64,000 nucleotides of DNA from Auanema rhodensis (lineage: Eukaryota > Animalia > Nematoda): NCBI GenBank assembly GCA_964057225.1, contig OZ059898.1, forward strand, positions 7,626,001 to 7,690,000, in the 5' to 3' direction. Both the position numbers and the translations under genes were made by a program. The notes beneath the pieces were generated by a model. That model searched no databases. It was not told where the DNA came from and was given only the letters and a program-made list of their open reading frames with translations. Positions 1 through 64,000 of the stretch are shown in pieces (the first letter of the stretch is position 1; each line of letters begins with the position of its first letter).

Positions 1-694
1 CCAGAATCAAAACCAAAAGCCTAAGTGGATAATTTAAAAAGAGATTGACAATGTACTCACACATCATTATCAAGTTGATTTAAGCGTTTCATCACATCAC
101 ATAAAATAAATGTCGCTCGAACAATATGATTAGCCAGATCCTTCAAAAATTCATCGCAACTACCTATCTATCGACTACTGAATACCTGTAGTTGCTGAAG
201 TTTCCACTGAACATCAGGTTGAGCCACACCTCGATATGTCCCTCCCGGGCATTTCGGATGTTTTATAACAACTTCAGCTTGAATAACATTATCACCCAGA
301 AGAGATACAATTGCCTATTTTATTTCTTCGTTAAGAAATTGTATTACTCCATACCTTAATGTTGTCCCCGCCATGTTTGCCAGCCAATGCATGTTTCTCG
401 GAGTTTGGGTGTGTTATCGGCACATTAAGCTGTACGTCGCATTTATTGCCCAGATGAAGCTTAAGACAGCATTCTCGTAGAGTAGAGAGAATCTGAGGAA
501 CAAAATAAAAAAGGGTAAACTTTTCAATTCAATAATCCTAACAGTTTTGAAGGAATCCAAAGATCGTGTTTTTTGCTGCCAAATGTATTCCTTTTTTGCC
601 GAAATGTCAGCACGAGAGAGAGTAGTTTCTGTAAGACCAGAGCACACCTTCACGCAAAACCCAATAAAAATTACAAACCTTCCATTTTTATCAT
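1..694 (-). CDS. ROGDI: Rogdi-like protein (leucine zipper, Rav2/ROGDI family); spliced, 3' end runs off the window
   Basis: Hand-spliced minus-strand exons give MIKMEETTLSRADISAKKEYIWQQ..., ILSTLRECCLKLHLG... and AIVSLLGDNVIQAEVVIKHPKCPGGTYRGVAQPDVQWKLQQLQ. The QWKLQQ(I/L)Q motif is typical of Rogdi. The start is the ATG at 694 or 685. Confidence 0.8.
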
Positions 695-946
695 GGAGGA
701 AAATTCTAAATAGCGTTAGACATTTTTCTGAAACAGGCAACAAGATAGAACCGCCCTGGAAAATATTGGCTAAAATCCAATATGCAATGTGTCTCACAGC
801 GAATATCCAACCTTTAATATGATAATTTCGCTTCCTTTAAAATGCATGTTTATGTATAGTGAGATTGAAAGTATTAATGATTTCGATTATATTAATTAGC
901 ATATTTATATGTTTTTTATTTATAGGGTGGTTAGATTTTTTTTATC

Positions 947-2816
947 ATGAGGTTCTGGTTATGGGTATGTATTTTGCTTGCAAGCTCAGCGCTAGTTTGT
1001 AGTGCTGACGCCGAGTTTGAAGACAACGAGTTTGCTGAATTTGAGGTAAAAGTTATTTGCTTGTTTAGTTTACAGTATATATTGTAGGATGAGGAAATTG
1101 AAATTGAACAGCCTGCAGTTCATGTCAAAGAAGAGATAAAAACAACTGAAAAGATTGAGGTTGATTGTTATGGCATACAAATTTGGCAATGCTTAACTTT
1201 ATTTAGAAAGGAAAAGAAGAAGATGACTTTGATGACGACTACGGTGTGGTTGAGGAAGAAGAAACCTCTAAGGAAGAAGAACAGGAAACTAAAGTTGAGC
1301 CACTAAAGTTTGCTGATGTAAGAATGTTAAATTAATTCTTTATCTGAAATCTTGGTTTTTAGGTTCCCGCTCATTTTCGTTCTAACTGGGCCTCTTATCA
1401 AGTAGAGGCTGTTATTCTTGCTGTCATAGTAATTTTCCTTATTAATTACGTTATTGGTATTTCCGTTTTTTAAATCTGCCTTTTCGAAGATTATATTTTC
1501 AGGAGGATCTCAAAACTGTAGCATTGCCAACACATGGTTCGAAAACAACCGTGCTCTTCTCGAAGAGCAATTTGCTTTAGTAAGTTGAAAAGAAAACTGA
1601 AATTTCTAGTTTATGTATTCAGGTTGGTGATGATGGTCTTGGTGAAAATCCCGTTGGAGGACATATGATCAAGGAGACTGATTTCTCTTTCCTAATTTGG
1701 TGCTCTGGAAGAGTTGGTGTTAATTCGCTGGCTATTCAGGTATGTTGTTAAAAATTTTTGAGTCAAAATTTATTCTTCAAAAATGTGTTCAGATTCGTAC
1801 CAAAAAAAGACAGGATCTCCTTTCTCGTGTCCTTCACTTATTTACTCCTCAAACTGATCGTCTTACTTTGAAGGTTTTTAAACTACATTTCAAATCTAAG
1901 TTAGACAGCTTGATTTAGTTTGAATTGGATAACGGTGAATTGGATCCATTTGTTCTCTGCGTTGGACAGAAAAAATCGGCTACCAGACAGTTTAAAGAAA
2001 TGTTAGATCTATCTACATTTGCCCCTGAAAAAAAAAATCTTGTACAATTCAACTTGCCAGCAAGGTAACTGTTGTATTTTTGTCATATTTAATTTGTAAC
2101 TTTTAGCTTTGCTCTTTTCTCTGAACAACAAGAAGCATCTTATGCTGTTATGGACTCTGCAGTAACTTCAGTTTTTCGTCGTTATGAGAAAGCAATAGAA
2201 TTCATCCATATCTCTGATCAATACTCAGGACCAAAACCTCCAGAGTAATTTTTGATAATTGTTGTTTTTAAACAATAGATTTGTTAAGGGGAGAAACATA
2301 TACTCGCATGCCTGATCGTATGAATCTTCTTCAATTTTCTTTGAATCTTGCCGAACTTAAGGATAGCGAAGCTCAAAATGATGTTCTTCAATTAGTCTTA
2401 TTTATTGTTGACAAGGTTAGTAACTTTATATTGCTTTTAATAATATTTATTATTGTTTTTTTCTCAGGTTCGCAAGATTAGGTTAAGCAAGGAAGCTAAA
2501 CAAAAGTCCGACAGACGTCGCCGTGAGGTTGAAGAAGCCTTCATGAAAACAACTCATCAGTTCCGTCAAGAAGCTGCTCAAGTATACATATATTATATTA
2601 TCGGTGTATACCATCTATTTTAGGCTCGTAGGGAAGAAAAAACTCGTGAGAGAAAACAAAGATTGCTGGACGAAGAAGATCCAGAGAAGCAAAGGAGATT
2701 GGAGGTATTTTAGTTTTACTAGGCATTTCATTGCTTGGCATATTTAGAAACTCGAAATGAAGAGAGAAGCAAAGTCTAAACAACCTAGAATGAAGCAGAT
2801 GAAAGTGAAAATGTAA
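947..2816 (+). CDS. CCDC47: CCDC47 (PAT complex subunit / calumin), multi-exon
   Basis: Signal peptide MRFWLWVCILLASSALVCSA, acidic FEDNEFAEFE, VPAHFRSNWASYQVE plus a transmembrane segment, IWCSGRVG, IHISDQYSGPK, C-terminal RQEAAQARREEK...PRMKQMKVKM*. All introns are GT-AG. Confidence 0.93.
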
Positions 2817-3135
2817 TTTCCCAGATTTCTTATCGTTCAAGGTAATTCCAGTATTAAAGTATTGTCAAACCTTGATATTTTTTATCTATTTTTAAATTAT
2901 TTTTTTTCGTTGTCTAGGTTTTTGTTAATATTATCAAGGATATGTAATTTCCTAGTCTTTATGTGATTAAATTAATAATCTCCTTGAGATCCATATTGTT
3001 GCACTTCGTTGTTGTATTCATTTTATTTATAACAACTTTCATAATGTGCTCATTTTTCGTACGATAGGCCATCCTCTGTAGTACATGCGATGTTTCGTGT
3101 TGTGTTTCACTTTGTACTCCTTTTTTTACTCAAAA

Positions 3136-4646
<1,511 letters not shown>

Positions 4647-4656
4647 ATTTAATATC

Positions 4657-4668
4657 TTTATTAATAAA
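4657..4668. terminator. Palindromic bidirectional poly(A) signal TTTATTAATAAA
   Basis: Perfect 12-bp palindrome presenting AATAAA on both strands, inside the 24-bp gap between the convergent GALT and METTL6 stop codons. Confidence 0.6.
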
Positions 4669-4670
4669 AT

Positions 4671-5781
4671 CTATTGTTGCCTTATAAATCTCGCCTGTAC
4701 GAATATTCTAGGTACATTCAATGATTTCTGATGATTTATAGTTTTCCTATTCAAATATTCTTTTCTTACACAGAGGAAATCATTGTCCTCAAACAATTTG
4801 ACTAATTCATCTGTAATAGGATTTCAAGAACTACTTTTTGATGAGGAAAAAATTACCTAATTCAAAATAGTATGCTCTTGTGCCATCTTGTCTGACATAA
4901 AATCTTTCCGAAATCTTAGAATCTCTGCCAAATCTTATCATAGCATGATCATTAACAGCATAATCTCTAACCAAAACAGAACCTCCAATCTTGAAAATAT
5001 GGTAGTTAAAAATATTTGTTTTCCTCAAACCTTCACAAATTGTTTCATATTTTGAACAGTTATGTGAAAATTATCAGGATGAATGGCGGAGATTACAAAA
5101 ATTAAGGTAGCTAAATCGGCAGGTTCTTGGAAAGGATTTTCATGAAGTGGTTTAGCTAAGTCAATCACAGACGTTTCTACTTCCATCTGTAGAAATAAAA
5201 TGATATATATTGGCAACATGATTAATTTTCACATTCAATTCCTTTGCTCTTCCTTTGACAATTTCTACAGCATTTTTCGAAAAATCAAAAGCTTGCAATT
5301 TCATCGCAGGAAAACTGGAGGCTAATGGAAAAAGCATATTACCCACACCACATCCAGCTTCGAGATAAGTAATTCTGCTCTTAAAAAAATTTTAATTAGA
5401 AAAAGTAACTGCTTTGCCACCTTAAGATCGATGTCATCGCACAAATCTTCTACATCTTGTGAACTCCAATTCCTATCTTTGAAAAACTTATCGGTGTTTC
5501 TGTGATAAAATCTATCCCAATTTTTTTGTGCTTCAATTTCTATTTTCCTTTTTTTGAAATCTGATATTTCAGTCTAAAATCAGTTAACAATTATAGTCAC
5601 ATATTTATTTATGACAAAAGAAGGAGTCATGGAATAAAATATTAGCACACAATTTATTTTTAAGAATTCTTTTGTGTGCACGTACCTGTTTCTTAAGCTG
5701 CTCTCTGTCTTGTTCAGTAAGATCTCTGGGACTAGCACTAGTCATTGATTTAAATGGATTATTACTAATCTCTGTCTCCAT
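4671..5781 (-). CDS. METTL6: tRNA N3-methylcytidine methyltransferase METTL6, multi-exon
   Basis: EAQKNWDRFYHRNTDKFFKDRNW, SAM motif LEAGCGVGNMLFPL, AFDFSKNAV, LIFVISAIHP, VLVRDYAVNDHAMIRF, FYVRQDGTRAYYF, VPRIFVQARF. Confidence 0.92.
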
Positions 5782-6027
5782 TATCTGAATTATGAATTAT
5801 TTTATTAATATTCGAAACACTAGAAATCGTCTAGTCATTATTTTATTATTTCATATCTATTTTTATCAAAATTCTAAATTTCAAACTAGATTAAAAATTG
5901 GTCCTGAACCGATTTCGCATCTTATGTATATGAAACAAAATAGAAACTTCAAAGCAAGCTGTTGATATTTATTTTAAATTATTGTATTTAATTTAAATAT
6001 ATAATTTAAGTATTTTTGTTTCAAGTT

Positions 6028-9000
6028 ATGCCGGTACTCGAAGAAGATTTCCCTCGTGGAAAGCCTGTGAGGTTAGACCCATCTGTTACTGCTTCACCTA
6101 GTAAGAAAAGAAAAATCGAAGATGACGATAATCAATTGTTTGGAACCGGCGAAGTAATATTTGTACCTAATTCAAATCTAGAATGTCATTTTTAGAAAAG
6201 AAAATCTGTCGGTAAAAACAAAAAAGCGAAAACTTTTGAACCCAAAGCTAAAATTACTGATGGTTTATGGATTAAAAATATTAGTTACGATTATTTAACA
6301 GAAGGTGTAATGGGAATGGCTGTTGTGATAGAGGTGTTATTGAATACATTCAATAATTTTATAATTTTCTCAATTATAGGTTCATGAGGATCATTTAATT
6401 TTAGAAACCGTAGACTCTTGCAATCTAAAATTACCGGCAAATCAGGTTTCTATAATTAGAGCATGTATAGTTTTGATATTTTCATTTTTTAAGATTGGAA
6501 AACAGTTCACAAAGCTCTTGAAAGCAGATAAACTGTCTTTAGAGCAATGCTTTTCAATCGGGCAAATGATTCCATTCAGAGTAATTACAGAATATCAGAA
6601 AGGTTTTATTATATTTGTTCTACAAAATTTATGAGCTATTTTTTTGCAGGTGAAGGTAATAAGAAAAAAGGTTTAGTACTTCCTATTGTCTCATGCGATC
6701 CCGCTAAGTTGAATGCTCATCTTGTACCTGCTAAATTATCTTCTGGTCTCGTAATTCACGCAATCGTTGAAAGCATTGAGGAGAAAGGTGCTTTTTTTTA
6801 AATGTGATATAGTACACTAAATGTATTTGAATAGGTGCCGTGCTTGATATTGGGTTATCAGCAATAAAAGGATTTTTACCAAAAGAGAAACAACCATCCA
6901 AGGGAATATATGTTGGACAGCCAATTCTTACCCGAATTGAGTCTCAAGACTCCCGAATTGTTAAAGTTACAGCATTTGTTGAACAGGTATATTTTAAATA
7001 ATTAAAGAAATGATATTACGCCTATTTCAGGATCATTTGAGTGTTGAAGCTTGTGACAAGCTTCAGCTTAACCATTTGATGCCCGGTACAATTGTGGATT
7101 GCTTACCCACTGAAGCCGAACCATTGGCTAGAGGTGTCATTGTTTCTCTTGGAAATGGTGCATTTTTTTAAATATAGAGATTTGTATAAGTGTTTTCAGA
7201 TGTGAAAGCTCTCATTATGCGCAAAAATCTTCCACCTCGCCTTAGAGCTGATACTTCTCGTTTTACTAGATCCATTCGCTGTGTTGTTATGATGTGTGCT
7301 CAAAATGCCAACTTATTGGTTTTATCCGCCCATCCCGATCTTGTTGCTGTTACAAAAATAGAAAAGCGGTCCGATTTCCAAGTAATGTCTCTTTGTTGTA
7401 TCAATATAATTAGGATATTTTAGGGCATAAATGTTGGAGACAAACTTAATTGCAAAGTTATTGATGTAAACCTTAATTCTGCTAATGTAGCTTTCTCTTT
7501 ACCTATGAGTGATGATGGAAAAATTCCCCTTATTACAGCTCATGCTTTCAAAACATTACTTCATAATGTCGATGACTTAGGTTTGATTTTGCTTCGGGGT
7601 TTTTACAATAACATTTTTTCAGAAGAATTTTATAAAGTAGGTTCGGAACATGTATGTCGTGTAATTGGTTTCCGCTATGCTGATCGATGCCTTGTTGTAA
7701 CTACTAGAAAAGATAAAATCAAACAGAGTGCTGTTTCTTATAAGGTATGTTTGAACGCATATGCAAAGTGTTTTCATATTCTGTAATAGGAGCTTTCACC
7801 TGGACAAATTGTTGAAGCCAAAGTTGTTAATGTTCATGAAAAAGGAGCTCATTTGCTTATTAATGATGACATTAAAGGGTATCTTGCTCATGAATTTGCT
7901 TGCGATAAAGTCATAACTATGGATAAAGCTTTCCCAGTCGGTTTGTTGAATATATTTATTATCTATATTTGAACATCTATTTTAAGACAAAGTTTTCAAA
8001 TGTCGCGTTTTACTGGTTGATGATGAAAGGAAGAGAGTCAATGTAATTGCTCGTCCATCAGTTGTTAAATACGGGGTTTGGTTAGAAAGGGTTTAAAAAT
8101 TAAATTTTAATATTGTAGGGCACTCTTATTACATCTTACGATTCGGCATTAACGGGACAAATCTCTCTCGGTGTTATTGTACACACACTTTCTAATTCTT
8201 ATCTAGTCGCATTTTTAAACAATGTAAAAGGGTTGTTACCGTTTTCTAAAACTGGTGATGTTTCTCTGAGGTTTCTTTTTTTTAAATATTCAACTAAAAT
8301 CTAATGGTTTTAGAGTTGGAAACGCTGTTGAAGTGCGGGTACTGGACGTGAAACCAGAGGAAAATACTATGTTTTTAGCTATGGCTGATGCTGCAGCTGC
8401 ATCTTCTAAACATCTTTTAAAATACGAGGTATTTTATTGTATATTTGCTACAGAATCAGTGTAATTATAGGCATCACCTTTACCAATCGCATCTTACACG
8501 GGTACAGTTCGTGAGGTTCGCATAGCAAACGTTGGTGGAAAGCATATTGAAAGTGTAACACTGACAGTAAAACATAAGCGAGAGGTTAATATATTAAACA
8601 ATTCTTGTACTGAATTTTTCTTTAAGACTCATGATGTTATTCTATCTTCTCAACATGCGTCTGATGCTCTAGATCAGCCGTTCGAAAGCTTCTCAGGAAC
8701 ATTTAAAGAGGGGAAAAAAGTTTCTGGTCTTGTGCCTCTAGGAACTTCTCTAGGAGTGAATAGAGTGTGTGCGAAGGGTCTCGTTTGTGACTGGCTCGAA
8801 ATTTCCAAAACTTCTCCAACCAAGTTTGAGGATTTGAAAGAAGGACAGGTAAGAATAGGTTAAAAGTGTTATTTAGAAGTTTTGTACTTACAGCTTGTCT
8901 GTGGTATTGTTGTTCATAAATTGGAAATGGGAATTTTCATTGAAATTGTCGGAGGCAGCGGTCTTGTTGGAAAAATCATGAAACAGAAAGGTAAAATTGC

Positions 9001-12000
9001 GTAGGGTTGAACTATAAATTTGATAATGTTCTTAGGAAGTGTGAAAAATGAGGACGAATTGGGATTCCAATTGGGACAAACTGTTGTATGCAGAATTTTA
9101 CATTTAAACGCAAATAAATCATTTACTGTTACTCAAGTAGTAAGCTAAAAATTTATATTGAATGCGTGTTAAATACATTATTTTTCAGATTGATGATTGT
9201 TTCCCTAACCAAGAAAATTTAGCTGATCTTGCTGTAAGGTTGGTCCGTTCATATGTAAATGAGTTGAAATCGTTGGCGTTATCAATGGATGGTGTTCCTG
9301 TTATTGGTTTGCTTCATCAAGTCAATTCTTCAAATTATATATTTTGCAGGTTCACAAGTCAATACCATAGTTACTCATGTTGTCGATGATACCGCTTTTG
9401 TGAAATTCAATAATAATATTATTGGTCATATCAAGAATGGTAATTACCCTGAAGGAACTAAGGTGCATTACATTTTGACATGTTTGTGTTATTTAGGCTT
9501 TTTGTAGGCTGGAGATGAACTGAATTGCTTAATTATGGATTATGCTTTCCCAAGGAGAGATGCAGAACTTGTTACTGTACCCAAGAAAGTTAAAAAAGGG
9601 AAGAAGGTGAAACCTTTTTTTGCAAAGTGCCTCATAAAAACATTGATACTCAGGTTTCTAAAGAGGAAGAGGAAATACGAGTTGTTCAAGTCAAGCGAGA
9701 TTACTTTGTAGTTCTGAAAAACAGTTCTCTCTGTTTTGTTCCAAACAGATTGCATCCAAATATTGTACCTGCATCGAAAAAAGGTTTTTATTAAATTTTA
9801 TTGATTTTTGAATGATAATTTTCGCAGGACGTGTTTCTCTGGGTGAAACTGTTAAGGTTGATGTAATCGACGAGATGTTTGAAAATGTTTCATACGGTCT
9901 TCTCGATGGAGATCAAGAACTCATTAGCAAAATCTCTAAAGGCACAGCTGAAGTAGGTTTGACAAATTATCTGTGAAACTGTTTTGGTGTTTAAGGGATC
10001 GAAGAAAAGTGCAATTAAAAACTTGCAAGTGTATACAGCAACAGTTATGGGGCCATGGGATCTACCACTTAAGGAGGGAGGCCCAATCTCTACAATGGCT
10101 GTTCGAGTTAAACTACCTGGAGATAACATTGGTTGGCTGTCAATTAACATATGTAGTGAACGACAATTGTTTAGGACGTCTTCATATATCCGAATTCCCC
10201 ATGAAGTTAATCGGTGGAAAGAAAAACGTGCTTAAAGTTTATGAAGATTTTTTGAAAAACAAGAATCTGAAGAATATCAATGTTCGTGTTATCGAAATAA
10301 ATAAGTCCAAAATCAATTCTGAAAAGGTATATTTATTCTTGAATGCCTTTGGTTTAATATTTATTTAGATCCGTATTGCTGATGTTACTATGAATGAAGA
10401 TAAATTGTCTATCAAAAAACTGAGAGCCAAAAAATTGCATTATCAGCCTCAGTTTGAAGTACTTTTTCCTTTTTCTTTTTTTTCTAAAGCCTAACTTTAG
10501 GTTGGTGAGGGTGTTGTAGCGTATGCAACTGGCGAAACTAATGCCAAGGGCTCTGTTGTTGAAGTTACTCCGTATTGCCATGGCTTAATTAGCGCCGAAG
10601 CTCTTTCTGCTGAGTACATCGTGAGTAGATATAACATTCATTATCCTTTAAAAATAAATTTTAGTTGAAAAACGAAACTTCCGATATGGGTGCTGTTGTG
10701 GAAGCAAATATTCCCAGAGGAGAAGTGCTTCAAACAGCTGTTTTAGCCTTTTCTGCCAAAAAGAGATTTAAACAACTGAAACTTGCCATGGGACCAGCAT
10801 CTGTAACCCGAACGAAGAAGGTATGATATAGGTTTAAACAAAGTTGCATTGATATTTTAGAATTTTTCATTCGGTGATAAAGTTGTTGGAAGAGCTAAGA
10901 GAATTACTAAGCAGTTAACCGTTGAGGTAAATATTGGTTTTCTTTGTTATATTTTTTGGAAATTTTTAGTTTGTTCTTGACTCTGGTCATATCGCTATTC
11001 TGCCTATTTCCGCAATTTCTGATAAATACGAAAAATCCATGCAATACTTGAATAGTTTTAACAAAAACGAGGTGAGTGATCATATTTCAATCAGAGATAT
11101 ATTTAAATTACAGATTTTCCATCTTCACTTCATTCGTAATGAAATGAAGCCTAAAAAAACTTATGTTATGACTGAATCTAGATACAATTCTGTTGTCAAG
11201 GAAGCTCAATCTACGGAAGATTTCATGAAGTCTCCAAGAAGTCTGATTCCTGATAGAATTGCATTAAAAACGTTGATTGGTCATACGGTGCCTTTTTTGC
11301 TCAATTATGTTAATTAATGTTTTTGTATAGGTTGATGGATTTATCACGAATCATACAGAACATTTAACATTTATTGAGATAGGAGCCGGAATATCTGGTG
11401 CTATTAAAAGATCAGCTAATTCGTAAGTAGTTTTTCCTAGCTATAATTGTTAGAGACGCTTCAGACCTTTGACGAACCAGCCTATTGGATCTGTCGTTAC
11501 TGTCCTTATTCAAAAAGTGGACGAAAATGATAATAAAATTCTTCTTAAGTTCAAAAATATTGTATGCACCCCTTCTGTGCAAGTGGTTAGGTTTATTAAC
11601 CATTTTTCAGTTATTTGTCTTCATTTAGGTAACTAAACGGGAAACATCTCCTGAACCTGCAGTGGAAAAATCTGAGAAGAATTCCAAGAACACTGAACCA
11701 GCTTACGTTATTAAAAAAGTGAGATGCTTGGTATAGCTTATTATAACAGTGTGCTGTACAGATTGAAGATCCTGGTTTTGATTTTTCAAACTCTGGGTAC
11801 AAACCGGAGGATTTGGCTGAAATTGGCAAGATAGGACAAGACTCTCTTGAACTTACCGTGAGCACCACATCTAAAAAGGATGAATCATCTAAAAAACAAA
11901 AATGTTTGTCAACATATCAATATTGCTTATTATTCTTTGCTTACAGCTAAAAGAGGACAGGATTCCGACATTGAAAATAATCCAGTCAAGAATGAAGAAA

Positions 12001-13149
12001 ATGTTGATGAAGATCAACCCCAAAACGATAATGATTTTAACAGATTAATAAGTAAAGACCCTAATTCAGCTGAACCATGGATTAAGTATGATCCTCACTA
12101 ATTTGTTCATATTATTCAGTTTTTTTAGGTATATGTCATTCTTCTTGGAGAAGAACGATTTAGAAAAGGCCAGAGCTACTGCTGAGAGAGCATTAACTGC
12201 TATTCATTATCGGTATACATATTATGAAATTTTGTTAACTTATATATATATATATATATATATTGCAGGGAGGAGGCCGAAATATCAAATATGTGGACAG
12301 CTTACTTGAATATGGAAGTTGCTTTTGGTGATATGTCCACTGCCCGATCAGTTTTTGAGAAATCTTGTCAAAATGCTGACTCGTTGAAGATGCACAAACA
12401 GATGGCATTGATTCTTGCCAACAATGACAAGATTGAAGTCTGTTTTCTTCATATAATACTTACTAGTTTGCTGTTTTTATAGGAAGCTGATGAAATTTAC
12501 GACACTATGATTAAAAAGTTCCGAGCATCCAGTGATGATGTATGGGCAATGTATGCTACTCATTTAATGAACACAGAAAGAGTTCAAAAGGGCAGAGATC
12601 TGCTGCAGAGAGCTCTTAGCAGTATTCCAAAAGCTCGACGTAAGTTTGTTACTACTTTACTTTTATTTCCCTGAGCTGTTTAGACTGTGAACTGATTACC
12701 AAGTTTGCTCAACTAGAGTTCAAAAAGGGTGACGCCGAGAAAGGTCGCACTTTGTTTGAAAGCTTGGTATGTAATTTTATTTTTGTATGTTCTAACTTTT
12801 ATTATATAGATAACTGCATATCCCAAAAAAACAGATATTGTATTAGTTTATGTTGATATTATTGTCAAACACTCTGGAATTGAGGATGCCAGGTTTGAAT
12901 ACTTATTTAACTCTAATTACTATTTCATTTAATTGTTTTAGAGCTATTTTGGATAGGGCATGCAATTTACGCATCAGTATGCACAAGCTTCGTCCAATGT
13001 TTAAAAAATGGATGGAACTGGAAGAAAGATATGGAGATGAGAAATCGCAAGCTTTGGTTAGTTGAATTATATATACACACTCTACATTATATTTCTAGGT
13101 GCGCACCATGGCTGAAAAATGTGTTAAAGATATTGTTGAAAATTTATAA
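6028..13149 (+). CDS. RRP5: rRNA biogenesis protein RRP5/PDCD11 (let-716-like); S1 repeats plus C-terminal HAT/TPR repeats, many short introns
   Basis: N-terminal EEDFPRG, several S1-like exons (GRLHISE, KGYLAHEFACD), and C-terminal DFNRLISKDPNSAEPWIKYMSFFLE...ARATAERAL, IWTAYLNME, KFAQLEFKKGDAEKGRTLFE, FKKWMELEERYGD. Confidence 0.93.
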
Positions 13150-13355
13150 AAACGCAACTATTTGTTGAATTTGTTACCAAATTGTTATTGTTATCATTGT
13201 TTTGTTTATATGAGACTAGTTGTTACCGTTGTTCTTGTTTTCGGAATACATAAATATATCTTTTTTTTTCTGTTTTTTTTAATTACGGTAAAATATCCGA
13301 TTATTTCTATTTCATATTTGTATACAGAATAACAATATAAACAAGTTTAAGTTCA

Positions 13356-14428
13356 ATGCCGATCGGTTGCACAAAGAAGGAGTCTAGGCCGACAGATCAA
13401 CAAGATATCGAAAGCAAGTTAAAAAGTTTGCGGAACCGTTTTGGTAATCATTTTCACTATCATAAAGTTTATCGAACTTGTATTAGCCATGAACTCAGGA
13501 ATGAACGAAATCATTCCTAATCTTTTTCTTGGAGGATTGCGTGATGCGACAGATATACATCAAATAGCTAAAAATAAAATCGAGGTTAGTTTTAACTGCT
13601 TTGGATTTTGAATAATTTATGTTCTGTTATTAACTTTCAAATTTAGTATGTTCTTTCAATACATGATATGAATATAGAATATGTATCACAAGCTAACTTA
13701 AAAATTAAAAAAATTCGTATAGCTGATTCACCTTCAGAGAATATAGCCCAATATTTTTCTGAAGCTATACAGTTTATTCATGAGGCTCGTATCAAAGGAG
13801 GTAGTATTCATTGCCTACATTCATTTTTCAAAAATTCGTTTAGCATCTGTTGTTGTACATTGTCTTGCTGGGGTATCTCGTAGTGCAACCATTGTCGCTG
13901 CTTATCTTATCACCGTTTGTGGATTAACATTTTATAATGCTTTATCATTCACATCTTCGAAACGACCTGCGGTCAATCCAAATTTTGGTTTCAGGATGCA
14001 ACTCTCGAAGTTTGAAAAAGCTGTTAGTGAACATTGAAATTTTGTATTAATTAGTTTTCCTTTAGCCAGCACATCAGGAACGGAATCGTCTCAGAGAACT
14101 CTTTGGGGCAGCTGTGTTTGATCGTCAATGGCAGTTAGATCGTATAGCCACTCGAGTAAAGGTTGGTTCGCGCTGTGTTATGTCCTGGTGAGTGCTGTCT
14201 CGTTATGCTGCAAAGTCTTCGTACAAATTATTTTTGCTACTAACAGTTAACAAACATTTTTGCTTTTCCATGCACGTTTGACTATATTAACTTTTTTTTG
14301 AGCTTTTTGTCTCATTATGAAAAAGTTTACAGATCGTCACCCAAAACAGTACAATTTCTAATACCAATGATTCTTCAGTTACTTGTGATGAGAGTTCTCC
14401 ACCTGGTTCTGAATTTTCCACTTCATGA
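13356..14428 (+). CDS. Atypical dual-specificity phosphatase (DUSP22/DUSP15-like) with alternative C-termini
   Basis: MNSGMNEIIPNLFLGGLRDA, IADSPSENIAQYFSEAIQFIHEAR, catalytic VHCLAGVSRSATIVAAYL, RPAVNPNFGFRMQL. Two donors (14162 and 14188) can join the acceptor at 14332. Confidence 0.9.
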
Positions 14429-14707
14429 CATTATTTTTATTTGATTTTCTATGACTCTTAAAGTTTTCTGTATATACTTTATACATAATTTTAATATGTA
14501 TATAGATATTGTATATATTTTTGTCTTGCATAGTTTACTTATAATTTTTTGAGCTTATGTTGTGATTCTCAGGTTTTTTTAAATATAATATGTATAATAA
14601 ACTGCTTCTCATTTTTACGATGGGGGTAAGAAAATAAGAAAATGGTTGCTATCGAAACTACTTCATCTATTTGCAATTTCTTAATTCTGAATGGATCTTA
14701 GGTGAGG

Positions 14708-17700
14708 ATGTCTATTGACTCTGATATCGAAAACAATTCTACTAAAAAGTGAGAAAATAGGTTTCATTGCAAATCGTTTTTATACTGTTGCTATAGATCC
14801 AAGAGTTCACGAAGGGAAAGCAAGTGCTCAAACACCCAGGTGAGATTAGATCTGCACATCTAGATAACTGCATAATTCAGAGAAAGTCAAATGAGTTCCA
14901 CAAAAGCAGAGGTGGAATTAAACGAAAATATGAAAATGTATTTAATTGTTTTATTTTCTTTTAGTAAAAAGTCATGTTTAAGGACACAGATGAGAAAGAA
15001 GATGAACAAAATAATATTAGTGAGAAAGGCAAAGTAAAACGAGTCAAGCTGAGTGTTTGTTTTCAAATTTTATTCCATTGAAGAAATTGAAATAATTGTA
15101 GAATTCTTCGGGGAGAGATGAAATAAAACAATCTTCTGTAAATGAAACTATTACTGATGAGGGTTCTGATGATTCTCCTCTTATATTTTTCAAATCAAAG
15201 GTAAAATTTTATTATAGTTTTCTACCACCCCTCCGCCATGAATGAACAATCATAGAAGAACAGTTTTTTCAATTTATTCATTTTTTCTTGCAAACCAAGC
15301 TTAACTTTAGGATAATATAATAATGTCCAAAATGTGTCATTTGCTTCAGAAATCTGGCTTCACTTCACAAAATAAGAAGAACACGGCAGATTCTGATTCC
15401 GAAAATGAGGAAGAAAAGGACTTGAAAAGAGGTGTTTCTGAGGAGAAGTCGGCTTCTGCCCAGAAGGTGTGTGAGGTGACTTGTGTCCAAAAAAATTAAT
15501 AATTTCAGAAGGAATCTCCTGTCACGAAGAAAAAATCAATTTCGAAAGAAATGATTACGTCAGACGATGATTCTGACGACGATAATTTGGCTACATTAGC
15601 CAAGAAAGGGAGTGACTTGAAAGTATTTATATTTTCTTAGTTTTATTAATACTTACCCAAGTTTAGAAGCAGCAACCGGCTGTCCAAAAATCAAAAAAGA
15701 ATGATACAAATGTGCGAAGATCTAAGAAAATATCTGATTCTGATTCCGAAAATGAGGAAGAAAAGGACTTGAAAAGAGGTGTTTCTGATGAGAAGTCGGC
15801 TTCTGCCCAGAAGGTGTGTGAAGTGACTTGTGTCCAAAAAATTAATAATTTCAGAAGGAATCTCCTGTCACGAAGAAAAAATCAATTTCGAAAGAAATGA
15901 TTACGTCAGACGATGATTCTGACGACGATAATTTGGCTACATTAGCCAAGAAAGGGAGTGACTTGAAAGTATTTATATTTTCTTAGTTTTATTAATACTT
16001 ACCCAAGTTTAGAAGCAGCAACCGGCTGTCCAAAAATCAAAAAAGAATGATACAAATGTGCGAAGATCTAAGAAAATATCTGATTCGGATTCCGAAAATG
16101 AGGAAGAAAAGGACTTGAAAAGAGGTGTTTCTGATGAGAAGCCGGCTTCTGCCCAGAAGGTGTGTGAAGTGACTTGTGTCCAAAAAAATTAATAATTTCA
16201 GAAGGAATCTCCTGTCACGAAGAAAAAATCAATTTCGAAAGAAATGATTACGTCAGACGATGATTCTGACGACGATAATTTGGCTACATTAGCCAAGAAA
16301 GGGAGTGACTTGAAAGTATTTATATTTTCTTAGTTTTATTAATACTTACCCAAGTTTAGAAGCAGCAACCGGCTGTCCAAAAATCAAAAAAGAATGATAC
16401 AAATGTGCGAAGATCTAAGAAAATATCTGATTCTGATTCCGAAAATGAGGAAGAAAAGGACTTGAAAAGAGGTGTTTCTGATGAGAAGCCGGCTTCTGCC
16501 CAGAAGGTGTGTGAAGTGACTTGTGTCCAAAAAAATTAATAATTTCAGAAGGAATCTCCTGTCACGAAGAAAAAATCAATTTCGAAAGAAATGATTACGT
16601 CAGACGATGATTCTGACGACGATAATTTGGCTACATTAGCCAAGAAAGGGAGTGACTTGAAAGTATTTATATTTTCTTAGTTTTATTAATACTTACCCAA
16701 GTTTAGAAGCAGCAACCGGCTGTCCAAAAATCAAAAAAGAATGATACAAATGTGCGAAGATCTAAGAAAATATCTGATTCTGATTCCGAAAATGAGGAAG
16801 AAAAGGACTTGAAAAGAGGTGTTTCTGATGAGAAGCCGGCTTCTGCCCAGAAGGTGTGTGAAGTGACTTGTGTCCAAAAAATTAATAATTTCAGAAGGAA
16901 TCTCCTGTCACGAAGAAAAAATCAATTTCGAAAGAAATGATTACGTCAGACGATGATTCTGACGACGATAATTTGGCTACATTAGCCAAGAAAGGGAGTG
17001 ACTTGAAAGTATTTATATTTTCTTAGTTTTATTAATACTTACCCAAGTTTAGAAGCAGCAACCGGCTGTCCAAAAATCAAAAAAGAATGATACAAATGTG
17101 CGAAGATCTAAGAAAATATCTGATTCTGATTCCGAAAATGAGGAAGAAAAGGACTTGAAAAGAGGTGTTTCTGATGAGAAGTCGGCTTCTGCCCAGAAGG
17201 TGTGTGAAGTGACTTGTGTCCAAAAAATTAATAATTTCAGAAGGAATCTCCTGTCACGAAGAAAAAATCAATTTCGAAAGAAATGATTACGTCAGACGAT
17301 GATTCTGACGACGATAATTTGGCTACATTAGCCAAGAAAGGGAGTGACTTGAAAGTATTTATATTTTCTTAGTTTTATTAATACTTACCCAAGTTTAGAA
17401 GCAGCAACCGGCTGTCCAAAAATCAAAAAAGAATGATACAAATGTGCGAAGATCTAAGAAAATATCTGATTCTGATTCCGAAAATGAGGAAGAAAAGGAC
17501 TTGAAAAGAGGTGTTTCTGATGAGAAGTCGGCTTCTGCCCAGAAGGTGTGTGAAGTGACTTGTGTCCAAAAAATTAATAATTTCAGAAGGAATCTCCTGT
17601 CACGAAGAAAAAATCAATTTCGAAAGAAATGATTACGTCAGACGATGATTCTGACGACGATAATTTGGCTACATTAGCCAAGAAAGGGAGTGACTTGAAA

Positions 17701-18947
17701 GTATTTATATTTTCTTAGTTTTATTAATACTTACCCAAGTTTAGAAGCAGCAACCGGCTGTCCAAAAATCAAAAAAGAATGATACAAATGTGCGAAGATC
17801 TAAGAAAATATGTGATTCTGATTCCGAAAATGAGGAAGAAAAGGACTTGAAAAGAGGTGTTTCTGATGAGAAGCCGGCTTCTGCCCAAAAGGTGTGAAGT
17901 TATTTTCGAAAATATGATATTCTGTGTTTTAGAAGAAAAACCCAAATAGCTTCGATCGCAAAAATGAATGTACCTCAGAAAAAAGTTATGCATCAAAACA
18001 TCAGGTTCTGTTCAAAACTGTTTACTTTAATTTTGTATTTATTTAGTCAATTAAAAAGCTTGTGGATGATATTCAAAGATCTGATTCCGATAGTTCTATC
18101 AGTAGTGTAGAAGATACAATTCCTTTCAAGAAAAATAAAGTTAGCGTTTTAATTTAACTCTTTATGTGTATCCTTATTTACTAAGGATAACACTGAAGAA
18201 ATTAAAGATGGAAAGTCTGACGATTTAAGTTCTGATTGCTCGAATTCAAGCTCAGCTATAGAAGAATTGAAGCAGGTTTCATATTCTAATGATTCAATAT
18301 TCCACATTTTAACATTCAGAACAAGAGCTTCGATAAAAATAAGGAGGAAAGTGCAAAAAAGGTATTTTTTCTTTCGTAAGATAAATCTTATATTTATTAT
18401 GTATTAGCATCCTGCTGAACTTAGGCTAGCTAAATTGAAAAAAATAGTTTTTGCAGCGGGGTTCAGGTTAGTATTAGTACAGCTATATAATATTTTGTTC
18501 TTATGTAGATTGAATTATAAAAAAATGTTTGCCGACATTACCGAAGTAAAAAGACAAATTAAAATTTTGGAACAACAACTAATGGATAAAGGATTAAAAC
18601 GTTAATTAGAGTTTAAGAAAACACTTAATGTTAAATGTTTAGCTCCCTACACATTGGAAGGAGCGAAGTCATATAAATTACAGAAAGAAGAAGATTTTGA
18701 ATTGACCGAATTAGCAAAAAATGAAATTTTTGAAAGTTCAGAAAGTAGTATGTTTTGTTTCACTCGTCTAAACTTTGCTGTTCTTATACCAGAAAGAAGA
18801 GTTACTCGAAGCCAACGTGATCACGTTGAAGTTATAAAACCCAAGAAAGTTCTGTTGTCTAGTGACGAAGAAGAGGAAGAAGTTGAAAAACCCAACTTTA
18901 GTTTTAGCCATTTGTCAGGCATTGTGGATACTGAAGCATCAGATTAA
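14708..18947 (+). CDS. HIRIP3-like acidic/basic low-complexity protein with a C-terminal CHZ-type histone-chaperone region, expanded by an internal tandem array
   Basis: C-terminal exons read HPAELRLAKLKKIVFAAGFRLNYKKMFADITEVKRQIKILEQQLMDKGLKPPYTLEGAKSYKLQKEEDFELTELAKNEIFE..RRVTRSQR, which resembles the conserved HIRIP3 C-terminus. The N-terminal part is S/D/E/K-rich. Confidence 0.7.
15389..17896 (+). repeat. Tandem array of 346/347-bp units (about 7.2 copies); each unit is a 147-nt exon, 41/42-nt intron, 114-nt exon and 44-nt intron
   Basis: The 147-nt exon starts at 15667, 16013, 16360, 16707, 17053, 17399 and 17745. Copies are nearly identical. Confidence 0.97.
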
Positions 18948-21900
18948 TGATTTTTTTAATCATCAATATATATTCAATTTATTTTATTCCACGAACCGAA
19001 ATACTTTTTAGTTTTTTTCTTATATTTATATTTATAATTCTTAATTCTTCTTTTTTTATTTGATTTAACATTTTTATAAATGAGTAACATATAAATTGTT
19101 TGTCTTCATGATCAATTTTCTTTATAGTCGTGACATTGAAAAGTTTGAATTACCAAAAATATCATTTCAAAACCTTTGGTTTTCTTTTTATTTTGTGTTG
19201 TATTTAGTGACAAAAAAAATATTTGTTTCAAATATCAACCAATAAAAAGAAACGACAACAATTGAAAAAAATTAATGAAGCTCAACAATAGACGAAAGGT
19301 GCAACAATGAGATTTGCTGAAAGAATTCTTTGTATAGACCGCCAGGATTGTTAAAGTTCTAATATACAGGTCAGTTCTTCTACAAATACTCTTTTCTATG
19401 AACGTTCCATGTACTTTATTGGTTTTCCTTCCACTTATTCTTCATCGTTTGTAGAATATGCTGCATCTCGTTTCTGTTCTCTTTCTCCTTGTACACATTT
19501 TTTTGTGAAAATGATGTCGTTATCCGATATAGTCATCATCATCTTGTTCAGAGCAATTGTCCAGCTAAATTAGGCAATAGACAAAAACAAGAGACAAATT
19601 GCTGACCGTGTTGGTCATTATGGTATATTCTACACCACAGACGCTCAGATCCAAATCAACTGACTCCTCACTATAATTATGTAGAAAATACGCTCCTCGG
19701 TACACCGGTAGAATCGAGGCCATTCCGAGTATTGAAAAGAGCACATCGCTTCGTAGGGATATTTTTGGACAAGAGATAGGCAGGCTGTTATAAGAGTTTC
19801 TACAGCAGTACTAGACCTTGGATGACCCTTAATAGTAGTAGGAAATACCTGAAAAACAGATACCGCTCTTTTGAAAAAAAATAGCGAAGGTGAGGAGAGA
19901 TACATACAGAAATGCTGACCCTATATGTATCGTTTTGTTTGGATGGCTCATTTATTCATAAAAACAATTGTATACAAGTGCTCAACGATCTTATGCCTTG
20001 CCTAGGCAATGCTATGAAATGAACAAGTGTGCTTGAGGTTATCAGTATTATAAAGTCCATATTGTTCCCAATATTTCTTCATAATTTTTCATCTTTCTAT
20101 ATCTTTAGGACTAGAAACAAAGCTAGTTACCGTACTTTCCAATATATATATACACATACACACATACATATATACATATATATTCGTTATACTTCCGAAA
20201 TCCCTTATTTAGATACCTTGATCTTTTCATAATCTGTAAGCTTCGTATACTCTTTTCATATGGAATTTATAACTTTGTAATATACATCTTCAATTACATT
20301 GCATTTCAAATATTTTTGAAACTATGCTCATTACCGTTTTAGGTTCATCTATATACGTGAAGAAAAGCAAATGTTTTCTAATAATCCCAGATTCATCTGG
20401 CAACATATTGTCAATTTTCCGAGTGAACTGTCACGGTTTCCGCGCGAACTTTGTGCCGGTCACCTCCGGAAATGAGAAAAACCTCATGAAGGTCGTCCTG
20501 TAACCAATTGTCTATCTGTCTGCTGTCTCTATCAAATCGTTCTTTCTATTCTATTCTCACCTTGTTGTCCTCAACCTATTGCTAGCCACAAATCATCCTT
20601 AAAAGCTCCGCCCCTTTTACCATTTACATATCTATCCAATAGATGAACATATTCAAACTTGGTATTGATGAGATTCATGAGTATGTATCTAGATCATATT
20701 CAAGACATTTTAGTTGAATCGTATTGAATGATTTGGCGATGTTGGTATATTCCTTTAATTTTCTAAAAGTTTTTTATTAAATTTGGAATGATATCCAAAT
20801 TATTTGTATATGTTTATCAAGTTATAGTTGTTCTTATTTAACTCCATGAATACTAATGGTAAAACAAAAAAAAATTGTTTTTGTATACTTTTGGTGATTT
20901 CCAAGTTATTCATGTATGTAGCATTTCAAATCAAATTATAAGCAATATGTTGAGATATGAACAATCATATCTTATTCGAAGTTTGTTCACTCTTTTCATT
21001 CTTGATCTATAATATATCTCTTTGGCTAGTTATAGACAGGCATGAAGAACGTCTGCTGTTGCTGGTTATTCACGGCAAGCCCCTACAGCCTTTTGCACCA
21101 ATCCACACCTGTCTTTATCGGGACATCTGCCACCAGCAGTCGACCTGCCCTAACATCATGATGAGAACTATATCCTCTACGTCTCTATCAAAGCTTTTCT
21201 TGTTATTCAAGCAATTTTTCTTGACTTGACCTCATCATCTAACCACAGCTTCATCAAATCGGTGCAGCAGCTTCGTATTCTTGATCATGTAATCTGGTCA
21301 AGCATGGCACTTCTACCCTTCTGTTATTTAGAATATTCAATCATCCAATTTGTTTTTGTTTCTCCATGTGCTTTTCTAATATATATTTTCGTTTTCTCCG
21401 AATAGCTTCATTTTAATATTTATTTTGTTGTTGATTTATTTATTTTCTCATTATTCTTTATAATATATACGAATTTCTCAAAGTTTGCTTTGTGTATATT
21501 TTCATTTGTCGGCTTGAGATGTTGCATGAAAAACTTGTAGTTCTTTTTTATGATTAGTAAGAACTACAGTGATGTTCACATACTACATGAAGGTCGTCTA
21601 GCCAAAGTATGAAAATAGTTGTGTGAGAATGTTTGGAAACAGTCTAATAATTCTTATTATTCCTTATTCATTTTACTCTTCCGTCTTATTTGTATTTGTG
21701 CCAATCTATTGAAACAAATATACATAAGATAGCTTCATGTCGAATGATCAACGGGCTCACAACAAGAGCATATACCTCTAATCGGATTAAGCAAGTGGGT
21801 TTGATGATGGTCATCTCAGGACATTAACTGCTCTTTCTGATATCTGTTTCCTCATATGGCATTATTCATCCCTCATATCTCTTGTTTATTCAATTTCTCC

Positions 21901-22682
21901 CTCTTCTCATCTTTGTATTATTTTTTTCCTCATCATTCACATCTTCTTCACCTCTTAGAACCTTGTACAGTCCCAGGTGATGAAGAAGGTGGGCGGAGCA
22001 AATAACACGCCTTTTCTATGTTTATTTGGCCTATTACCGTCTTGTATTTCTTAACCTATCATGAGATTTTCTTATCATTCTTCTAAAAAAACTTTAATTC
22101 ATCAAATATTTTTGTTAAAATTTTCTTTTTTTTCAATTCAAAAGTCTAAATTATTCTTTCATAGTGACCCTTGACGGCTGCTATCCAATGGATAATATGA
22201 ACGTTCAAACACACAGCTGGCTAATTCATATGTTAATTGCTCTTTGGCGTTAAGTTCACGTGCATGGTTATATACATGTTTTACGTGAACCGGCCACGCC
22301 ACGCATGATCTAGAAGGGACGTTTGCAATGCTCCGTTGATTCATTTTGCATATCTTTTCCATTTTCTCACACATTAATCTAAAAAATTTTTCTATTTCCC
22401 AAGTAATGACTCTAAGCTTGTCTCATCTTCATTCATTGAGACAAGTTCGAACTTTTCTTCTATTCAAAGGGCGTTTTTCTCTGTCCAGTATTAACAACCT
22501 GTACGAATAATTTTTTGCAACTTTTTTCATTCTCATAATTTTCTATTTCAATCAATTTTCATTTCATTTTTTTTTACAACTTGTCTATGCTCTTATTCTT
22601 ATTTGTATCATAGTTTATGAACTATTTTTCAGAAATTATTTAATTTTCTACTAACTATTAGAATGAGTTGGTCGAGACATCA

Positions 22683-25600
22683 ATGAATTCTTATTATTCA
22701 ATTTCACTAATGAAACATGCTATTGAATTACAAGTCATATTCCTGATTTTCTTGTCATTCTCACATCTAGCTGTAGCAGTATTTCATGAGACCGTGACAA
22801 ACTTTACAGTTCTTGAAGGTAATATACTAGATATTCTCTTTTTAAAAATTGATTTCATATACGAAGAATACATTTTTCATGCGCATATTTCATGAAAGCT
22901 ATATATATATATATACGTATCCGTAGAGATTTAATTGACTGTTTGACCAATGCAAAACTAGAACTGCTGACCAGATTTGTCATTGTCAGCAAATTGTTGC
23001 AAGTAGTCAAGCATAAACTAGTGAACCAAATTTTGTTGGGAAAAATGCGGATTTCCATTTTACCGAAAAAAGTGAAATTATGTGTTTTCGATTTCAAAAA
23101 AAAAAGGATCTAAAAATGCTTTGAGTAATGATTGCTTGATCCTTATTTTAAATAATAATAATTATTTATAATTATAATACAGGTACTAGCATTGGCACTA
23201 CAATTGGCAGGTTACAGCTAAGCTCAGATCGAACATATCGAATATCAGGAAAGACTCAACCTTTTGGAGTTGATTTGAAATCTGGACGTGTATGGAAATA
23301 TATAAAATAAGAAAAAAAGTATAATTTATAATTTACAGGTATATATATCTGAAGAAGTAGATAGGGAACAAGCTGATATCATTAATGGCACAGTAACATT
23401 TCTCATTATCTCAACATCACCACCATCTATTCATCATGTATTCTTGCATATTCTGGATATTAATGATAATTCACCCTATTTTCCATTACCATTTCAAGTG
23501 AGTTTAGTTTCCTCTATTTCGTTCATTTTTTTTGTCTCAAAACACTATCCCAGCTTTATTTTGTCCTTGACAGCTAAAGTGGTGATTTTTTTCTGCGAAA
23601 ATGGTCAGTCTGTTGACATCTTATGATGCTCAGATTATTTCGTCTGTTCACCACGTCATTTTACATCAACTTGACGGCACGTCAATCTGAGGTGACGATG
23701 TCATCGTTTTGCATATCCTCATTCAATATCAATTAGTTTGACTCATTTTTGGACCATTGCAAAGATGTTTACGTGGGATGAATAGAATGATCTATGTCTT
23801 CAATGAATGTAGTTCTGGGATCAATTTTAATAGAAAAAAAACACAATAGCATAATACTATATAATAATTTTAATTTAAATTGAACTGCCTCATTTTCAGA
23901 ATTTGTCAATTGTGGAGATGTCGCCGATCGGTAGTAGAATACCTATTTTACCGGCATCGGATCCAGATGAAGGATTAAACGGAACAATTGTTTCCTATTC
24001 TCTGTCACCTGAAGGAACTTTCGGTTTAGTATATCAACCAACTGATTCAGAAGGTGATTTGCTATATCTGGAATTGTTAACAACTCTGGATCGGGAACAA
24101 GCTTCAAGCTATAGATTCAATCTAACAGCAACTGATGCCGGTACACCGTCGAGGTAAAAATAATATTTTCTATATACTATATCATATATGGTCATTTCTC
24201 AATTACGTTCGCAGAACGGATCACAATACTGCTTGTTTAACATCTAATTTTATATATTTTCTTATTCCTTTTGAATAATCCTCTTGATGGTTATGTAATT
24301 TCTTTTATATCTGACCTAGGTTAATACGTGCTCCACATGTCGGGTGGCACGGATTAAGCACGTAATACTATTATGTAGCTGCATACCGTATTCGATTTTA
24401 CAGAAATATAGTTTACAACCTATTCGTAATCGCACGCGTCACGATCTAGCATATTCATTTCTTTCATCTAGACTCTTTCTCTCTTCTTCTCTCGTTATTT
24501 TTCTCTCTTTCTCTCACTCTCTCACTTTATCTCTTTTTTTTGCTTGTCTTTCACTACATCATCATATTCTTCTATTGCAACCTACCAAAAACGAAATAGA
24601 AAGTCTATGAAATGAGGGAAGAGTTGCATGAATTGCCCGATTAGCAAATTAGTGCCGTACACGAGACATTTTTTTTCAAAGAAAATGTGGCTGTATTCAT
24701 ATTGAATCTCATTAGTCATAGACAATCAGTTAGTTTTCAAATAAATTCCATATGAATTACGGATCGTCTGACCTTATTATAATAGCTTTTTCTATATGAA
24801 AATGAGCTATAGTTACATAATAACCTTGAACTAAATTATAATATAAGAAACAAAAATATATTTTATAAGTATTATATGAATATAAAGAATAACATTTATT
24901 TTTATTTATTTAATTTATATGATATAATTATGAATTTTAAATAATTTATTTATATGTTTCAGATCAGCAACAACAACCATATATGTTGAAGTTTTGGATG
25001 TTAATGATAATGCTCCAATATTTCATGAAAAAGAAATCAAAATTAATTGGAATGGTGAGAATAGTGTTTATTTCATATTTCATATTTTAAAATTTTTAGG
25101 CCATTCTGATGGAGTTATAGCATTAGTTGAAGCTACTGATGCAGATTCAGGTGCAAATGGAAGAATTACATATACAATACCTTCACCTATTGAATCTGAA
25201 TATTTTGAAATATTGAATGGCAATGAACTGCATGCCAAGGTAACAATCATTTTGTATATCTTAAGTATACATATGGAAAGAGGGAAAAGTGTTTGATTGA
25301 GACCTTTATAGAAGGACAACATTTTCTTTTTTTTTCTCTTGAATTTTCATAGTTTTTCATAGCAAGGTCATATCATAGATTTAACAACGAAAAAAAACTC
25401 GAGTACATTATTTCTTTTTTTAAATATGAATATAAGTACATATATTATTATTATTAGTATAACTATTCATGAAATATAATATAATTATATTAAATATAAA
25501 AACAGTTTATTTATATTTGATTATGGTATATAGTATATACCTACGACATATAATCAACTTGATTTTGTTTGTCAACCACTTCATCACATATGACAGCTGT

Positions 25601-28600
25601 ACTATTTTTTTAAAATAAATTATAATAGAAATACTATATTATCAATCATATTCTAATATAATTAATTATATTAAATGATAATAATAAGTAATTAAAAATA
25701 AAAAAAAAACAAATATAAACATGTATATTCATATATTCTAGATAAATCATCCATCAATTTGTACGACAACACCTAATGGAATAGATGAATGTTTGGTTAC
25801 TGTACGTGCCATTGATGGTGGAAGTCCACCATTATCATCATCGTTATTAGTTCATATAACTATAACATCTGATAATTTACATGATCCACAGATTCATATA
25901 AGGTATTACTTATATTGATTAAACTATTTTATGTAAAAGCTTTTGAATATTATTTTAGATTACAACCTTCAAATGTCGATTTTGCTGTCATTGACTCATA
26001 TGGTGATATTGGACGAACTGTTGCAGTTCTTACTGTAACTGATGAAGATGGCCCTTTAACAGGTTGAGTCTTCTTATAATTCTACATATAATTATACTTT
26101 CAATTTTATTAGATAAATCAACATTAGAAATAATTGGAGGAAATGAAGAGAATGTTTTCAGTTTACTTGTTCAAAAACAATTTTCCATATTGCGTTTGCA
26201 TAGAAAACGTTTGTTATAGTCATTTATTTATTAATATATTCATATTAATTTGATTTTAGCAGATGATACTTTACCAACGCTATTTGAGCTTATATTTCGC
26301 GCTTCGGATGGCCAGGTGCCATCTAGATCAAGTCAACGAGCTCTTCGTATTTATCGACAAACTACTTCGGGGGCTCAGATGTCTGATGATGGTAGCTTAT
26401 GGAGCATTCGAGATATACAGCTAAGGTCAACTCCGTCGGATCAAGTACATGTAGCTGAGGATGCCCCAATTGGCTCCTTCGTATCTCTCATATCAGCTAA
26501 TATCACAGGATGCCAATTTCAAATAGTTACATCAGATATTCCATTTGTTATTGATTCTGAAAATGGCGTAATCACCACTTCATCTCTTCTATATACAACA
26601 TCAAAATGGAAATATGAAGTTGAATTATCAGTTTTACCTCCTCCACCAGCAATACGACCTCTAAGCACTTTCATTACAATATCTGTGGATGATGTTAATG
26701 ATCATGCTCCTGTATTCAATAATATTCCTGCAATCATAAAGATTCCAGAAGATACAGAAGTTGGAACAGAAATATGGAAATTTCAAGTATTTGATGAGGT
26801 TTGATAAAACTTTTTTTTATAAAATAACAATCAATTATTTTTAAGGATAAATCTGATAATGCTCAGTGGACAGTTGATATTATTCCTTCTGAATCATCAG
26901 ACTATTTTCGTTTAAGTCCGACATCTTCTAATACATTTGATCGTCTTAAACGAAACGAAGAACTTAAATCAACCGCTAAAGATGTTCGTCTGATTCTTCA
27001 AAAGCCTGTAGACTTTGAGAAAATAAATCAAATGTCTATTGAAATACGAGCTACAGATAGTGGACGTCTTACATCAACAGCTACTATACATATCCATATA
27101 CTTGATATTAATGATAATCGTCCTGAATTTACATGTCATCATGTTTATACAACAATCCCATCTAATGCTGAGATCGGAGCAGACGTTATTCGTTTAGAGG
27201 CTACAGATTTGGATAAAGTTAGCGCTAAGAGTATACGATACATCTTAACTTCTGGATCTATGTCTGTATTCAATATTGATTCCATTTCTGGAGAAATTCG
27301 TAAGATTTCAGACACTACAGAATCCTTATATACGGTATGTGGTTTACAATATATTATTAAATATAACAATTTATTTTATAGCTTCAAGTAACTGCTTTAG
27401 ACGAAGGTCTTTTAGCTTCATCTGAGAATTGTACAGTTCATATTAGAATTACTAAATCAGATGATCATATTCCTTATTTGGATGTTAACTCAGAAATCAA
27501 TTTGAAAGGAAACATTGCCGTGGGACAGACAATTGGACATCTTAAAACAGTTAGATTTTTGAAAATTAACACTAAAATATGAAAATTGATTTTCCAGAAT
27601 GTCACAAAAATAACTTCAACAACTGATGTTATTAGTGTTTCATCTGATGGCCGTTTAATTCTTAAAAAACGAATTATAAAACCAATTGGTGCTAGTATAT
27701 TAGCTCATCAAGATGATATTATAATATCGAAATGTCTAAAAATTACACCAGAAGAAGCATCATCTGCACCTTATTTCGTTAAGCGTTCATCAATCATTGA
27801 ACTTCCAAATCCTGTAATAATTGGTCAACCATTACTTCAAGTATAGTTATATATTTAAAAAAGTTTTCTTTAATTATATGTTAAGGTAATGGCATGTTCA
27901 TCCAATGATTGTGTATATACTACAACATGTATGATGCTTAACATTGAAAAGGATGGATTAATTCGTTTTAAATCTGATATTTCTCTTGCTGATCATATAA
28001 AATGCAATATCCAAGCAAATGATTCTCTTGGTCGATCAGATATTATGGAAATTGATGTTAAAAGATCAACATCTGATGAATCAAAAGTAAATATATAATT
28101 AATATAATTAATATAATATAATATTCATTCAGATTTTAAATCTTCGCCGTGCTTATCACTTCAGTATTTATGAAAATTCAACCTTAGGCACTATATTTGG
28201 AGCTCTTCCTAATAGCACATCATATATTTATCGTCCAAAACTTGAACATTCTGTATCCATTACTGATATTCCTATTGGATTATTCCCTGATGGTGTGTTA
28301 TATGTTCGACGTCGTCTGAATCATCATCTTCAACAACATTTTCGTTTAACAATCGAAGCTATTAATCGAAAAACGAATAGTACATATATAACTAATGTTA
28401 TAATTAATATAATTGATGTTAATGATCATTCACCATCTTGTCAAATGAATACATTCCAAATTCAGGTATAACTCATTATATTTATTAATTTAAAATATTA
28501 TTATATGTTTAGGAAAATATGCCAATAGGTACTGTAATTGGAAATTTGATAGCTGAAGATTTGGATTACGGTCGAAATGCTATTCTTCGTTTCGAACTTC

Positions 28601-31600
28601 TTACTCACAAAGATTTAATATATATATCACCATCTACAGGACAACTACGATCATTAACTATATTTGATTATGAAAAAATTCAAAATTTAACATTAATCAT
28701 TAATATTTTTGATAATGGATTACTAAGTCGTAATAAGACTTGTAACATTTTCTTAAATATTGTTGATATGAATGATAATAAGCCGATGTTTGATTATACT
28801 CATTATAGGTTTGAACTTTTAAAACTGAAAAACAAACAAAAATTTATATTTTTAGTGTTTTTTCTAAGTTAGAAGACAAGTTTTTGGTTAAAGTTCATGC
28901 GGAAGATCTTGATGCTGGCCAAAATGGTCAAGTTTATTATGAGTTAGACAATCATCAAAATCATTTTTCGGTATGTTTTAAATATAAAATTATTATAATT
29001 TATATATAAATAATTAAGATAAATGAAAGTACTGGTGATATATATATAATATCTAAATTATATCCTTCATCATTATATAATATTAGTATTAAAGCTAGAG
29101 ATAATGGATTATCACAATTATTTACAAATAGTTTTGTATTAGTACGAACTGAAAATGATATCAATCAATTACCTATATTCATTGATAAACCTTTCATGAA
29201 TGCTCTAACGTATGTTTATTCAATTTTAAAAAACAAATTTAAATATTTTCTTTATTTAGAATTGAAAAATCAAAAACACCTATTGGTTCAGTTATTGGAG
29301 TAATAAGAATTGAATCTGATGAGATAATACATTGGAATTCAAATGATTCACGGATATCTATTGATAGTTGGGGAAAGATGATTCTAACTGAAAATGAAGA
29401 TCTTCCATCTCAATTTGATATAATTGCAACAGCTTCCACTAAATATACGAATAGCTCCAAAACATTTAAATTTCAAACAAAGGAAACTGATTCCAATTCA
29501 GATTATATTATTCATGTTAAGGTAATATATATATATTTCTATATATTTTTAATAAAAAGAAAAATAATTTACAGGAAAATCAAATACCGGCAGAACTGAA
29601 GGATTTCAAGACATCAGATGCAAAAATTATCTTCATTGAGCCATCATCTCAATCATTTTCAATGAAAGATGGATTGTTAACTCTTGTTCGTCCATTAGAT
29701 CGTGAACTCATTTCCTCATACCGTATTCTAATACAATCAGAAGCTAAATATCATTTACTTAATATTAAAGTAGATGATGTGAATGATAATGAACCATCGT
29801 GCTTAGAAAAAACTTTGCTCATTACGGAAATTCCAAGCGATGTTCATATGCATTGCTTTGATCTTGATAGTAATGATGATGATAACGAATTATCTATCAC
29901 TACTTCAGACAAGCGTATCAATGTTACTGATAGAATGAGCTTTAGCTTAACACAAGAACTACAGGATGTTGTTAATGTTGTTCATTATACTCTTCACGAT
30001 GGAACACAGATGTCATCATTAACTTTGTTACGTGGAAGTCCTGACCCAGCTATCATCTTTCCATCAACACATTTCTCTTTGCTGTTGTCATCTGCAACTA
30101 AAAAATCGGAATCATTCGGTAGAATAACGGCTGAATCACCTTTACCACTTCAATACTTCGTAATTGGTAGTTCATCAATCAATATTGATAGATTTTCTGG
30201 AGAACTTATTGTTGCTGAAGAGGAAGGAATTCGTCAAGATAAGAATATCACCATTGTGGCTGCTTCAGCCAGAGGCACAGCTACAACTCAAGTTTCAATT
30301 GAAGTGATTGAAGATGCCTTATATGTAACATCTGATGCTTTTCTGATGGAGTTACCACGTGATCAAAAAGTTTCTAAACCAATTGGCAAGATTGATGTTG
30401 GGCGAGCTGGTGTACAGTACATGCTTGAAGATCCGTATTTACTGATGCAGGGAAATTCAGTTATATTACAACAAGAAATTCCGGAACAACAACTTCCATA
30501 TATGGTCTCAATAGAAGCTCGAAAAGGAAGATTATCAGCCATTATAAAGGTAATATTATTAATTATGTGTTATATAATATTATTTAATTATAGTTAATGA
30601 TTATAACTTCTACGAGTGCTGAAGATACCTATCCTTCACGTTTTTGGGTTCGAGAAAACTCAAATTATGGAACAATAATAGGGTCTGTTCCTCAGCCACA
30701 AGAGAAATGGCAAATAGTTGAAAATATTGGATTAACATTAGATTCAAAGAATCGTTTAGTAACATCTCGAATATTTGACCGAGAAGAGGTAATATAATTA
30801 ATAATATATAAATTATAAATTATGAAATATATTTTTAGCAATCAATTTACATCTTTCATATAAAAAATGAACAATCTGGACAAATCATCGAATTAGATTT
30901 ACTAATTGAAGATGATAATGATAATAAACCAATAATCATTAATAATAATATGAATATATCATTATATGAAGATGTTTTAGTTGGAGAAATTATTGGAAAT
31001 ATTAATTTTATTGATTTGGATCTAAGTATGTTTTTTTTTAATTTTTATTATTTAATTTATATTTTCAGATAATATATTTTATTTTGATATTATTTCTGGA
31101 AATGAATTTGGAAATTTCTTTATTTTTTCAAATGGAACTATTCGATTAGAAAAATCATTAGATAGAGAATCAATTTCCAACTTTAATTTATCTATTATTC
31201 TTAATGATGGAATTGCTCCATATCCATGTTAGTTTATATTTATAATATTATAAATTCACGTGAAATACATGTAAAATTCACGTGATTTTCATTTAAAAAA
31301 TATGAAAATGCATAGTTTTGGTTGTATTAGCTATTTATTTCTTTAATTTTTACAAATCTTAGCAATTCTTTTTAGATAATTCTGTGAAAACAAATGTTTT
31401 CATTACTGTATTGGATGTGAATGATAATTCTCCTCTGTTAACATCTTCAAAGGAATTTTATGTTTTTGAAAATTCGCCTATGGGTCATATTATTGGTCGC
31501 TTAACAGCAGATGATTTGGATTCAGAAGATGATGGATTAATTCAATTCCGAATTCTTCCAAATTCTTTACCTATGGCAGAATTTTTAATTAATGGTATTA

Positions 31601-34600
31601 CTGGAGATATTATTGTATGTTTATTATTTATTTTAATATGATTTAACCACATTCTTTTAGGTAAATAAACAAATTGATTATGAGCAATCATCTTTCATCG
31701 AATTTATAGTTGAACTATCTGATTCAGGATCACCATGTCTGAAAAGTCAGGAGAAAATTATAATTCATGTTATTGATATTAATGATAACATTCCTGTTAT
31801 TATAAATAATATAAAAACATTTAAATTATCAGAGGTATTATTATAAATAATTTATTTGATATAATTTTATTTTAGTCTGCACTTATTGGTCAAATTATTC
31901 ATCAATTTCAAATATCTGATCTTGATGGTACAGAAGATAATCGATTAAGCCTATTCTCATTAGCTAATGATTATTCATCAACATTTGATATTTTACCATT
32001 ATCCGGACAACTTATTGTTGCTTCTGATTCGCTTGATTTTGAATTAACTAAATCATACAATCTAACTATACAAGCAACAAATATTGCTGGAGGTGATGTT
32101 GTAGAAGTATGGATAGAAATTCAATTGAAAGATGAAAATGATGAAGCACCACGATTCATAAATGGATGTCCAGTTCATTTTGAGGTAAAATTTTTAAAAT
32201 AATTTGAATGAATCTATTAATTATTATTTATTTTAAGATGTTTGAGAATACAGCTCCTGCCATTGTTGGTGCTACTGTTGCTGATGACGAGGATGATGGA
32301 GATAATGGATTAATTGCTTATAGTATTGTCGAAGGAAATATGACATTATTCTCTGTTAATTCAGCATCAGGTAAATTATTTTATATTTATAATAATAATA
32401 ATAAATTAATACTTAGGTATTATAACATCTCTTGTTCCAATGGATCGTGAAGAATCATCGAAGCATTCATTAAAGATTCAAGTAACAGATTCTGGAAGGC
32501 CTCGTTTATCAGCCATTTGTGACGTCATTGTATGCTGATGAATCAAATTAATATTTTTTATTAATTATAATAATTATAGATTACGATATTAGATGATAAT
32601 GATAATATACCAATATTCAATCAACCATATTATCAAGTTGGAACGGATGAAAATGCTTCTAATGGCACATTGTTAACAACCATATTTGCTGAAGATGCCG
32701 ATTTTGAAGATAATGGACGTATAACTTATCGTATATTATCTCCAGAAACAGTACCATTCATTATTGATCCAAATAATGGTAATATATATACGATAGGTTT
32801 AATTGACAGAGAAATAACATCATATTATGATTTAATAATTGAAGCATCTGATCATGGAAGGTATAATACATATTATATTTTTTATATTTTTTTATTTATT
32901 TATTTAGATATCATCGTAAAACAAATATTATACATGTTTATATACATGTTAATGATCTAAATGATAATTCTCCAATTATTAGAAATAGTCAATTAGATGT
33001 TTTCATTCCATCAACATTAAAAACTGGAGAAGTTGTTCATGTGATTGATGCTTACGACCCTGATTTGAACGATAAGCTTACATTCACATTATCCGGGCCA
33101 GATGCTTCAAGTTTTTCCATTAATGATAATGGCGAACTTATCTTGCAGGTTCATATTCTCCTTTAATTTTTTCTTTTCTTAATTTTAATTTTATAGAAAA
33201 TATGGATTAGTTCTAAATCATATTATTCTATAACAGTAACAGTTAATGATAACAATGATCAAAATACTAGTGCTAGTTTCACATATTATATACAAGATAT
33301 TGATATGTTTCCAAGGTATAATTTATATATATTATATTATATTTATATTTATCTTATAGATTTATAACATCAACTCCAAAAATAGTTATTCGTGAACATC
33401 AATCATCTACTGTTTTTCGTTTTGAAGCCAAACCAACACAAACTTCATCTGGATCCGTCTTGTATTCAATTCTTGGAGGAAATGGAGATGATGTATTTGA
33501 GATTAATACAGTATCTGGACAATTAAAAAGTCGTATAACACTGGATAGAGAACGAAAATCTTCATATCGTTTATGGATTCAAGCAACAAATACAGAAATT
33601 CCACCGAAATCAAGCTGGCAATCTATTGATATCATTGTAGATGATGTTAACGACAATGCTCCTATTTTCAAAAAAGTGAGTGATTAAAAGAATTTTTTTC
33701 ACAAAACAAAAATTGGTGATTTCAGGTAGTATACGATGTTGATATTGAAGAAAATACTTTAACTAAAGATGCTTTACTTAGTGTTCAAGCTACGGATTCT
33801 GATAGTGGCAATAATGGCAATATTACATATTCTATTATTAATGGTATAACTAACTATAATAACTATAATATTATAAATATTATCATATTTAGGTAATAGA
33901 GCCGGAATCTTCAGTATTGACGAGAGCTCAGGAGCCATTTACTGTCATGAGCAACTTGATCGCGAATCTCGAGCTATGCATACATTGACTATCATGGCAT
34001 CGGATCAAGGAACACCATCACTCAATGCAACAGCTCTTGTACAGATTCATGTATTAGATGTTGATGACAACAGTCCACGTTTCACTCGTATATTCTATCG
34101 GGAAATCAGTGAAGATACAGAAGTTGGAACAGAAGTTCTTCAAATAATTGCAACTGATGTTGACGCAACAGAAAACTATACATTCATATTAGATAATTAT
34201 AATGATATATTTAAAATTAATACTAAAACTGGAATGATAACAACATTGAAAACGTTAGATCGTGAAACGGTTAGTATATTTTATAATTTTAAAAGATAAA
34301 AAAAATATTTTTTTAGAAATCAGCTTATCGTCTGATGATACGTGTGGATGATGGTTCATGGACCATACAGACAAATGCTATGATAACTATCAGCGATATG
34401 AATGATAATGCTCCAATATTTGCAAAAGATGAATATTTCTTCTTAATCAATGATAATTCTTTAAAAAATTTAACAAATGGAGGATATATCATTGGTTATA
34501 TCAATGCATCTGATAGAGATATTGGTGACAATGGACGTATTCGTTACCATTTATATTCTGATAACTCATATGTAACTATACATCCATCAACAGGAGAATT

Positions 34601-37600
34601 ACGTCTAATCAGATATCCATCTGATTTGATTCAGGTAATATCAAAATACAAATATATATTATAGAATATTAACATTTATAGATAATGGTAGTTGCAACTG
34701 ATAATGGAAATCCTGAACAATCGACTAACTGTTCAGTAGTAATACTTTGGCAGCCAATAGCTTCTGCCCGACCACAACAATCAGTATTAGCATTTAAATC
34801 TTCTTTGAATCAAACTGTTATTGGTAAATTAGATGATGTATATAAGGTAAGAATTAAAATATTATAATATTTATATAATATTTTGATATTTTCAGATAAT
34901 TGCATTATATCCAAAAAATATTATTCAAATTGATAATAATTATTCAATTTATATATTATCAAATATGAATATAACTATTTCAAATCAAACACTTATTCAT
35001 ATATTAACAATTTCAATATATAATGAATTAATCTATCAACCACTTGAATTACTTATTTCTGATACGATTTTCAAGCCCATTTTTAAGGAGAATAGGTTTT
35101 TGATCATAAACTCTTTCATTGAATTCATTTTTATTTTATTTTTAGAACTCATATTACGGTATCGGAATCTGCTCCTATTGGATCTGAGATTATTTCATTA
35201 GATGCTTCTAATGGAAATCCATTATTAAAGCAAACTCTTCAATATTCTATTCTCAATTCAAACAATAAAGCTTTCCGTATTACATCGTCAGGTGTCATAC
35301 TTGTAGCTTCTTCCACGGAAATTGACTATGAGAGAAACAAAAATCATCATCTGAAAATTGAAGCTAGTGCAGGCGGATATAACTCACTTTTGGATTTGCA
35401 TATTGATATTCTTGATGATAATGATAATTCTCCAGAATTTGTAACAAAGCTTAAGCCATTCATCGTAAGTTTAAACAATTTTCACAAATTAATATATTTT
35501 CTGTTTTTCAGTCATTTTCTCAAAAGGATAGCTTATGCCTAAATGCATATGACGCTGATTCAGAACCCTTAAGCCATACAGAATTCGTGACAAATTCAGA
35601 GGATGTTTTACTTGATTCAGAAACAGGATGTATGTCTGTTGTTTCATCATCCAATATCTCTGAACGGTTTTATGTGATTGTTTCTGCTCTTAATGGAGAA
35701 TATCATCATACCAATTGTCTAATTGATATTATATATATACCATCAATATATACAAATCAATTTATTAAATCAACTAAAGAAGAAATTGTCCGGAAAGACG
35801 TATGCAGTGCTGCTCCTAATGGAACAATTATCTTGAAATCAACCATTCAATCTTCCTTCGCTGTATTACCGTCATCTGAAGTTCATCTCAATATTGATCA
35901 TCGAGTTATTTTCTGGTCAGGTCGTCATCATGAGCCGTTTGCACCATCTGAACGAATGAATGTTTGGGAATTAACTCAATATGGTCGCTTTGCGAAGCAT
36001 TTCCAACTTGATATTCATCTCAACCCCTTAGTAGCTCCAGCTCCGGTGTTTGACAAAGATTATTATGAAATGGATGTTGCTACTCCTGTCAAAAATGGAT
36101 TCATAATTCATAATTTCCATTGGATTCTACCAGCAGATTGTCATGTTGAATTATCATCTGATACTTCGTTTTCTCCGCCAATTTGTTTATCGTCTGATGG
36201 GCTTCTTACAGTTTGTGGTCAAGTTACCCTTCCATTTTATCAAGTGACCTTAAAGGTTAGATTTGTTTAAATTTTTATTAAATTTGGTATTATTATAGAT
36301 TTTCCAAGGAAATTCGATAGTTTCACTCACTAACACCATAATTCGATTCAAGTCTACTTCATGGAAATCAGTGTTGTTGAATACAAACTTTAGAGTTGCT
36401 TATATTCGAGAAAATTCAAATCCTCAACAAATTCTAAGAATTCATAATAACAATGAATTGAAGAATATTCGTTTTAACATAACAAACACAAATATGGCTA
36501 AAGTAAGTTAATATTCTTCTATATTCCTTTATAAATTACAATTTTGTTCAGATCTTTTCAATATCCAATGATGGAATATTATATACACAACATAAATTAG
36601 ATAGAGAACGTCGAGCAGTGTATCGTATACCAATTGAAATATCTTATCAACCTTCATTTACTAAAATGATTGAAGTTGGTGTCATTGTTGATGATGAAGT
36701 GGATTCAACTGATTCGCTTGATTCATATGATGTTCGAATCTTTGCTGCCAGTAATCATGAGATTTATGCTGATGTGCATCCATCAACCATTGATATTAGC
36801 AAGCAATATCGTTGTTTATCAATCAATCAGCCGAAACATAGTGTTAACTCATCCTGCTATCTTCACCTGACAAGCAATTCAGACAACAATTCTTCATTGT
36901 CTTTAATGGCTTCGGATGGTCAAATGCCATACAAATATACAGTTTATTGGAATCATATTGAAACACCTGATGAATACAGTAGTAATCTATTGAATAATTC
37001 TATTGCTTTAACACTATTCGGGCCAGACGATGGTGTCGCTGATTTACTCACAACACTTCGAAGAAACCTTCCGGATTTCACTGTAATTCCTTTAATAGTG
37101 TCCAAAGCTAATTCACTCAATCGTACAATTGTATTCGCTGTAAAAGATCGTAATCAAAATCTATTAATGTCGAAAGACTCATTACCAATCTTCCAACGCT
37201 TCTCTGAAAAGAATATTTTGAGTTCTATTGACATACAGTCTGTCTGGCCAGTCAGCCTACTATGTCAGAATACTCAATCACCATGTTCCGGAAGTTTACA
37301 ATGCCAGCCTTTTACCAAATTTAACAATCAATCTATGTTGCTCCGAGGTCAAACCGAAATATGGAGCATACGTGAAGGATCTTTAAACATCAAGTAAGTT
37401 TGAAAACTTCATTTTCCCGTCTATGAGAATACTTCAGATGTGAATGTGTCAAATCTAATGGATGTTCTTCTTCAATTCTTCCTAAGCTAGTTGTTCTGAC
37501 TGATTCATTGGACTCAGATGTTACTGTTGCACCAATAGCAACCAAAACAATGCCTAAAGTAGCTACAAGTTGTAGCAATTATGACTGTGGAAATCATGGG

Positions 37601-39022
37601 CGGTGCATAGAAACTTCTGAAAATACCTTAATGTGTCATTGCGATGGAGGTTTCACAGCTACTTATTGTGATCTTGGTATATAAGAAAAGCTTCTTTTCA
37701 TATTATTAATAACATTTAATTACAGAGAATTCCGCTATTTCTTTGGTATCTTCGGATCATATCATTATGAAGCCAACAATATCGTTACGTCAATTATCGG
37801 ATGTCGTTATCCCATCTCAGCGATTGACTACCACCGGAATGCCATCATCAAAGGATTGCAACGATGGCCGCCAGCTAATCGAAATGGATTTCAAAACAAC
37901 AACGGATGATGTATTACCCTTACTAACACTTGACTATGGAGATGTTCGGGCTGTTGTTCAACTCAGACATTCTCAGCTTGTATATATGGTGACCGATGGA
38001 TATCGAAATCCAATAGAAATCGTTTTGTCACAAATAGTCTCTGATGGCCAGTTTCATACATTCAGTCTACAATTGAGTCCAGATAGAAAGATGGTTTGTG
38101 TTCAGATTATGATATTTTCTTATAAATTTCTTTCAACATCTTCAGATGACGTTCCAAGTCGATGGAGTAGGTAAAGAAGCTCGTTCAATGAAACCAATGC
38201 CAAATCTTATTTCATCATCTATCAAGAATATTTTGATTGGATCAGCATCAAAGAAAACGTATAAAACTATTAATTTTTTGATATGTTATATAATATTATC
38301 TTTCAGGATTGATTCTATTGTATGTGTTCGAAAGTTACTAATCAATCGTCAACTTCAAGTTTTACAAATGAATCAACATTTTGCTTCATATCAGGTATTT
38401 ATATTAAGTTTCAATCTTAATAACTTATGTGATTATAGTACTTTTTACCTACAACAGTGGGAACTGTTCGATCTTGTTCAAAAACTTCTGGCACACCAGT
38501 TAAACCGATCACGCACTCATCAACAACATCGTCAACCTCATCAGCATCATCCACATTGAACCCAGGACTCTTGGCCACGTTAATCGGCATCGGAGGATTG
38601 ACAGGATGTGCTTTTGTCACGCTTGGTATTTGGAAGGTTTGGAGCATATTAACAACTGATAGCTGTCCAACAGCACCATCCGGCGGATGGAAACCAGCTA
38701 CGGTAATATATCATTATATGTCAACATGTCATCATTCAAACTATTGTAGGAATTTCGAGCGTTTCCAAAACATAAAGATAGTCAACTAGAGGTCCCTTCT
38801 AACCAGATATCTTCAACTTCAATTTGTTCATCGTTAAAAATGACAACAGCTTCATCAGGCCATTTCAATAATGCCATGGCTTTATCGGTGGCTTCTCTTT
38901 CAACATCCGATGACGGTTATGAAGTGCCCATACAGAATTATGTAGAAAATTTTAATCATATGATCTCAGCAAATTGTAATAGAAATTCTTACTCAAAACC
39001 AACTTATAACTCTTACTTTTAA
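22683..39022 (+). CDS. Giant Fat-type atypical cadherin (cdh-3-like): signal peptide, many cadherin repeats, EGF, laminin-G, transmembrane segment, short cytoplasmic tail
   Basis: At least 17 DxND(N/H/E)xP-type linkers plus DRE/DYE/DFE and AxDxD motifs. EGF CSNYDCGNHGRCIE..CHCDGGFTAYYC, LamG VSDGQFHTFSL, TM LLATLIGIGGLTGCAFVTLGIW, tail ending YSKPTYNSYF*. The start is the ATG at 22683 or 22710. Confidence 0.9.
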
Positions 39023-39558
39023 CTGAAATATAGCTTTAAACTAATATCTTGCTTATGGTTGCCTAATTTACTTAGCCAAATTTTTTAATTTTTTTCTTCA
39101 TTTTAATAACCGGTTGTTGATTCGTATTGCTCCTAGTCTGCCCTACGCGGTTCATATATGTATAGTGTTCCTGAAATTTTTTGAAATTCTAATTTAACAA
39201 ATGTTTGTTTAATAAAATCATTGTAATAATTGAGCTATAGAACATTTTGAAAAAGCGATTCAAATATGATCAATTCATCAGCTATACATACCTGCTACAG
39301 TATTAAGATTTTAATTCAAAAATACTTTATTATTTGCTCAAAACATTTCATTGGATCAGATTTTCAATAAAAACTTTCTTTAAGAACGAAATTATTAAAA
39401 AATAATGATTATTAGTAAAGATAGACGAATGATAATTTATGAAACAATTGATAAATACGTAACAACTGACATTTGCCTAATATGGTTAAAATGCCTTTAA
39501 CACTGATTACCAAGCGTTTGAAGTGTTATTTACGCAACTTAAATTGAGGATATCAGTT

Positions 39559-42500
39559 TTAAGTACGACATATACCATCTCCGTAATCCCTCATATTAGT
39601 TGGACAACGACAAGAGTTTGCCTCGCATGTTGAAGATCCGGTGCATTGGGCAGTTACTGAACAAAACTGTCCTGGCTAAAAACAAACGATAAAAGAGAGG
39701 TAATACTGATCACACCTTGGCGAGGTTATAGCAATTTCCATTAACTTGTATTTGGTTATTTCCACAGGTGGAAGTCTTGAATTAGGTAAAATAAAATTAG
39801 CTTAATAATTGTAAATCACACATTATTCAATCTACATGTTCCATTTATGTTTGTGAAATTTGTCGGGCATGTGCAAAAAGTATTGGAACAAATTCCGAAT
39901 CCCAGACACTGAGCAGTATATTGGCAAAACTGTCCGAGTTGCACTTGTGATAAGCATTTGTTGTTTACATTTCTACAATATAATGATCATGATTGCAACA
40001 TGAATATCACGTACACATTTCCGGGAGAGCAGGAAGATATGGATGTTAAACAATGCGTTCCGTTGTAAGTGCCTGTTGAACATTTGCATGTTGTAGAACA
40101 TGCGGCTACCCCTTGAACTGAAAATGAAAAATGGTTTATTTCATCATGGAACAGCAGAACCTTCGCACTGTAGAGAGTTCACACATGATTGCCCTATTGA
40201 TACTTTGTCATAACATTGACCATTCAGAGACACCTTAACAACAGAACATCATAGATTAATAATTTAATTAAAACAAACCTGATAAGATTTACAATTAGGT
40301 ATAGAGCACACTCCGTTGACAATATCGCTTCCTCCTGGACATTGACAACGTCCACCAATGCATTCAGAATTTCCCAAACATTGCTGATTGAAAGAGCATG
40401 AATTACCAATTTGAACAGTTGGATAACACTGATTGTTAATCAAAACCTGAAAAAAGCTGCAAGCTTATAAGGTTGGAAAAGAGCTAACCATGTTATTGCC
40501 ACAGGAATTAGTACACTGTCCGTTAGATACTGATGAACCAGATGGACATTGACAGCGTCCACCACTGCATTCAGAATTTCCCAAACATTGCTGATTAAAA
40601 GAGCATGAATTACCAATTTGAACAGTTGGATAACACTGATTGTTAATCAAAACCTGAAAAAGGCTGCAAGCTTATAAGGTTGGAAAAGAGCTAACCATGT
40701 TATTGCCACAGGGATTAAAACACTGTCCGTTAGATACTGATGAACCAGGTGAACACTGACAACGTCCACCACTGCATTCAGAATTTCCCAAACATTGCTG
40801 AGTGAAAGAGCATGAATTACCAATTTGAACAGTTGGATAACACTGATTGTTAATCAAAACCTGAAAAAGGTTGTAAGCTTATAAGGTTGGAAAAGAGCTA
40901 ACCATGTTATTGCCACAGGAATTAGTACACTGTCCGTTAGATACTGATGAACCAGATGGACATTGACAGCGTCCACCACTGCATTCAGAATTTCCCAAAC
41001 ATTGCTGATTGAAAGAGCATGAATTACCAATTTGAACAGTTGGATAACACTGATTGTTAATCAAAACCTGAAAAGGGTTGTAAGCTTATGAAGTTGGAAA
41101 AGAGCTAACCATATTATTGCCACAGGGATTAAAACATTGTCCGTTAGATACCGATGAACCAGGTGAACACTGACAGCGTCCACCACTGCATTCAGAATTT
41201 CCCAAACATTGCTGAGTGAAAGAGCATGAACTACCAATTTGAACAGTTGGATAACACTGATTGTTAATCAAAACCTGAAACAGGTTGTAAGCTTATAAGG
41301 TTGGAAAAGAGCTAACCATGTTGTTGCCACAGGCATTAGTACACTGTCCGTTAGATACTGATGAACCAGATGGACATTGACAACGTCCACCAATGCATTC
41401 AGAATTTCCCAAACATTGCTGAGTGAAAGAGCATGAATTACCAATTTGAACAGTTGGATAACACTGATTGTTAATCAAAACCTGAAAAAGGCTGCAAGCT
41501 TATAAGGTTGGAAAAGAGTTAACCATGTTGTTGCCACAGGGATTAAAACACTGTCCGTTAGATACTGATGAACCAGGTGAACACTGACAACGTCCACCAC
41601 TGCATTCAGAATTTCCCAAACATTGCTGAGTGAAAGAGCATGAATTACCAATTTGAACAGTTGGATAACACTGATTGTTAATCAAAACCTGAAAAAGGTT
41701 GTAAACTTATGAAGTTGGAAAAGAGTTAACCATGTTGTTGCCACAGGCATTAGTACACTGTCCGTTTGATACTGATGAACCAGATGGACATTGACAACGT
41801 CCACCACTGCATTCAGAATTTCCCAAACATTGCTGAGTGAAAGAGCATGAATTACCAATTTGAACAGTTGGATAACACTGATTGTTAATCAAAACCTGAA
41901 AAAGGTTGTAAGCTTATGAGGTTGGAAAAGAGCTAACCATATTATTGCCACAGGGATTAAAACACTGTCCGTTAGATACTGATGAACCAGGTGAACACTG
42001 ACACCGTCCACCACTGCATTCAGAATTTCCCAAACATTGCTGATTGAAAGAGCATGAATTACCAATTTGAACAGTTGGATAACACTGATTGTTAATCAAA
42101 ACCTGAAACAGGTTGTAAGCTTATGAGGTTGGAAAAAAGCTAACCATGTTATTGCCACAGGAATTAGTACACTGTCCGTTAGATACTGATGAACCAGATG
42201 GACATTGACAACGTCCACCACTGCATTCAGAATTTCCCAAACATTGCTGATTGAAAGAGCATGAATTACCAATTTGAACAGTTGGATAACACTGATTGTT
42301 AATCAAAACCTGAAAAAGGTTGTAAGCTTATGAGGTTGGAAAAGAGCTAACCATATTATTGCCACAGGGATTAAAACACTGTCCGTTAGATATTGATGAA
42401 CCAGGTGAACACTGACAACGTCCGCTACTGCATTCAGAATTTCCCAAACATTGCTGATTGAAAGAGCATGAATTACCAATTTGAACAGTTGGATAACACT

Positions 42501-45020
42501 GATTGTTAATCAAAACCTGAAACAGGTTGTAAGCTTATGAGGTTGGAAAAAAGCTAACCATGTTATTGCCACAGGAATTAGTACACTGTCCGTTAGATAC
42601 TGATGAACCAGATGGACATTGACAGCGTCCACCACTGCATTCAGAATTTCCCAAACATTGCTGATTGAAAGAGCATGAATTACCAATTTGAACAGTTGGA
42701 TAACACTGATTGTTAATCAAAACCTGAAAAAGGTTGTAAACTTATGAAGTTGGAAAAGAGCTAACCATATTATTGCCACAGGGATTAAAACACTGTCCGT
42801 TAGATAGTGATGAACCAGATGGACATTGACAACGTCCACCAATGCATTCAGAATTTCCCAAACATTGCTGATTGAAAGAGCATGAATTACCAATTTGAAC
42901 AGTTGGATAACACTGATTGTTAATCAAAACCTGAAACAGGTTGTAAGCTTATGAGGTTGGAAAAGAGCTAACCATATTATTGCCACAGGCATTAGTACAC
43001 TGTCCGTTAGATACTGATGAACCAGATGGACATTGACAACGTCCACCACTGCATTCAGAATTTCCCAAACATTGCTGATTGAAAGAGCATGAATTACCAA
43101 TTTGAACAGTTGGATAACACTGATTGTTAATCAAAACCTGAAAAAAGCTGCAAGCTTATAAGGTTGGAAAAGAGCTAACCATGTTGTTGCCACAGGCATT
43201 AGTACACTGTCCGTTAGATACTGATGAACCAGATGGACATTGACAACGTCCACCACTGCATTCAGAATTTCCCAAACATTGCTGATTGAAAGAGCATGAA
43301 TTACCAATTTGAACAGTTGGATAACACTGATTGTTAATAAAAACCTGAAAAAGGTTTTTTCCATTGATATCTAGAACTACATTTTTTTTATTTGAGTACC
43401 CTGTTGTGGTATTGATGAATGAAACATATTAATAAAGACAATACTTGTATGAATATAAATGTATACCTCATTTGAATTGCAATTGGTAGTTGTCTGGGAT
43501 ATACAGTAGCCATACAAAGCAATAGTTCTAGAAATAAGAAATAATTGAAGGATTATAACTATAATTTAGAAATAACCCTGTTTTGCATGCACAAATGAAG
43601 TTTTGGCACGAACTTCCGCCAACACATTGGGCATCAGCTACACATGATCCTCCAACAATTGAATAGATCAAGCATTCCCCGTTCAGAAAAATTTGAGTTC
43701 GCTGACAAGGTCCTCCTGTGTGAGATATGCAATATCCATTTACGTTATTCCTTAAGAGATCAAAATATATCAGAAAGAACGTCATATATAAAATTACATT
43801 TCGTTCCTACATGTACAAACTGAATTTATACATAATGAGTTATCAATGCATTGATTGTTGGAAACGCATTGAAATCCAGGAGCAGATAAAGAAAGACATT
43901 GGCCATTCACAGCAATCTAAGACACAATATTATTATATTAACTAATTAAGCTAAAAATGTACAGTTCCTATGTCGCAAGATTGTAGTTTCTTGCATACAC
44001 CGTTTACTACATTATGACTTGACGGACATTGACATTTGCCAGTCTAAATTATATAAATTAATGAAAAAACATTTTAAGTCTACTACAATGCATTGAGAAT
44101 CTTCTTCGCATTGAATAGTTGATTGGCAGAACCCTCCTAAAGGAACTATGCTGACACATACTTCATTAACAAGAACCTAATAACTAGAATATGTTATAAA
44201 GGCAGTAATTTTTTGATAATACCTGTCCAGCCAAGCAGGACGATTTGCATTCTGCTGAAAAAAATTGTTTTGTTTCATTCTTAATCAATAGGAATATAAT
44301 GTGTGAAAGTTTAAACAGTAAATGAATCAAAGATTGAAATTTCCAAAGATTTTGAGCTAAGTTCAATGAGGTACTATTTGATTCATTTGAACAGCTGGCG
44401 GGAGCATCATCATCTTTTTTTTTCACTTATGACATCAATTTTTTCACTATACATTAAAACTTTAAGCTATAGTGAAAATAAATGAATCATCAAAAATTAA
44501 AAAATAAAAGACATGATATCCTTAGAAGAATATAAACAAAAAACTTACATGCAACAGAATTTATGCAACAAATGTTTTGATTACATATAGATCCGGAGCT
44601 ACAATGGCTATTTAAAGTGCATGACGCGTATTGTCCAGTAGCTGTCAGGAAAGGAGATCCATTTGGGCATACTAAAAGTAGCTGTGATTAGATCAGAACT
44701 ACTTTTAACCGCTAACAAGTTGATGCTGTACTACAGCAGATATACTGAGCTTGTGAAGACGAATACTGACAAAATGCTCCGGGCTTTACCAATTCACAAA
44801 CACATCTATATAGTATAATTAAAATACTAAGTCAGTTCAATGCTTTAACCTGTCTTGTGGGTTGCATGTAATAATTTGATTATTGCGGAGCACCTGTTGT
44901 GTTTGAGGAGGACATTGAGCATGAGTTCCTGCAATAGATTTGCGTTATTAATTCAGATTGAAAAATATTACCTATATTAAGAAATAAAATCAGTAGCAAT
45001 GGGAGAAGTGGGGAAGTCAT
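39559..45020 (-). CDS. Secreted cysteine-rich EB-module repeat protein (nematode type)
   Basis: Signal peptide MTSPLLPLLLILFLNIGTHAQC, then repeated C-x6-G-xx-C-xxx-QC-xxx-S-x-C-xxxx-CxC modules. The last exon is GQFCSVTAQCTGSSTCEANSCRCPTNMRDYGDGICRT*. Confidence 0.85.
40279..43350 (-). repeat. Tandem array of 207-bp units (15 exons); each unit is a 165-nt phase-0 exon (55 aa) plus a 42-nt intron
   Basis: Exon 5' ends recur every 207 bp from 43344 down to 40446. A typical intron is gttagctcttttccaaccttataagcttgcagcttttttcag. Confidence 0.97.
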
Positions 45021-45371
45021 CGACGGAATGGTTCAGAGAATTTTTGCAAATTCAAAATGCTTCCCAATTTTAAAATGTGGTCGTATCATTCATCTTCATG
45101 CTGAATAGTATTGTTCAGTTGATATCACTTCATATGTTGACACAGCTGACGATATATACCGTTTCATCGTTTAGGCATACCGAATCTTCCTAGTTGAGAA
45201 ACAATGAATAAAAGCTGGAATCGATGAAACATTTAATTCAAAGTTCAATTTCCACAACGTTTTTGGCATATGATATGACACGCAATTCCTTCGTTACATA
45301 ACACTGCGGAAAACTGTAAATAAGCCGTTGCTATAACGAAATCTGATTCAATATCATCTTTATTAACAGGT

Positions 45372-48011
45372 CTATTTGTCATTCATCAAATTGTTAATTG
45401 ATTCAAACTCAGCTATGATTGGCAAGTGATCACTAGGGGCAAGTTTACTAGGTATTGCTTGATATTTAATTACTAAATTGTGACAGATCGGAGGTGCTAA
45501 GCGGTTCAGTTTGAAGCCATCAGTCCAAATATAATCCAAAACCCCCCGAAAACCTTTGAGATCCCCGTTAACAGAAAATTCAGTAAAATTTGTATAACCA
45601 TCAGAACGTATATGGTCAACGAGGGGGCTATCCACCAAATCTGGTAACAACTGGAAGTGATGAATTTGAGACATACTTTATCAGTAGCATTACCTTCATT
45701 TGTTTAGGAACAATTTCAGCATCATTCTTCCAACAGTTATCATCAGCAGAAAGAAAACCCTACAACTAACCATATTTATAATTTTGAATATAGAATACCT
45801 TTTCCAGTAGCGTATACACAGGCCCATCCGGTAAACTATTGAAATCGCCAGCAAAAATAACTTTAGGTTTCTGTGGGAATTTTTCAGCAATACTTAATAT
45901 ATAAAATACAGAAATAAGAAAAGAGCTATTACTTGTAAAGCTTCCGTACAGCTATTATAGCTTGAAATGCCTTTATATGTTCATCAGTGGGTTTAAAATG
46001 AAGATGTGTAGTTCCACATACTATAATCTCTTTCGATTTTATATTTTCTAAAACAACGATCTGAAACAAAAAATAAAAAACTTGGCAAACTATTTTATAT
46101 AAATTAACCTGCAAAGTTGTTGGCCTAGTGCAAAAAATATCATAAGAAGCTTTACTAGTCTCTAGCACATCCAACACATCCTTATTCTCATCAAGGAGAT
46201 TAGCTAGGCAAAAGCTCCAATGTTCTACTTTTCTAATAAAGAGTTAATAAATGATAGCGTTTCACTTACCGGAAAATATTTCTCTTATAAGCTATAGCAG
46301 TACCTTCTCCTACATAACTATTTTCAGCCTTTTTTCTTTTCTTTTCGAATATAAAATTAATGTTCATGCTTTCAAAAATGGGCAAAAGAAATCGTTTTTC
46401 CATTACTTCATCTACTTCCTGCATGAAATAAATATCAGCATCGTATCCTTAAATAATGCAGAAAACAAACTATTGAGCAAGTCTTCCATCAATACCTCGA
46501 AGCTCACGAAGCAGCAAAGCATATCGATATTCAGGATTTTGATATTCTACCTCACAATATGGAAAATAAAGTTGGCCCTTTGGTACATTAAATTTGAGAT
46601 ATAAATTAGCCAAAATATTATAAGTTACAATACGTAGGCTATAAAAATAAAAATAGAGTGAGAATAAAATCTTATATTTACCCATGCTTTTTAGCGGAAG
46701 ACCATAGTAACCTATCTTCGTAAAGAGGTCGCTCAGGAAGAGATTGAATAATATCAGAAATTAATCCGCACCTGTAAGTTATATGGATTGGGATATTAGA
46801 ATAATCTCCAATAATTTTGAAAAATCAGATTGTTATACACACGCATTTACACGTAAAATTCTAATTAGATATACGCCCCTAATTGAAAAAAACAAACAAA
46901 TAAGTTGCATCGCTACAACTCATATAAGTGACTTTTTAGTATAAAAATATTCAAAACTTCAATGAGAAATAAATACCTCACAACACTATCAGCACCGGAA
47001 TCACAAATAAAAATAATTTGTTTACCAACATCTTTCTCTTCTGGGACAAAGAATAAGCCTTTGCTTCGAAACTCGAAATTTGAAACTTTAAAAGTTCTAC
47101 TTATTTCTGTAAAATGTGTTAAATTCATAACGTTCATTCAGTATACTCACCATTTTCGAGACATATATCATTGGGTGGCACCAGCACAACATCACGAGCA
47201 TTTTGTGATTTTTTCTTTATATCATTTTTTATGAAAACAGGATCTCCCACAAACCAATGAAGTTCGGGGAAAACTTGAAGACGCTCACCTTCAAAAAAAA
47301 ATAATTTATATTCCTGAAAAGAAAAATGCACCATTTCTACTTTCCATTGTAGGTACAAGTGGGCATCCAACAATTGGTAGTAAACGTGTTGATGAAACCA
47401 TTAGTGAAATATCAAGAGGATTTCTTATTATCCTATAGCGTATACCCGCAATCTCAATGGCCTCGTTGTTCTTAACAATATCTCCTACAGTCTACATATA
47501 TCTGAGTAAAAATAATATTTCTTCGAATACTACCGAATCAGACATCTTTCCGGCACTGACTTCAATATTGTGAAACAAAGAAGCATCAAATGTCTGCCCC
47601 AATTTAACTTCCGGAAACTTAATTTGAATGAGTTTACGTTGTACCTATTTTATGCACATTAATAATTTCTATTTATCATCTTTGTTTTACCTTTGTAACA
47701 AAATCGTCAAATGATGCTTCGGTTGAGCATTTTAATGACGATGGAAAACATATATTTTTGTGTTGTACCCCAAAAAGAAAACTTAGAAATCTAAATTGAT
47801 TCGTTTTCCATAGATACTATTGAAAAACTAACTCTTTGCCTGAAACATTGCCTTCATTCCAAACTAATAAGGAGGCGGCTGGCAGAATATATGGAGAGAA
47901 ACTATAACACTCTCTTAATCATAAATTTTACAACCTAATTACAAACCTCATTTTTAAATTGTTCATACTTCGATTTGTAATAACCCATGATAACTTGCTT
48001 CCGATATCCAT
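45372..48011 (-). CDS. PDE12: 2',5'-phosphodiesterase 12 / CCR4-Angel-family EEP nuclease, multi-exon
   Basis: LRIVTYNILANLY, YFPYC...YRYALLLREL, IFMQEVD, THLHFKP, FAGDFNSLP, YTNFT, FRGVLDYIW, PSDHLPII. The N-terminal extension with VGCPLVP fits PDE12. TTTTGCAG lies 2 nt before the ATG. Confidence 0.82.
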
Positions 48012-48163
48012 TTCTGCAAAATAGTAAGAAACTGAACTTTCAAAAAATAATTTTAATCCGAGAACGAACAATATAATAACTAAAGCTATGGTTACAGACT
48101 AAAAACGAACTAGTAATTGATCACAATGAAAAACCCGAAAACTATTGGAGAACACAAAAGTAT

Positions 48164-50389
48164 TTAGACTTGTTTTCTCGTATGAATAATGTATTCCTCT
48201 GCTAATAATCGGTAATAGAAATATCCTAAGCAAAGGAGAAATGAGATGCAACTGTATAAGGCGTTCATTAAAATGAATATATGAGGATATCTCTCTGGTG
48301 GAACCAAAACCCACTCAGCGATACAGACCAAGTATCCTAAGAATATATAGAGAAAACTCAACAACAAATTCTGAAAATGAAAATTTGTAATAATTGATCT
48401 GACAACGCTAGACAAACCCATGTATTATAAGATTGTTTAACTGAAATAATACTGAAGATTGAATAACTGGCAAAAAGAACCAAGAGAAAAGGGTTTCCAT
48501 CTTTGACGCAGAGAGGGAATAAACTGAAAGATAAGTATACAAGATTATACTGGATATTAACTACCTTGTACAACTAATTTGAAGAAACACTAAGATTTCC
48601 AAAGGATATTCAGGCAGAAGAAGTAACCCAGCACTTAGATATATATATATGTATATTCATAAACCATATTTTTTAAAGCCAACTTACATTGCCGGTAATA
48701 GAATGGATTTCTCATGAACTTGAAACGAAAACAAGAAAAAGCACAACGACGTTGTGAATAAAGAAATTCGAAAATTTTTCAGACTTGAGCGGAAAAATAG
48801 AACAATCAGTCCTGGAGATGAAGCCAAAAGAACACAGGCAGTACTTAATGAAGCATTTAAGTAAAAAGCAATTTTTGGGAAACTCAAAGTCAAGATTTAA
48901 AAAAAAAAAATACCTTAATTTGATTTGCTCATCTTGAGATAACCAGTTATTTAGTTTTAAAATAAACGAAAACGAACACCAAACACTAGCTACTTTATCC
49001 TGAAGAATAGCATAGTCATTTTTCCAATTTATTTTCCTCTAACCTCGTAAAGACCTCTGTAGAAAGGAAAAATCCTCTTCAGAAGTTGAAAAACTTGGTC
49101 GGCACCATGAATCAGAAATGGAAGCCATAGAATCGCAAATGTTGCGATAACAACAATTCCCACCTTGGTAATAGAGACAAAGCTAAGAGATTAATCGTTA
49201 CTACTATTGCTATATGAATTACTCACGACTCTGAAACTCTGCTAAGCAACGGTCGTTTCAAGCAACGAGCTAAAATAAATACAAAAATAGGTAAAGAATG
49301 ATACAATTCCATCTGCTTATAATTAAGTGCCAACACGAACATCACCTACAATACCTATTTACATATGTTTTATTGAATGATTCAAACCGATCCTATGAGT
49401 GTTCTATCCCGATGAAAGCTGACAATAGCGAATAAGAATAAACCCAATGATATACTGTTATATCTAAACATAACGTTTCTGAAGTAAGAAGATAAACAGC
49501 TTACTGAAAATGGGCACAGTCCATAGCCAAAAGTCCAGGATAAAGACATGCTAGAGCAAAAAATAAGTTCTAAATGTAGAATTTCCATTATAAATTTTTT
49601 TTTTCGACCCACCTTTGACATAAACTTTTTTGAAATTAGTTTACTGAATAAGAAAACAGAAGTAACATACATTGCTATATAAGGCAAAATGGCTGTAATT
49701 CTCATAAATAATTTATGATCAGGTGATTCAATTCCCCTCGATGAAAACAATGCAACCCAAGATGGATCAATTTTATCAGCTCTAGAAACAGAAGATACGT
49801 AAACAATAATAGAGTATAATCATACACGAAACCCATAAGGTAACTGTGATAAGCTGTTAAAGGTGGGTAGTCCAAACCCCAATATAATAAGTCGTTCCGT
49901 GAAGTATTGAAATACCTTAAACAAAATAAACAATTGTTCTTTAATACCAATTAAATACCATTCAGTTATGGGAAGATGAAAAGTGATTTCCATCCAATGT
50001 CTTTGAGCTTCAAAATCTCCAAACATAGGAGCTGCTCCTTGCCCTGGGACAGACAAGTTATGATCAATTGTATTAGATATCTTTACCAGAATAACTACCC
50101 GCACTCAATACTGCTTGTAAGCATAATAACATACTAAGTACAGATATTATTACTAACCAATCCAATCCATTTTCCACTTCATTAGTCTTCGAAAGAAACT
50201 GAAAACTAAGTCAGTTTCTAATCAGTTTTCCCAAAGTATATTTAAAAAATGTTTTTCAAAAATGTTGGTTGTCTAAAAACTTACCTTGTTTAAATCATCG
50301 GGCTTTTTTTCTGATTTGCTCTTAGGAATAGGATTGAATTTATACACTGGGGTTTTATTAAGTCGAGGATTCCATTTATTCATTAACAT
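48164..50389 (-). CDS. ALG6: Dolichyl-PP-Man9GlcNAc2 alpha-1,3-glucosyltransferase ALG6, multi-exon
   Basis: [124 protein letters not shown]. Confidence 0.95.
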
Positions 50390-50742
50390 ATCTCCTGTAA
50401 AATAGTGAATGTAGAGTTAATGGTTTTAAGTATCATTCTTTGCTGATTTCAATAGAGCCTTATATGAATTGAATTTTATTTCACATACTTCAAGATACAA
50501 TTAATTTAAAATGGAAAAATCTCAGTCTCAGCCACGTTTCACAACAGATTTTATACTGTAAATTTAATTTTTACGTACGCGATTATGCGTTTTATCAAGG
50601 CGCAAAATATTATTTTCAAACAGAGGCAAACATGATGTAGTACTGTGGGAAGAATGCGAGATAATAGCAGTGCTTCTCCTCCAGTTTGATTTGAAACTGT
50701 GATTTATTTCTTTAAGTTTAGCTGATTTTTCAGAACCTTGAA

Positions 50743-51965
50743 ATGGCAATGACTATGGGAAAAACACCGACTCTTATCAACTATTTCTCCTCTCCTGCTT
50801 CTACATCTCGTAGCAAATCCAAATCTTTCACTTTACCTCGGAAGGCTTTATTTGACTTGAATAGTCCTGAGCCTTCTCCAAGTAAGATCTTCATTTTCTA
50901 CTATTTTTTCTTTTTTCTTTATTTCTTTATCAATTCTTGTTTAGAGCGTAAGAAACTTTCATTAGATAGCAAAGACTCTCGGCAAATGATTCTAGATGCT
51001 GGCCAAAAAAGAACTGGGTGTATATCATGTAAAGAGGTTTGTCGTATCGTTATATTTCGACTCTGTTTGTAATTGTATTTGTAGTGTGGAATGTTTTTTT
51101 CCGAAAATAATGCAGAAGATGTTAAAAAACATGATAAGTACCACAATCGAGCCAAAAATTTGAATCTGTTTATGCTACCATCTAATAAAGTTGACAAATT
51201 AAAACAGTACGTGCTGTTAAAACAGTATAATAGAGATTGCCCAATATTTCCCTTCTTTTCAGGACAATGTTTTGTGTACAAGCTTCTCCAGATAGAACAT
51301 TTTTTCCAATAGAATCAGATTCTAAAGTTTTTGTTGATAAAGTTACCTCTATTATAGATGTAATCCAAAACTTAATCTTGTTTATAGGAAAGTTATGTAA
51401 TTTCAGGATGTGGTGAACAAAGAGTTAGGCTTTCCAATTGATATTTCGGTTTTCGGGAGAGATAATCGATGCGTAGTATGGATCTGTGTCTCTCAAAAAG
51501 TAGGAAGCGCGTCTAATGTTTCTTTTGATATATGAATCTTTAGGATAGCAAATACTTCATTTCGTGTGTGTTAGTCTCAGAAATTCTAGACAAAGCATAC
51601 TGGTGTGATTCTCATGAGGTACAAACCTCTCTCTAGTTTAAAATTTCTCGTTGTTTAGATGTTTAGTAATGGTCCAATTTTTGGAATTAATCGTGTTTGG
51701 ACACATTCTAGTGCGCGAAAGAAAGGTATCGCTAGCTCGTTGATAAGAACAGTAATGAAATTAAGAAGCTGTAAAATGTAATTTTCAATAGATATGCATA
51801 TATATTTATTCATTTTTGTAGGTTTGCTATAAGTGAGCCAACAGAGGCAGGAAAAAAATTAGCTTTAAGTTTAACAAGGTAATTTTTAATTCGCTGTTTC
51901 GCAGTTTATGAATTTAATTTAGTGATGAAAAGGAAAGATATTTAATATATTCTGTACGGAAGTGA
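50743..51965 (+). CDS. ESCO: Cohesin acetyltransferase Eco1/ESCO, compact form
   Basis: PIP-like TLINYF, QMILDAGQK plus C2H2 finger CKECGMFF..EDVKKHDKYH, VVNKELGF, GINRVWTHSSARKKGIASSL, FAISEPTEAGKKLA. Confidence 0.9.
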
Positions 51966-52645
51966 AATTAAACAGGTGATTAGTCACAATTTTGAATTAT
52001 GGTCGTAAATTGGAGGTTTTATGATTGAAACATGCTTTTATGTCCAATTTTAGTATAATTCTTTTGTAATCAAGAATTAAGTTTGTGATTTTTGCTTTTG
52101 AAATTTCTTTTACGAAAGAATCGACAATTTTGTTTTCCTTTTATTGCCTTTATACTTTACCTGATCTCTTTAAACATAAATTATACATCTGTTATATTGA
52201 TGAAATTAAATGAATGATTTTTATCCAATTGTTTTTGAAAGTTCATGCTAAAGATCGTTTTTATCTTATTGAATTAGGAGAACAATCTAATTTGTTTTGA
52301 GTTAACTGAATGAAATTCATAATAAATGAAAAGTAATAAATGTTTATTGGTTATTCCTGGAAAAATATCTATCTATATGTATATATAAATTTCTGGTTGT
52401 ACCTAGATAATTAAAATTTTAATCTAATTGTTCGCCAAAGATTGTCGAGATCGAAGAAATAAATCGTAATAAAATACAATTTTGCTTTTATGATATGGGA
52501 TATATTAAAACCCGAATGATTAGATATTATGCTCTACCAATAATGAATAGCATACAAGAAAATGTAGACGGTAACGATACGATACAATCATATACATATT
52601 ACTCATTCATGGAAAAAGAATGATATGTTCGTTGTAGGATTTTCA

Positions 52646-55600
52646 TTACAGCTGTTCACCGAGTTCAAGACCTCTCACCTTTAGTAACGTTTCGTTCTTC
52701 AACCCGCTGGACGACGTTGTGCGAGACGCCTGTAAAGCAGAGTAAATTAAAGATAAAAGCATATTTTTAATTTTTGTGTGGTTAATGTGCCAACTGATAA
52801 AACTCTCAAAATAAAAAAAGAGTATACTATAAATTAAAATGTTAATAAAAAAAAATGATTCTTTTTCAACTTTTTAAATCATATTAGTGTGTTTCTATAG
52901 AATAAAATGTTTAAACAGTGTTACCACTTCATTACTATAATAAGATAAATTTTGCTATTCACCACAAGTGATCGTGCGAGTTATCAGGCAAAGAAAATAA
53001 TAAAATTCTAATTTTCTAACAGTACAACTTTGTAGTCTTCTCACGCGGTTGTGCAGTGCAGCAATAACCGAGACCTTGTACTACCTTTATTTCCAGCATA
53101 TGTTTGTTGATAGATTATTAATGTAACTGTATCTAGATCATTACATGACTTTGTCCAGAAACTGGCAAGTGCGAGTGCGTCTTCACGTTACCATCAGAAG
53201 CTTTGGAGTTTGAGCGAAATGGCGACGTCAATACACGGCGGAACTGTCGATTAAAGGCCAAAGTAACAAGGCTGAAAATAATAATAATTATTAAATTAGA
53301 AAAGAAGTATAAATCAACATAGGTATTCAAGCGCTATCACAACTCACAATAACGTTTCGACTAAGTTACTTTTGGTGGAGCACACACAAACTTTTCAAAG
53401 TCATTTTAAGTTCTCTTGATAATGCGTGCTTAGAAAAATAAATGCCTTTGTAAGCGAATTAGCAGCGCGCCTGGCTGACTCTAAAGTCCCACAATCAATT
53501 ATTTCCTTTCAGATATATTTATAAACAGAGTTTTCAAGTAAATTTATAAAATTACTCTTGAATAGTAGTTTAGTTTATCTACAAATTTATGTAATTGTCT
53601 ATAATATGAGCATATACATACATATATACATACATATTTACATGAACATATATGATATAAATAGCTAGAATCTCATTACATTTTCGTAATCAGGTAATGT
53701 TCTAGAGAATTTACTGAAACGCCAAAAAAAAGTCCGACAACTCCATTTTAGTGTGGATATACGTTAAAATCAGATGAGTACTTGATGAGTAATTCAATGA
53801 CCAATTCAATAAAGACTAACCGCATCTGGCTACTCTACCCTTAGTTTAGCAATTAATTTTAGAAAAAAGAAAAAGCCAAAGGATCGAAAAGCTTTTGCAT
53901 CTAATTTTTCATGTCAGAAGCTTTATATAATCTTTCTTTTTTAATCCAAAAAAAAAATCGTTAAGCACTGCATTCCTTTATTCCCATTAAAAATGGCGTT
54001 GTTAAGTAATATACATATTTTAAATAATTTTGAAAAAATATTGTAATACATACCCGTCTAATGTATGTACCGATATCCATGCATAAGTAGTCAATAAGAA
54101 ATTAGGCCAACGATTTGAATCTGTTTTAATTGTTGCATCATTTACAGGAAAAGCTACTGCGACATAAAAGTATGTGATTAACTCAATAGCATATATTATT
54201 CCTTGTAAAGTAACCTAAAATGTTAAAAGTTTATTAAGTTTATCTAAAACTATGCTAAACCTGTTGAATGAATGTTCGTTCAACAGCCCTTCGTTTCATT
54301 TGCTGTATAGATTCATACGTGCTCTGTCCTTGGATCTGAAATTCATTGATAATTAATTGAATTTATTTCTTTGTTTGCAATGTATATTTAAGCGGAAAAG
54401 AATGAAAATTAAAGATTCTACTTGAGAGTTTTGTTATGAAGAGTTGTAAGAAGAAGAATTAGCTAATAGTCTTTTCAAAAACAGTTTTTACTTACTCTTT
54501 TCTTATTATTTACAAAGTGCATACGAGTAAACGTCATAGCATTCACTACAGCAAATATAGCTATTAGAATCAATCCTCTCCAAAATTCAGCATAATGTAC
54601 ATAAATCAGATCACAACGATCTAACTGATAATCTAACATCCATCGTGGAATTGAAAATCCCATTAAACAATCAACTTGAAAATGAAAAATAAGTTAATCT
54701 ATGTAATAAATGAAAATGAACCTGCTACTAAAAACCAAGAGAAGGAAAAACTAAACAGAACTGTGAATATAACTAGACCATTTGTAAACCGATCCGTGAA
54801 AATTGCTGAATAATGGGTGGGAAAATACAAAGAGATGAATCTTAAATAAAGAAAACATGATAATTATTGATTTAAGGCTTTGTTACCGATTAATAGAAAT
54901 GATTAGATGGCTATATATAGAAATATCATAGCATATCAGGCAAACTTGAGCGAAACGACTTGCAATTGCTAAATCTTGCAATGGACGAATATCACTGAAA
55001 TATTAAGCACAACTATATAAGTTTCTTTATTTTTCCCTCATTTCACATCACCATAATATCTAATTCATGAAATCTATATTCAGAAATAATTTTCTGTTCT
55101 CGGTGATTCCTGAATTTTGCATTTTACTGCGCAAATCGTGGCGGTGAAAAAGTAATAGCCATAGAAAGCCTATTCAGCTATCAGGAAGCTAAGATTTACA
55201 TCTCATCATTCAGAATGATCTCTAAGTAACACTCATCGAGGTCGTTACCCAAATAGATATCAACGAATAGAAGATGTATATGTATAACATCATTTAATAA
55301 GCAGACGTAGTGTCCACAACACAGAATATGTCCTTCGACATATGGGTGGGTGAGATGGTAAAGCTTTTAACGAGATTAAGCTCTGAATAATAGAGATTTT
55401 GCTCTGTGCGTAGATGGAAGACGTCGAACCTCGTGCCACATGACACAAGAGTACTAATCAGATTCAGACTCAGCTTTAAACGCGTTTCAGCATGCCCTAT
55501 GACTGGCATGACATGGTTTCAGCTTTCATTGCCTTAGGCAATCACAATAACTATTACTTATATCAGACGTTCACATCATGTTGCAATGAAAAGATGACAA

Positions 55601-56614
55601 ATTTCGTCTTTTCCCACAAAATGCCCGTTTTCACTCTATTAGGCTTAAAACATTGCCATTTTCAACTTTGCTCAACGAACTTGCAATGTGCTTTCTTTTC
55701 CCACGTCCTTACTCCCTAGACTTAAGCAGCCTAACTGTGAGCTTTTATGCGCTCTGTCTGTTCGTGTCTATTTCCATAAATGGAAGAGCCACATGCGACA
55801 TCTCCAGGAAATTCGATACACGGTTTTCAGTTCCCATTTTTGCACAGAGATGGTCTAAGTAGAGCATTATTTAAGAACGGGAAGAAATCATTGAAGAACC
55901 TTTAAATTCATTTCTCATTCAAAAGTAGAAACATATTTGTTAATACCTGCTACCAAACTATTTGAAATATTGTACTCAAAATATCAATTAATCCATTTCA
56001 TTTTTCAATCAAAAGCCGCTTAATTATATTATACGACATAGTAAGAATGCTATTCAATAGAGATATGTTATTATGTTTTAACGCAGCATATGTATTAATA
56101 TAATATTAATAAAATGTTATATCATGTTAAAAACTTACAAAAATAAAGTTGGTGCAAAGTAAAAAGCCCATACGCAACCGAATACACAGTCTCCACAAGC
56201 CTGAAAGAAGGAGGTTTCAGTTAATTCAATTGAAGGATTCAAAGTTTAGAAAAGAGAAAGAAGTAAATATTAAAGTTTACTTGAAGTTGTAATAGACGAC
56301 CAAAGGAATTTCGTAGTATTGGTAGGCGGTGAATATAAACTCCGATGAAACCGTTAACAAGTACTCCCACAAAAGCCGTCTATATCATATAATTTTATTT
56401 AATAGATTATGTACTCAAGTTCAGATATGCTATTTTATGTTTTCATTACAATATGCGAGATAAGATATCGACAAAATTGGTTAAAAAAATTGAATTTAAC
56501 AGTTTCTAGAGAGTATATGTGCTGATAACTTACGATAAATATTACAATGGCAGCCCATCGATCTACAGTATCTACTGTTGGGTGAGGCGGCACTGGATGC
56601 TGAGTACTTGACAT
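52646..56614 (-). CDS. Serpentine chemoreceptor GPCR, Srx class; possible alternative stop at 53133
   Basis: TAFVGVLVNGF...LPILRNSFGRLLQLQACGDCVF..FYFAP, LINRFISLYFPTHYSAIF, ERTFIQQVTLQG, LVTLAFNRQFRR. The LxNSFG motif and a seven-TM layout are typical of Srx. Confidence 0.85.
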
Positions 56615-57081
56615 CAGAAGCTCTCGAATTGAGCTGGTGACGTTATTAAGAAGCAAATTATTGTCGATTTTAATGTTTTACTATGCGCCTATGTTAATTG
56701 GCCACGGATTTTCCTGTTATTATTGTTAAAAAATTTTGTAAAAGAATAATAATTAAACAGAGATGACAATTAGACGAATATCTGAAATAATAGAGTTAGA
56801 GAATTTTTGATTATGCAGATAGAACTGTAGCATACAATTATGATTTATAGAGGAAGAATACAGAAATCAATATATACATAATTATGAATCTTAAGAAAAT
56901 ACAAAGATACTTGGACAACATGATAGTGTGTATTTGATCCTAAAAGACAGGAAAGACAAACCAGTAAGTGAAAAGGAAAGACGGAAGTCTAGGGCGGAGT
57001 CAAGATCCGGAGAAGCCAGAGTCGATCTGCTTGTGGTCAGGCTCAGGCACATGGCAAACCTAAGCTAAGCTGGCAGCAGTA

Positions 57082-57091
57082 GTGACGTCAC
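57082..57091. promoter_or_regulatory. Perfect CRE palindrome GTGACGTCAC upstream of the Srx gene
   Basis: Ten-bp palindrome containing TGACGTCA in a GC-richer patch about 470 bp upstream of the Srx ATG. Confidence 0.35.
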
Positions 57092-59108
57092 CTTATGATT
57101 AAAAATCGAAGAGAAATCTAAGATCTAGACAAAGACTAGTGAAACATAAAGTGTTTTCGATATGTTGTGCTGCTTATGTTGGTACGTTCGAATAAAAATA
57201 ATTAAAGAATCCCAGCTCTGAATCTATCCTTTAAAGCTCGTTTTTGGTTGGGAGCTTTTCAAGAGCATTCCCATAGGTTTCATCCATGCAGCGCTGTGAG
57301 CTGATTCTGAACCGGAAATAGTTGAGGACCCGGAAATCTATCCCTTTGAAGTACCATAAAGAAGTGTGAAGCTATAGCAGCAATTGAAAACAATAGATGT
57401 AATATAGGTGAAGAAGAAAATTAATTAATTAGCAGGACATCAAATGCTCTTTATGCGCTCATAAGGGTTAAAAGTTTACGTCATTTAAAATAAATTTGAG
57501 TTATAGTGTATTCAGTAAAAGATTTGACTTCTAACAAGAAAAAGAAAGATAATGAAAGTTATATATAAGATTCATATAAATTTTTTAAAATAAGGAACAT
57601 AAGATAAATAAACATAAAAACCTTTTTTTTTCAAATTTGTTTCAAGTTTTGAATAATGACCAAATTTTGAAATAGGATATAAAAGATACATACGACAGAT
57701 GACGGAATTTCGAACAAGTCATTTGGGAACCATGTACATAGTTTCTTTTAAAAATATTATAAAATTCTATGTATGTATAAAACTTGAAATTTCATACATT
57801 CCGATGGAATATTTTAATTTAATTCAAAAAATATACGCAATTTATTGTTTGCTTTATCACATTCAATCAGTTTAGTTGAATTACTGTCATTGCAATTCTT
57901 TGCTGGATGCACATTTGACTGACGATATGATTTTTCCACCAGCAAATGTTTGCGCAACATTAGAAATTAAAATTAGTTGCAACATGCTGTTGACGAGGCT
58001 AATTCAAAAAACTTGCTGAAGTTTTGTTGATTTTTAATAATAATCAGAACAAAATATGTTAAAACGATATAAAATTCTTTTTGTTTTTTTATATATTAAA
58101 GGAATTCAAAAGAAATAAAATGATTTAAATGTAAAATAATAAACATGCGAAACATATACTTGTGAGAAAAGCTATTTAAGGTATGTATGTGAATAGATGA
58201 AATTATCAATATATATTTCTATATAAAAAAAATAAAGAAGAAATCGAAGGAAAGACCTTAATATCTAGAAATATATTCGGTTTGATTATAATTGAGTATT
58301 TTCAGCCATTTTGAAATCCAAAACTCTAGAAAAAAAGTGAAAAAAAACAAAACAAAAAAATAAGAGTATAGAAAAAAAGTTGAAGAAAACAGGTAGTTAA
58401 GTTCGATTAATCTTAGCTATTAAAATTTTAAAGAATCTTAAACATGGATTATAAGCATATGAAGTGCAAAATGATGAAAACTTTCTGAAAATTATTCCTT
58501 TGGAAAAGATAGACCAAACATTGCTTTAGACTTTTCATTTGACAAGAAGACAAGTGAAAAGAGAAGGCGGAGAGAGGAATTGACAATAGACTTGGCTTTC
58601 GTCTTGTCTTTCAATATGATCACATCGTTCTTTAACGTAATATGAAAATGAGTATAACATACATCAAACCTCATATTAGTAAATTTGATAAAATTATTTT
58701 TGTTTCTTTGTAAAATAAAAGACTAACTAGTTTAATAAAGCGTATATATTATATTTGATTATTATATAAAATATTTTATAGTAAATATAACGATAATCGA
58801 AAAATGAATACTTAGAATGTTTTAGAATAAAGTTCAAGAATAAAGTTATAGAGATCTAGTTCAAACCTATATGAATCAACTTTTGGTACAAAGCTCAAAT
58901 GTAAATGATCCATTTGATCAAGAACAAAAACTTAATTTGTCTAGAAAAAATTGAGAAGAAGTAATATATTGAAAAGATGAAAGCTTATAGCTAATTAAAC
59001 TTTCACTACCTTTGTATTCACTCTCTTTTCTATGTTTCTTCTTCAAAATTATTGATATAATATATTACCTTTCTTTAAACGAAATTATTGACAAATATAA
59101 CTTCTATT

Positions 59109-59110
<2 letters not shown>

Positions 59111-59168
<58 letters not shown>
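59111..59168. repeat. (AG)n microsatellite, about 29 units
   Basis: Uninterrupted AG dinucleotide run. Confidence 0.97.
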
Positions 59169-59174
<6 letters not shown>

Positions 59175-59559
59175 TTCTGTTTTTTGCATTATCTGTAACC
59201 AAGCAATAAAGATTATTTTTAGAGAATTATTCAGAATACAATGAGGGAATTATGTATATGCTTGTATGACGGATGAAGAGCGAGATTTTAGAGAAAGACT
59301 GAAAACAATTTCAAGACCATTCTATAAATTAATCGTTGATCCAACTATGAGTGAACAATAAAAAAAAGATAAATTATAGTAAATAAAAGCATTTCTGAAT
59401 ATATTTTAAGAAATTAATTTATACCAAATGAAAAAACATATATTTTAAGAATATTTTAAGTGTTTTTATCTATTTAAGATAATTTATTAGAAAAAAATTA
59501 TATAGAATAAGGTATACAATCTTCATAAAACAATAATTCATTCATTAAATATATTTATT

Positions 59560-59575
59560 CCCCCCCCCCCCCCCC
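59560..59575. repeat. Poly-C/poly-G homopolymer, about 16 nt
   Basis: Uninterrupted C run in an otherwise very AT-rich region. Confidence 0.9.
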
Positions 59576-61457
59576 ACTAATTCTTACGTTTTCATTCTCT
59601 TTTGAACTAACAAATATGAAAATTAGTTCATGGAAAGTACATGAACTTGAAGATGTCACATGCATTAGCTTCTTCTATATAATCTATGATATGATTGATT
59701 TGGGTAACTTATATAAGGTATTTAGAAGCAAATAATTTTTGCAAACTGATCAATGAGTTAGCCTAACTGACCATCGACTAAAATGAGTTTAAAAGCTGAG
59801 AAAAGGAAAAATGAAGAATGAGGCCAGAAGTCGAAATAAGGTTTTAATATAAAGCTTGAGATCGAAAGAAATGCAAATATTGCCAACATGGTAGGATAAA
59901 AATGAAGACATCCTGACCTTTTATTTAACTTTTTCAACAAAATATTTAAAATTATTTTTTTAAAACTATAATTTACAGAATACTAAACTTTCTGATATTA
60001 TTTGATTGATGCTTATACGTTCATGAGTCTCAGTCAAATAATGTATGTTAGCATAAACTAATTAATTCAAATAGGAAGTACAGTTTTTATTTTAAAAATT
60101 TCATGTAAATATTCATTGAAAATTGAGTTTTATAATTATAGCTTTATATTAAAAACAGAATCTACTTTTACTTCCATGTTTTAAGTAAGAAAAGATCTGA
60201 CTCACAATTAAGAATAAGATCATCATTCAAAATCCATTTTATAAACTCAAATACATAGATGTGCATATCTAAATTCATTAGTATAATTGTATTTTCTTAA
60301 TTTTCTAACTATTTGTTATTTATTTTATTATATTATATGTTAAACTAAAAGAACTAAAATGTGAAATGTAAAGTAGGACAGTTTTATATATATTTAGCTA
60401 AAATAATGAAGAGTCTAATTTGAAAAAAACTCATCATCATCATCGTAAGGAGTATAATTTTCTTTTTATTAAATATTCATTGGAGACGGATAATTATGCG
60501 TCTACTTAGTAGTACTAGCTTATAGGATTGAACAAAGACGAACAACGTGGTGAAGAAAAATAGTCTGGAATAAACGCAACCGAATCATAACATTTTGTAA
60601 ATCTAAATAAAGATTATAACTATTAGCATAATTAATTCAAATAATTGTCTAGTTTTGAATATGTAACTAAAAAAGTTTTTGTAGAAAAAAAACGAAAATA
60701 ATGAAAACGTACTAAGAATTAAATGAGCATTATATTTAATTGAGCATGCAATGTATCAAAGATGAAGTTTAAAATTAACTTTAAGTCTAGACAGTGCCTT
60801 AATAGAAACTGAAAAATACGAGGAAATATTGGTATATCATCAGCCATTTTAAATTTATGGATAAACTTTATTTAGATATTACGTCATAAAGTTCTGTAAC
60901 TGAACTAGATGAAATTCTGATAGAAATGTATCAACTTCATCTGTCATTTATTTCTGTTTAGGTTGATATTTAAACTCGGAACTAATACTCAGAAGAGTAT
61001 ATATACTATACAATTTAATTAGTTATATACTCTGTTTTTCTCAATGATATATTATTTTTAATCTTATGATATGTTGAAAATTTAACAAAAAAATTTATTT
61101 CATTTAACATATTATTAAAAAGATCCCGTGTTTTGCCCACAACCATTAACACAACACAATTTGGAAAGAATCACAGATGGAGAGATTATAAATATTTTGA
61201 GTAGAAATGTTGTAAGACAGGGTAATATATAAAATATATAATATTTAACAAAGTGACTATATACATATCTTTCTTACTTATTAAGAGGAAATAATTAATT
61301 CTACAACCCTATGTTAGTATATCTAGTAAAATATTTTTTTAGTTAAGAGTATTTTAAAGAGATCTTATAATGGTATAAACAACCATATCCCGCTAATAAA
61401 TTAGAGTAAGTTATATAAGATTAAGTGGGAAAATAAGATAATTCAACAGAGCGAATT

Positions 61458-62676
61458 TTACAAAAGCTTGATCTCTCGACCTGTACATCCACGACAACAG
61501 CTTATAGTTAAATTACTAAAATTTGGTCCAGAACGAATCAGGCGTGGATCACAAGGTGAACGTAAGTAGAGTTTTTGAAGATCAAACTTCGCGAATTCCA
61601 AAACTTGAGGAGGGGGAGATCGAACAATGGCAGATGCAGTTGATGTTTGTTGGCTGAAAAAAGAATTGCATGAAAACTAAGAACAATTAATCAGTTCTTA
61701 TTAAGTAATAATTTTTCTAGAGTTGCTTGTTAATAAATAAATATAGAAATTCAGATTATTTACCCCCATGTTTCAATATAATCTTGTGCTCTTCGTAGTA
61801 AATTCAATAGATATTCAACCCGAGAAGTTAGTTCATCTGCTCTTATAGACTGAGCTTGAAATTTACATTTCCAGACATCTCTTTCAATTTTTAATCCTTC
61901 CACTTCTTCATTTCCAACAGCAACCTTGAAAATTTGAGATTCAAAAGAATTTTCAGGAATTCAAAACCTTTTCACAATATTCCTCTAGACGTCTGCCTAA
62001 ATGTATCTTATCTCCAGCTAAAGCTTCTACTTGAGTCTATAAGTTCAGAACTGCATTATTTATGATTTCAGCACAAATACCTGCAAATCATCTCCAAGAG
62101 AAGATAGAAACATATTTTTCATTTCTGCATTCAGTTTCCGTTCTAAATCCAGTTGTCTTTTCATCTCCTCCAAGTCTTTTTCAAGAGACAAAACCTAATT
62201 GGATGATTTTAGAAAATTTCGAGATGAGGTTCTTCATTACTTGTTCATCAGTTGGCAATTCTAGCTTTGGTCTATTTTCTCTCAATTTTCTTTGATCTAC
62301 TAGCAAACATTGTTTCTCATCTTCAGGCTCTGTTTTTTCTTCCGCGTTGGACGAACGATAAGGAATAAGAGTCGGTAGATCAAGAGGAGCTTCACCTTTT
62401 CTGAAACTATTTTTTCAACAAGAATTGAATAAAAATCAATAAATAAGGTTTAGAACTGCATTTGCACTGTTTATCATATTAATAGTTATAATCGATATCT
62501 GACCTGTCAGGGGCAGGAGCAGCCTTGTAAGGTTCCCACGGAACAAATTTGGGTTTTTTTGGTTTTAGACGTGTTTGCTCATTTTCTTCCTCAATAACAT
62601 CAATTTCCTTTTTATAGAGTCCTTCATCAATGGCTAAACCATATTCATGTGCATGGTACAGGTCAATTAAATCCAT
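61458..62676 (-). CDS. BLZF1: Golgin-45 / BLZF1 homologue, multi-exon
   Basis: PKFVPWEPYKAA, coiled coil, MFLSSLGDDLQ..EALAGDK, IERDVWKCKF, and C-terminal NLTISCCRGCTGREIKLL*, matching the Golgin-45 CCxxC and PDZ-ligand tail. Confidence 0.85.
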
Positions 62677-63884
62677 AAACAGGATAAAAAGGTTCTAAAT
62701 ATAATAATGAGCTCATCTTTCAGCCGAGAAAAAGATATAAAAATTTTTAATTTTTTACAAGATATGGATTATGATAATTTTTTCATTGCAACAATTTTTT
62801 CTTTCGGAAAGTTCGATAAGAACATTGAGAATGTAAACAAACTCTAAGCAATATGTATATGATATAAAGAAAATGATACTGTTCAATTTCAGCTGATGAG
62901 TAAAGATAAGTAAAAGAAATAGTAAACATTTTTGAAATTTAATATAATTTTACATTACACAGCAGAATGTAATCGCTAAACTTAAGCATACAAAGATACA
63001 AAAGTAGCGATAAGAATCTTTGGTTTACCTCGTTTGCGTGCGGAACGCGAGCGTTTCCTTAGCGATAGGTCAGGCTATCTCCAGAGATCTCTCGAAGCCC
63101 GTTACACATAAGGAAGAAATTTAAGAGTCGAACAGTTTTTTTTTCAAATTCTGAGGTTTATATTCCAAACATTCTGAAATATACAACTTTAACTAATGCT
63201 GTGTTTTATCATCTAAAAGTACTTTCAAGTTAGAAACTGATTTACAGATATTTAATGTATCCAAAGCAATAAATGTACATTACATACAGTAATAATATCA
63301 GAGCCATCTTTCAGAGACACTGAAAAGCAATACAGTTGATAATGAAATATTTTTGTGATAACAGTGAATCCAAATTAGGAAAAAAGTTTAACGATGACCA
63401 TGTGTTGGTAACGTCTTCTGTGACAACCAGACATCAGTGGCATAAACCATCTGTTGATCTGGCACTACGTCTTCCCTTGACCACACATACACTTTCCCAC
63501 GTCCGAGATGTTACCAGAATAATTGTCAGACAGATTTCTTTTGAAATCAGGTCTTCCAATGAAACATTTACAGCTTAAGATTCCAACAGCTACCGTGATA
63601 AGGTCATCCAAGAGAGGCGGGACTTTCTTCGTCAATGTGGGCGGAGTTACGAGCTGAGCTTCGAACTTCAGATCTCTGTCACTTGTAATGTTTCGATCGT
63701 CTTCAAAATACGGTAGCGTTCTGGAACTATTTATCTAGATTCTCAAATATATTCAAATCAAGTTTTTAATCAGTTATATCTTTAGTTCAATTCATTTTCG
63801 ATTAGGAAGTGCTTGAAATTATTATCGAATAATTCAATTCTATATCCTAGATCATGAATTCTTATTATATGAAATTATTTTCAG

Positions 63885-63989
63885 ATGGCTCCACCTAAGA
63901 AAAGAACATCAAGAAAATCTAATAAAAATGAAGAAGAATGTCTAATGCAACGTGTATGTGCTAATAAAAGAGAACGCCAAAGAACAAAG
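63885..63989 (+). CDS. hlh-8: First exon of Twist-family bHLH transcription factor (partial)
   Basis: TTTTCAG directly before the ATG, then MAPPKKRTSRKSNKNEEECLMQRVCANKRERQRTK and a gtaatt donor. QRxxANxRERQRT is the Twist basic region. Confidence 0.8.
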
Positions 63990-64000
63990 GTAATTCTTAT

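What the first reader, a model, noticed from the sequence alone, without database searches (positions are those of the whole stretch)
14150..14428. Splice-switchable CAAX box on a DUSP22-like phosphatase, with the stop codon assembled across an exon junction
Seen in sequence: the penultimate exon reads ...ATRVK|VGSRCVMS-TG| and has two donors, AAG|gttggt (14162) and the consensus TG|gtgagt (14188). The next acceptor is tttacag|ATC (exon from 14333). The downstream donor joins TG+A into TGA immediately after Cys-Val-Met-Ser, so the protein ends ...RIATRVKVGSRCVMS*. The upstream donor skips the CVMS segment and opens a different frame, ...RVKIVTQNSTISNTNDSSVTCDESSPPGSEFSTS*, an acidic Ser/Thr tail. 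Unspliced RNA ends CVMSW*, which destroys the motif. Established: CaaX with X=Ser is a farnesyltransferase substrate, and nearby basic residues aid membrane binding. Among DUSPs, PRL phosphatases are the classic prenylated group. Inference: a 26-nt donor shift toggles the enzyme between a farnesylated membrane form and a soluble form. The stop sits at the last junction, so it should escape NMD.
Basis: partly seen in the sequence, partly recalled or inferred. Interest (0 to 1): 0.8.

Follow-up and report, generated by a model that had tools for sequence, protein, structure and literature searches.

The report
Splice-switched lipid-anchor tail on nematode DUSP22
A nematode DUSP22-type phosphatase gene makes two mRNAs by shifting one splice donor 26 bases: one ends in a CaaX lipid-anchor motif whose stop codon is completed by the splice, the other in a longer tail without it. 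The same design is kept in distant parasitic nematodes.

Summary
At 14162 and 14188 there are two GT donors that share the acceptor before 14333. They give tails ...RVKVGSRCVMS* (stop = TG|A across the junction) and ...RVKIVTQ...EFSTS*. The unspliced form gives CVMSW*.

RNA contigs from four public runs (one study) carry both predicted junctions. 14187^14333 is in all four runs and 14161^14333 in three. One run assembled only the CaaX form.

The design recurs in other nematodes. Haemonchus contortus and Ancylostoma ceylanicum genomic DNA, and two strongylid transcript contigs, all have AAG|GTTGGT..., a Cys at position -4, aliphatic a1 and a2, then TG|GTAAGT and a next exon starting with A. Their motifs are CAVI, CAVV and CAVL. 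Mesorhabditis belari ends in CALM.

The protein is a DUSP22/DUSP15-type phosphatase. Its animal relatives start MG.GM, the N-myristoylation site. Nematode orthologues bury that site behind an N-terminal extension.

Best reading: a conserved, probably regulated, alternative 5' splice site adds or removes a prenylation signal. Prenylation and membrane binding are inferred, not shown. This is a new member of a known kind, since splice-switched CaaX isoforms and prenylated phosphatases are both known. I found no report of it for DUSP22.

The parts
13342..13443 (+).
   Evidence: Joint 13443^13487 (GT..AG) in all four runs; in-frame translation
13487..13584 (+). Exon 2: ...AMNSGMNEIIPNLFLGGLRD..., holding the buried remnant of the MG.GM myristoylation start of other animals' DUSP22
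   Evidence: comparison with MGNGMNK starts
13647..13800 (+). Exon 3: includes the D-loop region (IRIADSPSENI)
   Evidence: Joints; translation; Pfam DSPc
13844..14022 (+). Exon 4: catalytic P-loop VHCLAGVSRS and N-loop NPNFGF
14066..14161 (+). Exon 5, the part common to both isoforms, ending ...DRIATRVK; upstream donor AAG|GTTGGT directly after 14161
   Evidence: joint 14161^14333 in runs X1-X3
14162..14187 (+). 26-nt alternative exon extension encoding VGSRCVMS plus TG. The CaaX codons are at 14174-14185. TG at 14186-14187 is completed to TGA by the A at 14333. Downstream donor CTG|GTGAGT directly after 14187
   Evidence: joint 14187^14333 in runs X1-X4, with a 780-nt contig and 121 nt on the shorter side in X4
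14188..14332 (+). Intron removed in both forms (145 nt from the downstream donor, 171 nt from the upstream one). It is 3-4 times longer than the 13 neighbouring introns (41-62 nt). Also seen retained in RNA contigs of X1-X3
14333..14428 (+). Last exon, coding part for the long isoform (IVTQNSTISNTNDSSVTCDESSPPGSEFSTS, stop at 14426-14428). In the CaaX isoform only its first base is coding and the rest is 3' UTR
14429..14615 (+). 3' UTR; AATAAA at 14596-14601; RNA contigs end at 14594-14615

Best explanation
The locus 13342-14615 (+) is the DUSP22/DUSP15-type dual-specificity phosphatase gene of a rhabditid nematode. Its closest protein in the databases comes from Auanema sp. JU1783, at 77% identity. 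The penultimate exon has two competing 5' splice sites 26 nt apart that join the same last exon. Use of the downstream site keeps eight extra codons, VGSRCVMS. Because 26 = 2 mod 3, the exon then ends in TG, which the first base of the last exon (A) completes to TGA. The protein therefore ends exactly in Cys-Val-Met-Ser, a canonical CaaX box on a short flexible tail next to basic residues. Use of the upstream site skips these codons and reads the last exon in frame, giving a 33-residue Ser/Thr/acidic tail with no lipidation signal. Shown here: both mRNAs exist, their ratio differs between samples, and the layout is conserved in other Rhabditina (Cys at -4, aliphatic a1/a2, TG|GT donor, next exon starting with A). 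Inferred: the CaaX form is prenylated (farnesyl here; geranylgeranyl-type X in strongylids) and is recruited to membranes. On this reading the splice choice sets how much of the phosphatase is membrane-bound. This would functionally replace the N-terminal myristoyl anchor of other animals' DUSP22/DUSP15, which nematode orthologues lack.
For: 1. The sequence and translations are exactly as described.
2. RNA contigs of four runs show the joint 14187^14333 in X1-X4 (depths 13.8, 11.1, 5.6, 30.9) and 14161^14333 in X1-X3 (24.2, 8.8, 10.1). In X1-X3 the main contig stops at the branch point 14161.
3. All 13 neighbouring introns are spliced out and intergenic depth is at or near zero, so these runs are RNA.
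4. Orthologues end ...KVGRSSCAVV...EVGHSSCAVL and ...NYCALM. One Ancylostoma duodenale prediction ends CAVVW, the unspliced reading.
5. In genomic DNA, Haemonchus has AAG|GTTGGT...TGCTGTGCCGTTATTTG|GTAAGT with next exon cag|ATC, and A. ceylanicum has the same layout with next exon tag|AGT.
6. Spliced transcripts from two other strongylid-type samples read ...TGTGCTGTTGTTTG|ATTGG and ...TGTGCAGTTCTTTG|AATGA. The long-tail frame continues open behind the stop.
7. The extension is 26 nt here and 29 nt in strongylids, both 2 mod 3.
8. Of four Haemonchus/Ancylostoma differences in the extension, two are synonymous and two are conservative.
9. Pfam DSPc scores E=4e-31. The best solved relatives are DUSP22 and then DUSP15.
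10. DUSP22 and DUSP15 are myristoylated at Gly2, and this is needed for JNK activation (PMC13090511). 12 of 15 non-nematode relatives start MG.GM. Only one of 59 nematode entries starts MG, a 455-residue Plectus prediction whose phosphatase domain begins about 200 residues in, so its Gly2 is not the ancestral site.
11. An AlphaFold model of the strongylid CaaX isoform has a confident catalytic domain and an unstructured last six residues with pLDDT below 50.
Against: There is no protein-level evidence of any kind: prenylation, membrane binding and activity are untested. The RNA evidence comes from one study and from assembled contigs, not raw reads. The upstream-donor joint rests on bubble contigs with 28 specific letters plus 2 shared on the shorter side, just under the tool's 31-letter rule, and contig depth is a poor measure of isoform ratio. 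The X residue is not conserved (S, V, I, L, M), so the lipid type would differ between species. The CaaX alternative was not seen in Pristionchus pacificus (GRSSSAT|GT, no Cys), Caenorhabditis auriculariae or the filarial Acanthocheilonema viteae, so it is lineage-restricted. The Mesorhabditis gene structure could not be fetched. The strongylid cases are close relatives, so there are about three independent lineages, not eight.
Confidence: 0.72

Rival explanations
1. The short form is a real mRNA, but the terminal CVMS is not a working prenylation signal. On this reading the tandem donors only serve to truncate the protein by removing the long regulatory tail, and the Cys is incidental or used otherwise, for example for palmitoylation or redox.
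For: X varies among species, and the long tail carries its own widely conserved C-terminal [FY]ID[DEQ] motif (29 of 59 nematode entries). Dropping that tail could itself be the point. No biochemical data exist.
Against: A plain truncation needs no Cys exactly four residues from the end. Yet the Cys at -4 with aliphatic a1/a2 is kept in the window, in strongylids and in Mesorhabditis, while the surrounding residues and even the length of the extension change. All five motifs fit the published FTase or GGTase-I consensus (PMC11304957).
Confidence: 0.15
2. The downstream-donor product is unproductive splicing: noise, or a regulated dead end that lowers the dose of the long isoform. The apparent conservation would then reflect splice-signal constraints on the GTTGGT...TG|GT segment.
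For: The upstream donor hexamer GTTGGT is identical from the window to strongylids. An intron-retained form is also present in X1-X3.
Against: In run X4 the CaaX form is the only one assembled, and at the same depth as the rest of the gene (30.9). The stop lies on the last junction, so no exon junction follows it. Between Haemonchus and Ancylostoma the segment changes mostly at synonymous or conservative positions. In Mesorhabditis the extension is 18 codons of unrelated sequence and still ends in CaaX.
Confidence: 0.08
3. The two junctions reflect allelic or strain differences, or assembly artefacts, rather than alternative splicing within one animal.
For: The evidence is contigs from one study. 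The bubble contigs are short.
Against: No base differences from the window were reported in any run. Both junctions use canonical GT..AG on the same genomic sequence. Both occur together in three runs. Other species' annotations and transcripts show both forms independently.
Confidence: 0.03

Closest known systems
Human/vertebrate DUSP22 (JSP-1/JKAP) and DUSP15 (VHY)
   Same: Same catalytic subfamily: DUSP22 and DUSP15 are the best solved relatives, and DUSP22-named proteins are the best non-nematode hits. The P-loop HCLAGVSRS and N-loop NPNFGF are present. Both are small lipid-anchored phosphatases without a MAPK-docking domain.
   Different: The vertebrate enzymes are anchored by N-terminal myristoylation at Gly2 (PMC13090511). 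The nematode gene has an N-terminal extension with no Gly2 and instead offers a C-terminal CaaX, and only in one splice form.
PRL phosphatases (PTP4A1-3)
   Same: [quoted passage not shown]
   Different: They belong to a different subfamily: no PTP4A chain is among the 60 PDB sequences matched at E<=1e-10. Their CaaX is constitutive, not splice-dependent.
Splice-dependent CaaX isoforms: INF2-CAAX/non-CAAX, ZAP-L/ZAP-S, CDC42 variants, KRAS4A/4B, lamins with and without CaaX
   Same: Alternative splicing decides whether the protein ends in a prenylation motif and so where it sits in the cell (papers listed).
   Different: These are unrelated proteins. As far as I recall (not checked here), they usually use alternative last exons. 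Here the switch is a 26-29-nt shift of a 5' splice site, with the stop codon assembled across the junction.

Membership tests
DUSP22/DUSP15 subfamily of atypical dual-specificity phosphatases | DSPc catalytic domain with the HCxxGxxR(S/T) P-loop | tested here: met
   Pfam PF00782 E=3.9e-31 over residues 12-142; VHCLAGVSRS in exon 4
DUSP22/DUSP15 subfamily of atypical dual-specificity phosphatases | Closest similarity to DUSP22/DUSP15 rather than to other DUSPs | tested here: met
   The 77%-identical Auanema orthologue P0001 hits DUSP22 chains first (E=5.7e-36) and then DUSP15, with MKPs 4-5 orders of magnitude or more weaker (best 1e-27). A profile of nematode orthologues finds DUSP22-named proteins as the best non-nematode hits. 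This was tested through a proxy and a profile, not with the window protein itself.
DUSP22/DUSP15 subfamily of atypical dual-specificity phosphatases | N-terminal MGxxx myristoylation site (Gly2) | tested here: not met
   The RNA-supported start is MPIGC.... Only one of 59 nematode entries starts MG, a 455-residue Plectus prediction whose phosphatase domain begins about 200 residues in. 12 of 15 non-nematode relatives start MG.GM.
CaaX prenylated proteins | Cys exactly four residues from the C-terminus, with aliphatic a1 and a2 | tested here: met
   Isoform B ends C-V-M-S. Orthologues end CAVV, CAVI, CAVL and CALM.
CaaX prenylated proteins | X residue accepted by FTase or GGTase-I | tested here: inconclusive
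   By published rules, S falls in the FTase class and V, I, L, M fit Caa[L/F/I/M/V] for GGTase-I (PMC11304957). No predictor or assay was available. The yeast CXXX tables held were cut off before CVMS.
CaaX prenylated proteins | Motif on an exposed, flexible C-terminus | tested here: met
   In the AlphaFold model of the strongylid CaaX isoform P0002, the last helix ends at residue 214 and residues 220-225 have pLDDT below 50 with no secondary structure. This is a proxy, not the window protein.
CaaX prenylated proteins | Covalent isoprenoid on the Cys, followed by aaX cleavage and methylation | not testable with these tools
   This needs metabolic labelling or mass spectrometry.
PRL/PTP4A prenylated phosphatases | Sequence membership in the PTP4A family | tested here: not met
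   No PTP4A chain is among the 60 PDB sequences matched at E<=1e-10.
Alternative 5' splice-site isoform switch | Two mRNAs using different donors with the same acceptor | tested here: met
   Joints 14161^14333 and 14187^14333, both GT..AG
Alternative 5' splice-site isoform switch | Regulated use (by tissue, stage or sex) | tested here: inconclusive
   X4 shows only the downstream-donor form, while X1-X3 show both forms plus intron retention. The sample identities are coded and contig depths are rough.

The most novel reading that the evidence does not exclude
In Rhabditina nematodes, including the parasites Haemonchus and Ancylostoma, the DUSP22 orthologue lost the ancestral N-myristoyl anchor and re-acquired membrane targeting as a splice-regulated C-terminal prenyl anchor. 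On this reading, membrane recruitment of a JNK-pathway phosphatase is set by a regulated 26-29-nt donor choice that differs between samples (by sex, stage or morph). This would be an evolutionary swap of lipid anchor from one end of the protein to the other, turning a constitutive anchor into a switchable one.
Probability: 0.4. Interest if true: 0.65.

Novelty: new member of a known kind. Interest (0 to 1): 0.52.

Why it matters
DUSP22 and DUSP15 are described as the only PTP-family members anchored by N-myristoylation, and that anchor is required for JNK activation (PMC13090511). The nematode orthologues lack it. A conserved, splice-dependent CaaX would show how the same need, membrane proximity, was met by another lipid at the other end of the protein and made adjustable. 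The locus gives a compact, testable case of localisation control by a tandem 5' splice site. It also corrects gene models in several nematode genomes: predictions ending CAVVW, or reading through the donor, are artefacts of missing this junction. It adds a phosphatase to the predicted nematode prenylome. No C. elegans orthologue appeared among the best 120 hits. That is weak evidence, but it may explain why the feature has not been described.

Tried and rejected
1. Genomic loci could not be fetched for Auanema sp. JU1783 (P0001), Mesorhabditis belari (P0014), M. spiculigera (P0072) and Nippostrongylus (P0059): no exact product was on record. The layout in the nearest relative and in Mesorhabditis is therefore untested.

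2. In Pristionchus pacificus, the peptide GRSSSAT resembles the strongylid GRSSCAV, but it has no Cys and the exon ends ...ACG|GTACGA. I did not count it as a CaaX form.

3. The Diploscapter annotation (P0015) seems to read through an intron and was uninformative.

4. Yeast whole-CXXX screens (PMC10320760, PMC11304957): the stored tables are cut off before CV.., so CVMS is absent. The Ydj1 enrichment factors for CAVV, CAVI, CAVL and CALM (0.6-1.6) come from a reporter that disfavours canonical cleaved motifs. I did not use them as evidence.

5. Literature searches linking DUSP22, or dual-specificity phosphatases generally, to CaaX or farnesylation, and for a C. elegans prenylome, found nothing relevant.

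6. The search of earlier findings returned only unrelated notes.

7. The spliced protein has no reference form. In some searches I entered it as letters copied (206 and 183 residues). All later steps used ids. The large representative search was not used.

Full report
**What is in the sequence**

Reading 12800-15200 and translating the candidate exons gives a six-exon gene on the + strand:
- exon 1: 13342/ATG 13356 to 13443
- exon 2: 13487-13584
- exon 3: 13647-13800
- exon 4: 13844-14022
- exon 5: 14066-14161 or 14066-14187
- exon 6: 14333 to about 14615

The penultimate exon has two GT donors, AAG|GTTGGT after 14161 and CTG|GTGAGT after 14187. Both face the acceptor TTTACAG|ATC at 14333.

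- Downstream donor: ...RIATRVKVGSRCVMS, with the stop made of TG (14186-14187) plus A (14333).
- Upstream donor: ...RVKIVTQNSTISNTNDSSVTCDESSPPGSEFSTS, with the stop at 14426-14428.
- No splicing: ...CVMSW.

The product is a dual-specificity phosphatase. Pfam DSPc scores E=3.9e-31, and the P-loop VHCLAGVSRS and N-loop NPNFGF are intact.

**RNA evidence**

One search for public runs found four runs of a single 2019 study that hold the stretch. They were labelled only as "RNA?". Laid on 12400-15250, their contigs have every one of the 13 neighbouring introns removed at GT..AG, and depth is at or near zero between genes. So they are RNA.

- Joint 14187^14333, the CaaX form, is present in all four runs at contig depths 13.8, 11.1, 5.6 and 30.9.
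- Joint 14161^14333 is present in three runs at depths 24.2, 8.8 and 10.1.
- A contig with the intron retained (14158-14360) is present in the same three runs at depths 9.7, 8.65 and 4.5.
- In X1-X3 the main gene contig stops at 14161, as expected at a branch in an assembly graph.

Caveats: these are contigs, their depths are rough, the bubble contigs carry only 28-29 specific letters per side, and all runs come from one study.

The same data show the joint 13443^13487 in all four runs.

**Local intron context**

The 13 neighbouring introns confirmed are 41-62 nt long. The alternative intron is 145 or 171 nt. The upstream donor GTTGGT is not unusually weak for this gene, since two of its other donors (after 13584 and 14022) are GTTAGT.

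**Relatives**

A word search with the spliced protein found Auanema sp. JU1783 as the closest entry at 77% identity. Strongylid nematodes follow at 54-58%, then Mesorhabditis, Diploscapter, filariae and one Caenorhabditis (C. auriculariae). The window is therefore from a rhabditid nematode near Auanema.

The C-termini fall into two groups.
- Short forms end ...TRSKVGRSSCAVV (two transcript contigs), ...EVGHSSCAVL (Parelaphostrongylus tenuis and one transcript contig) and ...NYCALM (Mesorhabditis belari). One Ancylostoma duodenale prediction ends ...CAVVW, the unspliced reading.
- Long forms branch off right after the same Lys (TRSK|I..., TRSK|S...).

**Genomic and transcript checks of the layout**

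- Haemonchus contortus (L001) has TCCAAG|GTTGGT CGT TCC TGC TGT GCC GTT ATT TG|GTAAGT, with next exon cag|ATCGAC.
- Ancylostoma ceylanicum (L003) has AAG|GTTGGT CGT TCG AGC TGT GCG GTT GTT TG|GTAAGT, with next exon tag|AGTGAT.
- Two spliced transcript contigs from other samples read ...TGT GCT GTT GTT TG|A TTG G... (L002) and ...TGT GCA GTT CTT TG|A ATG A... (L008). In each, the long-tail reading frame continues open behind the junction stop.

The extension is 26 nt here and 29 nt in strongylids, both 2 mod 3. The next exon always begins with A. The four Haemonchus/Ancylostoma differences inside the extension are two synonymous and two conservative changes (Cys to Ser at position -5, Ile to Val at X). 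The Mesorhabditis extension is 18 unrelated residues that still end in CaaX.

The invariant features are therefore the Cys at -4, aliphatic a1/a2, and termination right after X. This is the signature of selection on a CaaX box, in about three independent lineages: the window, Strongylida and Mesorhabditis.

**Where the alternative is not seen**

- Pristionchus pacificus has ...GRSSSAT|GTACGA with no Cys.
- C. auriculariae ends ...KVYFANGR in a single last exon.
- The filarial Acanthocheilonema viteae has no such alternative.

A profile search brought the nematode set to 59 entries. Five end in CaaX, one in CaaX-W, and 29 in a conserved [FY]ID[DEQHR] motif. That motif marks the long isoform from Plectus to filariae. 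The window's own long tail lacks it. No C. elegans orthologue appeared among the best 120 hits. That is only weak evidence of absence.

**Family and the lipid-anchor argument**

The Auanema orthologue's best solved relatives are human DUSP22 (E=5.7e-36) and DUSP15 (2e-31). MKP-type DUSPs come at 1e-27 or weaker, and no PRL/PTP4A chain is among the 60 PDB sequences matched at E<=1e-10.

[quoted passage not shown] Of 15 non-nematode relatives fetched, 12 start MG.GM, from Trichoplax and Hydra to mammals.

Nematode orthologues carry 25-55 extra N-terminal residues, so the old start survives only as an internal G-T-E-M, G-N-G-M or N-S-G-M. Only one of the 59 entries starts MG, a 455-residue Plectus prediction whose phosphatase domain begins about 200 residues in, so its Gly2 is not that site. 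It is my inference, not a demonstrated fact, that the CaaX isoform supplies the membrane anchor these enzymes lost.

**Is the motif plausible as a substrate?**

By published rules, X selects the enzyme. FTase accepts about half of the amino acids. GGTase-I accepts Leu and sometimes Phe, Ile, Met or Val (PMC11304957).
- CVMS resembles H-Ras CVLS (my knowledge) and falls in the farnesyl class.
- CAVV, CAVI and CAVL fit the geranylgeranyl consensus.
- CALM fits either.

So prenylatability is conserved, but not the lipid type. An AlphaFold model of the strongylid short isoform (mean pLDDT 86) has a confident catalytic domain and a last helix ending at residue 214. The final VGRSSCAVV is unstructured, with pLDDT below 50 for the last six residues. 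The motif should therefore be accessible. This model is a proxy, not the window protein.

**Mechanism, with what is shown and what is inferred**

Shown:
- Two donors share one acceptor, and two mRNAs plus a retained-intron form exist.
- The stop codon of the short form is assembled at the last exon junction.
- The layout is conserved.
- One sample contains essentially only the short form.

Inferred:
- The short form is prenylated, processed and membrane-bound, helped by the nearby Lys and Arg.
- The long form is soluble, or is directed elsewhere by its own tail.
- The choice is regulated.
- The short form escapes nonsense-mediated decay because no junction follows its stop. Its 3' UTR is about 280 nt, against about 190 nt for the long form.

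**Comparison with what is known**

Splice-dependent CaaX isoforms are well documented for INF2, ZAP, CDC42, KRAS and lamins. Prenylated phosphatases are known in the PRL group. Searches for DUSP22 with CaaX, and for dual-specificity phosphatases with farnesylation and alternative splicing, found nothing relevant, and neither did earlier notes of this scan. I therefore rate this as a new member of a known kind. It has an attractive evolutionary twist (the anchor moved from the N- to the C-terminus and became switchable) and a neat genomic device (a frame-shifting 26-29-nt donor shift with a junction-built stop).

**Limits**

There is no protein-level evidence. The RNA evidence is from contigs of one study. 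The nearest relative's locus and the Mesorhabditis locus could not be fetched. The spliced window protein had to be entered as letters because it has no reference.

Noticed in passing
window 13342-13443: An upstream coding exon of the phosphatase gene (MPIGCTKKES...NRF) is spliced to 13487 in all four RNA runs. The RNA contigs begin at 13342-13349, about 100 nt after the upstream gene's contigs end (13244).
   Followed up: yes
window 12400-13244, 13342-14615 and from about 14704; loci L001, L005, L006: An RRP5/PDCD11-like gene (S1 and HAT repeats) lies directly upstream of the DUSP22 orthologue here and also in Haemonchus, C. auriculariae and Pristionchus pacificus. In the window the three consecutive same-strand genes are only about 90-100 nt apart, the spacing typical of nematode operons. 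Trans-spliced leaders could not be checked from contigs.
   Followed up: partly
proteins P0004-P0005, P0016-P0021, P0058-P0077, P0116: The long isoform of the nematode DUSP22 orthologues ends in a strongly conserved C-terminal motif [FY]-I-D-[DEQHR] in 29 of 59 entries, from Plectus to filariae, ascarids, Pristionchus and strongylids. Its function is unknown. The window's long tail (…GSEFSTS) lacks it.
   Followed up: partly
window 14158-14360: Contigs with the alternative intron retained occur in runs X1-X3 at depths 4.5-9.7, far above the intergenic background (at most 1.4), and not in X4. The retained form would encode ...CVMSW and so destroy the CaaX box.
   Followed up: partly
window 15389-17896: There is a tandem array of 7.2 copies of a 346-bp unit, 99% identical, inside the next gene downstream. 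Each unit carries an open frame of the type ...SDSDSENEEEKDLKRGVSDEK.ASAQKVCEVTCVQK... This looks like a very recent expansion of an exon-plus-intron unit, or an assembly collapse or expansion.
   Followed up: no
L001 (Haemonchus contortus CP149425.1) 7963 and 14779: The penultimate exon with its CaaX extension occurs twice, identical over at least 110 nt and 6.8 kb apart, inside a 14.6-kb annotated gene. This is either a tandem duplication or an assembly artefact.
   Followed up: no
P0058 (Ancylostoma ceylanicum) and P0012 (A. duodenale): Public gene models mis-handle this junction. One reads ...CAVVW (intron read through to its in-frame stop). Another continues ...CAVVCMRSDVL... into a 358-aa product. 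Both would be corrected by the TG|A junction.
   Followed up: partly
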